Source: Octopus vulgaris
Lineage: Eukaryota
NCBI GenBank assembly: GCA_951406725.2
Contig: OX597815.1
Location: 124,496,001 to 124,560,000 of the forward strand
Length of the DNA stretch: 64,000 nucleotides
Reading direction: 5' to 3'
Shown here: positions 1 to 64,000 of the stretch, piece after piece
Layout of the letters: every line of letters begins with the position of its first letter
Position numbering within the stretch: the first letter of the stretch is position 1
Position numbers and translations under genes: made by a program
The notes under the pieces: model-generated
What the model was told of the DNA's origin: nothing
What the model saw: the letters and a program-made list of their open reading frames with translations, nothing else
Databases searched by the model: none

Positions 1-180
1 TAACATCAGTGAACAAACTACTAATCTAGGTACAACTAATGACACAAGGGTACAGTTAAAGACATCACAGTGAGCAACGTCGGGATGTTTTCTCCAACGT
101 ATACGTAAATATCTTTAATAAAATGAAAATAAAAACCATTTACTTTTATATATATATATATATATATATATACATACAGA

Positions 181-431
181 CTCTTTTATTCTTTTACTTG
201 TTTCAGTCATATGAATGTGGCCATGCTGGAGCACCGCCGTAAAGGGTCTTAGTCGAACATATCGGCCCAAGGACTTGAAGCCTAATACCTATTCTATCGG
301 TCTCTTTCGCCGAACCGCTAATTTACAGGGACATAAACACCAGCATCTATTGTCAAGCGATGGCGGGGGACAAACACAGACATAAACACACAGACACACA
401 CACACACGTACACTCACACACACACACACAC

Positions 432-471
<40 letters not shown>

Positions 472-640
472 AAATATATATATACGACGGGCTTCTTTCA
501 GTTTCTGTCTACCTAATCCACTCGCAAAGTTTTGGTTGGGCCGAGGCTATAGTAGAACCACTTGCCCAAGGTGCCACGCAGTGGGACAGAACCCGGAACC
601 ATGTGGTTGAGAAGCAAGCTTCTTACCACACAGTCACATA
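181..640 (-). mobile_element. tRNA-derived composite SINE, family A (head, internal (TA)n(TG)n, tail)
   Basis: Reverse complement of the + copy at 5622-6020; shares GACGGGCTTCTTTCAGTTTC and TTGTTTCAGTCA...GCTGGAGCACCGCC blocks. Confidence 0.8.
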
Positions 641-1006
641 CTGCTTTCATTTTTTTTTTCGAGATGGGTGTTCTCCTCTACGTGATGGGTGTTCTCCTCT
701 CGTCGTTATGAATGAATGGCCAAAAAAAGAAAATGTGGCTATACTGCTAAAGCAATGTTTGTATGGCTGCATAAATAAATGAAATGAGTGAAGAGTGTAC
801 TCTTCAACAGATGCATGGATAAAAGGGCACACAGGTGTTTATTCTGACGTTTTTAATGAGAACGTCATTTTACCGGTATACAGGAGATCACCAAGATGGC
901 TGCTTATTATCAGCAGGTACTAAGTACATGTTTGTATTTCCTTTTATAGACAAGATGATCTTCTTGATTAAAATATATACAGCGAACTATTAATTTGAAT
1001 AATGCA

Positions 1007-1130
<124 letters not shown>

Positions 1131-1722
1131 GTATATATAATTAATCATTGTATTCACTATTTGTATTACTCAGAGACGCCGTCCGCATTAAAAATAAATT
1201 GTTAGTGTTAATATTTGATTTAATGGGAAAAGTCGCCAAAAGCTAGATAGAAAGAGTTAGACGCAATGAATAATCTATACTAGTTATTTACTAAATTATT
1301 TTTTATTTATTGGTCAAGTAAGGGAGAAAACCCAAGATATAGTCCGTTTTATCATAACCTCATCAGCGAAGCATAGTTATTCTCCTTCCACTTGCTGAAG
1401 TGGAGATAAATGTAATTGAGTAAATATAGATGAAGATATACTAAATGGCATAGAGTATAACACTTAGAAAATGAATTGATGAATTGCTCAGCTTTTATTA
1501 TGGTTCACTGTTAAATATATAAAAACAAAAGTAGATACGCACAGTCTCACACACACCGGTTATCGTCTACCTATTTCACTCACAATGTATTCGATGTAAT
1601 ACACAATTCGAAGTAGAAAATATTGTCCAGGATTTGACACCGAGAACCAAGTAGTTCCAAGCTAATTTATTCACTATATATCCTCCTGCGCTCCCTACAT
1701 ACATATATACATAGACATGTGC

Positions 1723-1808
<86 letters not shown>

Positions 1809-2076
1809 ATGTATGTATGCATGTGTGTGTGTATATATACACACACACATAAACATCACAGAGAGAACCTCGACTTAATTACTCGAATGTTAAAAATGGG
1901 CAACAAAACTCCCTCAAATCACGTAACCGGCTGTTTTAAAAAGAGAATTAAATGTTAATTATAATTTTTTTTTGTTAGCCCAACACTACGAACATTTTAA
2001 GTGGAATATATATGAACATAGGCGTGCTGGATCAAGCTTTCGTGAGGTTAAAAAACATAACTTAGAACTACTATTA

Positions 2077-2184
2077 TACATACATACATACATACATACA
2101 TACATACATACATACATACATACATACATACATACATACATACATACATACATACATACATACATACATACATACATACATACA
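2077..2184. repeat. (CATA)n microsatellite
   Basis: Direct reading. Confidence 0.95.
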
Positions 2185-3387
2185 TGAGTGTGTGTGTGTG
2201 CACAGAGCACATACATAAACTCATATATCTCATTACATTATGTTTTGTATTTTTCTGCTATTCCGTGTCTGCTATTTTGTAACTTAACTATTCGTGTTCA
2301 TACATAGGTGACAATACCCCTATGAAGGGAGGAGACAATAAGACTTGTAACCATTGATTTTTTCCCCGTTAGTGCGCTCATTAAAAACTAATAACCAAAA
2401 ATTTCTGGACCTTTTAAATCTGAGATACTGTTTTAAAGTATTTAAATCAAAAGTCACGTCGGTTTTTAGTTGTTTGTCTTTTTAACCAACATGTTTCAAC
2501 TTTGATAGAACGAATCTATGATCAAAAGCACAGTGTGTGTGTATGTGTATGTGCGTATATATATATATATATATATATATACTTGACGTGGATATGAAGA
2601 TTACTGCTCAGTACTTATACTACTTCCGCTGCTATCACCCTGGACACTCTTGTTCCGATAGTAAATGTTCCAGTTATGACCATCTCGTCATTCTTTCGGA
2701 TATTGTTTATCATAGAATTTACATTATGCAAAGTATCCCTCTTCTCCTCAAGTTGTATTCCTCTTATTCTAAGATAGTACGGTAATGAAGCGAAATAGTC
2801 TACATAGACACAGTACTGCTCTACTATAGAAGAAGTGAATGAATAAACAGTCATTCAGAAACTTCCCGGTATAAATGAACTATCAGAAATCACTTGTTGA
2901 CAGATAGCTATGTGTGTGCAATAAAGGCATGTGTTTTACGTTTATCGTGTAGAGGAAAACTTCTACGAAGGAAATCAAGTAGAAAGTTATGTACTCTGAG
3001 TTTCATGATTCTATCTGATAGTTTTCTTTTTATCGGAATCGGTTTGTAGAACCGCTAGGTTCTGGTACACTAAGTACGCAGCACAACAGACATATGCACA
3101 AATAATTTCGCATATATAACAGGCTTCTCTACAGTTTCTCCCAAATTGCGCTTACAAAATATTCGTAAACTCCAGATTGCAGCAAATGTTCCATGACCAA
3201 GGTGTCATGCAAAGTGATCGAACCTGAAACGTTGTGGTTACGACACGAATTAAACGCAGATATGCTCGGTCTATGTACGTATGTGTGAGCGTGCATATGT
3301 ATATGTATGAATGTTTACAAGCTACACATACATCAATATATATACATGTATCAAATTATATATACATACATGTATATATATGTAGAT

Positions 3388-3430
<43 letters not shown>

Positions 3431-3629
3431 GAGATAGAGAGAAGGAAAAGACGGACACAAATAGATGCAACGACAAGGATACAAACGCTCGAGTGTACAC
3501 ACACATATACGTACATGTATACATACTATATAATTATGTGTGTATATATATATATACATACACACACACCTTTGTTCGTGGCTATGCATATAAATAAATA
3601 GATGTGTGTGTGTATATATATATATATGT

Positions 3630-3957
<328 letters not shown>

Positions 3958-4854
3958 TAAAAGAAGGACAGACGGAAAAAGAAAGCTAGATGAATGTATT
4001 GTTGGTTGGTTTGTGATCTTCACAACGAGGGTCTTACCTTAGTACCATGCTGCCTGTGGTTGTCTCGTAGCTCGAGACCCTGTTGTTAAATTCCGTTGTG
4101 TTCGGTCGTTCTGGCCTCTAATCTACTACTGTCGTCTTGGCACGTGGGAAATAGTGTAGACCAGTCCAAATAGAGCGGTGGTGGAGGACGTAGGACACAC
4201 ACGTCTACTCGTACCTCTACACAACCCCACTATAAGCACGCACACATCTACAATCACATATGTTTACTTGTGAACATACTCAAACACACTTACACAAAGT
4301 TATTCAAACAAACGCACGCACATTGTCATTGGTGGAGTGGGTTAAGAGAGAAAGAGAGAGAAAGAAGGAATAAGTAAGTGAGCGAGAATGAAGGGTGGGT
4401 CAGGAGAGAGTGGGATGATATAAACAGAATCAGTGAAAGAACGTGTGCATGTGTATGAGAGTGAGTAAGAAAGAAAGAAAAAGAGAAAAAGAGAGAGGGA
4501 GAAGGAGAGAGAGGGAGAAAGAAAGAAAGAGAGAGAGAGAGAGAAATGGTGATAGTGCGAGAGAGAGTGAGTGAGAGAGAGAGAGAGGGAGCGTGTGTAT
4601 CTGTGTGTGCGAGACAGTGAAAGTCTATATGAAGGGTGGAGTAGAATTATGTTTTCTACTTATGCCACCACCAAAGACCATTTCCTAAAAAAACGGAGAC
4701 TTTATTGAAGGCACCACACACACACACACACACAACATACGCGCACGCACACACACACACACACACACTGTCACAGAACTGCACGGATACGCTTATACAT
4801 ATACAAACACAAGCATATTCAATGTTTTCAGATGCATACATATGTAAGCCTGTT

Positions 4855-4908
<54 letters not shown>

Positions 4909-5496
4909 AGAGTGTGTGTGTGTGTGAGTGTGTATGTGTGTGTGTTTAAAATATACACTATCATAATATACCTACACACATAACTACACGTATATATTTC
5001 TGTATGTGCGTTCGAGTGTGTAGTATGAGTGTATTTTTGTAATTGTGTATAAGCACGAAAAACCTGTAATACAGTGAACACAAACTAATGAAACAGATGC
5101 GTCGCGAAACAACAGGAATACTATCAAAATGCTTTTCTCTTCATCAGCCTAAACATTGCTACGCCTAATTAAATATATATCAAATATTCAAACCCAGGCA
5201 GAGTTATTGGCAGAGTTGCGTCCGAGAGTCTAGCATTTCATCCAGGGCGATTATTTGAACGCTTCAGATAAAGTACATGCCAGTAAAGTATACACATACA
5301 TATATATATATATGAATGAAACGCGGAGTAGATAAAACAGGTGACAACTGATGAAGGGAATCTTCTTTATGTTACCTGTCTCATTTCTATATTTGTTTCC
5401 TTCGCTGTTGGAAAAAAAGTTCGTTTTCCATGCTTTTGTTTTTTATGTTCTCGTTTCTCATTTTGTGTACGTTTTTTGACGTCCTGCATCCATATA

Positions 5497-5552
<56 letters not shown>

Positions 5553-5580
5553 GGCATGTACATGTATATGTGTATATATG

Positions 5581-5615
<35 letters not shown>

Positions 5616-5621
5616 TCATAT

Positions 5622-5769
5622 AGGCGCAGGAGTGACAGTGTGGTAAGAAGCTTCCTTCCCATCCGCATGTTCCGGGTTCAATCCCACTGCGTGGCACCTT
5701 GGGTAAGTGTCTTCTGCTATAGCCTCGTGAGTGCATTTGGTAGAGGGAAACTGAAAGAAACCCGTCGTA

Positions 5770-5845
<76 letters not shown>

Positions 5846-6020
5846 TGTGTTTGTCCCACCCCGCAATCGCTTGACAACCGATGTTGGTGTGTTTACGTCC
5901 CGGTAACTTAAAGGTTCGGCAGAATAGACCGACAGAATAAGTACTAGGCTTACAAAGAATAAGTCCTGAGGTTGATTTCTTCAAGTAAAGGCGGTTCTCC
6001 AGCTGAAACAAGTAAAAGAA
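5622..6020 (+). mobile_element. tRNA-derived composite SINE, family A
   Basis: Pol III A/B-box-like head (GTGTGGTAAG...GGTTCAATCCC), body, internal microsatellite, tail ending GAAACAAGTAAAAGA; several other copies in window. Confidence 0.8.
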
Positions 6021-6251
6021 TATATATGTGTCTGTGTGTCTACACACACACACATACTTTTATTCTTTTTTCATGTTTCAGTCATTTGACTGCGGCAATG
6101 CTGGAGCACCGCCTTAATTTATTTATGCTATTATTTATCCCCTGAACCAATCTTTGGTCGAAACATATCTGAATTATCTAAAAGGAAGAACTATAAACAC
6201 CTACATTATATACATACACGCACATACGAATATTCATACTTTTTATACATG

Positions 6252-6293
<42 letters not shown>

Positions 6294-6449
6294 GTTTTAT
6301 GTAAATATATATATATAAGTTCAGCAAAATTTAGATTCAAATGAATATGGTACTTAAGGTAGATGCACCAGAATTTTGAATGGTGTTATCCATATAAATC
6401 CATGGGGTGATTATAATCAAAATAAGCAACAAGAATAACTTTGGTAATT

Positions 6450-6533
6450 TGGTACGATCGTTTCGCACTACATCATTTTATTAAATGTTGCAAGCATTAC
6501 AACAATTTTAAAATACTGAGCACTCATCAGCCA
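6450..6533 (-). ncRNA. Type I hammerhead ribozyme (family 1, minus copy)
   Basis: Reverse complement of 6714-6797. Confidence 0.65.
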
Positions 6534-6713
6534 TTTATAGAGGTTTTCCATTAATACATAATTTTCATATCAAGTGATAAACCTTACATAAGAGGTAGAT
6601 ATATAGACAAAGATGTCTAAAATTTAAATCCACATCTTTGTCTATATATCTACCTTCTATGTAAGGTTATCACTTGATATGAAAATTATGTATTAATGGA
6701 AAACCTCTATAAA

Positions 6714-6797
6714 TGGCTGATGAGTGCTCAGTATTTTAAAATTGTTGTAATGCTTACAACATTTAATAAAATGATGTAGTGCGAAACGATCGTACCA
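6714..6797 (+). ncRNA. Type I hammerhead ribozyme with long stem II (family 1)
   Basis: TGG-CTGATGA-[59-nt hairpin GTGCT...AGTGC]-GAA-ACGATCGT-A-CCA; palindromic stem III, GUA site, 3-bp stem I. Confidence 0.65.
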
Positions 6798-6830
6798 AAT
6801 TACCAAAGTTATTCTTGTTGCTTATTTTGA

Positions 6831-6883
<53 letters not shown>

Positions 6884-7381
6884 AACAGAGAGAGAGAGAA
6901 ACAGAGAGAGAGAGAGAAACAGAGAGAGAGAGAAACAGAGAGAGAGAGAGAGAGAGAGATAAATATATGCACACGCGCATACATAAATGCACACAGACAT
7001 ATATACACGTACATAGACATTACACATCTATCTACCTATAATGGATGTATGTGCATGTATGTGTATGTGTGCGTGTGAGCGCATATAGTTAATCGACACC
7101 GGTGCCATGGTGACTTGTTACTGGAAAGTTCAAGGCACGTAAGAATTCCACTAGACAAATTAGCCTGACGAAAAGACACTCCGTATCTTTTGAGACGGAA
7201 GAAATTGCTGCAAGTACGCGTATAAATACCTTTTACTCCGAATACTTCCACAATCAGGGTGACGAGGGGTGTCCATTTGTCCAGTTTTAAAAGCGGCTGC
7301 ACACGCTGGAAATTCCAGTGTAACAGGCCCCTTGAGCAGCCTAAATAAACTACTGCACTCTACGTTTATATGATACCGTAT

Positions 7382-7450
<69 letters not shown>

Positions 7451-7479
7451 AACACAAACACACACGATGGACTCTCCCC

Positions 7480-7760
7480 GTCGTTAGACCACGTATGAGG
7501 GTTCGACAATTTCTTACTGAACAACTACACAGATGATTCGTTTGTAGCGATCAAATATTTGTCTAGACATATGCTCACTCCATCCATCAGATCGACATTA
7601 CCTGAGCAGGTGCAACGGTTGCCATATGACAGATGTCTAAATGATTGCAGAGCGACGTTAAAATGAAATGCTTTGCTCAAGAACACAACGCAACGCCCGT
7701 CTGGGAATCGAATCTACGATCTCGCAATCGTGAGTGCGACACCTCAACCACTAAACCATA
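7480..7760 (-). mobile_element. Decayed tRNA-derived SINE related to family C
   Basis: TTGCTCAAGAACACAACGCA...GGGAATCGAA...AACCACT is the reverse complement of the head at 38727-38820. Confidence 0.6.
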
Positions 7761-7798
7761 ATAGATAGATAGACAGATCGATCAATAGATAGATAGAT

Positions 7799-7933
<135 letters not shown>

Positions 7934-8029
7934 TGCACATACACAGACACATACTCATGCATATTAGTTTGATCTGAACAAAGGAGCTCTCCCCAGGGTT
8001 TTCTCAGGTCGATGAGATTAACGTCGTTT

Positions 8030-8420
8030 CTTTTCCGCTTCAACTGTTGGATGCCGACAAATGCAGGAACGCTATGAGCAACGGACGGAACTTTCTAGAG
8101 GCTGGATCATTCTTGAAAGAAAGGACCGTGCATATTGACTAACGAAGGACTGGGATAGGGTGCATTACCATGATGAAAGAGGAGAGACGTGGGTGTCGCG
8201 TGTGTGGGCTGAGGTAATATGTGATTAACTGGTTTCGAGGAGAGTAGGACATTGTGGTAGCGGTAGAAAAGGGTGAGAGAGGGAAGAAGGAAGGACAGCT
8301 TGTTTGTGAGCCGAAGGAATGAAATTGAAGCTTAACTCTTTTGGAAATACACACAACGGGATTCTACACAATAATTATCAATTTTTACTCATTAGTGAAC
8401 GAGGGACATATACCTATGAT
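8030..8420 (-). pseudogene. Decayed LINE (CR1/L2 group) ORF2 C-terminal fragment
   Basis: Minus frame reads LTLFYRYHN, resembling the LSLFYRYY motif of such LINE C-termini; heavily degraded. Confidence 0.35.
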
Positions 8421-8881
8421 GTCAGTCGTACTTCCGAGGTGTGATCAACTAGAAACATGTAAATTATAAACCTCAACCGCATAATTATGGCACACAAATC
8501 TATCAAGAGGGACGGTGAATATTTGTAAATATTTCAGGGATTCTCCATGCTGATGGGTGCACACAACCACATATACATATGGAATACATATACACGTACA
8601 CATAAACAATTATAAAACATATATTTTTGTCCTATTGTGATGTGCACACCCACGAGTTCTAGTTTATTCACAGGCATTCACATGCGCACAACACACACAC
8701 ACACTTAAGCATACATTAGCTTACTCAGATAAAAGCCATTTGGTAATTTGGCTATCATGAGACTAAAATAAAATATTTATATAAAAATAATAAAAATAAT
8801 AGAAAGAGAGCAAGAGAATGCGAAAGACAGAGATGCATGAACAGATGTGTATACGTATGTCTCTGAGTATTTGTGTGTGTG

Positions 8882-8932
<51 letters not shown>

Positions 8933-9339
8933 CACAGTGAGGTGTTCCTCTGTCACGAGTCGGAGTGTAGTGTTTCCGATTTCCTCCGCGGTAAGGATGA
9001 AGCCCACGTTGGGACTAGGCGAATAACATATAATAACCGCTGGCATATACACTGGTTACCTTTACCCTGTCTTAAAATCGTAAATCAGCCTTTCATAAAT
9101 TCCATCTTACGTACATGCATGCAGACATGTAAAAAGACATATATACGCGCGCGCATGCATACACGCACACACACAAATGAACACTGAAGCAAATGAAAGG
9201 ATTCTGTAAAGTTTTCGGTTTAACCCATTTCTCCAAACCGGAATTTATCATTCACTGCAGCTGGAAAAAGTGTTGTTTTATGGTGTAAAGTGCAACTATG
9301 CATTCATACAACTGTAATTAAAACTGTTTAACGTCATTA

Positions 9340-10295
9340 ACTTAAACATGCCAATGATAAATGTAGAACTTTCAAATGTCAAACTGAGAACTATCATAAA
9401 TTTCTGTCCTTGCATAAGAAAGCATAAAAGGAAATCCATGATTATATTATCGGCTGCGAGCTGCTCATCATTTCCACAACAGTTAAGAAGTGGTGTGGTA
9501 ACTTTCAGTGTAGGGATTTTGAGTCTGTAGAAGCAGAGCGATCTTTGAGGCCATCAATGACTGCAATTCTTGAAATTGTTGATAATGTTCAGTCAGATCA
9601 ATTGCTGAAACACTGAGGGTATCTAAGAAACTCGTTGGGTACATAATTCAAAAGCATTTGGGTAATGTATAATCGGTGCCAAAATGCCTAACTACTGACC
9701 AGAAACGAAATCGAATGGTTTTGCAGCAATTTCAGAGATATCGTGAACATGTTTTCAAACTACTTGTTACAATTGCTGGTACGTGGTGACAGTACCCTGA
9801 TCTGGAGACTAAGCAACAACTAATAGAGTAGTGAGACGTGGGTTCTTGACGGCTCTAAATATTCAAGGCCCAGATATCTGTTGGAAAGATCATGGATAAT
9901 GTTTTGTGCATTAGGAAAGGATTTTGATGACAAGTTTCAAAAAGGCTAAATAACGAAATTAGAATACTATTTAACCATCTGTTCCAATTGAAGTCAGTGC
10001 TGAAAGAAAAACGACGATGTACATGCACATGCTCAGAAGACTAAGAAGACAACAGATATAATGTGGGCTTTGAATGTATTGACCATTTAAATGTAGCTCC
10101 ATCAAAGTATTTTCTGTTCTGTTACTTTAAAAATGAGCTTAAAAAGGAACAAATTTTTCCGATGGCAGTCAGGTGATAGCGTCAGCAGATCAGTATTTCA
10201 AGGACCAGTAAATGAACTTTTTTGAGTTTTAGAGGGTAAGAATTTGAGAAACAATCTGCAGGCTGTGTTGATCTGCTGAATGAATAAGTGGAATA
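9340..10295 (+). pseudogene. Decayed mariner transposase (irritans/Himar-like)
   Basis: Fragments VPKCLTTDQKRNRM, ETKQQLIE*, FKAQISVGKIM, VAPSKYFLF match the WVP, DPETKQQS.EW, SAGK.M and DLAPSDYFLF motifs; many stops. Confidence 0.75.
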
Positions 10296-11013
10296 ACACG
10301 TAATGTTTATGGTTCTAATTTATTTCCTTCTTGGATGAACAGAGAAATTTTAAGAATATCCTCTCAAGTAGACACATATACTCATACACAAACATAAATG
10401 CATACTCAAGTACACACACACACACACACATGCACACACACACATACACACACACATGCACACACACACACTCACATACACATACACACACTTTTTTACT
10501 GGAAAGTTTGGTGGAAGGGGCAACACCTATGGTTTTCTGAAGTTTTCCAAGACTGATGAGATTAATACCAAGAAAGTTCCTCTTAAACAATTGCAAATCG
10601 ACATCTGTAAAAAAAAGACATATAGAACAGAGATTCCGGCGTTTTGTAGAAGAAGAATTAGTGCAGGACTCGGGTGTTTGAACACAACATATCTGAAAAA
10701 AAGAAGAGAAACAACTGGGCTAGGTGTGCCTAAGCGGAAGTGACAAGACTCCGCTCAAAGTCAGAGAGCTAGAGAAAGATGGGTATGTACATACACACGC
10801 ACATGTATTGGTGACTGGATAAATGCTAGGGTTTGATCAACCCTTACTAAATCACCTGCCTGAGGCTGTCCGATTACTGAATGACCCCAAGAAACATCAC
10901 TGATGATGTATGGAAGCAAAACTGTGCACATACACGCACCACACACACACACACACACATACACACACACAAACATATAATGTGTACACGCAAAGCTATG
11001 AGGTCTTGGGTTC

Positions 11014-11155
11014 TTATTTACATTTGACGGATATTTCTCCTCATCTTGTTTGCTGTTAACACAACATTTCGGCTGATATACTCTGCAGCCTTCATCAGGT
11101 GTCTTGGGGAAATTTCGAACCTGGTTTCTCATTCCTAAGGTATTTTTCAATGTTA
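11014..11155 (-). mobile_element. HH family 2 unit; hammerhead at 11058-11103 has mutated stem III
   Basis: Near-identical to 20095-20240 and the reverse complement of 22575-22715; a + strand 3' fragment lies at 11605-11670. Confidence 0.75.
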
Positions 11156-11162
11156 TTATTAT

Positions 11163-11228
11163 TCCGAACTCGGAATCTTCAGGTTAGTAGCCCGCAGTTT
11201 TAACCACTACGCCATATGCCCGTGGGCA
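11163..11228 (-). mobile_element. tRNA-like SINE head
   Basis: Minus strand GGGCATATGGCGTAGTGGTTAA...GAGTTCG has A and B boxes; no complete acceptor stem. Confidence 0.5.
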
Positions 11229-12978
11229 ATTATGGAGTGACTTTTAGGGCTTATATATCTTATATTTTCCTATCCTTCCTTAATACCGGTTCTCATATGC
11301 TACTCATATCTGCACTCGGTCTGCTTAGGAGGTTATTATGTCCTAGCATATGTGCTGCTTCTTTTATTTTTCGTTTTTTCCAATGGTGTTCTCTGTTTAT
11401 TATTTCACCTTCATCCTACAGGAAACTTAATGGAAATGTTGATCTTCTGTGTAGAAACTACCTACTTCAGAATGGACACTGATATATATCGACAGAGAGG
11501 GGTTAGCTATGAGTTCGCCATTGTCACTGATAATAGCCAGTATGTACAAGGAATACTTTGAGAATTTGGCTTTAGGATCAACACCACTAATACCAACAAT
11601 TTTGTGAGGACAAATATCCGTCAAATGTAAATAATATTAATAATGTACATAATTCCTCACCTCTCAAAATATTGTCTTGGGTCTCCTTGACATTTTGGGC
11701 GACTAAAGTCTTGTAAATGAGATTCGGTAGATGGAAAGTATAGATGCTCTCATTTGATGGTTTTTACTTGTAATTCAATGTTACAGCCTTATCACACTGG
11801 ATCGGTTACCCTGTTAATACTTGAGAATTATGTTAATGATCCATGTACTTGCGGAATGTTTCGCCATTTACAAGGTTATTCAATCGATGAAGTTTCCAAT
11901 GATTGAACAACGGAATCGTTTTCGTAATACCGAAGGATATCCATTTTACTTTTCTATTTATATATAAAAACTACTTGTATGTGTGTCATTTCTTGCCAAT
12001 ACAGAAAGAGTCGGTTTCTAAACCTAGATCCAACACTCCTTCATTGGAATTTCAATATCAACAACGGGGTATTTTTGTATGTATGTATGTATGTATGTAT
12101 GTATGTATGTATGTATGTGTGTATGTATGTATGTATACGTGCAGATTTTTATGTTTTATTTTGTGTATGTCTTCTCACGCATATGCTTGCATATCTTGAC
12201 ATACGCATATATACTTAAACTGTATGTATGTATGCATGCATGCGTGAGTATGTATGAACGTATGTCTACCTCTCTCTCTTTTCTCTCCTCCTCTTTCTCT
12301 TCCACTCTCTCTCTTTCTCTTCCTCTCTCTCTCTCTCATACTCTTCCTCTTTTTCTCCCTCACACACACAACCGTGCAGTAGCACATACCGGTTACAGAA
12401 ACGTAGATTCCTGTAAAAGATTCCGAATTCTGTAACAGGAAACAGATAATTTCCAACTGAATGTATTTTTGGGGGAAAACAAACAAGTAGGACAAATACT
12501 TTTATGAATGACTATAACAATTTTTAAACACATATGACACAAGATGTATGTATGAGAGAAAAATGTTTGGAAGACAAATTCAATATGGAATTATTATAGT
12601 AGACAGAGTGTGGTAGACAGAGTGTGTAGTTTTACAAAAGGTGTCGACTGTTGTGTGATGGGATAGGAAGATGGTGCAATGCAATGGGGCTATAAGACAG
12701 ATACTATCCCTAGCCTTGTAAATCATCACGATTAGCATCTGCGTGATTGCTAGAGAATTAATCCGAAGTTGTTTGTCTATCACGGTGTACCGTATCTTTG
12801 TACTGCTTAGTGTAGAAATTAAACTCATTTTGAACTTCTCATGTATTTTTGATGTCATATTCATGATTAAAGTTATTAACAAAAGCCTAGAAGATTCTTC
12901 TTGTCGGCCTTGACACATTTCCTGTGTCCTTATATATTTATGAAGGGGAGACAAACACCCCCAACAGCTAGGCCTGCA

Positions 12979-13024
12979 TCTAGATACATGCATGTTTCAG
13001 GGTCTTGCCCATCATCAGTCTAGA
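12979..13024 (-). ncRNA. Type I hammerhead ribozyme (family 3, minus copy)
   Basis: Exact reverse complement of 13336-13381. Confidence 0.75.
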
Positions 13025-13335
13025 GTAGCAAGGCCTGCTAGCTGAAGATATTTGTCTAGACTTCGTAAATATATATATATATATATTTTCAGTGAAGTTT
13101 ATTCACTGATCACCAAAATCAGAAATATTAAATTTCAGAAATTTAATATTTCTGATTTTGGTGAGTGAATAAACTTCACTGAAAATATATATATATATTT
13201 ACGAAATCAGAAATATTAAATTTCTGAAATTTAATATTTCTGATTTTGGTGATCAGTGAATAAACTTCACTGAAAATATATATATATATATTTACGAAGT
13301 CTAGACAAATATCTTCAGCTAGCAGGCCTTGCTAC

Positions 13336-13381
13336 TCTAGACTGATGATGGGCAAGACCCTGAAACATGCATGTATCTAGA
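13336..13381 (+). ncRNA. Type I hammerhead ribozyme (family 3)
   Basis: TCTAGA-CTGATGA-T-GGG-CAAGAC-CCT-GAA-ACATGCATGT-A-TCTAGA: 6-bp stem I, stem II, 10-nt palindromic stem III, GUA site. Confidence 0.75.
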
Positions 13382-15899
13382 TGCAGGCCTAGCTGTTGGG
13401 GGTGTTTGTCTCCCCTTCGTAAATATATAAAGACACAGGAAATGTGTCAAGGCCGATAGGAAGCGTCGATGCTTCCTAGGGCTAAATAGCGGTGGTGTAA
13501 TTCCCTTACGGGACTGTCACGTTAAGTTGACAGTATACAACCACTCTATCGCTCCACCACCGCATATATCTCTATGAGATATTTAGAAATTTAATATTTC
13601 TGATCCTAGTAGATTTTTTTCTATAAATGCCAATCACTAGACATATACTTTGCAGTCAATTAAAGTGGAGTGGGTGGGACCTTATATCCCCTTCTTGGCT
13701 TGCAGTTTACGTTTGTTCTAACGGCATCAGTTTTCCATAGAGAAAAAAACTTTCTCTGTGGAACTCGACCACATCATCTACAAGACATCTTCAAATCTTA
13801 CATTATTTTTCAGTGTCATATCTTGCCGAACTAATTGATAAAATCTAGTCAAAAATGTTTAAAATTACCTTTGCTGAGTGTTACACTCCATTCCTTGGCT
13901 CGGCAATATTATCCATAATACCTATAGTGGTCAATTTTTACAATAGTTTCGAACTTTATTTCCTGTGGCGTAAACTCAACACTAGACTTAAAATGTTTCA
14001 AAGATCGTCTGATGCGTCTTGCAAGAATAAATTCTGTCGGTAACATGAAACTAAATTTCTACAAGTGTACCATTTCAAAAGTCCCAAAGCTTTCAACAGC
14101 TGTGCTAGGCTTAATCTAACTGATTTGGTGTTCAAATAAAGGCCAAAATAATTACGATCCTTTTCCAAGACTGATTTAAAATCTGTTGGTTGCGTTTTTG
14201 AGTTGTTTCACGTTCTTAGTAACATCGCATTGAAGTTAGCTATTCCGCTTAAATTCATTGGCTGAATTAAATAAATTGTGTGTTCTTGTGAATGAATTCT
14301 ATTCTTATATTTTAAGAAAAATCATTTAAGTTTATTGGGTGGATTAGTGTATTGTCTAAACGTAGCACTGCATTGTTGATAATATTACATATCGCACTAA
14401 ACATTTGTCTGTACAGAAGGGTAAGATTAGCTGCAACAAACGTACTTAGAGAAAGAAATTAAGTGTTCTTAAAATTGTAGCTTGCTCAGGTGTTAAGCCG
14501 CTTTCAGCTCCCTGGAGTAATTAAAAATTGACAGCTTTACCGGTCGTTTTAATGTGCCTCTTAAAACTTCCAAATAATTCTTTAATACCCAAAGGGCTTT
14601 ATACTAGAATTTGCAACTCCCCTTTCTAGTTGTATCAACTTTTAGCTTTTACTTGAATGACCATCGTGTTTATCGGCTTCTTACATTCAATCGTAGATCC
14701 ATGCTCAGAAACATTTACGTATTAAGCATCATATCAGATTTATTAAAAAATATGATACACATGCAATTATCGTTGTAAATGTTTGAGTTCTTGACCTAAT
14801 ATTCTCTATTTTGTTGCGTATTGTTTTTGATACTTTTCTAATGTGGCTGGATTTTTCTACGCTGGAATCCATTGTAAAACATCAAGTTTAACGTCTTACG
14901 TGATACCTCTACGACCCCTGTTTTCACTGCTGCTTCCACTTCCACTTGATGGCATCTTTCTATAAGAGTTTGGGACTAAATTCAGTTGCGAGTGGAGACA
15001 GGCAAAAAGTAAAACCCCAAAAGTAAAAACACTAGGATCTAAGAGATGTTCTGAGTTGTAAAAAAACAATAACTTTATTGCTTGGTATGCAATAACGAAA
15101 AAGGAAGGATTGGAGGTGTGATATCAAAATGAATGAAATGGTAATATGTGGGTGGAAATTCTGTGCCCACAAAAAGGTGGAAGAACGGACAAAGAAGCAT
15201 TGGAAATAATACTGAAAGCATTAAAAAACAAGGTCATTTGAACTGGTGCATGTGCAAACAGGATGGAGGCTGAACAAGGAAAGAATATTAAGAGTAATGA
15301 AAAGAAATTCTTGCAGAAGAAAAATGATCTAAATAATTGAATTGGTTGGCTGCAAGCAAAAAGAATTTACAGAGATTGAATAAATAAATCTAATGAGAGG
15401 AGTGGCAGGGCGTATTAAAGTGTCAACCCAATTTTATTTTATAACTGAGTAAGTGTTTATACGTAAATATGTTTCGGGATTTTAGTTTTCAAGTTTCCCT
15501 AAGGGTGAAAAAAGAGGTCGTACTCAAAATTTTGTGTTTATAAATTAGAATTTTCGTAAGTGCAGGATTTCTTAACCGGAGGTTTTGTAAAGTGGGTTAC
15601 AGCCCTGCACGTGTAGTTATATAATACAGTCCACTATCACTCGCAAGTGAATATCTCTCCCTAGCATATACTATACTTTTATTTTTGCGGGTAGAATCAG
15701 GCACTCTCTCCGTCTCTTAACCCTTGCCGTAGCAAAATATCTTGGACATCATAGCTGGAGGTAGAGAGTGCTGCACCAGTACTCTGACTAGTACTCAGTT
15801 ACAGATAGATTAACTAGAACGACATGAAATGGAGTCTTGCTCAAGGACACAATACACTATCCGATCCAGGATTCGAACAAATGATGATACAATCATATA

Positions 15900-17050
15900 C
15901 AGAGGGTACAAGAGGTATATTTGATAATTTAATAGTTTGAAGGGATACTTGATTTAATAAAACAATTCTAATCTTGCAAAAACCAAATGTGCTTTAAAAA
16001 AATTGTGCACATATTCTCAATAACATTTCTTCTAAGATTATTCATGAACCCGCCTTCAGCTTTAATGCGGGACCGGAGTCGCTGACATGCCTGCACTAAC
16101 TGGTCCTTATTCATATTGGATATCATCTAGACTAGTGGTTCTCGACTGGTGGTCTGCAAATGTAGTACTGTGGGTCCGTGAACTAAATTCAAAATTTCAT
16201 ATGTATATATATATATGTATGTGTGTGTCTGTGTGTGTATGTGTGTGTGTGTACACACATACATACAGCACATAAATATAAGCATATTAAAAGAGGTCCG
16301 TGGGGAACCACTGTAAAAAAGTTGTGAACCACTGATCTAGACAATGGTAGCCTTCAGCGAAGCTATAGTATTGTTAGGATGTCGATCAGTGGCTCTTTTA
16401 AGAACGCACTAAACATAGAAGTCTGTAGGATTTAAATATGCCGAGTATAGAGGTCACAAGTTTGGTGTTACATGACTGTAAATATTGTTTGACATCCATT
16501 TTGGGGTTACATGGGCTTTGTGAGAAAGTGTCGAGTCTTGTTGAAACACATATAGCCTTTTACTGCATACTTCATCCATGAAGGGCTTAACAACTGTCTC
16601 CAGCACCTCAACGCATCCAGCAGTATTAATTTGTGAAAAGACTTGTGAAACATTGTCAGGTGGTATGACATGATCTTCTTTACCCACCATACCTAAAACC
16701 ATCACAGTTCTTGGAAATTTAGTCTGCATCACCCTGGGAACATCAAGATGATCTACACTTAACTATCTGCATGTAACAATTCCTCCAATTAAAGATTTAG
16801 TTATGATCGACGTTTGTCTCATCAGAGAAGAACACACCATGGCCGTGAGGCATTTTAAGCTTAAGCAATTGCTCGCCACAGATCAAACGCTATTATTCTG
16901 TCATTGCATGCAACCCATATCGAATGTCCTTGTGCACCACAGTTCTGATAGTCCACTCCGACCCAGGGGTCTTTTGGTGATAACCCTCATTGATTTTATG
17001 CAATTGTCATCAATAGTTTTGAAAACGTTGAACGATTTGTGGTGTCTTTG
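15900..17050 (-). pseudogene. Decayed maT/mori-type (DD37D) Tc1/mariner transposon
   Basis: ORF 16454-16732 TKFPRTVMVLG...VLETVVKP...YVFQQDS..SHKA, followed by an LNP.DF motif and C-terminal QACQRLRSRIKAEGG. Confidence 0.75.
16133..16334. mobile_element. hAT (Charlie-like) MITE nested in the maT relic
   Basis: TIRs TAGTGGTTCTCGAC / GTTGTGAACCACTG; perfect 8-bp TSD ATCTAGAC at 16125-16132 and 16335-16342. Confidence 0.85.
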
Positions 17051-17615
17051 TAGTGTCCCCCCACCCTATCCCACACCCATCCCCCACAGACCCCACCTCT
17101 ACCCCACCCTCTGCCTACCCACAAACCCCAACTCTACCCCAACTCCCAGCCGAACCCACACCCCACCCGTGCTTTCCCCAATCTCGCCTCCCCCACCTCC
17201 CCACAACATCACACCACACCATACTACACCATACAACATTACACATTACATCACAACACACCAGCCACACACCCATCCCCACATCTTCACACCTACACAT
17301 ACATTGCTTTCGGAACGATCGTACTGACAAGTCCTACGGACGAAGGATTGCGTAAGTGATTTATTCGTTAATAGGCGAAACCGGTTTGCGATTAATTCTT
17401 GTTTTTTATATATTTTTCACCTGTCTTGCCCGCATATTGTTCTGGCGTCCGCTGAATTTTTCTCTGGAGAACATTCTTTCTTTGTAGTTTGATCGTAGGT
17501 GATCTACTTCTAGCATATGGCTGTCCACATAGTGGTTTTTAGCCTTTAAATATACACATGTATTAGAATTTTCTCTGATTTTTCAGATTTTTGTATGCTG
17601 CTACTGGTTTTAAAT

Positions 17616-17664
<49 letters not shown>

Positions 17665-17665
<1 letters not shown>

Positions 17666-18032
17666 TAGCAGTATCGCCCGGCGTTGCTCAGGTTTGTAAG
17701 GAAATAACTATAAAGCATTTTTAGAGAGTTATAGCCAAAAAATAGAAAAAAAATGATGGTAAATTTTTTTTGAGAGTTAAAACAGGTGGAGTTGCGTCCC
17801 CTAGACGGTCTGTGGTTTGGGTTTCTCATTCTACCCCATGTCGAATTTATCGATTTTTCAGAACTGGGGAACTTTTCAAAATTTTCGCTGCGTTAGTTTT
17901 GAATTATGACATTGGGCTATGTGTGTGTCAAGTTTCATCAGAATCGGTTGAAAGCCGTGGTCAGAGTGAGGGTACGAGAAAACAGACACACAGAAACACG
18001 CACAGACAAACTGCCGTTTATATAGAGAGAGA
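17665..18032 (-). mobile_element. Non-autonomous Helitron
   Basis: Minus strand begins TC and ends CTAG, between A and T; subterminal GC-rich imperfect hairpin CCCGGCGTTGCTCAGG; AAGTTTCATCAGAATCGG motif. Confidence 0.7.
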
Positions 18033-18069
18033 TAATATATACTTTATTTAAAGCAGCAGAAAATTCATC

Positions 18070-18117
18070 AAAATCTGTTACTCTGAGTTTCTCGTTGCCG
18101 TTCATCAGACAGTTTTT
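18070..18117 (-). ncRNA. Type I hammerhead ribozyme (family 6)
   Basis: Minus: AAAAACTGT-CTGATGA-A-CG-GCAA-CG-A-GAA-ACTCAGAGT-A-ACAGATTTT; stem II closing pair is A.A; lies in a unit of about 180 nt (18041-18225) between TA runs. Confidence 0.6.
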
Positions 18118-18221
18118 GCTAGAATGGAACCGATATATCAATTCAATATTACTCTACCACTGGTATTTGAGTACTCTTTTTTCCACCTTGTTTCACATTT
18201 ATGTGTTTACTCCGGTATGTA

Positions 18222-18249
<28 letters not shown>

Positions 18250-18253
<4 letters not shown>

Positions 18254-19060
18254 ATTATATAAAAGTCAATGTCTGTGTGTTCGTGTGTTACTTATAGACT
18301 CGAAAACTACTGAACCGATCCTAATGAAATTTGGAACACGAAATCTAGGCTTAGGGGGAATGGTAATGCCGATTAGTTCATACGATTTTCAGGGGCATAC
18401 AGTGGGGCAGAACCCCTTTCCGTGAAAATTCATATACTTCGGGATTTGAACCATAGGTAGTAGAAATAAATTTTTAAAAATATACCCAAAATTTCCATTT
18501 CTTTGGATGATTCTAAGACACCCAAATGAGGGCTTAACCCCCAAATTTTGTTATTTTTCATGGATCAAAATTACTGAATGAATCCTTATGATATTTGGAA
18601 CTTGGATTCAATGCATAAGGACGGGTATAATGCAGTATGTTTGGTTTGAATTTGAGGGAGCTTAAAGGGGGAAGAATCCCCCATGAAAATCCATAAATTT
18701 CCGATGTTGATGAAAGTTCAACCATAGGTAATTGACACAAATCAAGAAGTAGTCCCAAAGTTTCCGCTTCTCTTGGGGATTCTAAGACACTCCCAAATTT
18801 TACTCATTTTTTATGATCCATAACAAGGCCAAAGGTATTGATTGTAATGCAGTATATGTTTATAAGTGAGGGGCCATAAATGAGGCTATAACAACCATGT
18901 AAATTCACATATTTTTGCTGTGGATGAAATTTTAGCCATAGATATTCGACACAAATGAAGTAATATTCCTAAAATTTCAACTTCTTAGGAGGATAGTAAG
19001 ACCTCTTAAGGGGGGCTTGACCCCCACAATTTAGTCATATTTCCTATACCAAGACAAATA
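18250..19060 (+). mobile_element. Helitron-like 5' region with about 240-bp internal subrepeats
   Basis: TATATAAAAG..TGTCTGTGTG..AAAACTACTGAACCGATCCTAATGAAATTT; CTAAGAC...GGGCTTAACCCCCA blocks recur near 18510, 18780, 19000 and 19740. Confidence 0.5.
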
Positions 19061-20094
19061 CAAATGTAGTCTTGGAAGGATGCATGATGAGCGTTATTTG
19101 TAATTCAATAGTACAACAGTGTAAGAGTTTGCTTTGAGGTATACTTAGATTGTGATTTCTGCAATGTTGTGCATAAATTGTCAAGTAAAGGAGAAGCATC
19201 TTTGCCTCCACTGGTTCAGTCGCAAAGTGTTATTTTGAGTAAAGTTATTTGGTTGCAGACCTCATTTGAGTATTTTTATTATCACTGGGTCAGAGATAGT
19301 CCCCAGATGGTAAACATTGATTTCAAGGCTTTTCCAGGTATGTGATTGGTCATTCAAAGAGATTTATAGATTGTAAATTTATTCTGTTCAGTTACTTATT
19401 GGCAAAGTGATCATTGGCAAACTCCAGAGGTTACACTTTCATTTCCCCTTAGCCCTCACGTCACACAGTTGTTAATGTTTATTTGAGTTGGGTCACGCCC
19501 TTCCAATTGTTATAGATCCGTAATGCATCTTACGGCTGTGCCGGTTACCTGTATGGTGAGAAATCCTACATTGGGGAGTGGTAACGGCTAGGGTAGGGAA
19601 AGCTGACTGCTTATTGTGATCATTCGTCTTTTGGTTTCCTGTAGCTTTCATTCATATATTTCTGATTTCAAAGGAGTTTGAAGAATAGATCCAAGTTAAA
19701 AAAGATTTCCAACAATTCAACTTCTCTGGTTGACTTTAAGACCTCTCTAATAGGGGCCTTAACTCCCATATTTTAGAGCTCCACGTGCTCTATTATATAT
19801 ATATAATGAGGTAAAAATAGAAAGGGAGAGATATACGATGCAAATCCAATATCAAAATGTCCTCTTTGCTTGTTTAGAAGCTCTTTTACTATCATTCAAA
19901 CCAAAGATTATTTCTGTATGGTATTATGGACGTCCCAGTTTCCAGAGAATTGCAGCTGTCCTCCCAGAAATATATTTACACATCCAATATAGATTTTCAG
20001 GAGCTCTTCATATATCCTGGATATCCGATTATATTCTCCATATCGCACATCTGGTCCATTTTAAAATAGTGCAGCTATTTACGTTATTTTAATA

Positions 20095-20240
20095 TTTACA
20101 TTACTTACATTTGACGGATATTTGTCCTCATATTGTTTGTTGTTAACACAACGTTTCGGCTGATATACCCTCCAGTCTTCATCAGGTATCTTGGGGAAAT
20201 TTCGAACCTGGGTTCTCATTCCTAAGGTATTTTTCGATGT
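20095..20240 (-). mobile_element. HH family 2 unit (hammerhead 20145-20190)
   Basis: Inverted partner of 22575-22747. Confidence 0.75.
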
Positions 20241-20265
20241 TGACAACAACATCGAAAAATACTTA

Positions 20266-20279
20266 TGTTGTTGTTGTTG

Positions 20280-20365
<86 letters not shown>

Positions 20366-20378
20366 AATAATAATAATG

Positions 20379-20455
<77 letters not shown>
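20266..20455. repeat. (TTG)n(TTA)n switching to (TAA)n microsatellite
   Basis: Direct reading; polarity flips near 20362. Confidence 0.95.
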
Positions 20456-20456
<1 letters not shown>

Positions 20457-22435
20457 TGGCCTGGATTGACTACAAAAAGGCGTTTGATAGCATCCCCCAC
20501 ACATGGATCCTCGAAACACTAGCCATTAACAAAGTAGCACCAACAATCATAAAATTCATAGAGTACTCTATGAATAAATGGCAAACAGTCCTACACCTCC
20601 AAACAAAAGAGGGACTCATGAAAACCAAAGACATCCCCATTAGAAGAGGAATATTCCAGGGAGACACGCTCTCTCCACTCCTTTTCTGCATGGCACTGTC
20701 ACCTCTATCTGATATGCTAAATAGAACTGGATGCGGATATAAATGTTACGGCAAAACGATCAGCCACCTTTTATATATGGATGACCTAAAACTATACGCT
20801 GCAAATGACAAACAGCTGGAAACACTATTAAAGACAGTTCATGGATTTACCAAAGAAATAGATATGAAATTTGGATTAGAAAAATGCGCCAAAGTAACCA
20901 TGAAAAGAGGAAAACTAGTTAAGAGTAACAACATCATACTAGATAAAACCAATGAAATAAAAGAATTAGACCAAAGCCAAACTTACAAATACTTAGGAAT
21001 CCATGAACTAGATAAGACACAACACACACAAATGAAAGAGAAAATAAAAAAAGGAATATTATAGACGAGTTAGATCAATACTAAACACAGAGCTCAATGC
21101 TAAAAACAAGATAATAGGTATCAACACTTTAGCTGTCCCAGTTATAAGTTACAGCTACAATATCCTTAACTGGACACGAAATGAACTGACCAAAATAGAT
21201 AGGAAAACAAGAAAAATAATGACAGGATCTAGGATGCATCACCCAAAATCTGACATAGAAAGACTATATATACAACGTATAAAAGGTGGTAGAGGCCTTA
21301 TACAGCTGGAAAACTACTATAAAATAACCACCATAGGACTGCAAAAATATCTACTTCAGAAGGAAGGAAAACTGATCCAGATAGCGGCAAAACACGAGCA
21401 AAACAAAAAACTGTTCTCAGTATTTAAGGAAGCTGACAAATACAAACAAGAAATCATACCACCTAATAAACATGAAGAAGAAGAAGAAGATGAAGAAACA
21501 ACAAAAGCTATAAAACAAATGAAATCCAAACTAAAAATAGAACAGCAACGAACCATGATAAAACGATGGCAAGAAAAGCCCATTCATGGTAAATACTGGA
21601 CTAAACTAAACGCAAAAGAAATAGACAAAGAAAAATCCCAGCAATGGTTGAGAAGCTCAGGACTCAAAGCAGAAACAGAGGGATTTTTAATTGCAGCACA
21701 AGACCAAAGCCTCCCCACCAGAAATTGCCCAAAACATTTAATGAAAAGAAATATTACAAGTAACTGCAGAATATGTGGAGATGGACAAGAAACAATAAAT
21801 CATATTATCTCTAGCTGCCCAGTCCTGGCTAAGAAAGAATATATTCACAGACATGACAGAGTTGGAACCTACATACATTGGAAGCTATGCCAACATTATG
21901 GAATAACAACAGAAAAAAGATGGTATAGGCACACACCAGAAAAGGTCACAGAAAACGAGAAAGCAACCATACTCTGGGATATGCCGATACACACAGATAG
22001 AGAAATTAAGGCCAACAGACCAGATATAGTTGTCAGAGACCATGAAGAAAAAAAAATGCTTTCTAATTGATGTATCAATACCGGCTGATGACAACGTGTC
22101 TCTAAAAGAAATGGAGAAACTCTCAAAATACAAAGACCTGGAAATAGAGGTAACTAGAATGTGGAATCTGAAAACAGAAACAATTCCTATCATAGTAGGT
22201 GCATTAGGCATGATAAAAAAATATTCAGACAAATACTTAACAAAAACACCCGGACTTACAAACACATATAACATACAGAAAATTGCACTACTAGGCACTG
22301 CACACATCCTATGCAGAACACTTTCCATACAATAACCATCAGAGCATCACAACAACTCACAGCACATACCCAAGGCACACAGAGCTGTGCTCGGTAGTGA
22401 AGTGAAAGCACGCTATAAAAATAAAACTACTGAAT
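20456..22435 (+). mobile_element. 5'-truncated Dong/R4-clade non-LTR retrotransposon (RT, CCHC finger, restriction-like endonuclease)
   Basis: WIDYKKAFDSI, RGIFQGDTLSPLLF, HLLYMDDLKL, YKYLG; CRIC..ETINHIISSC..RHD; RPDIV..IDVSIP..EKLSKY; stop at 22335, about 100-nt 3' UTR, (TAA)n on both sides; two +1 shifts in A runs. Confidence 0.92.
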
Positions 22436-22448
22436 AATAATAATAATG

Positions 22449-22563
<115 letters not shown>

Positions 22564-22574
22564 TAATAACAACA

Positions 22575-22747
22575 ACGAAAAATACTTTAGGAATGAGAAA
22601 TCAGGTTCGAACTTTCCCCAAGACACCTGATGAAGGCTGGAGGGTATATCAGCTGAAACGTTGTGTTAACAACAAACAAGATGAAGACTACTATCAGTCA
22701 AATGTAAATAATGTACATAATTCCTCATCTCTTAAATATAGAACTGT
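22575..22747 (+). mobile_element. HH family 2 unit
   Basis: Follows (TAA)n; matches the copies at 11014 and 20095 in the opposite orientation. Confidence 0.75.
22622..22667 (+). ncRNA. Minimal type I hammerhead ribozyme (family 2)
   Basis: GACAC-CTGATGA-A-GGCTG-loop-CAGCT-GAAACGTT-GTGTT; stem III reduced to palindrome AACGTT, GUU site. Confidence 0.6.
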
Positions 22748-23511
22748 ATTACGTTATTTTCTTATAAACGTAGGCAAAACAAAGTATCTCTAATTTTCTT
22801 CTCTGTCCATGTTGTTCTTGTAGTAGTAAATTTGTGGATGTTGAAGAATATCAACTCAGAAGGCTTGTCTCCTCACCAAATTATTAAAAATATCCATAAA
22901 AATAAAGTCACACCATACGTCTTCAAAATAGAGCTTATTGGAAAATGTAATTCTAGATGCATTGCGTCTAACATCATGAAAGACGGGAAGGGCATGATGG
23001 AATGCTTTTTGATCATAAAAGTTACTGTTGGCTAAACGACAACAAAAAAAAAAACGTAAGGCTACAAGCAGCTGCAAGAACGACAGCAATAACAACAGTC
23101 ACACCCCCAGCGTACAGACCCTATAATAACATAAGTAACATTTACATACAGTTGATGAAATCCTTAGAATCCGGTTGAAAATCTGATACTTGCCATTGGG
23201 GGAACCTACTGTAATACATTAACCATTTTAAACTAGCAAATAAAATATCATTATCGTAGTATGTGTGTAGGGGGGTAATGCTCACTATATATTGGATGAA
23301 AATATCAGTGATGAAAGCCTATATCCTTCATAAACCATGAAAGATGAAACGGATCAGCTCATTTGATATTGTGTAGGCGCAATTAAGTCAGTTTTCAGAC
23401 AATGTATATCTATATGTGTACATATTTACATAATGCTAACAATTATATTGAATAAAACATTTCTTTTAAATAAAAGCCAGACATTTTTCATGAGATATGT
23501 ACATATAATAA

Positions 23512-23594
<83 letters not shown>

Positions 23595-23697
23595 TGTGTG
23601 TGTGTAAGAGTGAGCGAGAAAGAAAGAGAGAGAAAGTGAGAGAGACAGAAAGAGAAGAGAAAGAGAGAGAGAGGAAAAGAGAGAAAGAGAGAGAAAG

Positions 23698-23728
<31 letters not shown>

Positions 23729-24070
23729 AAGAGAGAGAGAAAGAGCGAGAGAGAAATTGATAGATAGATACATACATACATAAATGCATACATACGTAAG
23801 TACATACATACATGAATACATACAGATTCATACGCGTAAGGCACTCACATAAACACATACACTCGCACACTTGCACTCACATACACACGCGCACTTGCAC
23901 GCACGCACACATGTACGCACGCACGCACACATACACGCACGCACACATGCACACACACACACACGCACGCACACACACATACATACACACATATATATAT
24001 ATATATATGTATATATAGACACACACGTGTACTTACAGATGAAAATATGCTTGTGCGTGCGTATGTGTGT

Positions 24071-24102
<32 letters not shown>

Positions 24103-24684
24103 AGCATACTATACATTCTCTTCTCTTTTTACTCTTTCTTTCTTCCTCAGCTTCATTCGCTCTATTTCACACTCCCTGATATTGCCTATCCCTCTGTCGA
24201 ACTGTCTGCTTCTTCGTCTGTCTCCCTATTCTGGGAATCTGTCTGCCTCTCAATGTGTTTATGCATATCTGCAAGGAAATAGATCGTAATTTGATATCAG
24301 ATAATGTATGATTTGCACAGCAGTGTGCAGATCTGAAGACATTTTTCAGCCTGCAACTAAGGGCCGTTTGCAGACTTTATATTGCACTCTAGTGTAAAAA
24401 CAATATGCAAGATAGACTATTTGTATTCCGTTTAAGGTTTCTTCAAACTCAAAACCAGAAAGACAATTCGAGACAGAATGTCTGAGAGTGAGAATGAAAG
24501 AGGAAAAGAGAGAGCAAAAGAGAAAGAAACTGAAGAAAAGACAGCCGAGAAATACGTGGAAGCTCGAAAGTTTGAACGAGGGAGAGTGAGGAGATGTGTG
24601 AATGTGAAAGTGTAATCAAGGAATGAAAGAATGAATAAATGAATGAAAGAAACAAAATATGTTTGTGCGCGCGCGTATGTGTGC

Positions 24685-24734
<50 letters not shown>

Positions 24735-24997
24735 AGGTACCTGTACTAATGAATGAAGTGTGAGAAAAGAAGTTTTAAAATGGTTGTTGTATTTATATGC
24801 AGGTATGAGTTTATATATATATATATATATAACGTAAAGTATAGTAGCCATCAATATGGCTAACCACTAGGGGTGGGTGCTACTGTAGCTTTTAGCCCCA
24901 GGAGATCATCGTCTCCAGCTGGCTTTAGGCACACTATCTGTGCCCTCATGGTATTTGCAAAGGTAGGTCATCCCTCTCTCGTAAGCCTAAGTGATTC

Positions 24998-25040
24998 GCA
25001 CGGACTGCAGTTTCGAGGTGTTTGCCTCTTGTCAACGCAC
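24998..25040 (-). ncRNA. Type I hammerhead, U3:A8 core variant (family 4)
   Basis: Minus: GTGCG-TTGACAA-GAGG-CAAACA-CCTC-GAA-ACTGCAGT-C-CGTGC. Confidence 0.75.
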
Positions 25041-25405
25041 GGTAATCACCGGTTTACGATGAAAAGGAAGACCTGTTTGCAAATACTTATGGGTTTTTCT
25101 AGTAACTACTGTCACTGATTTCGAAATACTGTCTGCAAGCAATAATAAATCTCTGAACGAGATGTACACAGTAACCGCTTGACAACGTAAAGTATACTAG
25201 CCATCAATATGGCTAACCACTAAGGGTGGGTGTTACTGTAGCTTTTAGCCCCAGGAGATCATTGTCTGTTACATCTGTTACATCTCGTTCAGAGATTTAT
25301 TATTGCTTGCAGACAGTTTTTTCGAAATCAGTGACAGTAGTTACTAGAAAAACCCATAAGTATTTGCAAACAGGTCTTCCTTTTCATCGTAAACAGGTGA
25401 TTACC

Positions 25406-25448
25406 GTGCGTTGACAAGAGGCAAACACCTCGAAACTGCAGTCCATGC
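25406..25448 (+). ncRNA. Type I hammerhead, U3:A8 core variant (family 4, plus copy)
   Basis: Same motif; one stem I mismatch (CATGC). Confidence 0.7.
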
Positions 25449-25704
25449 GTATCACTTAGGCTTACGAAAGAGGGATGACCGCCCTTTGCAAATGCCATAA
25501 GGGCACATATAGTGTGCCTAAAGCCACCTGGAGACGATGATCTCCTGGAGCTATAAGCGACAGTAACACCCACCCTTAGTGGTTAGCCATATTGATGGCT
25601 AGTACACTTTACGTTGTCAAGCGGTTATTGTTTACATCTCGTTCAGAGATTTATTATTTATATATATATATATATAAGTGACCAAAGTGTACGTACGCAG
25701 TTAT

Positions 25705-26046
25705 ATGTATATAAAAAAGAATGCAAAAAATGGGACAAGAGCGCAACAGGCGACAACAAAACATCCAGACAGTTAGATGATACAAAAAGGGACAAGAAAA
25801 ACAAGGACGGGTCATTCGGAGTTTTCTTCTCTCAGTCGAGTTCAAGATCATCTTTGCAGTTTCGGCTGGTTATACTCGAAACTGCTCCAATCTGGCCACC
25901 CCCAAGGAAAAGCTAAGAGCACTAGATTCCTTGGAAGAAAGCAGCAAATGTATACGAAAACAAGGACGTATAAAAACCGGAGAAAGAGTATACAAATACA
26001 AATGCAAACAAAAGACATTAAGAACAGGTGCCTTTCTTGATTCGAC
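25705..26046. repeat. Unclassified interspersed repeat; second copy at 56159-56575 in the opposite orientation
   Basis: Shared CTCCAATCTGGCCA, AAGGAAAA.CTAAGAGCA, ATGTATACGAAA.CAAGGACG blocks. Confidence 0.7.
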
Positions 26047-26103
26047 TACCATCCGTGCACCATCTATATTCCTTCCCATGCCAGTCATCTCTTCTGTCTC
26101 TGA

Positions 26104-26268
26104 TACTTATTCTATCGGTCTCTTTTGCCTGAGGACGTAACCACACCAATATCTGCTGTCCAGCGATGGTAGGGAGACAAACTCAGACACAAAAGCACAC
26201 GCGTAGGTATAGACACACACACACACACAGAGGTACACACAGAGGTACACACACACACACACACACAC

Positions 26269-26304
<36 letters not shown>

Positions 26305-26327
26305 GTGATAAATAATATATCTATCTA

Positions 26328-26366
<39 letters not shown>

Positions 26367-26512
26367 CGGGCTTCTTTCAGTTTCCGTTTACTAAATCCAC
26401 TCATAAAGTTTTGGTCGGCCGGAGGCTATAGCAGAAGACGCTTGCCGAAGGTGCCACGTAGTGGGACTGAACCTGGAATCATGTGGTTGGGAAGCAAGCT
26501 TCTTGCCACACA
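26104..26512 (-). mobile_element. SINE family A copy
   Basis: Same blocks as 181-640. Confidence 0.75.
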
Positions 26513-27204
26513 TATTTATGTATGTATGTATGTATGTATATTTGATATGTATGTGTCTATGTATGCATATTGATAGTAACTTCAAAGCTTCAGCTTGCTT
26601 TGTTTTCATCGGAAAAGGCCTAAACGTCAAGACCATTCTCAACACTATTCTTGTTCAGGAATAATAAATATGCATGTAGATACGTACATACGTATACACA
26701 ACAAGCTTCTGCACCTTTTCTCTCAACCGAATTCATTCAAAGGTCATTTGTCAGCCCGAGGCTGTAGTAGAAGCCTTTTGTCCTAGATGCTATGTAATTG
26801 GATTGTGTCTGAGTGTACATACTCTCAAGATATATATATATGAACATACCTGCATACATACATACATACATACATACATACGCAGCAAGCTTCTGAACAT
26901 CGCCCTCCACCAAATTGTCCTACACGAAAAAAAAAAATAAATAAAAACTGTCACTGACCAATTTATAAGATAGCATCAACATTGCCCTGTGTTAAGTTTT
27001 ATCAATAATGCATTGTTGATAAAACTTAACATAGAGACAAGATATTTCCGAAAGGTGACTGTGTTTATGACATGGATTAGTGAATAATCGAAGAAAACAA
27101 TCAATCTATTGAAATGTATCTGTTGATCACAACGTAGCTTTCATCTGTTGCAAATCTTGTTGTCATTGTATTACTATTATTATTATTAGTAGTAGTAGTT
27201 GCAG

Positions 27205-27355
27205 TTCTTCTTCTTCTTCTTCTTCTTCTTCTTCTTCTTCTTCTTCTTCTTCTTCTTCTTCTTCTTCTTCTTCTTCTTCTTCTTCTTCTTCTTCTTCTTC
27301 TTCTTCTTCTTCTTCTTCTTCTTCTTCTTCTTCTTCTTCTTCTTCTTCTTCTTCA
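27205..27355. repeat. (TTC)n microsatellite
   Basis: Direct reading. Confidence 0.95.
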
Positions 27356-28379
27356 TCCTTAATCAATCATGTGGTGTCTTTTTAAATTCCCCCTCCTGCC
27401 TCTCATAATTCTTTGTTAGTACACATGCACGCACGCTCGCACACACACATGTACACACATATATATCTTTAACAGCAGGGCATATATTATTCTCACGTCA
27501 TATGACCCTGACGAGATGTTCATCCGAGCATCTGGTGAGTGTCAGGTGAAAGATGTGAACCGGATATAAACCTAACTCTTCAGCTAATCAGCTATGAGCA
27601 GAAAAATAAACTGTTTAGTTAAACCAACACACATAAACACCATCACACCCACACATGGATGGACACACGTAAATGATTAGCTGGATAGAATTGTTTCGGA
27701 GCAAATCAAGAAATATATCCTTTTATTGAATTAATATTTATAGGCATGCCTATATGATTAAGAAGTCTACTTCGCAGCCAGGGATTTTGTGTTCAATCCC
27801 ATGATGTAGCCTCTTGAGCAAAAGTCTTCTACTACAGCCTCGGGCTGACAAATGCCCTTTGAATGAATTTGGGTGAGAGAAAAGGTGCAGAATGTATACG
27901 TATGTACGTACCTACATACATATCTATTATTCATGAACATGAATAGTGTTGAGAATGATCTCGACGTTTAGGCCTTCATAGATTTCAAAAACAGCCCAAT
28001 GAAAGCAAGGCAGGCTGAAGCTTTGGAGTCGCTTTCAATACTGTTCTTGTAGAAAAATATATATGTTATCCACAAATTCCATTCACTATTTGTTCAATGT
28101 AAAATTGTTTGGAGCTTAGTGTGTTTGTCTGTGTGTGCATGTGCCTGTGTGAGTGTGTGTGTTTGTGTGTGTGTGTGTGTGTGTCTGTTTGTGTATGTGT
28201 GTGTGTGTGTGTGTGTGTCTGTTTGTGTATGTGTGTGTGTGTGTGTGTGTGTCTGTTTGTGTATGTGTGTGTGTGTGTTACTGTTTGTTTCTAATTGAAG
28301 TTAGAAAACAAATTTAACATTTAACTAAGGGCTTACTAAATACTTTATAAATAAAATGCATATTCATTAACTCACAACT

Positions 28380-29590
28380 CACAACTTGCTCTTGTTTTTT
28401 TTCTGTGGAAAGTTTACAATGCCATGATACTCAATTGTATCCAGCCGGAGATCGCAAAAATCCTTGTGCGAGTAACCTGAAAGCAATCCTCCTATTTGCT
28501 GACTTTTCTAGGGCCTTTGGCTCGATACACAGAAGAAAAACTGGAAGATATACTTCATGCATATAGTACCCTAAAGGAAACTATTAATTCCATCATGATG
28601 TTGTATAGAAATACCCAGTCTATACTCATCATCCAGATGGTGATACAGTTTTTTGACATAGCGGCTGGTATCCCCCAGGGTGGCATCTTGGCACCCTACC
28701 TGTTCATTATATGTAAAGATTATGTTCTACGTACCTATGTAGATGAAACGAAAGATAAAGGATTCACTCTTCAACCAACCAAAAGCAGACGTTTTCCAGC
28801 TGTGACTAGTACAGATGCTGACTACCCTGATGACTTGGCGCTACTATCAGTAAAAATTTGTGATACAAAGTCTCCCCTGAACAGCATTGAAACTGCTGCT
28901 AAAGGTGTTGGTCTCTACATCAACTCGGACGTGACAGAATATATATATGATGCACATGCCAGAGCGGCAACCTTAACTCCGCATCTGGAAAATCCTTGAA
29001 AAATTTTGGCGAATTCACATACTGCGGAAGTAAAAGCGCAAAGGAAGATCTGTCTACAAGTGACGTTCATGTCTGAATCGGCAAAGCCTGGGCAGCTTTA
29101 CATAAATTATCGACAGTCTGGAAATCTAAGCTGCCATTAAATTTGAAACGTAATTTCTTTCAGGTAGTTTTGCTGTCAGTTCTGCTATAAGGTTGTACAA
29201 CATGAACTCGAAACAATGTGTCTTGAAAAGAAAATTAACGGAACTTATACAAGAATGCTTCGAGCTGCTCTAGGCATCTGGAGGTAACACCCTACAAAAG
29301 AACATCTGTATGGTAATTTACCGGTAATATCACACTTCATAAGAGAAAAAGACAAAATTTGATGGACATTGCTGAGGAGCTATGGGGGAGATCATCAGTG
29401 ACGTTCTTCTTTAGGAGCCGAAATATAGTTATACAAATAATGGTCGACGTCATCGAACCTAAATAAAACAATTGTGCGAGGATTCCAAGTGCACCCAAGA
29501 AGACATACCACGTGCAATAGCAGACCGAATAGACTGGAAAGAACGAGTCACGACAATCCGTGCAATAAGCATGAGCCAAACTGATGACAG
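28380..29590 (+). pseudogene. Decayed RTE-group (RTEX-like) LINE reverse transcriptase and 3' end
   Basis: GIPQGGILAPYLFII..DYVLR..SRRFPA..DADYPDDLALLS..GLYIN; downstream FTYCGS, IGKAWAA, NGTYTRMLR. Confidence 0.8.
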
Positions 29591-30460
29591 CTCGCAAGAC
29601 ACAACTTAGAAGTCACTGTTAAACTTTTCCTTCGAAGCCACAATGACTGTCGGATATGCCAAAACAAAAAGTAGAAAAATTAATTCAATCAGAAACGAGA
29701 CTTGTAAATCATAGAGAAGTTGCTCTGCTTATTACAATATAACTTATACAGCCTGCTATTTAATAGTAGTGTGAAGAGATACACAAGTTTCTAGATTAAA
29801 ACGGAAGACAACAAACCAAATCCAACATCTATATTTGTTACTAAGAGTTCTATTGATACTCTCCGTGTTGTATAACTGCCGGGACAGAGCCAACTAGAAC
29901 TACTTAACAACAGCGATAATGACGACAGCGACGATAACGACCATGATAATAAACAATAACAAATTTTTAGGACATTAGAAAACAGCCATATTTTAGATCA
30001 TTTGTCTGCCAGTACAGAATAAAATTTAAAAATACTTTGAATCATATCAGAACACGAATAAACTACTATGACAGTTGTTTTATTTACCCGTAAGTTAAAT
30101 CTCTTCAAGCTGACCAATGATCAAAAGGCATTCCAGCCTTGACTATTCGGACTTCGTTTTCAACAAGTGTATCGTAGACTACATAACTGAATCTAGGTCG
30201 GTGGATTGTTGGAATATATTAGAGCGCCGGACGAGATATTTCTCAGTATATACTCTACCACTTTGCCTTCTGACAGTAACAATCGCGACTACAATAATGC
30301 AAAGTTATATCGGCTCTTGCCTTACTTTTCTATTCCCTTGGAAAACATCAGTAACGCAGAGAAAGAGAGAGAGGGGGAGAGAGAGAGAAGAGAGAAAGAG
30401 AGAGAGAGAAGAGAGAAAGAGAGAGAGGGATACGGAGAGGGAGAGAGAGAGAGAAAGAGA

Positions 30461-30521
<61 letters not shown>

Positions 30522-31043
30522 CGAGAGAACATACATGTATAGGCAACTGCTGTTCTGATACAAAATAGACCTTGCTCAAGTCAGCGCAGAAGATGCTGAC
30601 GCATAGTCAAACATGACCAGCAGAGGTCGTAGATCGAATGTGTTCTGTTTTAAAACAATAGGCTATGTTTTACGGGAACTTTGGCAGCTTTCTGGCAGGT
30701 CGAGCTACTACATTAAGGTTCTTACCTCTCTTAGAAATATCAAGAGAAATACAATGACGATTATGGAACGGGAAGGGGAGCTATTTAACTGAGTAGTAAA
30801 TTGTTGAAATAATAAATTTGATTAAAGAATACAGATTCATTTAAGAGCAATAAACAGAATAAAAGGAGTATGAAATATTAAGAAACTTGAAACTAATAAG
30901 ATTATTTGTCTAATTATATTCTGCCTAGTTTCTTAGCCTAATGTTCTATCACGATGCTGGCGAGGTTAGAATGATGGATTCTTATTCAAAGCTAGCTTGG
31001 ATGATGAAATATTTTCTATTTACTTAGCTCGATCCTGGAAAAC

Positions 31044-31102
<59 letters not shown>

Positions 31103-31779
31103 CCACTAACTCTTTTAAAGGAAGTCGGAGAAGCCTATAACATCAGTAATATCATTAACATCGGGACCCAGTTTGATACAGTCCCTTGGGAAGCACGAAA
31201 AACGGAACACAGTGGCCCAACTTCATTATTTGTCTCGCAACACCATCATGGGAGCAGATAAACAGTAACATTTTTTTTCTCCAAAGTATATAAAAGAATT
31301 ATAGTTTAATATCTGTATTTATTTTGATAAATATCGTTTGCTTTTTTCTTTTTTCAATGCTTTCTTTTATTCATTTCTCTTATATTCCAGAATCGTCTTT
31401 CACAGAAAGTGGAATATATGTATACACGCGCAAGCTCACATACATATACATATGCACGCACTTACATACACGCATAGAAATACATATACATTCGTAATCT
31501 ATGGGTGTCACTTTAACATGACACACCCATATCCCTACAAGCCTGACAGTGGTAAGGGTATGAAGGCTATGTTGTTTGCAGTCACACGATATTTTGGTGA
31601 TTAAAAAACTCTTATTTGATTCGTTGGTTAACCATGTGGCTATTTGTTACACAATCTTGCGCAATATTTTCTCACGATTTCTCAATGAATGACATCATTA
31701 TCATCTTACACAGAGGTGCAAGGTTCGACTGCTATGGAACTGTTCAGTGAAAAGGAAAAAATATCATCATCACCATCAC

Positions 31780-31820
<41 letters not shown>

Positions 31821-32039
31821 ATTGAATAATCGGTCTGTATATCCCAACCAGCATCATGCCATTTCCATGTATTTATGTATGTGTTTTGTTCAAATTGTAC
31901 TGATACCAATGGTCCTGTCGTTTGCTGTATGAAGTACCAGTAATTTTATAGTAATCCACTGATTTCTTTACAAAAATCTAGTCTGGTGATAACGCTATCA
32001 TCATCATCATCATCATCATCGCTGTCGTCGTTGTTGTAA

Positions 32040-32256
32040 TTCTTTTGTAACACAATGTAGGTAAAAATGCACCGGAGTCTTTAGTCATCTGTCGAGTCAC
32101 AACAAAGACCTCAGACAGCTAATAATTTCTTTAAGATGTGCACTGTGCGCAATAAGGCTGCTTTTTGCAAGACATTAATCTTGCATGAGATTTCCAGTTG
32201 CCTTAAGAAGTTTTGAAGTTTCAATGGGATTGAGCCCAACACTCCGATCACCACTG

Positions 32257-32260
<4 letters not shown>
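32040..32260 (-). mobile_element. 3' fragment of a second R4-like (RLE) LINE family
   Basis: IPVVIGVLGSIPLKLQ..LQKAALL..VHIL; homologous to 63710-63870; abuts (TAT)n. Confidence 0.65.
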
Positions 32261-32299
<39 letters not shown>

Positions 32300-32329
32300 A
32301 ATTATTATTATTATTTTTTTTATTATTAT

Positions 32330-32637
32330 TATTCAGTAGTTTTATTTTTATTTTTATAGCGTGCTTTCACTTCACTACCGAGCGCAGCTCTGTGTGCCTT
32401 GGGTATGTGCTGTGATTTGTTGTGATGCTCTGATGGTTATTGTATGGAAAGTGTTCTGCGTAGGATGTGTGCAGTGCCTAGTAGTGCAATTTTCTGTATG
32501 TTATATGTGTTTGTAAGTCCTGGTGTTTTTGTTATGTATTTGTCTGAATATTTTTTTATCATGCCTAATGCACCTACTATGATAGGAATTGTTTCTGTTT
32601 TCAGATTCCACATTCTAGTTACCTCTATTTCCAGGTC

Positions 32638-32638
<1 letters not shown>
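32330..32638 (-). mobile_element. Short 5'-truncated copy of the Dong/R4 element
   Basis: Near-identical to 22134-22435; (TAT)n on both sides. Confidence 0.9.
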
Positions 32639-32735
<97 letters not shown>

Positions 32736-32747
32736 GTTATTATTATT

Positions 32748-33288
32748 GAATGTGAGAGCATTGCATGTTATTAAACTGACACTGTGATACAAATATACAA
32801 AGCTCAATATACTCTTCATGGCTACCTGTCTGATAAGGGTTCTCCAGGGACATGCATGACAACCATATATGCGCGACATGGTGATCTCATATTAAGATAA
32901 GCAGCACATGATCTTGCAGGTGGGGCCCAGTTAGAAATTTCTTCACGCCGAGTGACCATCCTGCTCAAAAGTTCCCTGAATAAGGCTTGTTTAAGGATAT
33001 TGAACGAAACACTCATGTTTTCAGAGGTGAATTATCCAAACCCCAAAGAATTCTTCTCAACACATGGCTATAATGCGTCCCCATTACTTCTGCTCGTGAT
33101 CAGAGATGCACATAACATCAGCCACTAAAGGACATGCTCAACGGGTCAAGGTCAAGCAACTGTAGTATTGAGCAGAATATTTTGCTGTAGATCTTCTTTT
33201 ATACCAAGATAAAACATGTACATAATACTTACAATCAGTAAAGATCAGAAGCCATGAGAGCAAGTGCCAGGTACTACTTCAGGGCATC
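32748..33288. repeat. Probable unclassified interspersed repeat bounded by (TAT)n and (CAT)n
   Basis: Complex block with sharp microsatellite boundaries inside a TE cluster; single copy in window. Confidence 0.35.
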
Positions 33289-33315
33289 ATCATCATCATC
33301 ATCATTATTGTTATT

Positions 33316-33951
33316 GAGGCGGCGAGCTGGCAGAAACGTTACCGCGCCGGCCAAAATGTTTTGTGGCCTTTCGTTCGTCTTTACATTCTGAGTTCAAATT
33401 CCGCCGACATCAATTTCGTCTTTCATCATTTCGAGGTCGATGAAATAAGAACCACTTACAAACTGGTGTCGGACTGCCGCCTTCCCCAAATTTCAGGATT
33501 TGTGCCTATAGTAGAAAGGATTATTATTATTATTGAGGCGGCGAGCCGGCAGAATCGTTAGCATGTCTGGCAAAATGCTTAGCAGTATTTCGTCTGCCGT
33601 TACGTTCTTAGTTCAAATTCCGCCGCGGTGAACTTTGCCTTTCATCCTTTCGGGGTCGATAAATTAAGTATAAGTTACGCACTGGGGTCGATATAATCGA
33701 CTTAATCCATCTGTCTGTCCTTGTTTGTCTCCTCTGTGTTTAGCACCTTGTGGGTAGTAAAGAAATGGGTATTTCGTCTGCCGCTACGTTCTGAGTTCAA
33801 ATTCCGCCGAGGTCGACTTTGCTTTTCATCCTTTCGAGGTCGATAAATTAGGTATCAATGGGGTCAAAGTGATAGACTAGTCCCTTACTCCATAATTTCA
33901 AGCCTTGTTCCAGTAGTAGAAAGGGTTATTATTATTATTCATACTATTAAT

Positions 33952-34002
<51 letters not shown>

Positions 34003-34160
34003 GTGGTGGTTTAACAAAATCGTCAGTGTCGGAAAAACTTCTTTGCGGTATTAGCTCCATCTCTATATATTCTGTGTTCAAATCTCACCGAGGTCAACAT
34101 TACCCTCCATCCTTCCTGGGTCGAGAAAATAAAGTACGAGTCAAGTACTAGGTTTAATGT
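33316..34160 (+). mobile_element. Cluster of SINE family B copies
   Basis: Repeated GAGGCGGCGAGCTGGCAGAA...TTCTGAGTTCAAATTCCGCCGAGGTCGACTTTGC...GGTCGATAAA units separated by (TAT)n/(TAG)n. Confidence 0.8.
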
Positions 34161-35212
34161 TATTTGAAGACAATGTTGCTGGACTTGAACTTAAAATAGA
34201 AATCAATATTTTGGAGTAGTAGTAGTAGCATTAGTAGAGGTTGTAATAGTAGTGGTAATGGTGGTGGTGGTGATTGTGGCAGTAGTTGTAGTAGTAGTGT
34301 TAATGGTGGTGGTGGTGGTGGTGGAGTAGTAGTAGTAGTAGTAGCAGTAGTAGTTTCAACAGAGGTGTTTACTGTAGTGACAGAGAATTTAAATGTGATA
34401 GTAGGGATGACAAAACATGAGGAGCTAGGAAGAGAAGGCACAGACAAAAGGAGGTGAGCTAACCTAATTTATGTTTACTTCCAGCAATTCTAGGAGCCAT
34501 AAATACCATCTATAACCAATTGAGGCTCCATGTAGCTTGAGTCAAAACCAATCGAAACACAATCGTTATACTCACACAAACGCACAAACACATACACATA
34601 TATAAATTTATATACATACATATTGTTTCCTATTAAGTAGGAAAGTGACAGTCAGCGCCTTTGAATCATTTTTTAAATATACTTTCAGGGCTACCGAGAC
34701 TTCTGGGAAGGAGAGAATAAATTATTTTTTAAATGGGAGACTATCCAAATACTTGAAACAGACTGTACTCCCACTTAAGTCACCCAAGGGCAGATAGTGT
34801 TTGGCATTAAACTGAGCAACGGAATAGGTCTACCACCTAAGAAGTCACAATACTGAGAGCCGAAACAAATTATTCGAAGTATATATTCCAGCGCTTTTAC
34901 AATTCCGATGTCTAAGACGAGTCTTTCAGTATATTGACTTCAAATCGATAAAAACGTTGCATTTCCATTCAGACCACTGAAACAAATGTCGCAAGAAAGT
35001 TTATTTTACGTATTCCGACTCTTTCAGTTAACGTGATTCACGTATAACAGGCATGCATGTATAAATACATACATATATATGTATGTGTATACATTTGTTT
35101 ATGTGTGTATGTATATGTATGCATCTATATTTGTGTGTGTGTGCACTCATGTATACATATATATGTATACATGAGTGCACACACACATAAACAAATGTAT
35201 ACACATACATAC

Positions 35213-35243
<31 letters not shown>

Positions 35244-36008
35244 TGTATGTATGTATACATGCATGCCTATATATATATATATGCCTATATATATATATAT
35301 ATAAATTCATATGTATATACAGATAATTGTGCATACTTATACACATATATGCATGTATGTATAATTGTATAGTTATATATTTGTCCTCTATATCTAATCA
35401 ACAATCTTCAGCAAGCTTTACTTAGATATTGTTACATAAATTTTAATAGAAATTTGAAAACCGAGAAATGGAAAATAATTAGAAACGTGGACAACTGAAA
35501 TAAATAAATGAATAATAAATTTATCTTAGAGCAGAACAAAAGATAATAGACTCCCCCTACCACCACAAAAAATATGAAAAGTCACGAGGGGAAAATTATA
35601 TAAAAATATGTAAGTTGGCGTGTATTTATGTGCGCCTCTTTACATGTATGTTTATATATAATATAGGCATGAATGCGTTGTGTATGTTTAAGTCTCATGT
35701 TAGTAGAGAAGGACCAATGGTAATCTATCTGCGAACCCTCCCAAACTGATGATATGCGGCTAATGTCTAACTTGAACATCTGTAGATTCAATGCTTTTGG
35801 TTGAAAACCTTGAGCAGGATCAGTATTCCAAAAGACTGCACTTTTGAATATGAAGAATGGACGAAGTTCTTCGTGGGATTTTTCGTGAGACGAGTTTCAA
35901 TAAAGCGCAGGATGAAAGAGCTACAAGTGGTTTGTGTGTATCTGGCTGGATAGGGTATGCAGCTACTTGGTTCGCATTAGATGAGCGGATACTTTTGTAA
36001 GAGTGATA

Positions 36009-36059
<51 letters not shown>

Positions 36060-36613
36060 GAGAGAGGAGAGAGGTGGTGAGAGAGACTGACAGAGTGAGT
36101 CAGGCAACAGAGAGAATGAGATAAATTACATAGATAGATAGATAGATAGATAGATGAGAGAGAGAGAAAGAGAGAGTGAGAAAGTGTGAGAGAGTGTGTG
36201 AACAAGAGAGAAAGAGAGTGGGAAAATAGTGTGCCTGATATTATTTGTAGTATGTTGGTGTATGCAGTCGATGACAATCAGTGAATGTCCTTCTTTTGAA
36301 TCTGACATTGCTGGAACTGTCATGTACAGGGATAGTCAATCTTTTGAAGGTGATCGTTTACAAACGTTTCCATGTTTGAGACGCTGCAAATGAGAGTAAT
36401 AAGTCGAGTTGACAGTGTCAGAGAGTTGGATACACTATGAGGTGTTTCTGAAGATTGCGATATATCCATTGTAGCGGGAAATAGAAAGATTGAAAAGTTT
36501 CTTGAAAGTATGGGTTAACTATAGTATTCACTGCTTGAATATTATATACGGGTCAGTTAGAACAGCTTATCTTCTTTGATTGGAGGAAACAATGAATGCG
36601 TGTTTGTTTTTGT

Positions 36614-36650
<37 letters not shown>

Positions 36651-37590
36651 ACAGGCGCGTGTTTGTATGTGCGTTTGTGTTTGTGTGTGTGTGTGACTAA
36701 CTAAACCATGAACTTCGAACAGTTATTTAAGAGTTAAGTAAACAAATTCACCATAAAATGTCTCAATAGTTTCTGTGCTTTTCTTACCAATAATACATAT
36801 TAGCATTAAATATCATCCACCCACTACAGACTATTATTGTGCGTACATACACAAGCAAATATATATTTTCGAAATGCAATGTAATCAGTTAAATGTGATT
36901 CAGAATATCAGACCATGATACATTTACTTTCCAATTTGTTTCAGATTGTAGTTTTAATGATAGACATGAAAAACACGCTATATTGTACAATAGAATACGG
37001 TGTATCTAATTTAATCCACACACAGTGTGTGTGTGTGTATGTATGTGTGTGTGCGTGTATGTGCGTGTGTGTGTGTGTGCGTGTGGGTGTGCGTGTGTGT
37101 GTGTGTGTGTGAGTATTTGTGTGTGTGTCTGTGTGTGAGTGTGAATTTGATTAAATACACGGGACAGTTGTGAGGAAATGTCTTTTAAATAATCTCTCTC
37201 TACTGGAATCTCATTATCAACTGAGCTTTCGCTTTTAAGAGTCAACGGGCACATGCTATATATATATATATATAGTCACTAACTTGAATAAACCGATTAG
37301 CATAAATAATGCATTCATAGAAGCTATTTCGATTAATAAATTACTGATGCGTTAAGTAGTATTTTGCTTTGTTTTGAATAAATTTAAGATTCTAACCAAG
37401 ATACGTGTGTAAATTAAACAAAAATATGAACACTGGCAACTGTAAACAACTGTCTTTTATACAACCTCTTCACCTAAATTATAAGAAGCTTAACGCGTCA
37501 GCAATTTAGAAAAGCAAAATGATTTACACGCAACAAAGCAATTGATTTCACGTAAAAATCACTAGTATGTATGCTCTGGATTAATGTGTA

Positions 37591-37644
<54 letters not shown>

Positions 37645-37781
37645 ATATACATACACATATATATGTGAATATATGATATATACATATATGTATGTATATA
37701 TATATGTATATATATATATTAGTAGAAATATTAAAATTACTAAGTCTCTCTAAAAGAGAACAACGGCAGCGTTCCCGGAAA

Positions 37782-38014
37782 ATAATAGTTATCGCCATAC
37801 TAATATGGCATTCTAATAAAAATAAGAATAAAGCTGTCCGCTTATTAGCTCCATGAGGCCATCGCCTTAAGTTAGCTATTTGATACACAAACTGTATCCA
37901 TATAACCTTCGAACAAATAGCTAACTTAAGGCGATGGCCTCATGGAGCTAATAAGCGGACAGCTTTATTCTTATTTTTATAAGAATGCCATATTAGTATG
38001 GCGATAACTATTAT
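37782..38014. repeat. Near-perfect inverted repeat, 101-bp arms, 31-nt spacer
   Basis: 37782-37882 versus 37914-38014; (TA)n tracts nearby on both sides. Confidence 0.9.
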
Positions 38015-38037
38015 ATATATATATATATATATATACA

Positions 38038-38115
<78 letters not shown>

Positions 38116-38325
38116 CATACATACATACATACATTGATACTGTGTGGACTAAGATCCACATTGACAGGCCACTAAGATCCCCCGTTGACAGGTGTTTATA
38201 AAGTGTTAAACACTTTCGGTATGTAAATTAGGGATTCCTTCGTAGAGTAACTGCCAGATTTGTTGAGTATATAAACATAAAGTTTGACTGCTTGTTCCTG
38301 TGGTGACTGTCAGAATGATGTAGAC

Positions 38326-38368
38326 GCCTCTGATGAGAACCCAATAAGTTTCGAAAATCGATTAAGGT
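38326..38368 (+). ncRNA. Type I hammerhead ribozyme (family 5)
   Basis: GCCT-CTGATGA-GAAC-CCAATAA-GTTTC-GAA-AATCGATT-A-AGGT; palindromic stem III, UUA site; TATATAAA about 55 nt upstream. Confidence 0.65.
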
Positions 38369-38460
38369 AGTTCGTTATTTTTTTATCAGTGTCCAGAGAA
38401 ATGGCTAAAATTTGCCCTGTTTATAATTATACCATACGTTACACACACACACACACACAC

Positions 38461-38506
<46 letters not shown>

Positions 38507-38508
38507 CG

Positions 38509-38544
<36 letters not shown>

Positions 38545-38651
38545 ACACATCTAACACACACACATCACACACACACGCACACACACACACATATATATAT
38601 ATAGCAAAGAAGATGTATATGAAGTTATTCTCCTTATTTTTAATATTGTAC

Positions 38652-38726
<75 letters not shown>

Positions 38727-38728
<2 letters not shown>

Positions 38729-39030
38729 CGCATGGCTCAGTGGTTAGAGCGTCGAGCTTACGATCGTGAGGTTGTGAGCTCGAATCCCGGACCGGGCTGC
38801 GTGTTGTGTTCTTGAGCAAGACACTTTATTTCACGTTGCTCCAGTTCACTCAGCTGTAGAAATGAGTTGCGACGTCACTGGTGCCAAGCTGTATCGACCT
38901 TTGTCTTTCCCTTGGATAACACTGGTGGTGTGGAGAGGGGAGGCCGGTATGCATGGGCGACTACTGGTCTTCCATAAAACAACCTTGCCCAGACTTGTGC
39001 CTCAGAGGGTAACTCTCTAGGTGCAAACCC
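38727..39030 (+). mobile_element. Well-preserved tRNA-derived SINE, family C
   Basis: A box TGGCTCAGTGG, B-box-like GCTCGAATCC, CORE-like CTTGAGCAAGACACTT...CAGCTGTAGAAATGAG body; (TA)n on both sides. Confidence 0.85.
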
Positions 39031-39242
39031 ATATATATATATATCTTAATCTGAGTTTGGAGGGATATATTATTCAGGCGGATACCGTGGTAGCTCTCAG
39101 TTATGTTCCAGGTTACTGCTAACCGCATCGATTAGTATTCAACATTTATGTCTACTATGTGTTGCCACTCACGCTGTAAAGATTCTTTGATGGGTAATTC
39201 CGTGTTCGCTTCACTGGAAGGTAATAGTATCTGGAGTGCATA

Positions 39243-39656
39243 TTAGCAATAATTGGCACGATAGAGAATATGGAGACTGGTACATCCTCAAAGTTTATTT
39301 CCTTTTATTTTACATTACATACACCAGTTTTTATGGTTAGAACGACCTACTCGAGTTTCCATTGTACAGAGTAGGGGCAGTTGCACAAGTAATCGGGCAC
39401 AATATTCTGTGCAGCTTCGTTCAGGGTTATTCAACAAGCTTGGTTCGAAGCAGACCTAGTTTGTTGAAAGACCCTGAACGAAGCTGCACAGAATATTATG
39501 CCCAGCCTCACGTGCAACTAACCTTACTTTGTGCAGTGGAACATTGTGTAGCTCGCCATAACCATTAAAATATGCTGTATGGAATGTAAAATAAAAGGAA
39601 ATAAATTTTGAGGATGTACCAGTTTTCATATTCTCTATGGTCATAAGTATTGCTAA
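39243..39656. repeat. Long imperfect hairpin (about 205-bp arms, almost no loop)
   Basis: Arms align nearly without gaps; perfect blocks alternate with mismatch clusters. Confidence 0.9.
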
Positions 39657-40591
39657 AATATTTACATATGAAGTCCTCAGAAAGCCAAAGAGGTCTCCGT
39701 AGGAGCTAAAGATAGATGTAGATCAAATATTGTAGTTGCATTTTACAGAACTTTACTCTTAGCAAAGAGACTTCTCCTACGCTAATTCAATAGCTCATCT
39801 GAAACAGGAATGTCTCTGCTGGAAGTCAAATAGAAGTTATTGCAACTGAGTTACATTACATACACATGCGATGGGAAATGCTTTAAGCATGAAGTAGGCT
39901 AGAGACATTAATTTGATATGTCTCGGAATTCATATCTTTTTCAAATAACTTTAATCCTAGTTTATCTGCAGTAAAGTTCTTTAGCGAATACTGGGATCGA
40001 TATATCATAAGTACTTTTCTAAATACTATACGAACAAGATTTCTCTATTGTGGTCAACGAAAGACTTCAATGAATACAAGCCTAAGATAATATACTTTAT
40101 ATTATGTTTTACAGAATGGTAGTCTAATTCAAGGTCCAGGCTAAATACACTTGAATTAATGCCCATTTCAACTTAATAACCAGACCTCATGCTTATCGTA
40201 ATTTATCGTCAAATATAGGAATTAAGTAGCAGACTTTTTAACCACACATGCACACACGCACTCACACTGCCACGCGCGAGTGCACACACATATGTAAACA
40301 TATATACACATATATAAACATATATACATTTACATGTATGTGTTTGAAATTTGACACAGGAAACCATTAATAAAAGTAAATATGTCATGTGACTACATGT
40401 TTGAGTGAGCGTGTATATCTATGTATGTGTGTAATCTAATCAAATATAAGAATATGCACTCAAAATACTAGGAAATATTAATATTTTAAAAATATTAATT
40501 TATCCTAGACACTTGTATGTTTCTGATATTTCTTTTCTTCATCAGCAAAGGAAAGAACATCATTTGGTATGAGTCTTCTCTTTCTCTCTCT

Positions 40592-40642
<51 letters not shown>

Positions 40643-40899
40643 TGTATGTAAATAATTCAGAGTTATTCCCTCTGGGTACCGCTTCTGGGTCCGGAGGTAG
40701 GCATCCCACGCCGGCCAGAACAAGTTACTGGTTTATTTATTGCCTGTTCTATCGGTATTGCGTAAATACCGCAATATAATTTTCGAATAGACCCCTCCAC
40801 CTAAGATTCGAACACATCTCTTACTTTCCCACGCGGTATGGTTGTTCTTTTGAACAGCTTTCATACAGCAGTTTTTGGTGGTCACATCCGCTTCACACA

Positions 40900-41370
40900 C
40901 CAAGCTGGTATTTGTATTTGACCTGCAAAAATGGACACAGTTAAGGCAAGTAGAAGCGTTTAGGTATCTTGGAACCGTATTTACGAGCGATGGGAAGCAG
41001 GAGGTGGATTTGTATGTTAGAATTGCGTGATCCTCAGAAACGGAGAGACTGGTAAAAAACCAAGCTTCCTATCTTCTCTCTGATTATCGTGCTTATCCTC
41101 GCCTATCATTGTGAATGTTGGGCAATGACTGATAAGGAACGATCGCGAATACGAGCAACCGAAATGGAGACCTTCCGAATGGTGTCTGGAGTAATGTTAC
41201 TCGACAGGATTCGTGTCTCTGATATCAAGGAGGTCTCCAGGCCCCTCTGAGAAGTCTCAGCTCGGTGCTACGGATAAGAGATTAGAATGTCGCAGGAAAG
41301 AATAGCAAGATGGAATCTTCTATCCGAGTGAACCGACAGAGGACCTAAGATAAACGTAAAAGGAAATGGT
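40900..41370 (+). pseudogene. Decayed RTE-clade LINE 3' fragment
   Basis: QLRQVEAFRYLGTVFTSDGKQEVD; RSRIRATEM; GVMLLDRIR. Confidence 0.7.
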
Positions 41371-41781
41371 TGAAATCTTACCGAGTTCAACTTTCGTCTT
41401 TTCAGGGTCGATGAAACAATGTACCAATTAAATACTGAGGTTAATGCTATTGATCTACCCTTCCCCTCAAAATTACTAGCCTTATACCTGCCTAAATTAT
41501 TAGCAGGCTGAGTGACTATACCGAGTTCACTTCACTGACTCAATACTGAAATTGCAATTCAGTAAAGCACTCCACTCATTAATGGATATAAGGAAATATC
41601 AAAAACATTGCAGTTTGTTTAATAAATTTCTTTGAGATTAATGAAAACCGAATGATTAAACAGGTTATTGTTGAAAAAATGAGCGACCGAAACTATATAT
41701 TTGATTCAATACTCTATGAATTTTTCCACTACACAATTTAAAGCTTGTTTTAGCCCTACCAAGTTTTTATCATAGACTGTA

Positions 41782-41909
41782 ATTTGGGTACATAGCGAAT
41801 GTTATTTGGGTATATAGTAAATGGTATTTGGGTACATAGTAAATGTTATTTGGGTACATAGTAAATGTTATTTGGGTACATAATAAATGTTATTTGGGTA
41901 CATAGCGAA
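41782..41909. repeat. 22-bp minisatellite, about 6 copies (ATTTGGGTACATAGTAAATGTT)
   Basis: Direct reading. Confidence 0.9.
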
Positions 41910-42909
41910 AATATTTTTTTACTGCCTTTCAAAGTTTATGGCGTGATTACAGTCTTTATGGCGTGATATAGACTTTTACGTTCATTGCAGTAGTGCCTCT
42001 GCTCCCTTTCATATAGTTAAATGAAAAACGTAGTAATCTCTTGTAATAAGGATGGTATGTTGTGTCCCATCTGTTTCTAGCTATGTCTGCAAATAAGCTG
42101 GCACTGAATTCGATGTCTCAGATTTTAAGAGGGTGAGGGATAAGTTCCTCTGTTGTGAAAGTTAATGTATGCAAATGAACTAAAATGGTTGATACCAGGA
42201 ATAGAAAACAGTTGCAAGCTTGACTTCACATTAACTTAGAGCAGAACGTTTTGCTGCTCACCTTAAAGTCTAGCAGATTTGATTTCTGATACATATACAA
42301 GATACATTTATAAGGGTAATTTAATCAGTCGGCATGAGCTTCATACCTTTCTGGAAAATTTTAAACTCTACACTTATACAATAAATAAACATTTTCTTCA
42401 GAACATTCTTTCAGTAAGCGACTCATCTATAACGAAAGAAAACCTTGTTTCTAATATCTACGTCATGACAGTATAATTGAAATAAAGTCTGCAGGCTGAC
42501 TATCAAAACTCCCTAAATACCAAGAAGGCTATGTATGCAACCGCACTGAAAACGATTCTGTATATGCCACTGCAGTCAGTCAGTTGCTATATAACTAGTT
42601 AAGATCTTTATTGTCGAATGACTATAAATATAGCGTGGCAGTGTAGCCTATTAATAAACATAAGTTTGTTGGTTAAATAGATAAATACAAAGATAAATTG
42701 AAGATTTAAATAGCTATAGACGTAAAAGTAATAACAGAGAAGTAAATTTTTAACTGAATTGTGATAAATCTATGTTGTTCTACGGAATTGTTCACTGTTT
42801 TTATACTCCTCTCTGTTCTCTCTCACCCTCTCTTTCTCTCATACATACAAATAATATATGCATATAAGTAGTATATATACATGCATATATACGTATGAGT
42901 GTGCCTGCT

Positions 42910-43017
<108 letters not shown>

Positions 43018-43999
43018 CATATGTATATGAGTATATATATATATATATAGGCATATATATTTATGCTTATATATTTATATATATACACACACACACACAC
43101 GCACACATGTATGTGTGTGCGTGTGCGTGGATGTATGTAAGCTGACAGGCAAACAGATAAACATGCGTATACAGACACACGCATGTAGACTCTGAGATAA
43201 ATAGTTAGAGAGAAAGCGAGACATGGGAAGACAGAGATTTGAGAGATCAAGAGAGTGAAACAGATTGTTGAGATAGGAAAATAAGATTCTGATTATTTAA
43301 CGACAAATGATAAAATTTTTACTGAATGTTTCCTAATTTCGTGACTCATTTTTTTCTTTATTTGCAGTTAAGTAAGTATACATTGTATACGGAGATATAT
43401 GTACATGTGTGTAAACATACATCAAAGTTAAAAAGAGATTTTTAAAGTCTAAAAATCTAATTTATAATCGTCGAGTGACAACATGTCTTTTGTTCGCTGT
43501 TTCTTCCGTAGCTATTTCAGAATTGTCATCAATCAAGAAGACAAAAGAAAAACTGGATCTTCGATAAGCGATAGAATTGTCAAGACAAAAATCTCTGTAG
43601 AAATATAATCTAGACTCTGTCAGCTTTATTGCCAACCATTACACATTCCAGAACTCTAAAATATTTGTTTTTATTTCTATACATTTTAACTGATTGACAG
43701 ATTATTTCCATCTATCGTCAAAAAGGTCATTTTTAACGCCCCGCTCCCTCGTATTCTATATTTTTTCTTTCTTTTTTTCTTTCTTTCTTTCTTTCTTTCT
43801 CTATATCAAACTTTCATTCATTTTTTTTCTCAGTCTAGTAAAAAGAGTTGTGCTCATTCTATTCACAATCAGTTTGGGACAATTATGAGTAAGCACATTA
43901 CAGTATATGAAAGCTTATACGTAGAATGAACCAGTAATGAGCACATATACATGTGCATGGTGTCAGTAGGGGTGGGATTAAAGAAAACGTAGCATATTG

Positions 44000-44930
44000 T
44001 TGATGTCAGAGGAAGTGATGGTGCCCAATTTGAAATACACGTGCAAGGAGGAAATTCCAGAGGTTTGATGTCATGGAAAGAAAAGTTTGGAAAAAGCGAT
44101 TAGTGCGAGGAGTAGGGAATAGACGCATGATGGATGACAAGAATAAAAGAGATATATATTTATGGACTCAGCCTATATGGGAGTGGTGTGAAACCATTCA
44201 ATTTCGGGGAAGAGATTACTTTTGAAGTGATAAAAAAACAGCGTGAGCCAACTACCAAGAGATTGATGCTTGTTCGAAGGTGAATTCGCATAAATTAGCC
44301 GAGTGTCTAGGCTACCTGGACAACTATATCTGTGTGTTCAGTAGCAGTTGCCTCGTCCTAAATTTGGGAGAAGTATTTTATTGTGAGCTTCACTTGAACC
44401 TTGTCGAAAGTTTACAACTATCGGAAGCTGAAGTACGTTCCAGCTGTAAATAGAAAGGCCAGTATCTGAGAGTTGTTTTTGACCATGATGGGGATGTGAA
44501 ATAGTCAGATGAGACAATTTGCGCTTGTGATTCAAATATGTTAGCAACATTGGCGATTGCAGTTATATGTAATCCATGGCTAATGATTAGTGAGTATAAG
44601 AATAGTTCCTTGATATGTACAGTAATTATGTCATTGTGCTGTTGAACGAGGAAACGTTAGACGATGCTAGTATTATTTGAAGTATACTTAGTATGAAGAG
44701 TAAGAGGACGTGTAGTCGCTAGATTATAAAGATGTCATTATGTGAGGAAGGAAAACGGTCTGCTCTTTCGGTCTTAAGCCCTTTCACGTGGAAAAGAAAA
44801 GAGAATTTTATGCGTTTCATGTAAAATATATTCAGTAGCAGGGACCGGAATTCTTAGGTTGGAAGAACGTAGTTCCCGAGTCAAAGAGAGTAAAGGTAGA
44901 TGGTGGTCTGAAATGTTAGATGTGTATATA
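44000..44930 (-). pseudogene. Highly decayed LINE (CR1/L2 group) ORF2 fragment
   Basis: Minus frame VKLTIKYFSQI*DEA resembles VRP.MEYCSHIWDG; weak. Confidence 0.3.
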
Positions 44931-44954
44931 GAAATATACATACGCAGTACAATC

Positions 44955-45009
<55 letters not shown>

Positions 45010-46651
45010 GTGCGTGCGCGCGCGTGTAGTGTGTTAGAGAATATGAGGGTATATTAATGAAGATGTCCCTGTGAGCGTGTAGGCTTATACATGGAATAAT
45101 TCAGTAGTTTGTGTATGTTCGTCCATGTATATCAGGAGAGAAGAATGAGAGGAAATGTAGCCCATTCTTAATTCTGTAGTAGTGGATGTGCCCAGATTAA
45201 TTATTTTTTTTGTTTTTGAGATGTAACAATACCATACTGATATACACGAAAATAGTTTGCATAAAACGTAATAAATGTGTTTATATACAGTGCATTGCAT
45301 ATTTTGTATTTAATACAGTGTACAGATTGATGGAGGCAGAGGAAAAGAGGTCGAGAACTTAGATTGTGGACTTAAGGCTAAGTAGAATTGTTATTTCGGA
45401 AATTAAAGGGCGAGTGTTGTAACACGAGCACGAGAACAGGTGGATTTCTCAAATTGTGTATGACTAAGAGCGAATGAACTGCTGACTAGGCGGCAACGTC
45501 TAAAGGAAGAGAGTGGGATTTCAAGAAATGTAGGAGCGGAAGCAGGGTCTGGCAAATGAAGCAGAAGTTCTGTCTCTGAGAGATCGGGTGGTGGAGTGGA
45601 TATTGTTTTTGGTACCGAATAACGTTCTGTAGGCGGTTGCATGATTGACAGAATGTTGGAGGTGTGCTCAATAGCTCGTTTACGAATCAGATAACATTGA
45701 TATCAAGTTAAGAGTAGGGCATTTAGTGTGTGACTTGGACTCAGAGTCGAGGCTTCGGCCACTGGGCAGAGAAAACGAGGAATTATAAGAAAAGGATAAT
45801 TGTTACCTACGTGCAATTTAGAAAACTCACACTAATCCAGCTGTAGTTTCATTAACAGATATTAAAAACCTACTGTAGAGGAGTCATACCAACCCCTATT
45901 CCTTCAACAGCAGAAAGACGCATTCACTACACATCAACAACAACAAAACAGAGGAAACAAAACCCTTTCAATGAATACTCTTATTAGCATTAAAGATACT
46001 GTATCGCAAAGGCTGGCTTTTCTATGGAGACCTCGAAAATTTGCCACCACCCAACAACTACTAATCACTCGACAAATCTCAGATGAGATCCACAACAGAG
46101 TACTGATCCCACATGTAATATGGTACAATTATTACTCATCCAGAAATTGCAACTGATTGACATGAAATAGTTCAAATTCTGGTCTCCCCATGTTTCATTT
46201 CTTTGCCTTTTCTACCAATAATACGTTGCTTCACACAGCTGGCTCGTTTCAAGTCATCTCCTATAAGACACAACACGTTCCCATGGCTATATTCCTCTTG
46301 TCGCACATAATGTTCCTCCACTCCGGCTCTAAATTCTAAATCTTGTCCCTCCATTCAGTAAATGTATTTCTTTCTTTCTTTCTTTTTATTGTGCAGTTAT
46401 CAAAATGCATGCATTCGAGTAGAGCTTTAATCTGTCCCGAAACAATAAGTCTCGAAGGGACTGTGAAAGCTATGGGCACAACCTCTCACTCCAAACTTAA
46501 ACAATAAAAAAATCACAAACATATGTACACGCACGTCACACACATACACACAAAAACACACACACATACACACACTTATCCACTCTATATTCCTTTCGCT
46601 CATTTTCGCATACATATAATATAACGCATGCATGTATTGTATATATGAGTA

Positions 46652-46717
<66 letters not shown>

Positions 46718-47654
46718 CACACATACATATATCTACGTATGTGTGTGTATTTATATAAATGGAAAGAGAGAGGAAGTCATATGCACACACACACATAAAT
46801 ATATATATATGTCTACAAACGTTGGAACACACACGCATATACACGTATGTAATGAGAAGGGAGCAAAAGGCGTGAAAGAGAACGAATAATATGAAGAGAG
46901 ATGAAAAGACAGAGAAACAAATAAAAATGGACGCAGTCACACATAAAAGATTTAAGAAAGACGGACAGAGAGAAAATGACAGGGTAAAAAGAACTACAGT
47001 TTAAGTGAAGGGGTGAGGAAGTTGAGGAGAGAAAAAGGGTAAGGATGGAGAGGGAGGAGAGACATAAAGGAAAAGGATGGAGAAAGAGAAAGGGTAGAAG
47101 GAAACGAGGGACAAATGTTCATATTGCCCACGGCTATATTTTTTGCCATATGTAGGAAGTGGATGTGTTTTAAGGATTTCTTTATAAAATAGCTATAGTA
47201 TCGGTTTAGCATTAACATTATCTTTCATGCCTTAAAGATTCTACAGCAATCGGGTAAATTATAAAAACAAACAAGATGGCGATGAAGTTCAAGGTTAGAT
47301 ATGTCTTAAAAACGGACGGAGACTGGAGAATAACTTATATCAGGGACAAGATGTCTATGTGAGGCGCCTGTACATAAATGATCAGATACGAAAGGAAAGA
47401 AATGATGAGAATGGAGACTGACTGGCTCAGCAAACATGAACTGAAATTATAGGTCAGTGGGTAGCGAGATGAAATATTACAGGAATAATATAGACTTTCA
47501 TCGTGCCGAATTATTGTTAGATTAATAAAAAGAAAACAAGTTTTAATAGCTGTTGTAGCTGTTGCTTAACCTATTGGTCAACCTTCGCGGAGTTTACTTC
47601 AGATCAAAGGTATTCCACCTCTGGAGTTGCTCCTCTTTTAGGGATAGCTACAAA

Positions 47655-47985
47655 AATATATGTGTCCTTCGCCATAAAGAAAATACAGATTTTTGTGAAG
47701 GAGATTTGTTACTTCTAGCAGGTGAAACGATTATGCAGAAGCACCTACGTTAACTCAAACACCTTACAATTGCTTTATTTATGTGTCCTTCGCTTAAAGA
47801 CAGCAGGGTGTATTTTGAAGGCGTTATGTTACTTCCTACAAAGAAAACGACTATAGAGAATCACTGATGTTGACTGAAACTGTGTTTTTTTATATTTTTT
47901 GTATGCCCTTCCCATTTTTGTTTCAAACAAGCAGGGTGAGTTTTTAAGATTTAGTTACTCTTTATATTAAGGCATACGACCTGAC
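47655..47985. repeat. Degenerate tandem repeat, about 120-bp period, about 3 copies
   Basis: TATGTGTCCTTCGC...TGAAGG...TGTTACTTC recurs near 47660, 47780 and 47902. Confidence 0.6.
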
Positions 47986-48409
47986 TGAACAATTTGGATT
48001 ATTCATACAAATTGTGATTTTTTATTAGGTATAATACCTCACACTTATAATTCGGAAAATTATGAGTATCTTTCGAAGCTCTCAGTAATAATGGTCATGA
48101 TTTTAGTGATAAAACATCATTAATGACTATGATAACGACAGCAGCAAAGATGATGATAGTGAAAATAGTAACAATAATGGTGGTTTCTGATATAGACATG
48201 AAGCTATGTATTTTGCGACATGGATATTGTCGACTCCAGCAATTTGTAATTATTTATTTTACTACCAGTAACGTGCAAATAATTAACTATGTATGTATGT
48301 ATGTATGTATGTATGTATGTATGTATGTATGTATGTATGTATGTATGTATGTATGTATGTATGTATGTATGTATGTATGTATGTATGTATGTGTGCATAC
48401 AATGAAAGA

Positions 48410-48575
48410 GGTGGCCAAGTGTTAAGAAATTTGCTTCCCAAGCACATAATTGCGGTTGGGTTCAGTCGCACTTCGAGACATCTTGGGCAAGAGTTTTCTA
48501 CTATTGACTCGGATCGACCAAAGCCTTGTCAGTGGATCTCGTAGACAGAAACTGAAAAAGCCTGTCGTGTATATA
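48410..48575 (+). mobile_element. SINE family A head
   Basis: Similar to 5622-5770. Confidence 0.65.
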
Positions 48576-48598
48576 TATCTGTATAACATATATATACA

Positions 48599-48645
<47 letters not shown>

Positions 48646-49444
48646 ACACGCACGAACACACACACACACACACACACACTCACATAGCCGCACACGCGCA
48701 CGCGCACGCACACGCTCATACACACACACTCTGACACGCATATATTATATTATATGTATATATGTGTCTTTTGTTTATCAGTTTTATGACTCAAGATATT
48801 TATACTTCATAGTATTGGTAATGTTTAATGTGGCCATGAAGTGATGTGAATTGTGTGACGCTCTTCGCTCCTGACTTTTATAGGAACCACCAAGTTGGAA
48901 CAAAGCATAACAGTAACGAATGACAAAAGAACAGGAATTACGTTATCACTTTCATTAGTTGTTATTGCAAATGTAAGCTAATGAAGTTTATTATGATATT
49001 CCTCTTATTCATTTGTTAATTAATACACACATACACACTCTCTCTCAATCAATCTTTCTCTCTCATTCTCCCTTTCTCTCTCACTCTGTCTCTTTCTCTC
49101 TTTCTCCTCCCCACACACTCACACAAACACACACACACACAGTCACTCACACTCACTTTGGATATTCATTTTGAATATGTAAGAAAACGTACTAATCCTC
49201 TCATCTTAAGTACATAACATCATTAATTATCATTCTTATGTTTATGGACTAATACCCACTATGGAGTTCTGTTAATATGAAGTTAGAGAAAGATGAAACA
49301 TTCTCAATTGGCACCAATACCTTGATGAAGCTCCAAACTAGTTCATAATTCAAATGATAAATGTAGAGGTGATGCGAAACAAGATTATGTGATATTCATG
49401 AGGTTTCCCTAAGCGCATAATGTCTTAACTGAAATGAAATTATA

Positions 49445-50724
49445 TTAGGCTGTCAAGAAAGTTCTTGCGGTTTTTAACCTTTAAATTCAGGTGCACATAT
49501 CTCGGTTCACGCAAAACTTTATTAATCGAAATAAACACCATCAGAATCAACACACTTTTACCAACGCGAAACAAAGTTTATTTATACCAATAGCGTAAAA
49601 ATCTTGCGTTCTGGTGGCGATAGAGTCGTTGAAGGCGTGTTTTGCATTGTCTTGGTTTTTGATGCATTTCTCATGCAGGAAGTTGGCGAGATGCTTTAAA
49701 AAGTGGTAGTTGGTAGGCGAGAGGTCTGGTGAGTATGTCGGATGAGGCAGAGTTTCGTAGCCCAATTCGTTCAACTTCTGCAGGGTCAGTTGTGTGACGT
49801 GCGGCCGAGCGTTGTTGTGGAGAAGAATTGGTCCTTTTCTATTGACCAATGCTGGCTGTTGTTGCCGGAGTTTGTTATACATTTCATCCATTTGCTGACG
49901 GTACTTCTCCGCCGTAATGGTTTCGCCTGGATCCAAAAAGCTGTGATGGATGAGACCGTCCGCAGACCACCAAACAGTCACCATGATCTTCTTTTGGTGC
50001 AACTTTGGCATCGGGAAGTGCTGTGGAGCCTCGTCGGCGTCCAACTACTGAACTGAGCGTCGCCGGTTGTTGTAAAGAATCCACTTTTCCTTGCAAGTGA
50101 CAATCCGGTCGAGAAACGGGTCGTTCTTGTTGCGTATAAGAAGGGAAGACGACACTTGAAATCGGCGTTTTTGGGGTTGTTGTTCAATTCGTGCGTCACC
50201 CATTTCTCAAGTATTTTTGTTTTTCCACTCTCTTTCAAGTGGTTGGAAGTTGTCGTATACGTTACGTCTAATCCAGAAGTAAGCTTTCGAACAGTTGTGC
50301 ATGGATTGGTTTCGGCTAAGGCTCTTAGTTGATCGCTGTCAACATCCGATGGCCGACCACTACGCTTATCATCTTCAAGACTCTCGTCACCGCTACGAAA
50401 TTTCTTGAACCACCATTGTGCTGTACGTTCATCAGTAGTTCCTGGGACAAACGCATCGTTGATATCACGAGGTGTTTCAGCATGTTTTTGGCCTAGCTTG
50501 AACTGGAATAAGAAAATTGTGCGAATTTGCTTTTTGTCCATGTTGTATTCAACGTTCCGGATAAAATGGCCTAATTATTCAAAAAGAAAAAAGAGTAACA
50601 CGATTAGATAGAGCGAAAGATGGGCTATAAAATAATATATACATTTAAAGTAATTTAACGAAAATCAATTTGAAAATACATCATTTAAAACCAAAATTCC
50701 GCAAGAACTTTCTTGACAACCTAA
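49445..50724 (-). mobile_element. Full-length mariner (cecropia/Hsmar1-like), 1280 bp
   Basis: TIRs TTAGGCTGTCAAGAAAGTTCTTGCGG / CCGCAAGAACTTTCTTGACAACCTAA, TA duplication on both sides. Confidence 0.95.
49522..50541 (-). pseudogene. Mariner transposase pseudogene
   Basis: MDKKQIRTIFLFQFKLG..QWWFKKFRSGDESLED..WVTHEL..YSPDLSPT; frameshifts near 50170 and 49575 and internal stops. Confidence 0.92.
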
Positions 50725-50947
50725 TAGCAATCACCATACAGGAATTGGTTGTGCACTGAACTTAATTGAAGCAAAAATCTGCACAACGATGTTTATCTAA
50801 ATATAGAAAATGGCCACAGATTTTGAGATTGCAGTCGACCAAACGTCACTGATTCTGAAATGAAAGGCAAATTTACCATCAGCTGTATTAAAACGCATAA
50901 CTTTATGTACAGATTATTTGAAAATAAGATTTTCAAAATGATAAACC

Positions 50948-50989
<42 letters not shown>

Positions 50990-51694
50990 TAATAATAGTA
51001 ATAATTTTCTACTGTAGACCTGTATTGATTAAATTCATAAAAGTTGTAAATATCAAACTAGTAGCAAAATGCTGTTAACTTTAAATATTTGACTCCGGAA
51101 GCTGTGTTTGCAATATCCATGAAAAGCGAGTAATTTTGGCTTCCTACAAGATGAATGTGATGCCATAAAATACTATTTACCGTTTATTCCACTTCCAAAT
51201 CATAAATATTTTGTCGGATTTATGTTGAGCAAGCGTCGTTAATTATTAACTCTCAAAAACGCTTCATATTTCTGCTCTTTTACTAGAGACAACCAAAGAT
51301 TTAAATAATTAATATAAATGTCAAAACACACACCCTGTGTAAAGTACATCCTGTGATGATAAATATCTATGTGAGTACGTGGCTACATATAGATATCCAC
51401 ATACACACTTCACATATGTATGTAATAATATATATACATACAATATATACATAATAATATATATGCACACACAAATATATATATACACACACGCACATAC
51501 GGATATATACGCATGCATGTATACATATGTATTTATGTATATGTATGCTCACACACATACGCACACACAAACACACACACACAGTCTATTATACATCCAT
51601 GCACCCACGCACAAAAGGCACGTATATGTTTGCTTGTATACATAAACAGCATATATGCATGTGTATATATACGTACATACATACACTCACTACT

Positions 51695-51756
<62 letters not shown>

Positions 51757-51775
51757 CGTATACATACATACATAC

Positions 51776-51806
<31 letters not shown>

Positions 51807-51816
51807 CATACATACA

Positions 51817-51847
<31 letters not shown>

Positions 51848-52602
51848 GTATATGTGTGTGTGTATAATTATATTCGCACCCATTTGAATATGTCTACATA
51901 TACGTGTATACTTATATTTTGTTCTATAAGGTAAGAAATGCAAGCTTGTGTTTTTCTTAACTCCTATATACATTCTTAAATAATGAAACATATTATTCAG
52001 CAAAACAGAAGTAACCAGAATTACGACACATTCTGAATGATATAACTCAAACGAACGTAATGTTCTATAGGGCACTTGTTGTAACAGTACTGGGGTAAAA
52101 AATACAGGATAAGTATGATTGACTTTACAGGAAATCCGTTCCCTTGACATCGAAATTAAATATATTTTATTATTAGTTGAAAGCTTTCACAGAACCAGAA
52201 GCATCAACTTAGAATTAATATTGGTTCAGGAAGCTTTTCAATGTCGTGGGTTTTTTCTCAGATAAGACTTATAGTTTACCGAAAATTTCTTCAGAAGTGG
52301 GATGTAGCGAGGTAAGGAAACACTTGGAATTTGATGTTTTACTATGCGACCTCGGAGAAGCTTGAGCAGGTGACACACTGTATTCCATATAAAAGTAATT
52401 AATGATGCATATGCAACCAACGTACTTGAGAATGAGGCCAAAATTAAATGAGAGAGCAACAGTTTTTAATTATTAACCCATATATTATGTCACATCTTAG
52501 GGTTTGAAATCTAAGAATCAACAGTTGTTATAGACTAAAAGGAATGCTGAACTGTCATAAGACATTTTGTATGACTGAGATTTAGTCAAAATACGTGGAA
52601 AC

Positions 52603-52644
<42 letters not shown>

Positions 52645-52645
<1 letters not shown>

Positions 52646-52800
52646 TAGGCTTCCACACAGTTTCTCTCTATGAAATTCATTTACAAGGCATTAGTCGGGC
52701 AGCCTGTGGCTTTAGTGAAAGACTTAAGCCCAAGGTATCACGCAGTGGGCCTGAACCCGAAATTAAGTGCCTACAAAGCGGTCTTAACCATACAGCCAAC
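52645..52800 (-). mobile_element. SINE family A head, decayed
   Basis: CCCAAGGTATCACGCAGTGGG..TGAACCCG..AACCATACAGCC. Confidence 0.6.
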
Positions 52801-54679
52801 CCAAGCCTATATTTGTACACTACTCTGATAATATACTGATACATTTATATAGAGTATTGGTGGAATCTTTCAATCATTATTTCAAATAAATGTAAATAGA
52901 AAAAGAGAAAAATGGGGGAAATACACAGAATAACGTAGTTCCCAAAACGATTTGACGGTCACGACTGGTATGCTTTTGAATGTAGACTTATCGAACCGTT
53001 CCAGCCTGAGGCAAAATAACGCATAAGAACCCCGATATAGCACCTGCGACCGAAAGCAGAAAACGTAGACTGTGGCAGAAATCATCTTTCAAGCGGATAT
53101 AAACATCTATAATCCAAATAAAAATTTTCACTGAAAAATTTCGCGAATTAAAATAAAGAAAACTCACATATATTATTTATCTTTTGCTTTAATGACATAC
53201 TTTTCAAATTATAATTTTGAATTATCAGATAACTCTGTTGCTCAGAGATCGTAGATATTTCTTATAAATGAATATAACTACATGAAACTGTTAATGTTTA
53301 GTGTTGTATTTAAGGTAAGCAAAAACCAAATAAATTTTGAAAGATGGCAAAATGGAAAAGAGATTCTTGCAAGGAATTTCTTTGACCAATTGGATTTACT
53401 TTTCTACTAATGTCTTATATTTGGTATCGCATATAAACAAACACACAATAATTTTAGCGAAACTCAGTGTCGCACATTTTAGCATACAAATAATTTTAGA
53501 TGCCTATTGAAAACTTTTCTTATGATTACGTATACCTAAGAGAGGTTTATTTACACAAATAAATCGACTTTAAGTTATTTGTGACTGAGAAGAAATTTAT
53601 GCAGTTTTAATTATCTTTCTCCTCTCCTTTTAAAAATAAAGATTTCTCGAAAAATCATATTGTTGCAGGATAAAATGGCAGGAAATAAATAACAAGCATG
53701 AAATATTTTCCAATAAATATAATATATTGTTACGCTAAAAACGGTTATTAGAAAGCTATTTCCGTAAATCAGTATCAGAAAATCCATTTTCAGTGGTAAT
53801 TTATGTCCTGATTATTTTTTAGATTAATATGAGTGTTGAGAGTTTTCGTTGACAGGAAACTGAAAGCTTTCGTATTCACTACATTCCAAAATTAGATCTT
53901 CCAGAATGTATGTCTATTTTGCGACACTGATCACATTTTAAATCCTGGTGTCAAGCTTGCTCATGCAAACAATTTATGGACACTTTGTCATTTATCCAAA
54001 ATGGAAACGAATAAGTATATGCAGCCGTGGTATTAAATCCTAAATGGTTAAAATAAAAAGTATTAAAAGTTTAAAAAAGAATTATACAATGTAGTTTTAA
54101 AAGTTTAAAATATATCCACTTTTAAAAATTATAAATTTGTACTTAGTATTTTCCTTTTAAGTGTTCAGCAATATGAAACGTAAAAACAAAATTCTACTGA
54201 AATTCTCTTGCATCCCAATGTGCGCCGCACATTCAGAAAGGGTTTAAAACGTATTTGTTGTTAAAAATAAACTATTACCGGTTACTCTTTCTCCTTTTAG
54301 CTTTAATACAATGTATTATCATTCATCACACTAGTTAATTAGTTCCTCCTCAATAGCTCTGCAAGCACCAAGAATTGGGCTAAGCTTCCACATTTCAATT
54401 TCGGCAATGGTATAAGTCTAACAAACTAACAACACTTTTGGAACCCGATGAAGAAATTCTAATGGAAAACTGTTTTAAATTAAATAGTGGGAAAAAGTAT
54501 TACAAAAGCGTTTGAGATAACATTGCACTAATCCTGTATTATAAGCATTTACTATAGATGTAGAGATAGTTGTTGAAAAATAATCTCTCTTATAAACAGA
54601 TTTAATTTTAACTTCCTTGTCATTATATTCTGTTTATCTTTCATGTAATTTAAATATTTTGTCGTTTCCTTATTTATAG

Positions 54680-54888
54680 ACCTACTACAACTAGTCACTA
54701 GAACTTTATTTCCCTTGGTAAGAAGTTATGTATCCGGTTCCTGACCTAAATTAGTTAAACTGTCTGCAAGTTGGAATCCTTAATAACTTCTAGTCAGTTA
54801 TAGTGAATTTATAGAAAAGATGTGTGCACATATGTTTTATTCTCACCTTTAATTTTTTTGTTCTTAGGATTGTACCAACATCAAATAA
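54680..54888 (+). CDS. Candidate pair of small terminal exons (54680-54717, 54868-54888) of an unidentified host gene
   Basis: Pyrimidine tract and AG, 38-nt exon, GTAAG, 150-nt intron, tract and TAG; spliced frame LLQLVTRTLFPLDCTNIK*; AATAAA near 55083; no homology recognised. Confidence 0.25.
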
Positions 54889-55284
54889 GTTTACTACTAA
54901 AAGTGACTTTCTATATTTTGGTTGTATATAATATTTGACATTTAAAACTTATCTAATGTAACATTTCAAATGACATTTTTCGTATTTAAATTTTTTTAAT
55001 TAATCACTATTTCCTCTATGGTGCACTCTCTGGATGGACACATATCAGCACGTTACATATATGTGTCAATATACATTTTTCAAATAAATATTGTAAATAG
55101 CGCGAGGATAATCAAAGCGAGTTGATATTCATGTAAAAAGAGAGGATGCCACTCGTGTGTATTGTTGCATAAATCATAATTAGGTAGCTTCTACGTGGTA
55201 GCTTAATTTAACTATAAATAAGGGACCCTCCTCTATCAAATTTCTCATTACCACGTTAGAAAATAACTCATTAAATTGTTTCAC

Positions 55285-55895
55285 ATTTTGTCACAAGGCC
55301 AGTAACTGTAGATGACAAGGTTTAGCCGATTGCAGTGCCTGTAGTACTTGATTGATACATTATTTGATCGATCCCAAAATGACGAAAGGCAAAGCTGACA
55401 TCGGCGGAATTTAAACTCAGAGCTTAAAGAGAGAGAATAAATGCTGCTACCGATTCACTCACGCAGTGGGATTGCTTTTAATCGAAGGTATATTTGAATT
55501 AAGTTGACCTAGACTAAGCAGTATCCACATCAGTACAACAATGGTGACAACAGCTGTACAAAAAGGATACTAGATTGAGCCAAATTAAAAATTAAATTTA
55601 CTTGGTTATATCAGTTGACTCTGTTGATTTTTTTTAAAGAACTGCTTCTCAGCATTTCGGGGTCGATAAAATAACGACCATTTCAGCACTGACGTTGATG
55701 TAATCGACTTAACCCCACCCCATAAATTGCTGGCCTTGTTCCCGAAATTTGAAACCAATACAATACAAACATTAAGGTGGCGAGCTGGCAGAATCTTTAA
55801 CATACCGGGCAAAATGAAAATGCTTATCGGCATTTCGTCAGTCTTTATGTTCTGAGTTCAAATTCTGCCGAGGTGACTTTCTCCTTCATTCTCCC
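55285..55895. mobile_element. SINE family B copies (minus 55285-55450; plus 55650-55895)
   Basis: Matches the 33316 cluster. Confidence 0.7.
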
Positions 55896-56158
55896 GCACT
55901 TCACTATGTCCCTGTCTCTCTTTTTTCTCGCTACTCCTTGATTCTTCCATCTATCTACTGCTACACACTCTCTCTCGCTCTCTCTCTTCTCCTCCTCCTT
56001 AATTCTTTTGTTCCTCTTTTTCTCTCTCTTCTCTTCTCACGTGACCGTTGGCCGACTGCTAGCCCTTTTTGTGTTTGACCACGGTCACCGCCACATCAAT
56101 ATTCTTCCATCTGTAAGGCTTAATTCTCAACACGCCAGCTGAATTCAATTTGTCCCCA

Positions 56159-56184
56159 GTCGAAAGACGCCTGTTGTTATGTCC

Positions 56185-56245
<61 letters not shown>

Positions 56246-56575
56246 GTTTTTTGTATTATTTTTGTATTTATATTCGTGTAACATCGTCCGTTTTTCCGTC
56301 CTTGTTTCGTATACATTCGATGCTTTTTTCCAAGAAATCTAATGCTCTTAGCTTAGTTTTTCCTTGAGGCTGGCCAGATTGGAGCACTCTTAAGATAATC
56401 AGCCGAAATTGCGAGGATGATCCGGTTCTTGACTGAAGATAAAAGGCTTCGAATGATCCGTCCGTGTTTTTTTTGTATCGTCTATCTGGATGTTTTGTTC
56501 TCCCTTTTTATATCACTTAGTTATCCGGATGTTTTGCGTTCTTGTCCTATTTTGTATTTTATTTTATTTTATATA
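56159..56575. repeat. Second copy of the 25705-26046 repeat, interrupted by (TAT)n
   Basis: Reverse-complement similarity. Confidence 0.7.
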
Positions 56576-58566
56576 TATATATATTTTTACAATCGAAATG
56601 TGAACCAGCTTTAATTTTCGGTGACAATTTTCATTTCAATTTAAAAATGGCATGAACATCGTAGTGTCCTATTCCTGTCTTTATCCTAAAAATACTGCCA
56701 TGTACTTCGTCAAAAGAAAATCTTTATAACACACCCAACTAGTAAGCACTAAATCACTATACTGTAGGTACAAAGTTTTAGCTAACCCCTTTAAATTCTT
56801 CTCAGAACTACTTCACTTCGTTGCTAATGAATACTCTTGAGAAAGATGTGAACTTTTTCTCCCTTAAAAACCTGAATCATTGAGCCTATATGGAACCTAA
56901 CGAAGATTATGTTGAAACAGATATTATTTATTTTTGTCTGTGTACATAAGTATTCTTCCATCTGAGGATCAAATTCACGTCTGTGTATTTATATAATGAG
57001 GAAACGACCAAGTGTTATTCGATATTTACTGTATATCGTGTGAGAGACATTTGCTGTTTCATTTCTCGGCTCGTAAATTATATACACTCTAAAATATAAT
57101 TTATTTTACAAACGAAAAATTGACAATAAGGAAATAAAGATGATAATCTGAGGAAGCGGATATATTATGCGATAGATTGCAATTGAAACTGCATCTATAA
57201 AGAAATATCCAAAGCGTATGAAAATTCATTTTGTTGTTTCATTTGAATCTGTGATATAGGAATATAGGTAGTTATCAGAAGTTGTTCTCCGCCTCCACAA
57301 GGGAGCGTTAAGAGCCATGAATGCTGCAGTAAACAATAGATTTAAGCTTACTACAGCTACCACTGTTGCTACCAAAGATTATTACCCTTGGACCCATGGG
57401 GTTCTTGAGTATCTATCCAATGCGCACATGCTTTAAAACGGCCTTAAGTATCCAAGTGGTGAAAGAAAGAAAGTAATGAAATACTAGGATAGATCTACTG
57501 TTTCTAACTATAATTAATATTTTTAAGAGACTACCGAAAACGAATATCAGATTTGTTTCCTGTTGACTTTTTAAAGCTTGATAATTATGTTAGCAGAGTA
57601 AGCAGACGAGAATCAAACATAGGTATACAAGCACCGAGCGGTATAGATAAATAAACAAAAGCACTTATATTTTTAGAATTGCTCACTAACTACAGTTTCA
57701 TCCAGAATCAACACTTTCTCAGCAGCAGGAAAATAATCTACTTTATAAACTGCTGCATGTAGCATAATTGTTAAGATACCTGTCTTTCAAGCATTGAATA
57801 ATTAATTTACATATAATAGCAACGCCTTCTTTGATCAGTGTCTTTTACCGTAAACTAATTAAAGTAGGTAATTAGATTTACCTGCAAACTGAGAGAATAT
57901 AGTTCACCACAAGAATGGTTCTTCAGATTTCTAAGTTGGAGAAACCTACAATTGACTAAAATCATATCTAGAGAAGAAATGCATCTCGTCATGCCTATTT
58001 ATGTAGTGAGGTGTATGAAGAAATTGTTAGAATCAAGGTCAGACTGAAAAATGTAAAGTTGTGTATATTTCTCCTTCATTATAAACAGATTCTTTTTTTT
58101 CACAAGAGAATTCTTTATAACCCACAATGGGTCAACAAAGAGGAAACAATACAAGGTGGGGACAAAAAAAAATCAACAAATTTCGACTTACATGACTTCA
58201 ACTGTAGTACATTAGTGTAAGTAATCTATTACTCGTAAAGAGACAAGTCATGCACAAGCGTTAGAATACGGCTGCAGAACCTAATTTTGTATATAAACAG
58301 AATTATTGAACGGGTACCAGATCATCCTGGAGTGTCAACCGTAACATATCGACTTAAAGCTAGTCCTTTCAGGCTCATGGAGGAATTTATATTTGTCTGC
58401 TACTTTAAAAATATTGAATTGTAAAACAATATAACGTTATTAAGGATATTATGTCGCTTCTAAACGTTTACTTACAGTAATTCGTTTCCCTTAATATCTA
58501 TACACACATTCATATATGTATATGTGTGTGTGGGTGGGTGTGTGGATGGGTGAGTGCGTGTGTTTT

Positions 58567-58598
<32 letters not shown>

Positions 58599-60649
58599 CA
58601 GAGAGAGAGAGTGAAAGAGAAAATTCTGGATATTTACATTAGTGCGTGTTTATACATTTAGCTTCGCAATTACAAGGTTTCGCATCTAATCGCACTGTGC
58701 AGCAGCCTGGAAACGTTTCCAGTGAGACAGATCGAAACTGTCGAGACCATGCCCGTTTTATGATGGTTGATGGAATGTGCCACGTGGTTTTAAAAATGCA
58801 CTACCATATTGTCTGCAGCTGTCTTTAGCCTACTTTATTACAAATATTCGAACTAAGTCAAGTTAAGTTTTGAGGATAACTTTATCTTTTCCTTCAGCCA
58901 GTCTTGGAGATCCTGTTAAGGGTCATGAACTCTAACTTTTCTCTTTTGACCACGCTGATTAAAAGTAGATTAAAAGCAGAATCCGTATCGTATTGAACTG
59001 AGTACTTGCAGTGTTTAGTTACTCTATATCGTGAATGTTAGCCCTGCCAGAAAACAGTTTGCTTTACATCCTTTTAGATCGATAAAATATGTCCCAGTAA
59101 TGTACCGAAGTCAACATAATTAATTATAGTCTTGCTCTAATATTTTTAACCTTCTGCTAAGTTAGAAGTAAAAATAATTATTGTTCAAATTATGAACAGA
59201 AAGGATACCAGCCAAAACAATTTGACTGGTAGAATCTGCTTGCATCTCAAATTAAAACAAGAAGTCAGTGGAGCAAATTTTGCATCATGAACATATCATG
59301 TATAATGAACAGATACGTATCTACACATAATACCAATGTACTCTGAGATCAATTATATCGGAAAAGATGGGATTATCGTGCTTAGTTGAATGGGACAAAA
59401 TAACAACAATAACAACTTATACCACCGATATGATGTATACATTCACGATTCGTCGGGTTCAGACTGCTATCTGCTGTGCACACCATCTTTACGTAGTACT
59501 ATCTTTAACTTAATGAATATTCTATATAAATACGGTCTAGCTGACTTTCTGGGGTTTCTATAAATCATTGGCGAATTCATAAAATCGTCCAATACAATTA
59601 CAACTAACTGAAATGATCAAATATTTCCATTTTACCACAGCACAAAGAAAATATGCGTTTCTGTCTCCCCCATTAATTATGGAGAGGCATGTGTCCAAGG
59701 ATGTTTCTAGATACAGGATACCACATTGACTGTAAATTGCGGCTAATATACACAGGACTTTTTTAAGAAAAAAAAGAAACTGCTAATCGAAACGAGCCAC
59801 CCGAACGAGACGCAAATCTCACAATCAGCCTAGTTTATGAGTGGCCGTGAGCTGCAATTCTTAGTTTCATTAACAAATACCACATCTATATCAAGTGACT
59901 TGAGGTCACGTTGGAGATTATCAGTGTCTACAAGTTTCTCTCCCAAGTTATGCACATTTATAACCCCTTCCCCAAGTAAATCATGAATAAGAAAACGGGA
60001 ACTTACTCAGGATTTGTTTTCTTAGATATCCCTGTTTTCTCTGCAGGAAGCACCCCACATACCATATCCCCTGGTGTCTTTATCATTGTGTGTACATGAT
60101 TAAAAAATTTTTTTGATATTGATATTGCTGTCGCTCTTGTTTATTGTAATATTGCTGTTCTTATTGTTGTCGTTATATTCGTGTTATTAACGTTTTTATT
60201 GTAGGACTGCAATAGTTACCTTTTATTGGTGTTGTTTAAACACAGACCCTTTCTAAACGGGTAGATCTCTGATCAGAGACTTGTTGTTTTTGTTCTTGGC
60301 ATTCTTTCCGCCTTCGTCGACATCGTTTATATTATTCTCTATTGTATCTCGATTATTTGCAGTGTTTCTGTCGCTCTTCTCTTTATTATAGTAGTTTACC
60401 CTTACAACAACTTCCGTAGCTATTTCAAAAGGTATTGTTTGCCTTGTCGGCAAATGACAAATAAAATTCGAGTATCTTCCCCAACAGATTGGAGTAAGGA
60501 TGGATGGAAGACATTCTAGATTTTAAAAAATGCCCTGGTTATAAATTCATTGAAGCAATAAAAGGGAACTTACAAGCTCTGGATGTAAATTATTTATCAG
60601 CGCTATAACAGTAGCTTTACTTTGAAAGTCCAAGTAAACGGATATAAAT

Positions 60650-61435
60650 AATAACGGTTTCTAATTTTATTAAAGATCAGCAGTATAAGTATTAAGGATA
60701 ATGAGTAGTCGATTAAATCAGATCATGTCTTGTATTTTAATCTACCAATTCTGGAAGGATGAAAGGTGAAGTTGACCTCAGTGAGACTTGAACTCAGAAC
60801 ATAAAGACCCGGAAGAAATAGGACAAAGCATATTGTCCGACGCTGTAACAGTTCTTCCAGCAAAACGCTATTCATAATAAAGGCTTTTTATTTAAGGACG
60901 AGGACAGCAATTTCGAGATAAGTGAGTTAGTTGATTGTATCAACCACAATACTTGACTGGTATTTTATCAATCCCGAAAGATGAAAGGCAAATTTAATGT
61001 CGAAGGTATTTGATCAAAAGAAAAAAAAGGAGGCGGAACAAATATTGCAAGGTATGTTTCCCATGCTCAAATGATTCTGTCAACTCACCACCCTAATAAT
61101 CATACTTTCTTCCGGAGAAGTAACAGTCAACTAATTCCAACTCAGCTTTATTTTATCACTCCCGGAAAAAAAACAAAACATGAAAAGCTAAATTAAATTT
61201 CGGCGGATTTGAATTCAGAACATAAAAAAATAGTAGCAAATGCCGCACGGATTTTTTTTCCAATCCTCTAACGATTTTTCAAATCCACCGTCTTTGTCTA
61301 ACATAGCTACAATGCTAAAAATTCGAGGAAGTGGGTTACTCACTTAAATAGACCTAAGTGATTGAAGACTACTTATTCCATTCACTGAGAAAAATGAAAA
61401 GTTAAGCCGACTCAGCAGAATTTGAACGCAGATTG
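60650..61435 (-). mobile_element. Four tandem decayed SINE family B copies
   Basis: GATGAAAGG..AA..TGAC.TC..GA.TTGAACTCAGAAC recurs about every 200 bp. Confidence 0.65.
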
Positions 61436-61537
61436 ACGAAGTTTAATATGGCAATATAACAAGTGTAGAAACAATTGTTGCTTCACTAATTCATAGACAG
61501 TTTACAAACTAATTAACAGGCGGATAACATGTAACAA

Positions 61538-61972
61538 GGATCTTTTCGGTTTGAACGGCAGTTTTTTTCTAGCGGTGTCATATGAAATTGTCACCCATAG
61601 TTATGACCCTAGTATCGATCTATTGCATTTCAATCTGTTTTAGGGTTAGGGTTAGTTAGGGTTAGTTAGGGTTAGGGGTGGGGGAAGGGTATCTTTTTTC
61701 TTCACAAATGTAAATAAACCCAATCTGTTTCTTAAACGAGGGACATATTCATACGGCACAGAATGTTTTCACCTCAATAGACGTCATTGATTGGTTGAAA
61801 TTGCAGAAATTGAAGGAAAAAAAGCAACAAATATCTTACAATCTATAGAATTTTCTCAATAAAAAAGAGAAAAAGATGTTTTATAAACACATTCTACCAG
61901 TATACGAAGTTTAAAGATGTTTAGTTACGTGAAAATTATTTTAAAAAACTGCCGTTCAAACCGAAAAGATCC
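61538..61972. mobile_element. MITE with GG-initiated TIRs and 8-bp TSD (Merlin-like), carrying TTAGGG repeats
   Basis: TIR GGATCTTTTCGGTTTGAACGGCAGTTTTT, perfect at both ends; TSD TGTAACAA at 61530-61537 and 61973-61980. Confidence 0.88.
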
Positions 61973-63709
61973 TGTAACAACATAAATAAAACAAAAATCA
62001 AAGTCCAAGATCAATTTATTAAATAATGTAGAAAAGAAAGAATGATTATCGACGTTTAGTATAGTGATCCTTCGTCACGTCAGATGGAAGAAGGTAAATA
62101 ATGGAAAGAAAGAAAGAAGCGAAGAAAAAAGAAACGAAAGATATTTTTCAGGGGTTTGTCTGTTTGTGTAGAAAATATAAAGTAACAAAGAATTGGTTTT
62201 AGAAAAGTGACGAATAAGAGAAGAATGCATGACAAGCGAGAGTTGGAATGTAAGAACAGATGGTTGAGTGAAGGTGGCGTATTTAAAGGAAGCGGTCTAA
62301 ATGATTAAGAAGTTAACTAATTAAAATAGACCATTATTTCCGCATTTGTTACATGAACCTTGTCTCGGTCCGAATTGAACCCGTAATAACTTGTGAAGTG
62401 CTTAAAGGGAAATTGTAGATGTCGACATTTCTATAGGGTACAAAGGATACAAATTCCATTATTAAAGGATAGAATTTCTGTTGTTATTTACCGGGCATGG
62501 GACCTCAAAATATAATTGAAATAGTGCCATAAATTTAGATGATCCCTTTCGGTATCTCCTTATACTATATCTGTAATTATGCCTACTATTTAGAGCCTAA
62601 ATGAGAACAAGAATATGAATAATAAAATGGGTATCGAATTTATCAGCGAGTCTAATTTCTTAGTAGACTGCTTTGTTTTTTACAGTAAAAAGGTGGAATA
62701 TTTTTGACAAGTCATGTTATCAGTTAATCACTGCAGTCGGGCGTATCTAAACACTCATATTAACCTTTGCTACACTAACATTCTCCACGAAACACTGTCT
62801 AGCTACTAACATATGTCATATACACATTCATATGCGCATGTGCACACATACACCCCAGTACACATAAGTTCATACACACATTCATGTATAAACAAACACA
62901 ACACACGCAGACACACACATACACATATCTTCTTAACCCTTATTTCTTTCCTTTGGAGTGCCTGTGCGCGCGCGTAAACATACATACATACATATACATA
63001 TACACACACACATATATATATATATAAACATACACATATTTATATATATATGCATATTTATTCGTATGTATACACACACACACACAAATATATATGTAAA
63101 TACACATACATATATAGATAGATAGATATACACATATTTATGTGTGTGCGTGAGTGTTATTGAGATCAAACAAGTTTCATAAAACCAAATACACGTAAAT
63201 ATACAAAGACATGTGTGAGCGTCTGTTTGTATGCATGAGAGTATAGGCGTGTGTGTGTATGTATGTGTGTGTGTGTGTGCGCGCGCACGTGTGGGTACAT
63301 ATACATACATATGAGCGCATCAACATTGATAAGGTGAAGAAGTGAGAAAGACAAAGGCGGATAGAGTGACAGAAGGATAGCAGGATAGTTCAGATGACAT
63401 ACTAAATGTCCATTAACCAGGGTTCATGTCTTTATCTTAACTTACAGCTGATCCATAACACGACGGGGTAAAATTTTGTGTCGAATAATAAACAGTATTA
63501 CTATAGAAATAAACCCTTCCTCTTTAATGAAATCAGCTTCGAAATATTAACGTCGACTGAAAACAAGAATCAAACTGAAAAGAAATATTCTAGAATTGTT
63601 CTTGCGGTGACGATACGTTTTTAAAATACATCTGATTTTCTTATAGTAATCAAACGAAAGGTTAAGGAAAAGTTCGAGGTGCTATTGAAACGTGAAAGCA
63701 AATGAAGCT

Positions 63710-63870
63710 GCAATAAGGCTGCTTTTTGCAAGACATCAATCTTGCATGGGATTTCCAGTTGCCTTAAGAAACCTTGAAGTTTCAATGGGATTGAGCCCAA
63801 CGCTCCGGTCACCACTGGTATCACTTTTACATTACCCACTCGCATTCCTTACGTTCTTGCCATTTCCACT
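63710..63870 (-). pseudogene. Fragment of the second R4-like LINE family (RLE domain C-terminus)
   Basis: VKVIPVVTGALGSIPLKLQGFLRQLEIPCKIDVLQKAALL. Confidence 0.7.
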
Positions 63871-64000
63871 TTCAGTTCGGAATAATTGGTAATTTTTTCA
63901 ACCTCTTTACTCACAACGTTCATGTCATTTGGTATGGCTACATCAATGATCTGACAGTATTTGTCTCTCTTACTCAATGTGACAATATCCCCAGAGTCTG

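What the first reader, a model, noticed from the sequence alone, without database searches (positions are those of the whole stretch)
12897..13604. Nested foldback with identical hammerheads and a 360-nt terminally redundant monomer
The two 46-nt ribozymes are exact reverse complements, implying a recent event. Stem I (TCTAGA) and stem III (ACATGCATGT) are both palindromic, which suits dimer pairing. The centre has repeated fold-backs of CAGTGAAGTTTATTCACTG and ATCAGAAATATTAAATTTC, a template-switching signature. The 19-mer at 13226 recurs at 13586, as expected if reverse transcription ran just over once around a circle (inference).
Basis: partly seen in the sequence, partly recalled or inferred. 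Interest (0 to 1): 0.72.

Follow-up and report, generated by a model that had tools for sequence, protein, structure and literature searches.

The report
Penelope-style insertion of hammerhead retrozyme
This mirror-image repeat is real and is one copy of an abundant, non-coding jumping element carrying a predicted self-cutting hammerhead RNA, laid down in the head-to-head layout already described for Penelope-like retrotransposons; copying from an RNA circle is possible but not shown.

Summary
In detail: identical 46-nt type I hammerhead motifs on opposite strands, a nested fold-back and a 19-mer recurring 360 nt apart. The unit is a very abundant non-coding repeat (summed contig depth 1e5-1e6 against 38-66 in the flank) with preferred 3' ends and depth falling towards 5', not randomly permuted ends. 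Inverted 5' arm, one-sided tail, 8-10-bp TSD, 5' palindrome and opposite-strand hammerheads 100-700 bp apart are all published Penelope-like features. Three of the four other long fold-backs in this window carry hammerhead-like motifs too. Best reading: a non-LTR retrozyme, likely pasted by Penelope machinery. Public contigs support both outer junctions; the centre was not testable. Cleavage, expression and circles are unshown, and the two ribozymes cannot dimerise in one transcript. Earlier notes of this scan report the same class repeatedly in this genome and others. New member of a known kind.

The parts
12886..12896 (+). Left copy of 11-bp target-site duplication
   Evidence: 10/11 identical to 13605-13615 at boundaries fixed beforehand by arm alignment and 19-mer end; 4 of 3000 random pairs score as well
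12897..13136 (-). Inverted arm: reverse complement of unit positions 1-238 (unit M starts at 13226), (AT)9
   Evidence: left junction in contigs of 3 of 4 runs, 35/29/30 arm letters
12979..13024 (-). Type I hammerhead motif, inverted copy
   Evidence: identical to 13336-13381
13137..13205 (+). Middle piece: A plus unit positions 1-73 with a 3-nt deletion and (AT)7
13204..13205 (.). 2-nt microhomology (AA) at the central join: unit positions 72-73 and inverted 21-20
13206..13244 (.). 39-bp palindrome (inverted positions 1-19, T, positions 1-19); its reverse complement is 13118-13156
13226..13585 (+). 360-nt non-coding unit M: 41% GC, longest ATG ORF 30 aa, long rod with the hammerhead at its tip, (AT)8 at 13276-13291
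13336..13381 (+). Type I hammerhead motif: 6-bp stem I, CUGAUGA, 3-bp stem II over a U.U mismatch, GAAA, palindromic helix III; predicted cut after 13375 (GUA here, GUC in most family depth)
   Evidence: sequence; variants; cleavage untested
13586..13604 (+). 19-nt terminal redundancy (unit positions 1-19 again) at the family's preferred 3' end; the optional tail may be the longer 13550-13604
   Evidence: depth drop and loose ends at 13549 and 13601
13605..13615 (+). Right copy of the target-site duplication
   Evidence: flank contigs with 27 element letters in 3 of 4 runs

Best explanation
12897-13604 is a head-to-head arrangement of a highly repeated, non-coding 360-nt hammerhead-bearing unit between two near-identical 11-bp flanks, likely a single insertion of a non-LTR retrozyme pasted in by a borrowed Penelope-like RT/endonuclease. 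Inferred steps: the enzyme nicked both strands 11 nt apart and primed cDNA from both ends. One cDNA began at the family's preferred 3' start and copied one unit plus 19 nt; the other began at unit position 238. Both stopped at unit position 1, where a palindrome would let the cDNA end fold back and self-prime. One fold-back ran to position 73 with slippage errors (3-nt deletion, shorter (AT)n), the other to position 19-21, and the two ends were joined through 2 nt of microhomology. My split for the centre: 5' palindrome inherited from the source copy plus new self-primed extension 0.45; made wholly anew (one cDNA folding twice, or end-to-end jumps) 0.35; wholly inherited from a parent fold-back 0.2. 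Neither end lies at the predicted ribozyme cut (position 150), so the template was likely an uncleaved or tandem linear transcript (0.65) or a circle (0.35), not a cut linear monomer.
For: TSD at fixed boundaries. Summed contig depth 1.6e5-1.2e6 over 13392-13607 in X1, X2, X4 against 38-66 in the unique flank; sharp fall after 13607; 3e3-1.6e4 at 13296-13319; same gradient in all 4 runs. Loose ends with mixed AT-rich continuations at 13601 (32 contigs, X2) and (AT)n continuations at 13549 (30 in X1, 33 in X4): two preferred 3' ends about 52-55 nt apart, as for the two RT starts that define the PLE tail (PMC11167929). One contig each in X1 and X4 continues past 13601 with a 9/10 match to unit positions 17-26 (table 5c), so the head-to-tail 360-nt period is likely native to the family. 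No ORF over 30 aa. Family variants at 13361 (restores the stem II closing pair), 13359 and 13371 (wobble) and 13375 (GUC) fit the fold. Published PLE anatomy: inverted pLTR, tail at one end, 8-10-bp TSD, 18- and 38-bp 5' palindromes, microhomology joins, self-priming proposed (PMC3846280); opposite-strand HHRs 100-700 bp apart (PMC4209133); mussel retrozymes of 350-390 bp and an axolotl HHR with U.U at the base of helix II (PMC7229834). PAc cleaves and extends both strands in vitro. A second insertion with the same anatomy and a 353-nt period lies at 24831-25658.
Against: No locus with two same-sense hammerheads of this family was seen: no genome is held and the window has no other copy. No Penelope ORF among the 9 ORF-like stretches scanned, so the partner enzyme is inferred. 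The active hammerhead fold (-5.8) is not the monomer MFE (-8.4 kcal/mol), and no Rfam hammerhead model matched. That 6 listed family variants avoid 11 core positions is not significant (P = 0.17; 17 variant rows were hidden). A stem I variant (13338 T>C) has no partner change among the listed rows. The left arm starts at position 238, which is not a visible preferred end. The preferred ends come from the few loose-end rows shown (529 hidden) and from summed contig depth, which is no copy number. All 4 arm substitutions fall in the outer 45 nt (P about 0.001, window chosen afterwards), which the model does not explain without gene conversion or a template change.
Confidence: 0.75

Rival explanations
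1. Stub (pLTR plus tail) of an autonomous Penelope-like element; the 19-mer at the 5' end came from a template jump back to the RT start site, so 360 nt is not a true monomer.
For: 5' truncation, tail and inverted arm are typical of autonomous PLE stubs; only one same-sense hammerhead is present; the first 70 or so positions of the unit got no read cover.
Against: Other copies continue past the tail into unit positions 17-26 (table 5c and the 13601 loose ends); no ORF start follows the ribozyme, whereas PLE pLTRs contain the ORF start.
Confidence: 0.12
2. One reading: reverse transcription from random points on a covalent RNA circle, giving circularly permuted copies.
For: 360-nt period; ends away from the cleavage site; strong fold; retrozyme circles are shown in coral, mussel and axolotl.
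Against: Preferred 3' ends and a more than 10-fold 5'-3' depth gradient; both arms stop at the same position 1 rather than running on round the circle.
Confidence: 0.05
3. A MITE or foldback DNA transposon with 19-bp terminal inverted repeats (13206-13224 / 13586-13604), later rearranged as a palindrome.
For: The 19-mers are exact inverted repeats bounding 13206-13604 (pair I8).
Against: The duplication flanks 12897-13604, not 13206-13604; depth is strongly asymmetric; the hammerhead motif is typical of retroelements.
Confidence: 0.04
4. The nested centre is an assembly or library fold-back chimera.
For: The inner 88-nt repeat is perfect; the centre could not be covered; the one contig that meets the 31-letter bridging bar (X2, left junction) may come from the assembled sample.
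Against: Flank contigs of a second haplotype also run into the element at both ends (29-30 and 27 letters, below the bar); the arms carry different rare alleles, the three (AT)n tracts differ (9/7/8) and the middle piece has its own deletion; TSD; similar fold-backs nearby.
Confidence: 0.04

Closest known systems
Metazoan non-LTR retrozymes (Cervera & de la Pena 2020, PMC7229834; passages and Discussion read)
   Same: Non-coding unit of 360 nt (mussel 350-390), GC under 45%, type I hammerhead with palindromic helix III, U.U at the base of helix II as in axolotl HHR_Amex2, TSD longer than 4 bp, high copy number.
   Different: This locus is 1.05 units plus an inverted arm, not a same-sense tandem; transcription, cleavage and circles are unshown.
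EN+ Penelope-like insertions with inverted pLTR, tail and TSD (Arkhipova et al. 2013, PMC3846280; Craig et al. 2021, PMC8557442; passages read)
   Same: Head-to-head inverted 5' copy, tail at one end, TSD of similar size (8-10 bp there, 11 here), palindrome at the 5' end, TATATATA tract, microhomology join.
   Different: No RT-EN ORF; the centre is doubly folded, with both arms turning at the same nucleotide.
PAc (Poseidon, Anolis) in vitro mechanism (Frangieh et al. 2024, PMC11167929; parts 1-2 of 4 read)
   Same: Two internal RT starts define the tail, both strands are cut and extended, AT-rich targets, ribozyme cleavage not needed for insertion.
   Different: PAc is autonomous; nothing was assayed here.
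Retrozymes as non-autonomous PLE derivatives (Li, Clavereau & Pollet, bioRxiv 10.64898/2026.07.22.740005; part 1 of 5 and passages read)
   Same: States the PLE origin of animal retrozymes and describes solo monomers as common.
   Different: Their 'active' class needs two tandem units with HHRs, which this locus lacks; the one hit for 'inverted' in its text is in a reference title.

Membership tests
Type I hammerhead ribozyme | CUGANGA and GAAA core, UH cleavage site, three helices with stem I open | tested here: met
   Sequence 13336-13381; position 10.1-11.1 is U.U here, with A at 13361 in 37-63% of family depth in the three runs that cover it well
Type I hammerhead ribozyme | Match to an Rfam hammerhead model | tested here: not met
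   None at gathering score or at E<=10
Type I hammerhead ribozyme | Self-cleavage | not testable with these tools
   Predicted only; the dimer cofold gives the expected three-helix arrangement, the monomer MFE does not
Non-LTR retrozyme | Non-coding unit of about 150-450 nt, GC under 50%, with type I HHR | tested here: met
   360 nt, 41% GC, longest ORF 30 aa
Non-LTR retrozyme | Many genomic copies | tested here: met
   Summed contig depth thousands of times the unique flank; not a copy count
Non-LTR retrozyme | Same-sense tandem units with two or more HHRs | tested here: inconclusive
   Not at this locus; head-to-tail continuity to position 26 in one contig each of X1 and X4; genome not held
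Non-LTR retrozyme | Expressed as linear and circular monomer RNA | not testable with these tools
   Only contigs were available; they show neither strand nor circles
Non-LTR retrozyme | TSD longer than 4 bp when present | tested here: met
   11 bp, 1 mismatch
PLE-type insertion | Inverted 5' copy, head to head | tested here: met
PLE-type insertion | Fixed 3' ends with optional tail and 5' truncation | tested here: met
   Depth edge at 13604-13607, loose ends at 13549 and 13601, 5' fall in depth; contig-level evidence only
Autonomous PLE | RT plus GIY-YIG ORF | tested here: not met
   No ORF in the element
MITE / foldback DNA transposon | Paired intact termini directly flanked by the TSD, no polar truncation | tested here: not met
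   TSD lies outside the whole structure and depth is polar

The most novel reading that the evidence does not exclude
The locus is a frozen intermediate of retrozyme copying: a dimeric Penelope enzyme primed both target strands on one small hammerhead RNA circle, both cDNAs halted at the same hairpin, snapped back on themselves and were sealed by microhomology. If many copies of this family turn at this same nucleotide, it is a sequence-level readout of how Penelope-type head-to-head insertions and second strands are made, and from which RNA form.
Probability: 0.25. Interest if true: 0.5.

Novelty: new member of a known kind. Interest (0 to 1): 0.27.

Why it matters
As a class it is known: animal retrozymes and the inverted-arm, tail and TSD layout of Penelope-like insertions are in print, and this window holds several relatives. 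Its value is as a clean example linking a retrozyme-sized unit to Penelope insertion marks. With thousands of copies, the family could test two open points, circular versus linear template and how the inverted arm is primed, by simple endpoint and junction counts.

Tried and rejected
No whole genome is held, so no endpoint map of copies. Rfam: nothing at gathering score; the 52 weak matches are almost all generic hairpin or small-RNA models, all below their cut-offs. One exact degenerate-pattern scan of metagenome contigs: 0 matches. Sequencing runs: 20 of 24 listed rows hold the stretch or part of it, from 9 studies and 4 organism labels; no RNA holder listed. X13, only guessed to be RNA, had 495 contigs on the repeat and none on the flank; for so abundant a repeat this may be DNA and is not used as evidence of expression. 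The AT-rich centre was skipped as repeats in both read-laying runs (17, 18), so the central junctions and the head-to-tail junction at depth stay open. X5 did not cover the flank next to the left junction, so nothing is said of that run. No empty-site allele could be sought, as the flanks were laid separately. TSD search at the four other fold-backs: one sits in (TA)n, three gave none at my rough boundaries. No clear sequence similarity between this unit and the other hammerhead units in the window (local scores 17-30). In-cis dimerisation of the two ribozymes rejected. The scan's own index found no look-alike sequence and nothing near this place. Four paper searches (listings only for most hits) showed no description of this family; repeat libraries and paper supplements were not seen and may hold it.

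Full report
Setting. The window is about 35% GC and dense in microsatellites, with RT and mariner remnants, as in a repeat-rich animal genome. Earlier scan notes call the genome octopus-like; I did not test that. No whole genome is held.

Observation. All stated features are present. The 46-nt motif at 13336-13381 equals the reverse complement of 12979-13024, inside a 143-nt perfect match. The full arms align over 239 positions with 4 substitutions (13419, 13431, 13457, 13459) and one (AT) unit of difference. Taking M as the 360-nt unit from 13226, the top strand reads: 11-mer | inverted M238-1, A, M1-73 (3-nt deletion, (AT)7) | inverted M19-1, T, M1-360, M1-19 | 11-mer. The two turning points are reverse complements of each other, and the central join has a 2-nt microhomology (13204-13205). 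The flanking 11-mers match at 10 of 11 positions exactly at boundaries set by other criteria; 4 of 3000 random pairs at the same spacing score as well. This points to one insertion event for the whole 708 bp.

The ribozyme. The motif has a type I topology with 6-bp stem I, intact core, 3-bp stem II above a U.U mismatch, and a 10-nt palindromic helix III; the predicted cut follows 13375 (M150). Rfam does not detect it. The active fold is 2.6 kcal/mol above the monomer MFE, while two same-sense copies cofold into the dimer arrangement. This is the usual behaviour of metazoan type I motifs (PMC4209133, passages). The two copies here are antisense to each other, and in a fold of the whole locus each is fully paired with the other, so this locus cannot supply a dimer. 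In the family, most depth has C at 13375 (82% in X1, 99% in X2 and X4) and 37-63% has A at 13361, closing stem II. The avoidance of core positions by listed variants is not significant (P = 0.17). Cleavage is untested.

The family. Of 24 runs listed, 20 hold the stretch or part of it (9 studies, 4 organism labels). Laying four runs on 13200-13900 put 4183, 4244, 4036 and 495 contigs on it. Summed depth is 1.6e5-1.2e6 over 13392-13607 in X1, X2 and X4, 3e3-1.6e4 at 13296-13319, and 38-66 in the unique flank, with the edge at 13604-13607. The mirrored arm shows the same gradient in 4 of 4 runs. Depth is no copy number and part of the 5' fall may be subfamily divergence, but thousands of copies with 5' truncation and preferred 3' ends is the plain reading. 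Among the loose ends shown (529 hidden), mixed AT-rich continuations cluster at 13601 (32 contigs, X2) and (AT)n continuations at 13549 (30 in X1, 33 in X4). One contig each in X1 and X4 runs on from 13601 with a 9/10 match to M17-26, so M360 likely does lead into M1 in the family.

Is the locus real? Unique-flank contigs reach into the element on the right in 3 of 4 runs (27 element letters, below the tool's 31-letter bar) and on the left in 3 of 4 runs (35 letters in X2, 29 in X1, 30 in X8). Only X2 meets the bar, and X2 may be the assembled sample. X1 and X4 differ from the window at 6 of 323 letters on the right, so a second haplotype appears to hold the insertion too. The centre got no cover. 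Internal differences (rare alleles private to each arm at 12941, 13431 and 13457 against about 99% family majorities; (AT)n of 9/7/8; the deletion) argue against a chimera. The four substitutions cluster in the outer 45 nt (P about 0.001, post hoc), so the inner arms may have been homogenised or copied from one cDNA. Identical ribozymes therefore do not date the event by themselves.

Context. Self-BLAST finds five long fold-backs in the window. Three of the other four carry a hammerhead-like motif (6530/6717 as an opposite-strand pair, 25035, 39424, descriptor written after seeing them). 24831-25658 repeats the anatomy: head-to-head arms, 353-nt period, about 43 extra nt at one end, inserted in (TA)n.

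Mechanism. Shown: layout, TSD, high copy number, polar depth, no ORF. Inferred: a Penelope-type protein nicked both strands, primed two cDNAs (PAc cleaves and extends both strands, starts at two fixed internal sites, and does not need ribozyme cleavage; PMC11167929); both cDNAs stopped at M1, self-primed at the palindrome (as proposed in PMC3846280) and were joined by microhomology. The template spanned the cut site and the M360-M1 junction, so it was not a cut linear monomer. A tandem or uncleaved linear RNA and a circle both fit; I lean linear (0.65) because both arms stop at one nucleotide. Whether the M1 palindrome is inherited or newly made is open and testable.

Comparison. Works like: an EN+ Penelope-type insertion, with inverted copy, one-sided tail, TSD, 5' palindrome and opposite-strand hammerheads 100-700 bp apart (324 nt between cores here). 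Membership: it meets the size, GC, motif, copy-number and TSD features of non-LTR retrozymes (PMC7229834); tandem dimers are inconclusive and RNA circles untestable. It is not an autonomous PLE. The PLE origin of animal retrozymes is argued in a 2026 preprint. Four searches showed no paper on this family; PMC6962438 (passages) only counts 235 hammerhead hits in giant squid. Supplements and repeat libraries were not seen.

Earlier scan notes (unchecked AI notes) describe the same class several times in this genome and others. One pointed me to PMC3846280, which I read in passages. They are not counted as support.

Verdict. Real, one insertion, known kind. The doubly folded centre is a nice mechanistic trace but rests on one locus whose centre is unverified by reads. 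Interest 0.27.

Noticed in passing
window 24831-25658: Second retrozyme-like head-to-head insertion in (TA)n: 353-nt period, about 43-nt extension at one end, hammerhead-like motif with a U3-A8 core variant (25035, - strand); no clear similarity to the finding's unit.
   Followed up: partly
window 6412-6835: 204-bp inverted arms (4 mismatches, 15-nt spacer), each with a hammerhead-like motif with a 59-nt stem II region; ends at (TA)n.
   Followed up: partly
window 39240-39659 and 37782-38014: Older fold-back (34 mismatches in 203) with a decayed hammerhead-like motif at 39424(-); short fold-back (101-bp arms, 1 mismatch) with no motif found.
   Followed up: partly
window 11014-11162, 20093-20242, 22570-22719: Three copies (89-92% alike) of another hammerhead-bearing repeat; the 20093 and 22570 copies are head to head around (TTA)n/(TAA)n tracts.
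   Followed up: no
window 20456-22430: 5'-truncated, frameshifted non-LTR retrotransposon (RVT_1 E 3e-21, zf-RVT below cut-off) between (TAA)n tracts, inside the inverted hammerhead pair; its 3' end recurs at 32358-32645 (97.6%).
   Followed up: partly
window 49550-50574 (-) and 28481-28996 (+): Broken mariner-type transposase (HTH_48, Transposase_1) and an RT fragment.
   Followed up: no
window 38330 (+): Isolated minimal hammerhead-like motif with palindromic helix III.
   Followed up: no
window 13084-13109 (+): On the antisense side of the unit the (TA)n tract is followed about 20 nt later by TCACT, like the TATA-Inr spacing noted for a rotifer pLTR; motif-level only.
   Followed up: no
window 33301-33939, 55351-55892, 60755-60861: Diverged tandem-like repeat with about 219-nt spacing and dispersed copies.
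   Followed up: no

What the first reader, a model, noticed from the sequence alone, without database searches (positions are those of the whole stretch)
24831..25658. Circularly permuted 354-nt monomer present as inverted 1.2-mer and 1.1-mer
The left block repeats its start after 353 nt and the right inverted block after 354 nt, with different endpoints and several substitutions between them. This suggests two template molecules or passes. The monomer holds many short hairpins (TAGCCATCAATATGGCTA, GGAGATCATCGTCTCC, GGCACACTATCTGTGCC) and one hammerhead. This is the clearest retrozyme-like signature in the window: a structured small RNA copied from a circle or multimer (inference).
Basis: partly seen in the sequence, partly recalled or inferred. 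Interest (0 to 1): 0.8.

Follow-up and report, generated by a model that had tools for sequence, protein, structure and literature searches.

The report
Penelope-pasted hammerhead retrozyme copy
This is one aged copy of an abundant, non-coding 354-base repeat that carries a predicted self-cutting RNA motif (a known class, 'retrozymes'); its back-to-back layout and two recurring end points show that it was likely pasted in by a Penelope-type jumping-gene enzyme starting at two set sites, not copied from a random point of an RNA circle, and neither cutting nor a circle has been shown.

Summary
In detail: a 437-nt (1.24 units) and a 381-nt (1.08 units) arm of a 353/354-nt unit lie head-to-head between two (TA)n tracts, 94% alike, each with one full-size type I hammerhead. 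The core is the variant U3-A8, which is the family's normal state (no alternative at 15% or more in four runs) and aligns with C3-G8 in a homologous family at 13.2-13.6 kb. The unit folds far better than shuffles (z -4 to -7) and shares a covarying structure with two other elements in the window. The 'random permutation' reading is not supported: both outer ends recur in other copies and differ by a 43-nt extension, which matches the Penelope 'tail' made by two internal reverse-transcription start sites. Best reading: non-autonomous non-LTR retrozyme mobilised by a Penelope-like element, primed from both target strands on uncut RNA. Whether that RNA was a linear multimer or a circle is open; weak hints favour a linear transcript. 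Self-cleavage, circles and the partner enzyme are untested. The class is known, U3-A8 is known from Schistosoma Penelope elements, and this scan noted like families many times elsewhere in this genome. New member of a known kind; interest 0.33.

The parts
24812..24830 (.). (TA)n tract, left flank (likely target; no target-site duplication can be told)
   Evidence: sequence
24831..25267 (-). Left arm, 437 nt = 353-nt unit + 84 nt; RNA sense is the minus strand; its outer (3') end at 24831 is the 'short' end, 172 nt downstream of the predicted cut
   Evidence: the same end recurs in loose-end consensus of four runs at the 25184-equivalent position
24991..25049 (-). Type I hammerhead, left copy: stem I 5 bp + bulge + 6 bp, core UUGACAA (U3-A8, C7) at 25035-25029, stem II 4 bp with 6-nt loop, GAAA 25014-25011, stem III 2 bp with palindromic tetraloop, predicted cut after C at 25003
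   Evidence: no core variant at 15% or more in four runs; no Rfam hammerhead model hit
25141..25183 (-). Internal copy of the 43-nt tail in the left arm, followed in RNA sense by the head-to-tail unit junction at 25141/25140
   Evidence: depth step and loose ends near 25137-25145
25218..25229 (-). Motif resembling the human snRNA-gene PSE consensus (9 of 12 specified positions), about 63 nt upstream of the position where the right arm begins; also a predicted RNA hairpin; a lead only
   Evidence: consensus from PMC5493778 figure legend; post-hoc match
25268..25285 (.). Head-to-head junction: 9-nt tandem duplication (25268-25276 / 25277-25285) behind a 2-nt microhomology, not a symmetric fold-back hairpin
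25278..25658 (+). Right arm, 381 nt = 27 nt + 354-nt unit; begins inside the tail and ends at the 'long' end, 215 nt downstream of the predicted cut
   Evidence: one X2 contig has an inverted joint whose sense arm starts at the same base
25398..25455 (+). Type I hammerhead, right copy; core 25411-25417, predicted cut after 25443; a change at 25445 breaks the second pair of stem I
25616..25658 (+). 43-nt one-sided 'tail' between the short and the long end
   Evidence: compare PMC11167929, PMC8557442, PMC3846280
25659..25676 (.). (TA)n tract, right flank
   Evidence: sequence

Best explanation
The locus is one aged copy of an abundant non-coding repeat whose 354-nt unit carries a predicted type I hammerhead (a non-LTR retrozyme), and it was likely inserted by the reverse transcriptase/endonuclease of a Penelope-like element acting in trans. 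Inferred steps: a tandem source locus is transcribed into RNA longer than one unit; the enzyme cuts both strands of a (TA)n tract; each 3' end primes cDNA synthesis inside the RNA, one at the short site and one at the long site 43 nt further downstream; both cDNAs run through an uncut hammerhead, stop after 437 and 381 nt, and are joined head-to-head by microhomology with a 9-nt slip. The 5-6% difference between the arms is mostly decay since insertion. The hammerhead would cut multimers into 354-nt monomers that could circularise, but that step is not needed to explain this insertion. Shown: anatomy, repeat abundance, recurrence of both ends, conserved core and covarying structure. Not shown: transcription, cutting, circles, the partner enzyme, and whether the template was linear or circular (a linear primary transcript is slightly favoured for the right arm).
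For: Head-to-head arms in (TA)n with a 43-nt extension at one end. Short end recurs: loose-end consensus in 4 of 4 runs (40, 29, 5 and 4 contigs) follows the element to the 25184 position and then departs, clearly in 3 runs and partly in X3; two long contigs (X19 record 8, X20 record 23) stop matching at 25182. Long end recurs: 3 contigs in X2 and 4 in X3 leave the element at 25137, and summed depth steps about 4.5-fold between 25125-25134 and 25145-25154 in X19 and X20. Published Penelope behaviour: both strands cut and extended, AT-rich targets, two internal start sites whose interval is the 30-40 bp tail, uncut RNA the main substrate (PMC11167929, parts 1-2 read); inverted 5'-truncated copy, one-sided tail, (TA)n bias (PMC8557442 passages); head-to-head most frequent, pLTR enough for trans-mobilisation (PMC3846280 passages). 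Two other palindromes in the window sit in (TA)n with one-sided extensions of about 94 and 62 nt. Neither 5' end lies at a cut site (88 and 188 nt short of the next one). Same source for both arms: they share the minority letter at 24936, 25020, 25038, 25108, 25110, 25180 and lack the common insertion at 25203; arm-specific letters at 24964, 24996, 25127, 25167, 25263 are held by about 1% or less of depth in X19. Selection on RNA structure: z -4.2 to -7.0; 15 of 52 predicted pairs with double-sided changes across 4 sequences from 3 families; U3-A8 aligns with C3-G8 of the 13-kb family.
Against: No autonomous Penelope element was found in the window and none could be tied to this unit (no genome held). 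End-recurrence rests on assembled contigs, of which only 24 of 259 loose-end rows were shown; median loose length at the short end was 11-25 letters; flanks there are A-rich rather than clean (TA)n; the long end in runs is 4 nt further than in the window. The two long contigs stopping at 25182 may be one orthologous locus. The tail (43 nt) is slightly longer than the 30-40 bp described. The isolated hammerhead does not take the active fold as its lowest-energy state (-10.9 versus -17.8 kcal/mol), and 8 of 9 Xenopus retrozyme dimers tested showed no cleavage (bioRxiv 2026.07.22.740005). A circle entered at the same two fixed sites would give the same outer ends.
Confidence: 0.72

Rival explanations
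1. One reading: a 354-nt circular RNA is reverse-transcribed by rolling circle from arbitrary entry points, in two passes or from two different circles, and the products are integrated in inverted orientation.
For: Both arms exceed one unit and run through the cut site; the unit folds well as a circle (z -4.9 to -5.4) with a 48-pair stem closing on the hammerhead; mussel, coral and axolotl retrozymes of like size form circles (PMC7229834 parts 2-3).
Against: Outer ends recur at two sites 43 nt apart and depth over the unit is very uneven (about 4,000 to 890,000 summed in X19), not even; the right arm's 5' start recurs in an independent contig, which a circle does not predict; linear folding is as good as circular; the two units inside the left arm differ by 4 of 84, no less than expected from ageing (p=0.47), so they neither prove nor exclude one circle.
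Confidence: 0.13
2. Fold-back self-priming: one cDNA (or an antisense template) folds on itself and is extended, giving the inverted arm, as proposed for rotifer Penelope elements.
For: Proposed in PMC3846280 (passages); the homologous 13-kb element has a perfect hairpin junction with 1 nt between arms; both arms here come from one subfamily.
Against: The junction here is asymmetric by about 100 nt with only 2 nt of microhomology, and the right arm ends 43 nt beyond anything the left arm's outer end contains, so it cannot be a plain copy of the left arm unless that was later trimmed exactly at the recurring short site.
Confidence: 0.1
3. Not one retrotransposition event: two separate insertions into one TA tract, a later DNA rearrangement, or an assembly fold-back artefact.
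For: The family is very abundant and TA tracts are hot spots; a further repeat abuts the right TA tract; no listed contig spans the whole locus.
Against: No TA remnant between the arms; arms differ by 5.6% so are not a read artefact; arms share rare alleles; the same short/long head-to-head layout recurs in other elements of the window and inverted joints occur in other contigs.
Confidence: 0.05

Closest known systems
Metazoan non-LTR retrozymes (Cervera and de la Pena 2020, PMC7229834; Li, Clavereau and Pollet 2026, bioRxiv 10.64898/2026.07.22.740005)
   Same: Non-coding head-to-tail unit of 170-400 nt (mussel 350-390, axolotl 330/350), under 50% GC, one full-size type I hammerhead with a 2-bp helix III and tetraloop, strongly self-paired, high copy number; Penelope-like elements proposed as the mobiliser.
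   Different: Core is U3-A8/C7; this copy has only one hammerhead per arm, so it fails the 'two consecutive hammerheads' criterion for an active element; inverted layout, tail and (TA)n target are not mentioned in the parts read (term 'inverted' 0 times in PMC7229834); circles and cleavage untested here.
Penelope-like elements with endonuclease (Penelope/Poseidon, Neptune, Naiad, Hydra; PMC8557442, PMC3846280, PMC11167929)
   Same: Partial tandem plus inverted 5'-truncated copy, head-to-head; optional one-sided tail; AT-rich or (TA)n target; hammerhead upstream of the start sites; insertion from uncut RNA.
   Different: No RT/GIY-YIG reading frame (longest ATG frame 30 aa sense, 56 aa antisense in two units); the repeated unit is the whole element, not the end of a 3-4 kb element; Naiads, the clade noted for (TA)n, lack canonical hammerheads.
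Schistosoma mansoni Cercyon minimal hammerheads with U3-A8 core (PMC4209133, passages)
   Same: Same core covariation, in a Penelope-like context; pairs of hammerheads on opposite strands 100-700 bp apart were noted there too.
   Different: Those are minimal hammerheads; this one has full stems I-III inside a 354-nt structured unit.
Newt satellite 2 (internal snRNA-type promoter; seen only as cited in PMC2220036, and PMC7229834)
   Same: About 330-nt hammerhead tandem unit; a PSE-like motif may be present here.
   Different: Promoter here is a post-hoc motif match, untested; the original paper was not read.

Membership tests
Non-LTR retrozyme | Head-to-tail repeat unit of about 150-450 nt | tested here: met
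   353/354-nt unit, 1.24 and 1.08 copies
Non-LTR retrozyme | One type I hammerhead per unit with intact core | tested here: met
   Stems I-III and core present; U3-A8 covariant, fixed in laid contigs. Rfam models do not detect it.
Non-LTR retrozyme | Non-coding, no LTR/PBS/PPT, GC under 50% | tested here: met
   Longest ATG frame 30/56 aa, GC 45%; no LTR layout. PBS/PPT were not searched for separately.
Non-LTR retrozyme | Monomer predicted to be highly self-paired | tested here: met
   63-66% paired, z -4.2 to -7.0; 15 of 52 pairs with compensatory change across families
Non-LTR retrozyme | At least two consecutive hammerhead-bearing units (active source copy) | tested here: not met
   One hammerhead per arm at this locus; this is a dead-end copy; longer arrays elsewhere could not be searched
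Non-LTR retrozyme | Self-cleavage and accumulation as linear and circular monomer RNA | not testable with these tools
   Only assembled contigs available; no holder on record as RNA
Penelope-like insertion | Partial tandem plus adjacent inverted 5'-truncated copy, head-to-head | tested here: met
Penelope-like insertion | Two fixed 3' ends separated by a 30-40 bp tail, present at one end only | tested here: met
   43 nt; both ends recur in contigs of 2-4 runs, on a partial table
Penelope-like insertion | AT-rich or microsatellite target | tested here: met
   (TA)n on both sides
Autonomous Penelope-like element | RT plus GIY-YIG endonuclease reading frame | tested here: not met
   No such frame in the element; the six other window frames scanned are LINE-type RT, mariner or unassigned
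Non-autonomous derivative of a specific Penelope family | Sequence homology to the terminal repeat of an autonomous element in the same genome | not testable with these tools
   No genome held
Viroid-like or satellite RNA replicon | Ribozymes in both polarities, RNA-to-RNA replication | tested here: not met
   Scan of both strands found a hammerhead on one polarity of the unit only; replication itself not testable

The most novel reading that the evidence does not exclude
These ~355-360-nt families are self-sufficient parasitic RNA cassettes: each unit carries its own snRNA-type promoter about 60 nt upstream of a start site inside the tail, a working U3-A8 hammerhead, and a multi-helix 3' domain, conserved by compensatory change across three families in this window, that a Penelope enzyme reads to place its two start sites. 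The long arm would be a run-off copy to the very 5' end of the primary transcript, so each insertion would record promoter, template and both priming events, giving a minimal cis signal for Penelope-type insertion.
Probability: 0.27. Interest if true: 0.62.

Novelty: new member of a known kind. Interest (0 to 1): 0.33.

Why it matters
The class is known and the link between animal retrozymes and Penelope-like elements has been argued from co-occurrence and terminal-repeat homology. This family adds the insertion footprint (two fixed ends, tail, head-to-head inversion) on a purely non-coding unit, which is more direct evidence on the mobilising enzyme and makes 'circle versus linear multimer template' testable by mapping ends of many copies. 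A full-size hammerhead with a fixed U3-A8 core is missed by Rfam, so standard counts of ribozymes in such genomes are too low. Two searches found no paper describing cephalopod retrozymes, and the recent Octopus vulgaris repeat annotation has no occurrence of 'hammerhead', 'ribozyme' or 'retrozyme' in its main text; subscription papers, Repbase/Dfam entries and supplements were not seen.

Tried and rejected
Rfam: 0 hits at gathering score in 64 kb; at E up to 10 on 24800-26200, 8 hits, none a hammerhead model; the best (MIR2606, MIR447) reflect the long inverted repeat and lie far below gathering scores. Own-genome search: no genome held. RNA evidence: no RNA holder listed among 24 runs, 20 of which hold part of the stretch; runs X1, X2, X3 are only guessed to be RNA and are contigs, so their coverage, including a 406-nt X2 contig across the cut site, is not used for or against expression, cleavage or circles. 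No pile-up of ends was listed (table 6 empty in both calls). Collection scans: tail motif in metagenome contigs 0 matches; gapped core motif in viral contigs 2 matches, neither folds as a hammerhead; 19-nt motif in prokaryote genomes 5 matches, homology limited to 17-24 nt, taken as chance. Earlier findings by sequence 0, by words 0, near this place 0. A second, opposite-strand hammerhead near 25117-25135 (CTGA..GAAA spacing) was considered by eye and dropped: it lacks the 8/9 core positions and did not pass the scan. Three-way comparison of the 84-nt repeat (private changes 3, 1, 4; chi-square p=0.42) cannot tell one template from two. The idea that the right arm starts at a transcription start got no exact support from the 13-kb family, whose long arm starts about 20 nt further downstream at a hairpin junction. 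A cap-derived extra G at the junction was considered and left unsupported. Atlas search of the neighbouring LINE frame gave no usable host taxon; 'octopus' rests on earlier notes and on my recognition of the microsatellite-rich sequence, not on a test here. Literature search for C3U/G8A wording found 2 papers, not on this double variant; twin priming with Penelope gave 3 listings, not read.

Full report
Observation. An 84-nt direct repeat with spacing 353 (95% identical) bounds the left arm 24831-25267, a 27-nt direct repeat with spacing 354 (identical) bounds the right arm 25278-25658, and the arms are reverse complements at 94%. They differ by 19 substitutions (8 transitions, 1 at a CpG) and 1 indel in 338 columns. 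(TA)n tracts flank both ends and a 9-nt tandem duplication sits at the centre. No other close copy lies in the window. The 5.6% difference excludes a read fold-back artefact.

The ribozyme. A scan of both strands of the 64 kb for hammerhead cores with paired stems gave 3 hits: 22627 (+), 38330 (+) and 25035 (-). The last is a full-size type I hammerhead: stem I of 5 + 6 pairs, core UUGACAA, 4-pair stem II, GAAA, 2-pair stem III with a palindromic tetraloop, predicted cut after 25003. The right copy (cut after 25443) failed the scan because one change breaks the second pair of stem I. So the ribozyme strand is minus on the left and plus on the right: the arms are head-to-head, 3' ends outward. 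The core has U3-A8 in place of C3-G8. This is the family's state and not decay: of 36 variant rows at 15% or more in four runs, none falls on 25029-25035, 25011-25014 or 25003-25005, while neighbours 25006, 25020, 25036 and 25038-25040 do vary. The majority letter at 25038 (64-83% of depth) turns a G-U of stem I into A-U. A caveat: a change at 24996 seen was not listed, so rows near the left edge can be missed, and only contigs 85% alike were laid. U3-A8 is reported for about 1,300 minimal hammerheads of Schistosoma Cercyon elements (PMC4209133, passages). Rfam does not detect the motif. Alone, the motif's active fold is not its lowest-energy state (-10.9 versus -17.8 kcal/mol), which fits the dimer-dependent behaviour described for short palindromic helix III in that paper.

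The unit. It is 45% GC, has no reading frame above 56 codons, and folds better than 60 dinucleotide shuffles on the ribozyme strand, linear (z -7.0, -4.2) or circular (z -5.4, -4.9); the other strand scores -2.6 to -4.2. A 48-pair imperfect stem closes on the hammerhead. Two other elements in the window are homologous. The palindrome at 37720-38014 aligns with the 3' half at 109 of 171 columns, score 225 against a maximum of 163 in 1,000 shuffles, and its region gave the top three of 675 control windows. The element at about 12897-13604 has a ~360-nt unit, collinear helices and a canonical C3-G8 core in the columns where this family has U3-A8; it folds at z -10.7. In an alignment of 4 sequences (both arms here plus those two), 15 of 52 predicted pairs show a change on both sides with the pair kept. 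That is few and partly related sequences, the consensus fold did not recover the last 125 columns, and short pieces of the 3' domain alone folded only at z -1.2 to -2.7; the shared 3' scaffold is therefore a prediction read from single folds.

Abundance. 20 of 24 listed runs hold part of the stretch, at most 0.29 of its words; none is on record as RNA. On 24975-25267 the four runs laid gave 2,319, 1,125, 53 and 117 contigs; on 24600-25900, which includes a neighbouring repeat, 7,152, 4,087, 49 and 154. This shows a large, diverged family in at least the two organisms of the large runs; summed depth is not a copy number.

The ends are not arbitrary. In RNA sense the left arm ends 172 nt after the cut and the right arm 215 nt after it; the 43-nt difference is present at one outer end only. 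In one search (24 of 259 loose-end rows shown) the row 'before 25204' appears in all four runs (40, 29, 5, 4 contigs); its consensus follows the element to the base matching the left arm's outer end and then turns A-rich, clearly in X19, X20 and X2 and partly in X3. Two contigs of about 590 nt stop matching at 25182. Seven contigs in two runs of different studies leave the element at 25137, 4 nt beyond the right arm's end, and summed depth rises about 4.5-fold from 25125-25134 to 25145-25154 in both large runs. This is what Frangieh et al. found for an anole Penelope protein: it cuts and extends both strands of AT-rich DNA, starts reverse transcription at two internal sites of the RNA, the interval being the optional 30-40 bp genomic tail, and uses uncut RNA as its main substrate (PMC11167929, first two of four parts read). 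Partial tandems, an inverted 5'-truncated copy, a one-sided tail and (TA)n bias are described in PMC8557442 (passages); head-to-head layout and trans-mobilisation by the terminal repeat alone in PMC3846280 (passages). Two more palindromes in the window lie in (TA)n with one-sided extensions of about 94 and 62 nt.

One template or two. The three copies of the 84-nt stretch have 3, 1 and 4 private changes (p=0.42 against equal branches); within-arm 4 of 111 against between-arm 19 of 337 gives p=0.47. Both arms carry the minority letter at six listed places (24936, 25020, 25038, 25108, 25110, 25180; the last held by about 2% of depth in X19) and lack an insertion at 25203 present in about 70% of depth in the two large runs; arm-specific letters at 24964, 24996, 25127, 25167 and 25263 are nearly absent elsewhere (139 variant rows were not shown). 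The arms thus come from one subfamily and have aged by about 2.8% each. With the calibration quoted for Octopus (0.09 = 25 million years, PMC13282606 passage) that is roughly 8 million years, if the host is an octopus as earlier notes state; I did not establish the host.

Circle or linear multimer. Both arms cross an uncut hammerhead and neither 5' end is at a cut site (88 and 188 nt short), so the template was uncut and longer than a unit. A circle entered at the two fixed sites cannot be excluded. A hint for a linear transcript: an X2 contig has an inverted joint whose other arm is 12% diverged and stops elsewhere (25077) but whose sense arm starts at exactly 25278, and a second X2 contig starts matching at the equivalent place; 58 contigs in X19, X20 and X2 (43, 14, 1), and less clearly 2 in X3, show a joint into the tail about 7 nt further on, which may be one amplified chimera. 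About 63 nt upstream lies a motif matching 9 of 12 specified positions of the human PSE consensus (consensus in PMC5493778); newt satellite 2 is cited as having such a promoter (PMC2220036). Against this, the match is post hoc, the motif is also a predicted hairpin, and the 13-kb element's long arm starts about 20 nt further on.

Comparison and novelty. The element works like, and by the testable features is, a metazoan non-LTR retrozyme (PMC7229834, parts 2-3 of 6 and passages read; bioRxiv 10.64898/2026.07.22.740005, parts 1-3 of 5 read, supplements not seen), except that this locus has one hammerhead per arm and is a dead-end copy. Those papers already propose Penelope-like elements as origin and mobiliser. 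What this adds is the footprint on a non-coding unit and a full-size U3-A8 hammerhead. The scan has noted like families repeatedly in this genome, including a 359-nt U3-A8 unit and 355/356-nt units with the same reading; these are unchecked notes and are not counted as support. Verdict: real, new member of a known kind, interest 0.33; the bolder promoter-plus-recognition-domain reading has probability about 0.27.

Noticed in passing
window 12897-13604: Homologous ~360-nt retrozyme family with canonical C3-G8 hammerhead (core at 13342), inverted arms, hairpin junction and an internal duplication at 13088-13204; unit folds at z -10.7.
   Followed up: partly
window 37720-38014: Head-to-head palindrome in (TA)n with a ~62-nt one-sided extension; distant homologue (109 of 171 columns) of the 3' half of the unit, truncated before the hammerhead.
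   Followed up: partly
window 6318-6835: 423-nt, 95% palindrome in (TA)n with a ~94-nt one-sided extension; by eye a hammerhead-like core with a long stem II in each arm (about 6717 on +); not homologous by nhmmer.
   Followed up: partly
window 11014-11162, 20093-20242, 22563-22719: Short repeat family next to (AAT)n tracts carrying a minimal hammerhead-like motif (scan hit at 22627), 89-92% identical copies.
   Followed up: no
window 38330: Further hammerhead-like motif with a palindromic helix III, about 130 nt before a microsatellite cluster.
   Followed up: no
window 20456-22414: 5'-truncated, frameshifted LINE (Pfam RVT_1 E 3e-21, zf-RVT) between (TAA)n tracts; R4/Dong-like by recalled motifs; its 3' 288 nt recur at 32358-32645 at 97.6%.
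   Followed up: partly
window 25677-26140: Another very abundant repeat abuts the right (TA)n tract directly; 75% alike to 56252-56502; contigs show a recurrent 36-37-nt duplication at 25752-25788; not identified.
   Followed up: no
window 28481-28999; 49547-50574: LINE-type RT fragment (RVT_1 E 8e-08) and a broken mariner transposase (Transposase_1, HTH_48).
   Followed up: partly
window 26568-26805 / 27794-28040: Inverted pair of an ~250-nt repeat at 80% identity, member of a SINE-like family also at 474-632, 5632-5774, 26353-26512, 48419-48578.
   Followed up: no

Follow-up and report, generated by a model that had tools for sequence, protein, structure and literature searches.

A minimal type I hammerhead with a U3-A8 core pair in a non-coding octopus retrozyme family that retains C3-G8 sister copies

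The locus described here, in a 64-kb stretch of Octopus vulgaris DNA (the window), probably holds a minimal type I hammerhead within a 355-base non-coding retrozyme. According to this reading, which we hold to be likely, the unit is copied by Penelope-like enzymes, and U3-A8 replaced an ancestral C3-G8 core pair while a predicted self-cleavage by two palindrome-paired copies was kept. The element is a hammerhead-bearing non-LTR retrozyme with a known core variant. U3-A8 was reported in several natural hammerheads in 2011 (PMC3088659) and, in 2014, in some 1,300 Penelope motifs of Schistosoma (PMC4209133; here and below, cited papers are represented by the parts of their text available to us), so that as a core variant it is already known and adds little. 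The sole new point is that C3-G8 is retained in sister copies of the U3-A8 family, where the switch, along with nearby changes that probably made it possible, can be read.

Results

Hammerhead anatomy of the window locus

The features of the locus, with the evidence for the motifs in brackets, are as follows.

25405..25449, plus strand: type I minimal hammerhead motif (sequence, copy comparison, dimer fold)
25411-25417, plus strand: core TTGACAA of this copy, U3 = 25411, A8 = 25416
25405-25410 and 25444-25449, plus strand: 5' and 3' strands of stem I (sequence)
25418-25431, plus strand: stem II GAGG/CCTC with a 6-nt loop, GAAA next (sequence)
25435..25442, plus strand: palindromic stem III ACTGCAGT (duplex energy, dimer fold, palindrome kept in sister families)
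25443, plus strand: C17, with the predicted cut on its 3' side (sequence)
24997..25041, minus strand: type I minimal hammerhead motif, core 25035-25029 (sequence, topology scan, folds)
25278..25658, plus strand: right arm, one complete monomer of 355 bp (25278-25632) followed by 27 bases of the next unit
24831..25267, minus strand: left inverted arm, monomer positions 255-354, then 2-338
24810..24830, no strand: (TA)n run on the left flank of the insertion (sequence)
about 25659-25677: (TA)n run on the right flank, matching the left one (sequence)

Both motifs contain the TTGACAA core, stem II GAGG/CCTC, GAAA and a palindrome followed by C, as the first-pass annotation had described, and the U3-A8 pair that it placed in the core is borne out by the sequence. 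The three-stem junction, the core boxes in order and a UH cut site are all present. The two 45-mers differ by a single base, an A at position 1.2 in the plus copy, which has a C.A mismatch at pair 2.2-1.2, beside the predicted cut site; stem I of the minus copy is paired throughout, including two G.U pairs.

This full anatomy is not a product of chance. As a bare word, TTGACAA is not enriched in the 64-kb window (12 matches against 18.6 expected). The full family pattern gave 91 exact matches in the genome against 0 for a reversed control, and a descriptor scan of 904 kb gave 0 matches on reversed sequence. TTGACAA also matches the bacterial -35 hexamer, a reading that we dropped as irrelevant in an animal repeat. 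The core does not fit the strict CUGANGA consensus, U3-A8 being a published exception. Rfam returned no hammerhead at E <= 1 in window positions 20000-30000 and none at the gathering score in five loci, which agrees with the earlier warning that strict-consensus searches miss this family; the matches that Rfam did return were chance, microsatellite-driven ones.

The two arms are inverted, and 94% complementary over 296 nt, and represent a single insertion. The right arm terminates at about monomer position 30, in what we call the 'tail' end class, and the left arm at about position 338, in the short end class. Because the two motifs lie on opposite arms of one insertion, they record one event and are not independent evidence, so that the agreement of 'both copies', previously offered as separate support, loses its force; nor can two arms of one insertion demonstrate selection, as had been argued from the double change at this locus. 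The case for selection comes instead from the sister families described below. Because the arms are inverted, a transcript across the locus would contain one sense ribozyme only. A target duplication is unreadable here, since matching (TA)n runs occupy both flanks.

Several other features were noted in the window. An unrelated hammerhead-shaped motif at 11055-11106 (minus strand) has the canonical core CTGATGA and one additional A, and its stems I and II are each 5 bp long. A broken LINE-type reverse transcriptase lies at 20147-22070 (plus strand), as an RVT_1 frame and then a zf-RVT frame, both broken up by TTA/TAA microsatellites. A further RVT_1 fragment is found at 28481-28999 (plus strand) and a mariner/Mos1-type HTH transposase fragment at 49978-50574 (minus strand).

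The 355-bp repeat and its insertion marks

The repeat unit measures 355 bp, is non-coding and exists in hundreds of copies; no ORF of 150 aa or more covers the window locus. A DNA search of the genome (2.8 Gb in 227 contigs) gave 2056 candidates, 40 of which were scored, and a 34-nt anchor outside the ribozyme had 554 exact matches; on one contig (C4, about 13,620,760-13,624,380) roughly ten units follow one another in tandem. Folded as a circle, the monomer reaches -104 kcal/mol, a strong degree of self-pairing when compared with 60 shuffled versions at -78 +/- 4.5 (z -5.9, 0/60). A small non-coding unit within the 170-400 bp range, one type I hammerhead, and both tandem and dispersed copies together place the repeat among non-LTR retrozymes. 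Genomic copies have diverged by 3.6-4.7% from their subfamily consensus, and many are damaged, the window's plus copy included. Assembled contigs from presumed RNA runs indicate presence only; strand, ends and circles are not readable from contigs.

How were these copies inserted? Insertions were sampled at 90 loci for the first 100 anchor matches listed (85 after de-duplication). Among 149 arms, 128 stop at either of two sites, near unit position 338 (72) or near position 30 of the next unit (56), and many arms read through the motif and across unit junctions. The 52 head-to-head pairs comprised 38 with mixed ends, 1 with two short ends, 0 with two tail ends and 13 with an unclassified end; that is, 38 of the 39 classifiable pairs had one arm of each end type. 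Of 88 family insertions, 31 have target duplications, mostly of 9-12 bp, where shuffled flanks gave 3.3, and 23 adjoin (TA)5+. An inverted 5'-truncated arm, two 3' ends (one with a tail) and AT-rich targets are the marks of Penelope-type insertion. This pattern of inverted arm and tail is described in PMC8557442 and was traced to two reverse-transcription start sites in PMC11167929; non-LTR retrozymes, described in PMC7229834, have been tied to Penelope elements in 10.64898/2026.07.22.740005.

Covariation of positions 3 and 8 within the family

Three genome-wide patterns with free positions returned 341 matches, namely 164 U3-A8, 18 with U3 and another base at position 8, and 159 non-U3; these tallies were counted by eye, and the patterns leave out loop variants, the window's own among them. 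The 182 U3 matches thus comprise 164 U3-A8, 16 U3.G8 and 2 others, and the 100 non-U3 matches listed of 159 comprise 96 C3-G8 and four other combinations found once each. Across copies, the bases at positions 3 and 8 are not independent of each other, in keeping with the compensatory change proposed by the first-pass annotation. The single mismatch C3-A8 was seen in 1 of 100 among the matches listed. Similarly, a sample anchored outside the ribozyme contained 63 motif-spanning copies, of which 37 were U-A, 20 C-G, 3 U.G and 3 other. It was through this outside anchor that the C3-G8 subfamily came to light: the apparently invariant core of our first counts (TTGACAA in 87 of 91) was a biased result, because the queries fixed the flanks of the U3-A8 subfamily.

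The U3-A8 and C3-G8 subfamilies are 98% alike outside the ribozyme. Because the two states of the 3:8 pair correspond to two subfamilies, we count them as one switch; copies within a subfamily represent one event, and copy counts overstate the evidence. At the window locus, positions 3 and 8 form a Watson-Crick U-A pair that covaries with C-G within and between families; their three-dimensional contact is taken from PMC3088659 and PMC9901934. The U3.G8 copies (16 of 341) are a minor state. At two loci (L135 and L140), C3 is found in one arm and U3 in the other arm of the same insertion, which may reflect a mixed template pool or a frequently mutating site.

U3-A8 is less rare than the first-pass annotation had stated. 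It occurs in about half of this family and, in the same genome, in a second family (F3) and an intact Penelope-like element, both described below, and a descriptor for the variant was published in 2014 (PMC4209133).

Sister families

Through homology outside the core, we found three sister families and took 20 loci of each, from 49, 47 and 55 listed places. F2 is 76-80% alike and has C3-G8 in 18/18 motifs; F4 is 66% alike and has C3-G8 in 15/16; and F3 is 54-56% alike and has U3-A8 in 26/26, its query having contained the core. F3 and F4 group together with full support and, because the former has U3-A8 and the latter C3-G8, the 3:8 pair must have switched at least twice.

The comparison of families is where selection can be addressed. 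First, nine core positions are identical in the four family consensuses, against 79 of 199 columns outside the ribozyme. Second, when 38 motifs were aligned, both partners were seen to change in 13 of 15 pairs, across all stems, and 92% of cells pair, against 76% when shuffled (0/500) and 20-50% in slid controls; these motifs are the two window copies and 36 picked by hand from 79 distinct rows found with a core-containing pattern, and their relatedness inflates the counts. Third, stem III is a different palindrome in each of the four families, and yet it persists. These observations are consistent with selection on catalysis, which the first-pass annotation had claimed on the grounds of the window locus.

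F3 (L221-L240, e.g., L228:1521-1563) appears young, with copies about 98% alike and a unit of about 362 bp, and, judged by eye, has the same two-end insertion pattern. Its core TTGATAA and palindrome ACATGT are those of the intact Penelope-like element. Four further loci (L167, L129, L022 and L155) contain other repeats whose hammerhead-shaped motifs have a CCGACGA or CTGAAGA core and a palindrome of 4 nt.

Penelope-like elements as candidate helpers

If the repeat is mobilised in trans, a Penelope-like enzyme is a candidate. Among 150 GIY-YIG matches listed of 6136 candidates, at least 16 lie in open frames of 781 aa, and the eight 781-aa loci that we examined (L181-L188) all encode both RT and GIY-YIG, with a CX4CxxC linker of the Neptune-clade kind (PMC8557442). 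The terminal repeat of this element ends in a minimal hammerhead with TTGATAA in 34/34 rows (some places being duplicated) and a weak, AT-only stem I. These loci (e.g., L181:2245-4587) appear to form a young Penelope-like family, with the U3-A8 hammerhead about 60 bases from a 3' end that abuts (TA)n. No homology between the monomer and terminal repeats was detected in 50 loci around GIY-YIG matches (from the 150 scored of 6136), and beyond the ribozyme type no homology was seen between the octopus repeat and the intact 781-aa element. Retrozyme-like matches near GIY-YIG genes at three loci (L189, L193 and L169) were rejected as terminal repeats, being separate insertions of sister families.

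Association with the closing pair of stem II

The subfamilies differ at positions 3, 4, 7, 8, 10.1 and 11.1. Among the C3-G8 copies listed, 96 of 96 lack a Watson-Crick pair at 10.1-11.1 (89 being C.A) and 66 of 96 have C4, whereas among the U3-A8 copies listed 93 of 100 have G-C or G.U at 10.1-11.1 and all have U4. When lineages are counted, all four with U3-A8 (the window subfamily, F3, the 781-aa element and a single motif in L090) have a Watson-Crick 10.1-11.1 pair. Four C3-G8 lineages have a mismatch there (the C3-G8 subfamily with F2, F4, a motif in L068 and the L189 terminal repeat) and three have a proper pair. At the lineage level the link is not significant, the mismatch being found in 0/4 U3-A8 against 4/7 C3-G8 lineages. 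The tie between U3-A8 and Watson-Crick closure of stem II is a new detail that is suggestive only; nothing relevant on a link to a 10.1-11.1 mismatch was found in the limited literature covered.

One of these lineages is of a different kind. The terminal repeat of an ORF-bearing Penelope-like element (L189:4802-4840 region) carries a hammerhead in which position 4 is C and the 10.1-11.1 pair is a U.U mismatch, so that the 'weakened' combination also exists in a coding element.

We speculate, tentatively and with more doubt than confidence, that this is a natural epistasis, in which U3-A8 works only with Watson-Crick closure of stem II and C3-G8 tolerates a mismatch (and U4C), and that the switch has been caught midway, with rare intermediates. 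If true, the epistasis would account for the inactivity of U3-A8 in certain laboratory hammerheads despite its frequency among Penelope-type ones. In a type III hammerhead scanned for all pairwise changes, the G3-C8 swap alone among the double mutants rescued activity (PMC9901934), and earlier in vitro activity for covarying 3:8 pairs is cited in PMC3088659. The subfamilies constitute a natural experiment, from which a few constructs could reveal the context that permits U3-A8 cleavage, and whether an efficient ribozyme is required at all for retrozymes to spread.

Predicted dimer folding and cleavage

The monomer alone is unremarkable, its 70-mers folding with z of -0.6 and -0.9 and without stem III. 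In the prediction, the palindromes of two ribozyme copies join in an 8-bp helix, with a stem III duplex of -11.1 kcal/mol, and the double hammerhead comes out as the most stable structure for two copies, lower by 7-10 kcal/mol than a pair of monomer folds. In these models, a short palindromic stem III pairs between copies, as in dimer-type minimal hammerheads.

Might the hammerhead fold be kept for another reason? It could be that cleavage is weak or irrelevant for spread, that the motif serves the Penelope protein for binding or folding, or cuts only with its help, and that positions 3 and 8 are held by structure. We regard this as unlikely, although several observations point to it. Arm 5' ends show no accumulation at the predicted cut site (1/149 at positions 166-169, about 2 expected), and the many arms that cross the motif and the unit junctions fit the same idea. 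The C3-G8 subfamily, with U4C and a stem II mismatch, has spread as well as the U3-A8 one, being about as numerous, and an optimal ribozyme is therefore not needed for spread. In addition, the ribozyme of an anole Penelope element cut only with protein and was dispensable for insertion, which proceeded in vitro independently of hammerhead cleavage (PMC11167929), and eight of nine frog retrozyme dimers did not cleave (10.64898/2026.07.22.740005). Against this, families whose similarity elsewhere is just 52-80% retain G12, A13, A14, the palindrome and the U16.1-H17 site, which fits catalysis better than a generic scaffold, and circular templates would likewise yield no pile-up of 5' ends. The predicted self-cleavage by paired copies remains our preferred reading.

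A seeming concentration of 5' ends at the cut site disappeared once they were mapped exactly. Separately, monomer positions 162-165, which precede the predicted cut by 2-5 nt, hold 8 of 149 arm 5' ends where the local expectation is about 2.4, a post hoc observation.

Direction of the switch

The C3-G8 subfamily and F2, the nearest outgroup, share the core pair, the C.A mismatch at 10.1-11.1 and flanking sites, and one copy (L101) is intermediate between the two. These common sites suggest that C3-G8 is ancestral in this retrozyme family. A tree of copies built without the ribozyme was mostly unresolved, with within-family support of 40-50, and midpoint rooting placed C3-G8 copies inside U3-A8 ones, without support.

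This unsupported nesting would suit a different history, in which U3-A8 was gained by template switching from F3 or an autonomous Penelope repeat, or was itself ancestral, so that the stem II link reflects shared descent and not functional coupling. The TTGATAA core and ACATGT palindrome common to F3 and the 781-aa element suit it as well, as do the mosaic copies, 4 of the 100 U3-A8 copies listed having the other subfamily's A at 11.1. Nevertheless, loop II, stem I and stem III of the family are unlike those of F3 and of the Penelope motif, and the pair, mismatch and flanking sites shared with F2, together with the intermediate copy, speak against it; we consider such a history improbable. Replacement of C3-G8 by U3-A8 within the family is the direction that we favour.

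It is very improbable that the motif is a dead relic, a decayed ancestral ribozyme whose double change drifted in an amplified master copy: core conservation within the U3-A8 subfamilies is not significantly above background (5/442 vs 183/7285, p = 0.078) and many of the diverged copies are damaged, but two independent lineages and an ORF-bearing element reached the Watson-Crick alternative, the C3-A8 mismatch is all but missing among the matches listed, and all stems covary across families.

Discussion

How might such an element spread? In the model that we propose, tandem loci would be transcribed, and adjacent hammerheads would swap strands to form the 8-bp stem III. A slow cut after C17 would release 355-nt monomers, which may circularise. 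A Penelope RT-endonuclease would then prime on multimeric or circular RNA at two sites, some 47 nt from each other, and the cDNA would be put into AT-rich DNA. The change to U3-A8 would have come with repair of the first stem II pair, from C.A to G-C, and this repair may make the weaker U-A pair workable.

We found no description of this retrozyme family in the literature on octopus or other cephalopods that we covered, and PMC6765202, PMC6155905, PMC2837043 and PMC2920678 provided background only. Four known systems invite comparison. The natural core variants of Perreault et al. 2011 (PMC3088659) include U3-A8, a U.U mismatch at 10.1-11.1 and a tolerated U4C viroid variant, as in the octopus elements, and the available text of that paper holds no link between the 3:8 pair and 10.1-11.1. 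The Penelope-like elements with a C-terminal GIY-YIG domain (Craig et al. 2021, PMC8557442; Frangieh et al. 2024, PMC11167929) resemble the octopus repeat in having partial tandems truncated at the 5' side, an inverted 5' arm, a tail that is not always present and stems from two RT start sites, and AT-rich targets, whereas the repeat has no ORF and a tail of about 47 nt in place of 30-40.

The metazoan non-LTR retrozymes (350-390 bp in mussel, 330-350 nt in axolotl; Cervera and de la Pena 2020, PMC7229834) are like the octopus unit in having a non-coding 170-400 bp monomer with one type I hammerhead, tandem and dispersed copies, low GC, a strongly self-paired circle and a dimer-type stem III. 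The octopus family differs from them in having U3-A8 in half of its copies, in that its cleavage and circles are predicted only, and in the inverted-arm, two-end insertion pattern documented here, of which the available text on those retrozymes gave no sign. Finally, the Penelope-like hammerheads of Schistosoma mansoni (Cervera and de la Pena 2014, PMC4209133) have the same U3-A8 covariation and a short palindromic stem III, often lie 100-700 bp apart on opposite strands, and are missed by the standard descriptor. In contrast to these, the octopus hammerhead has a 4-bp stem II, no extra base after A9 and a non-coding tandem carrier, and both states of the 3:8 pair coexist in one octopus family whose copies are 98% alike outside the ribozyme.
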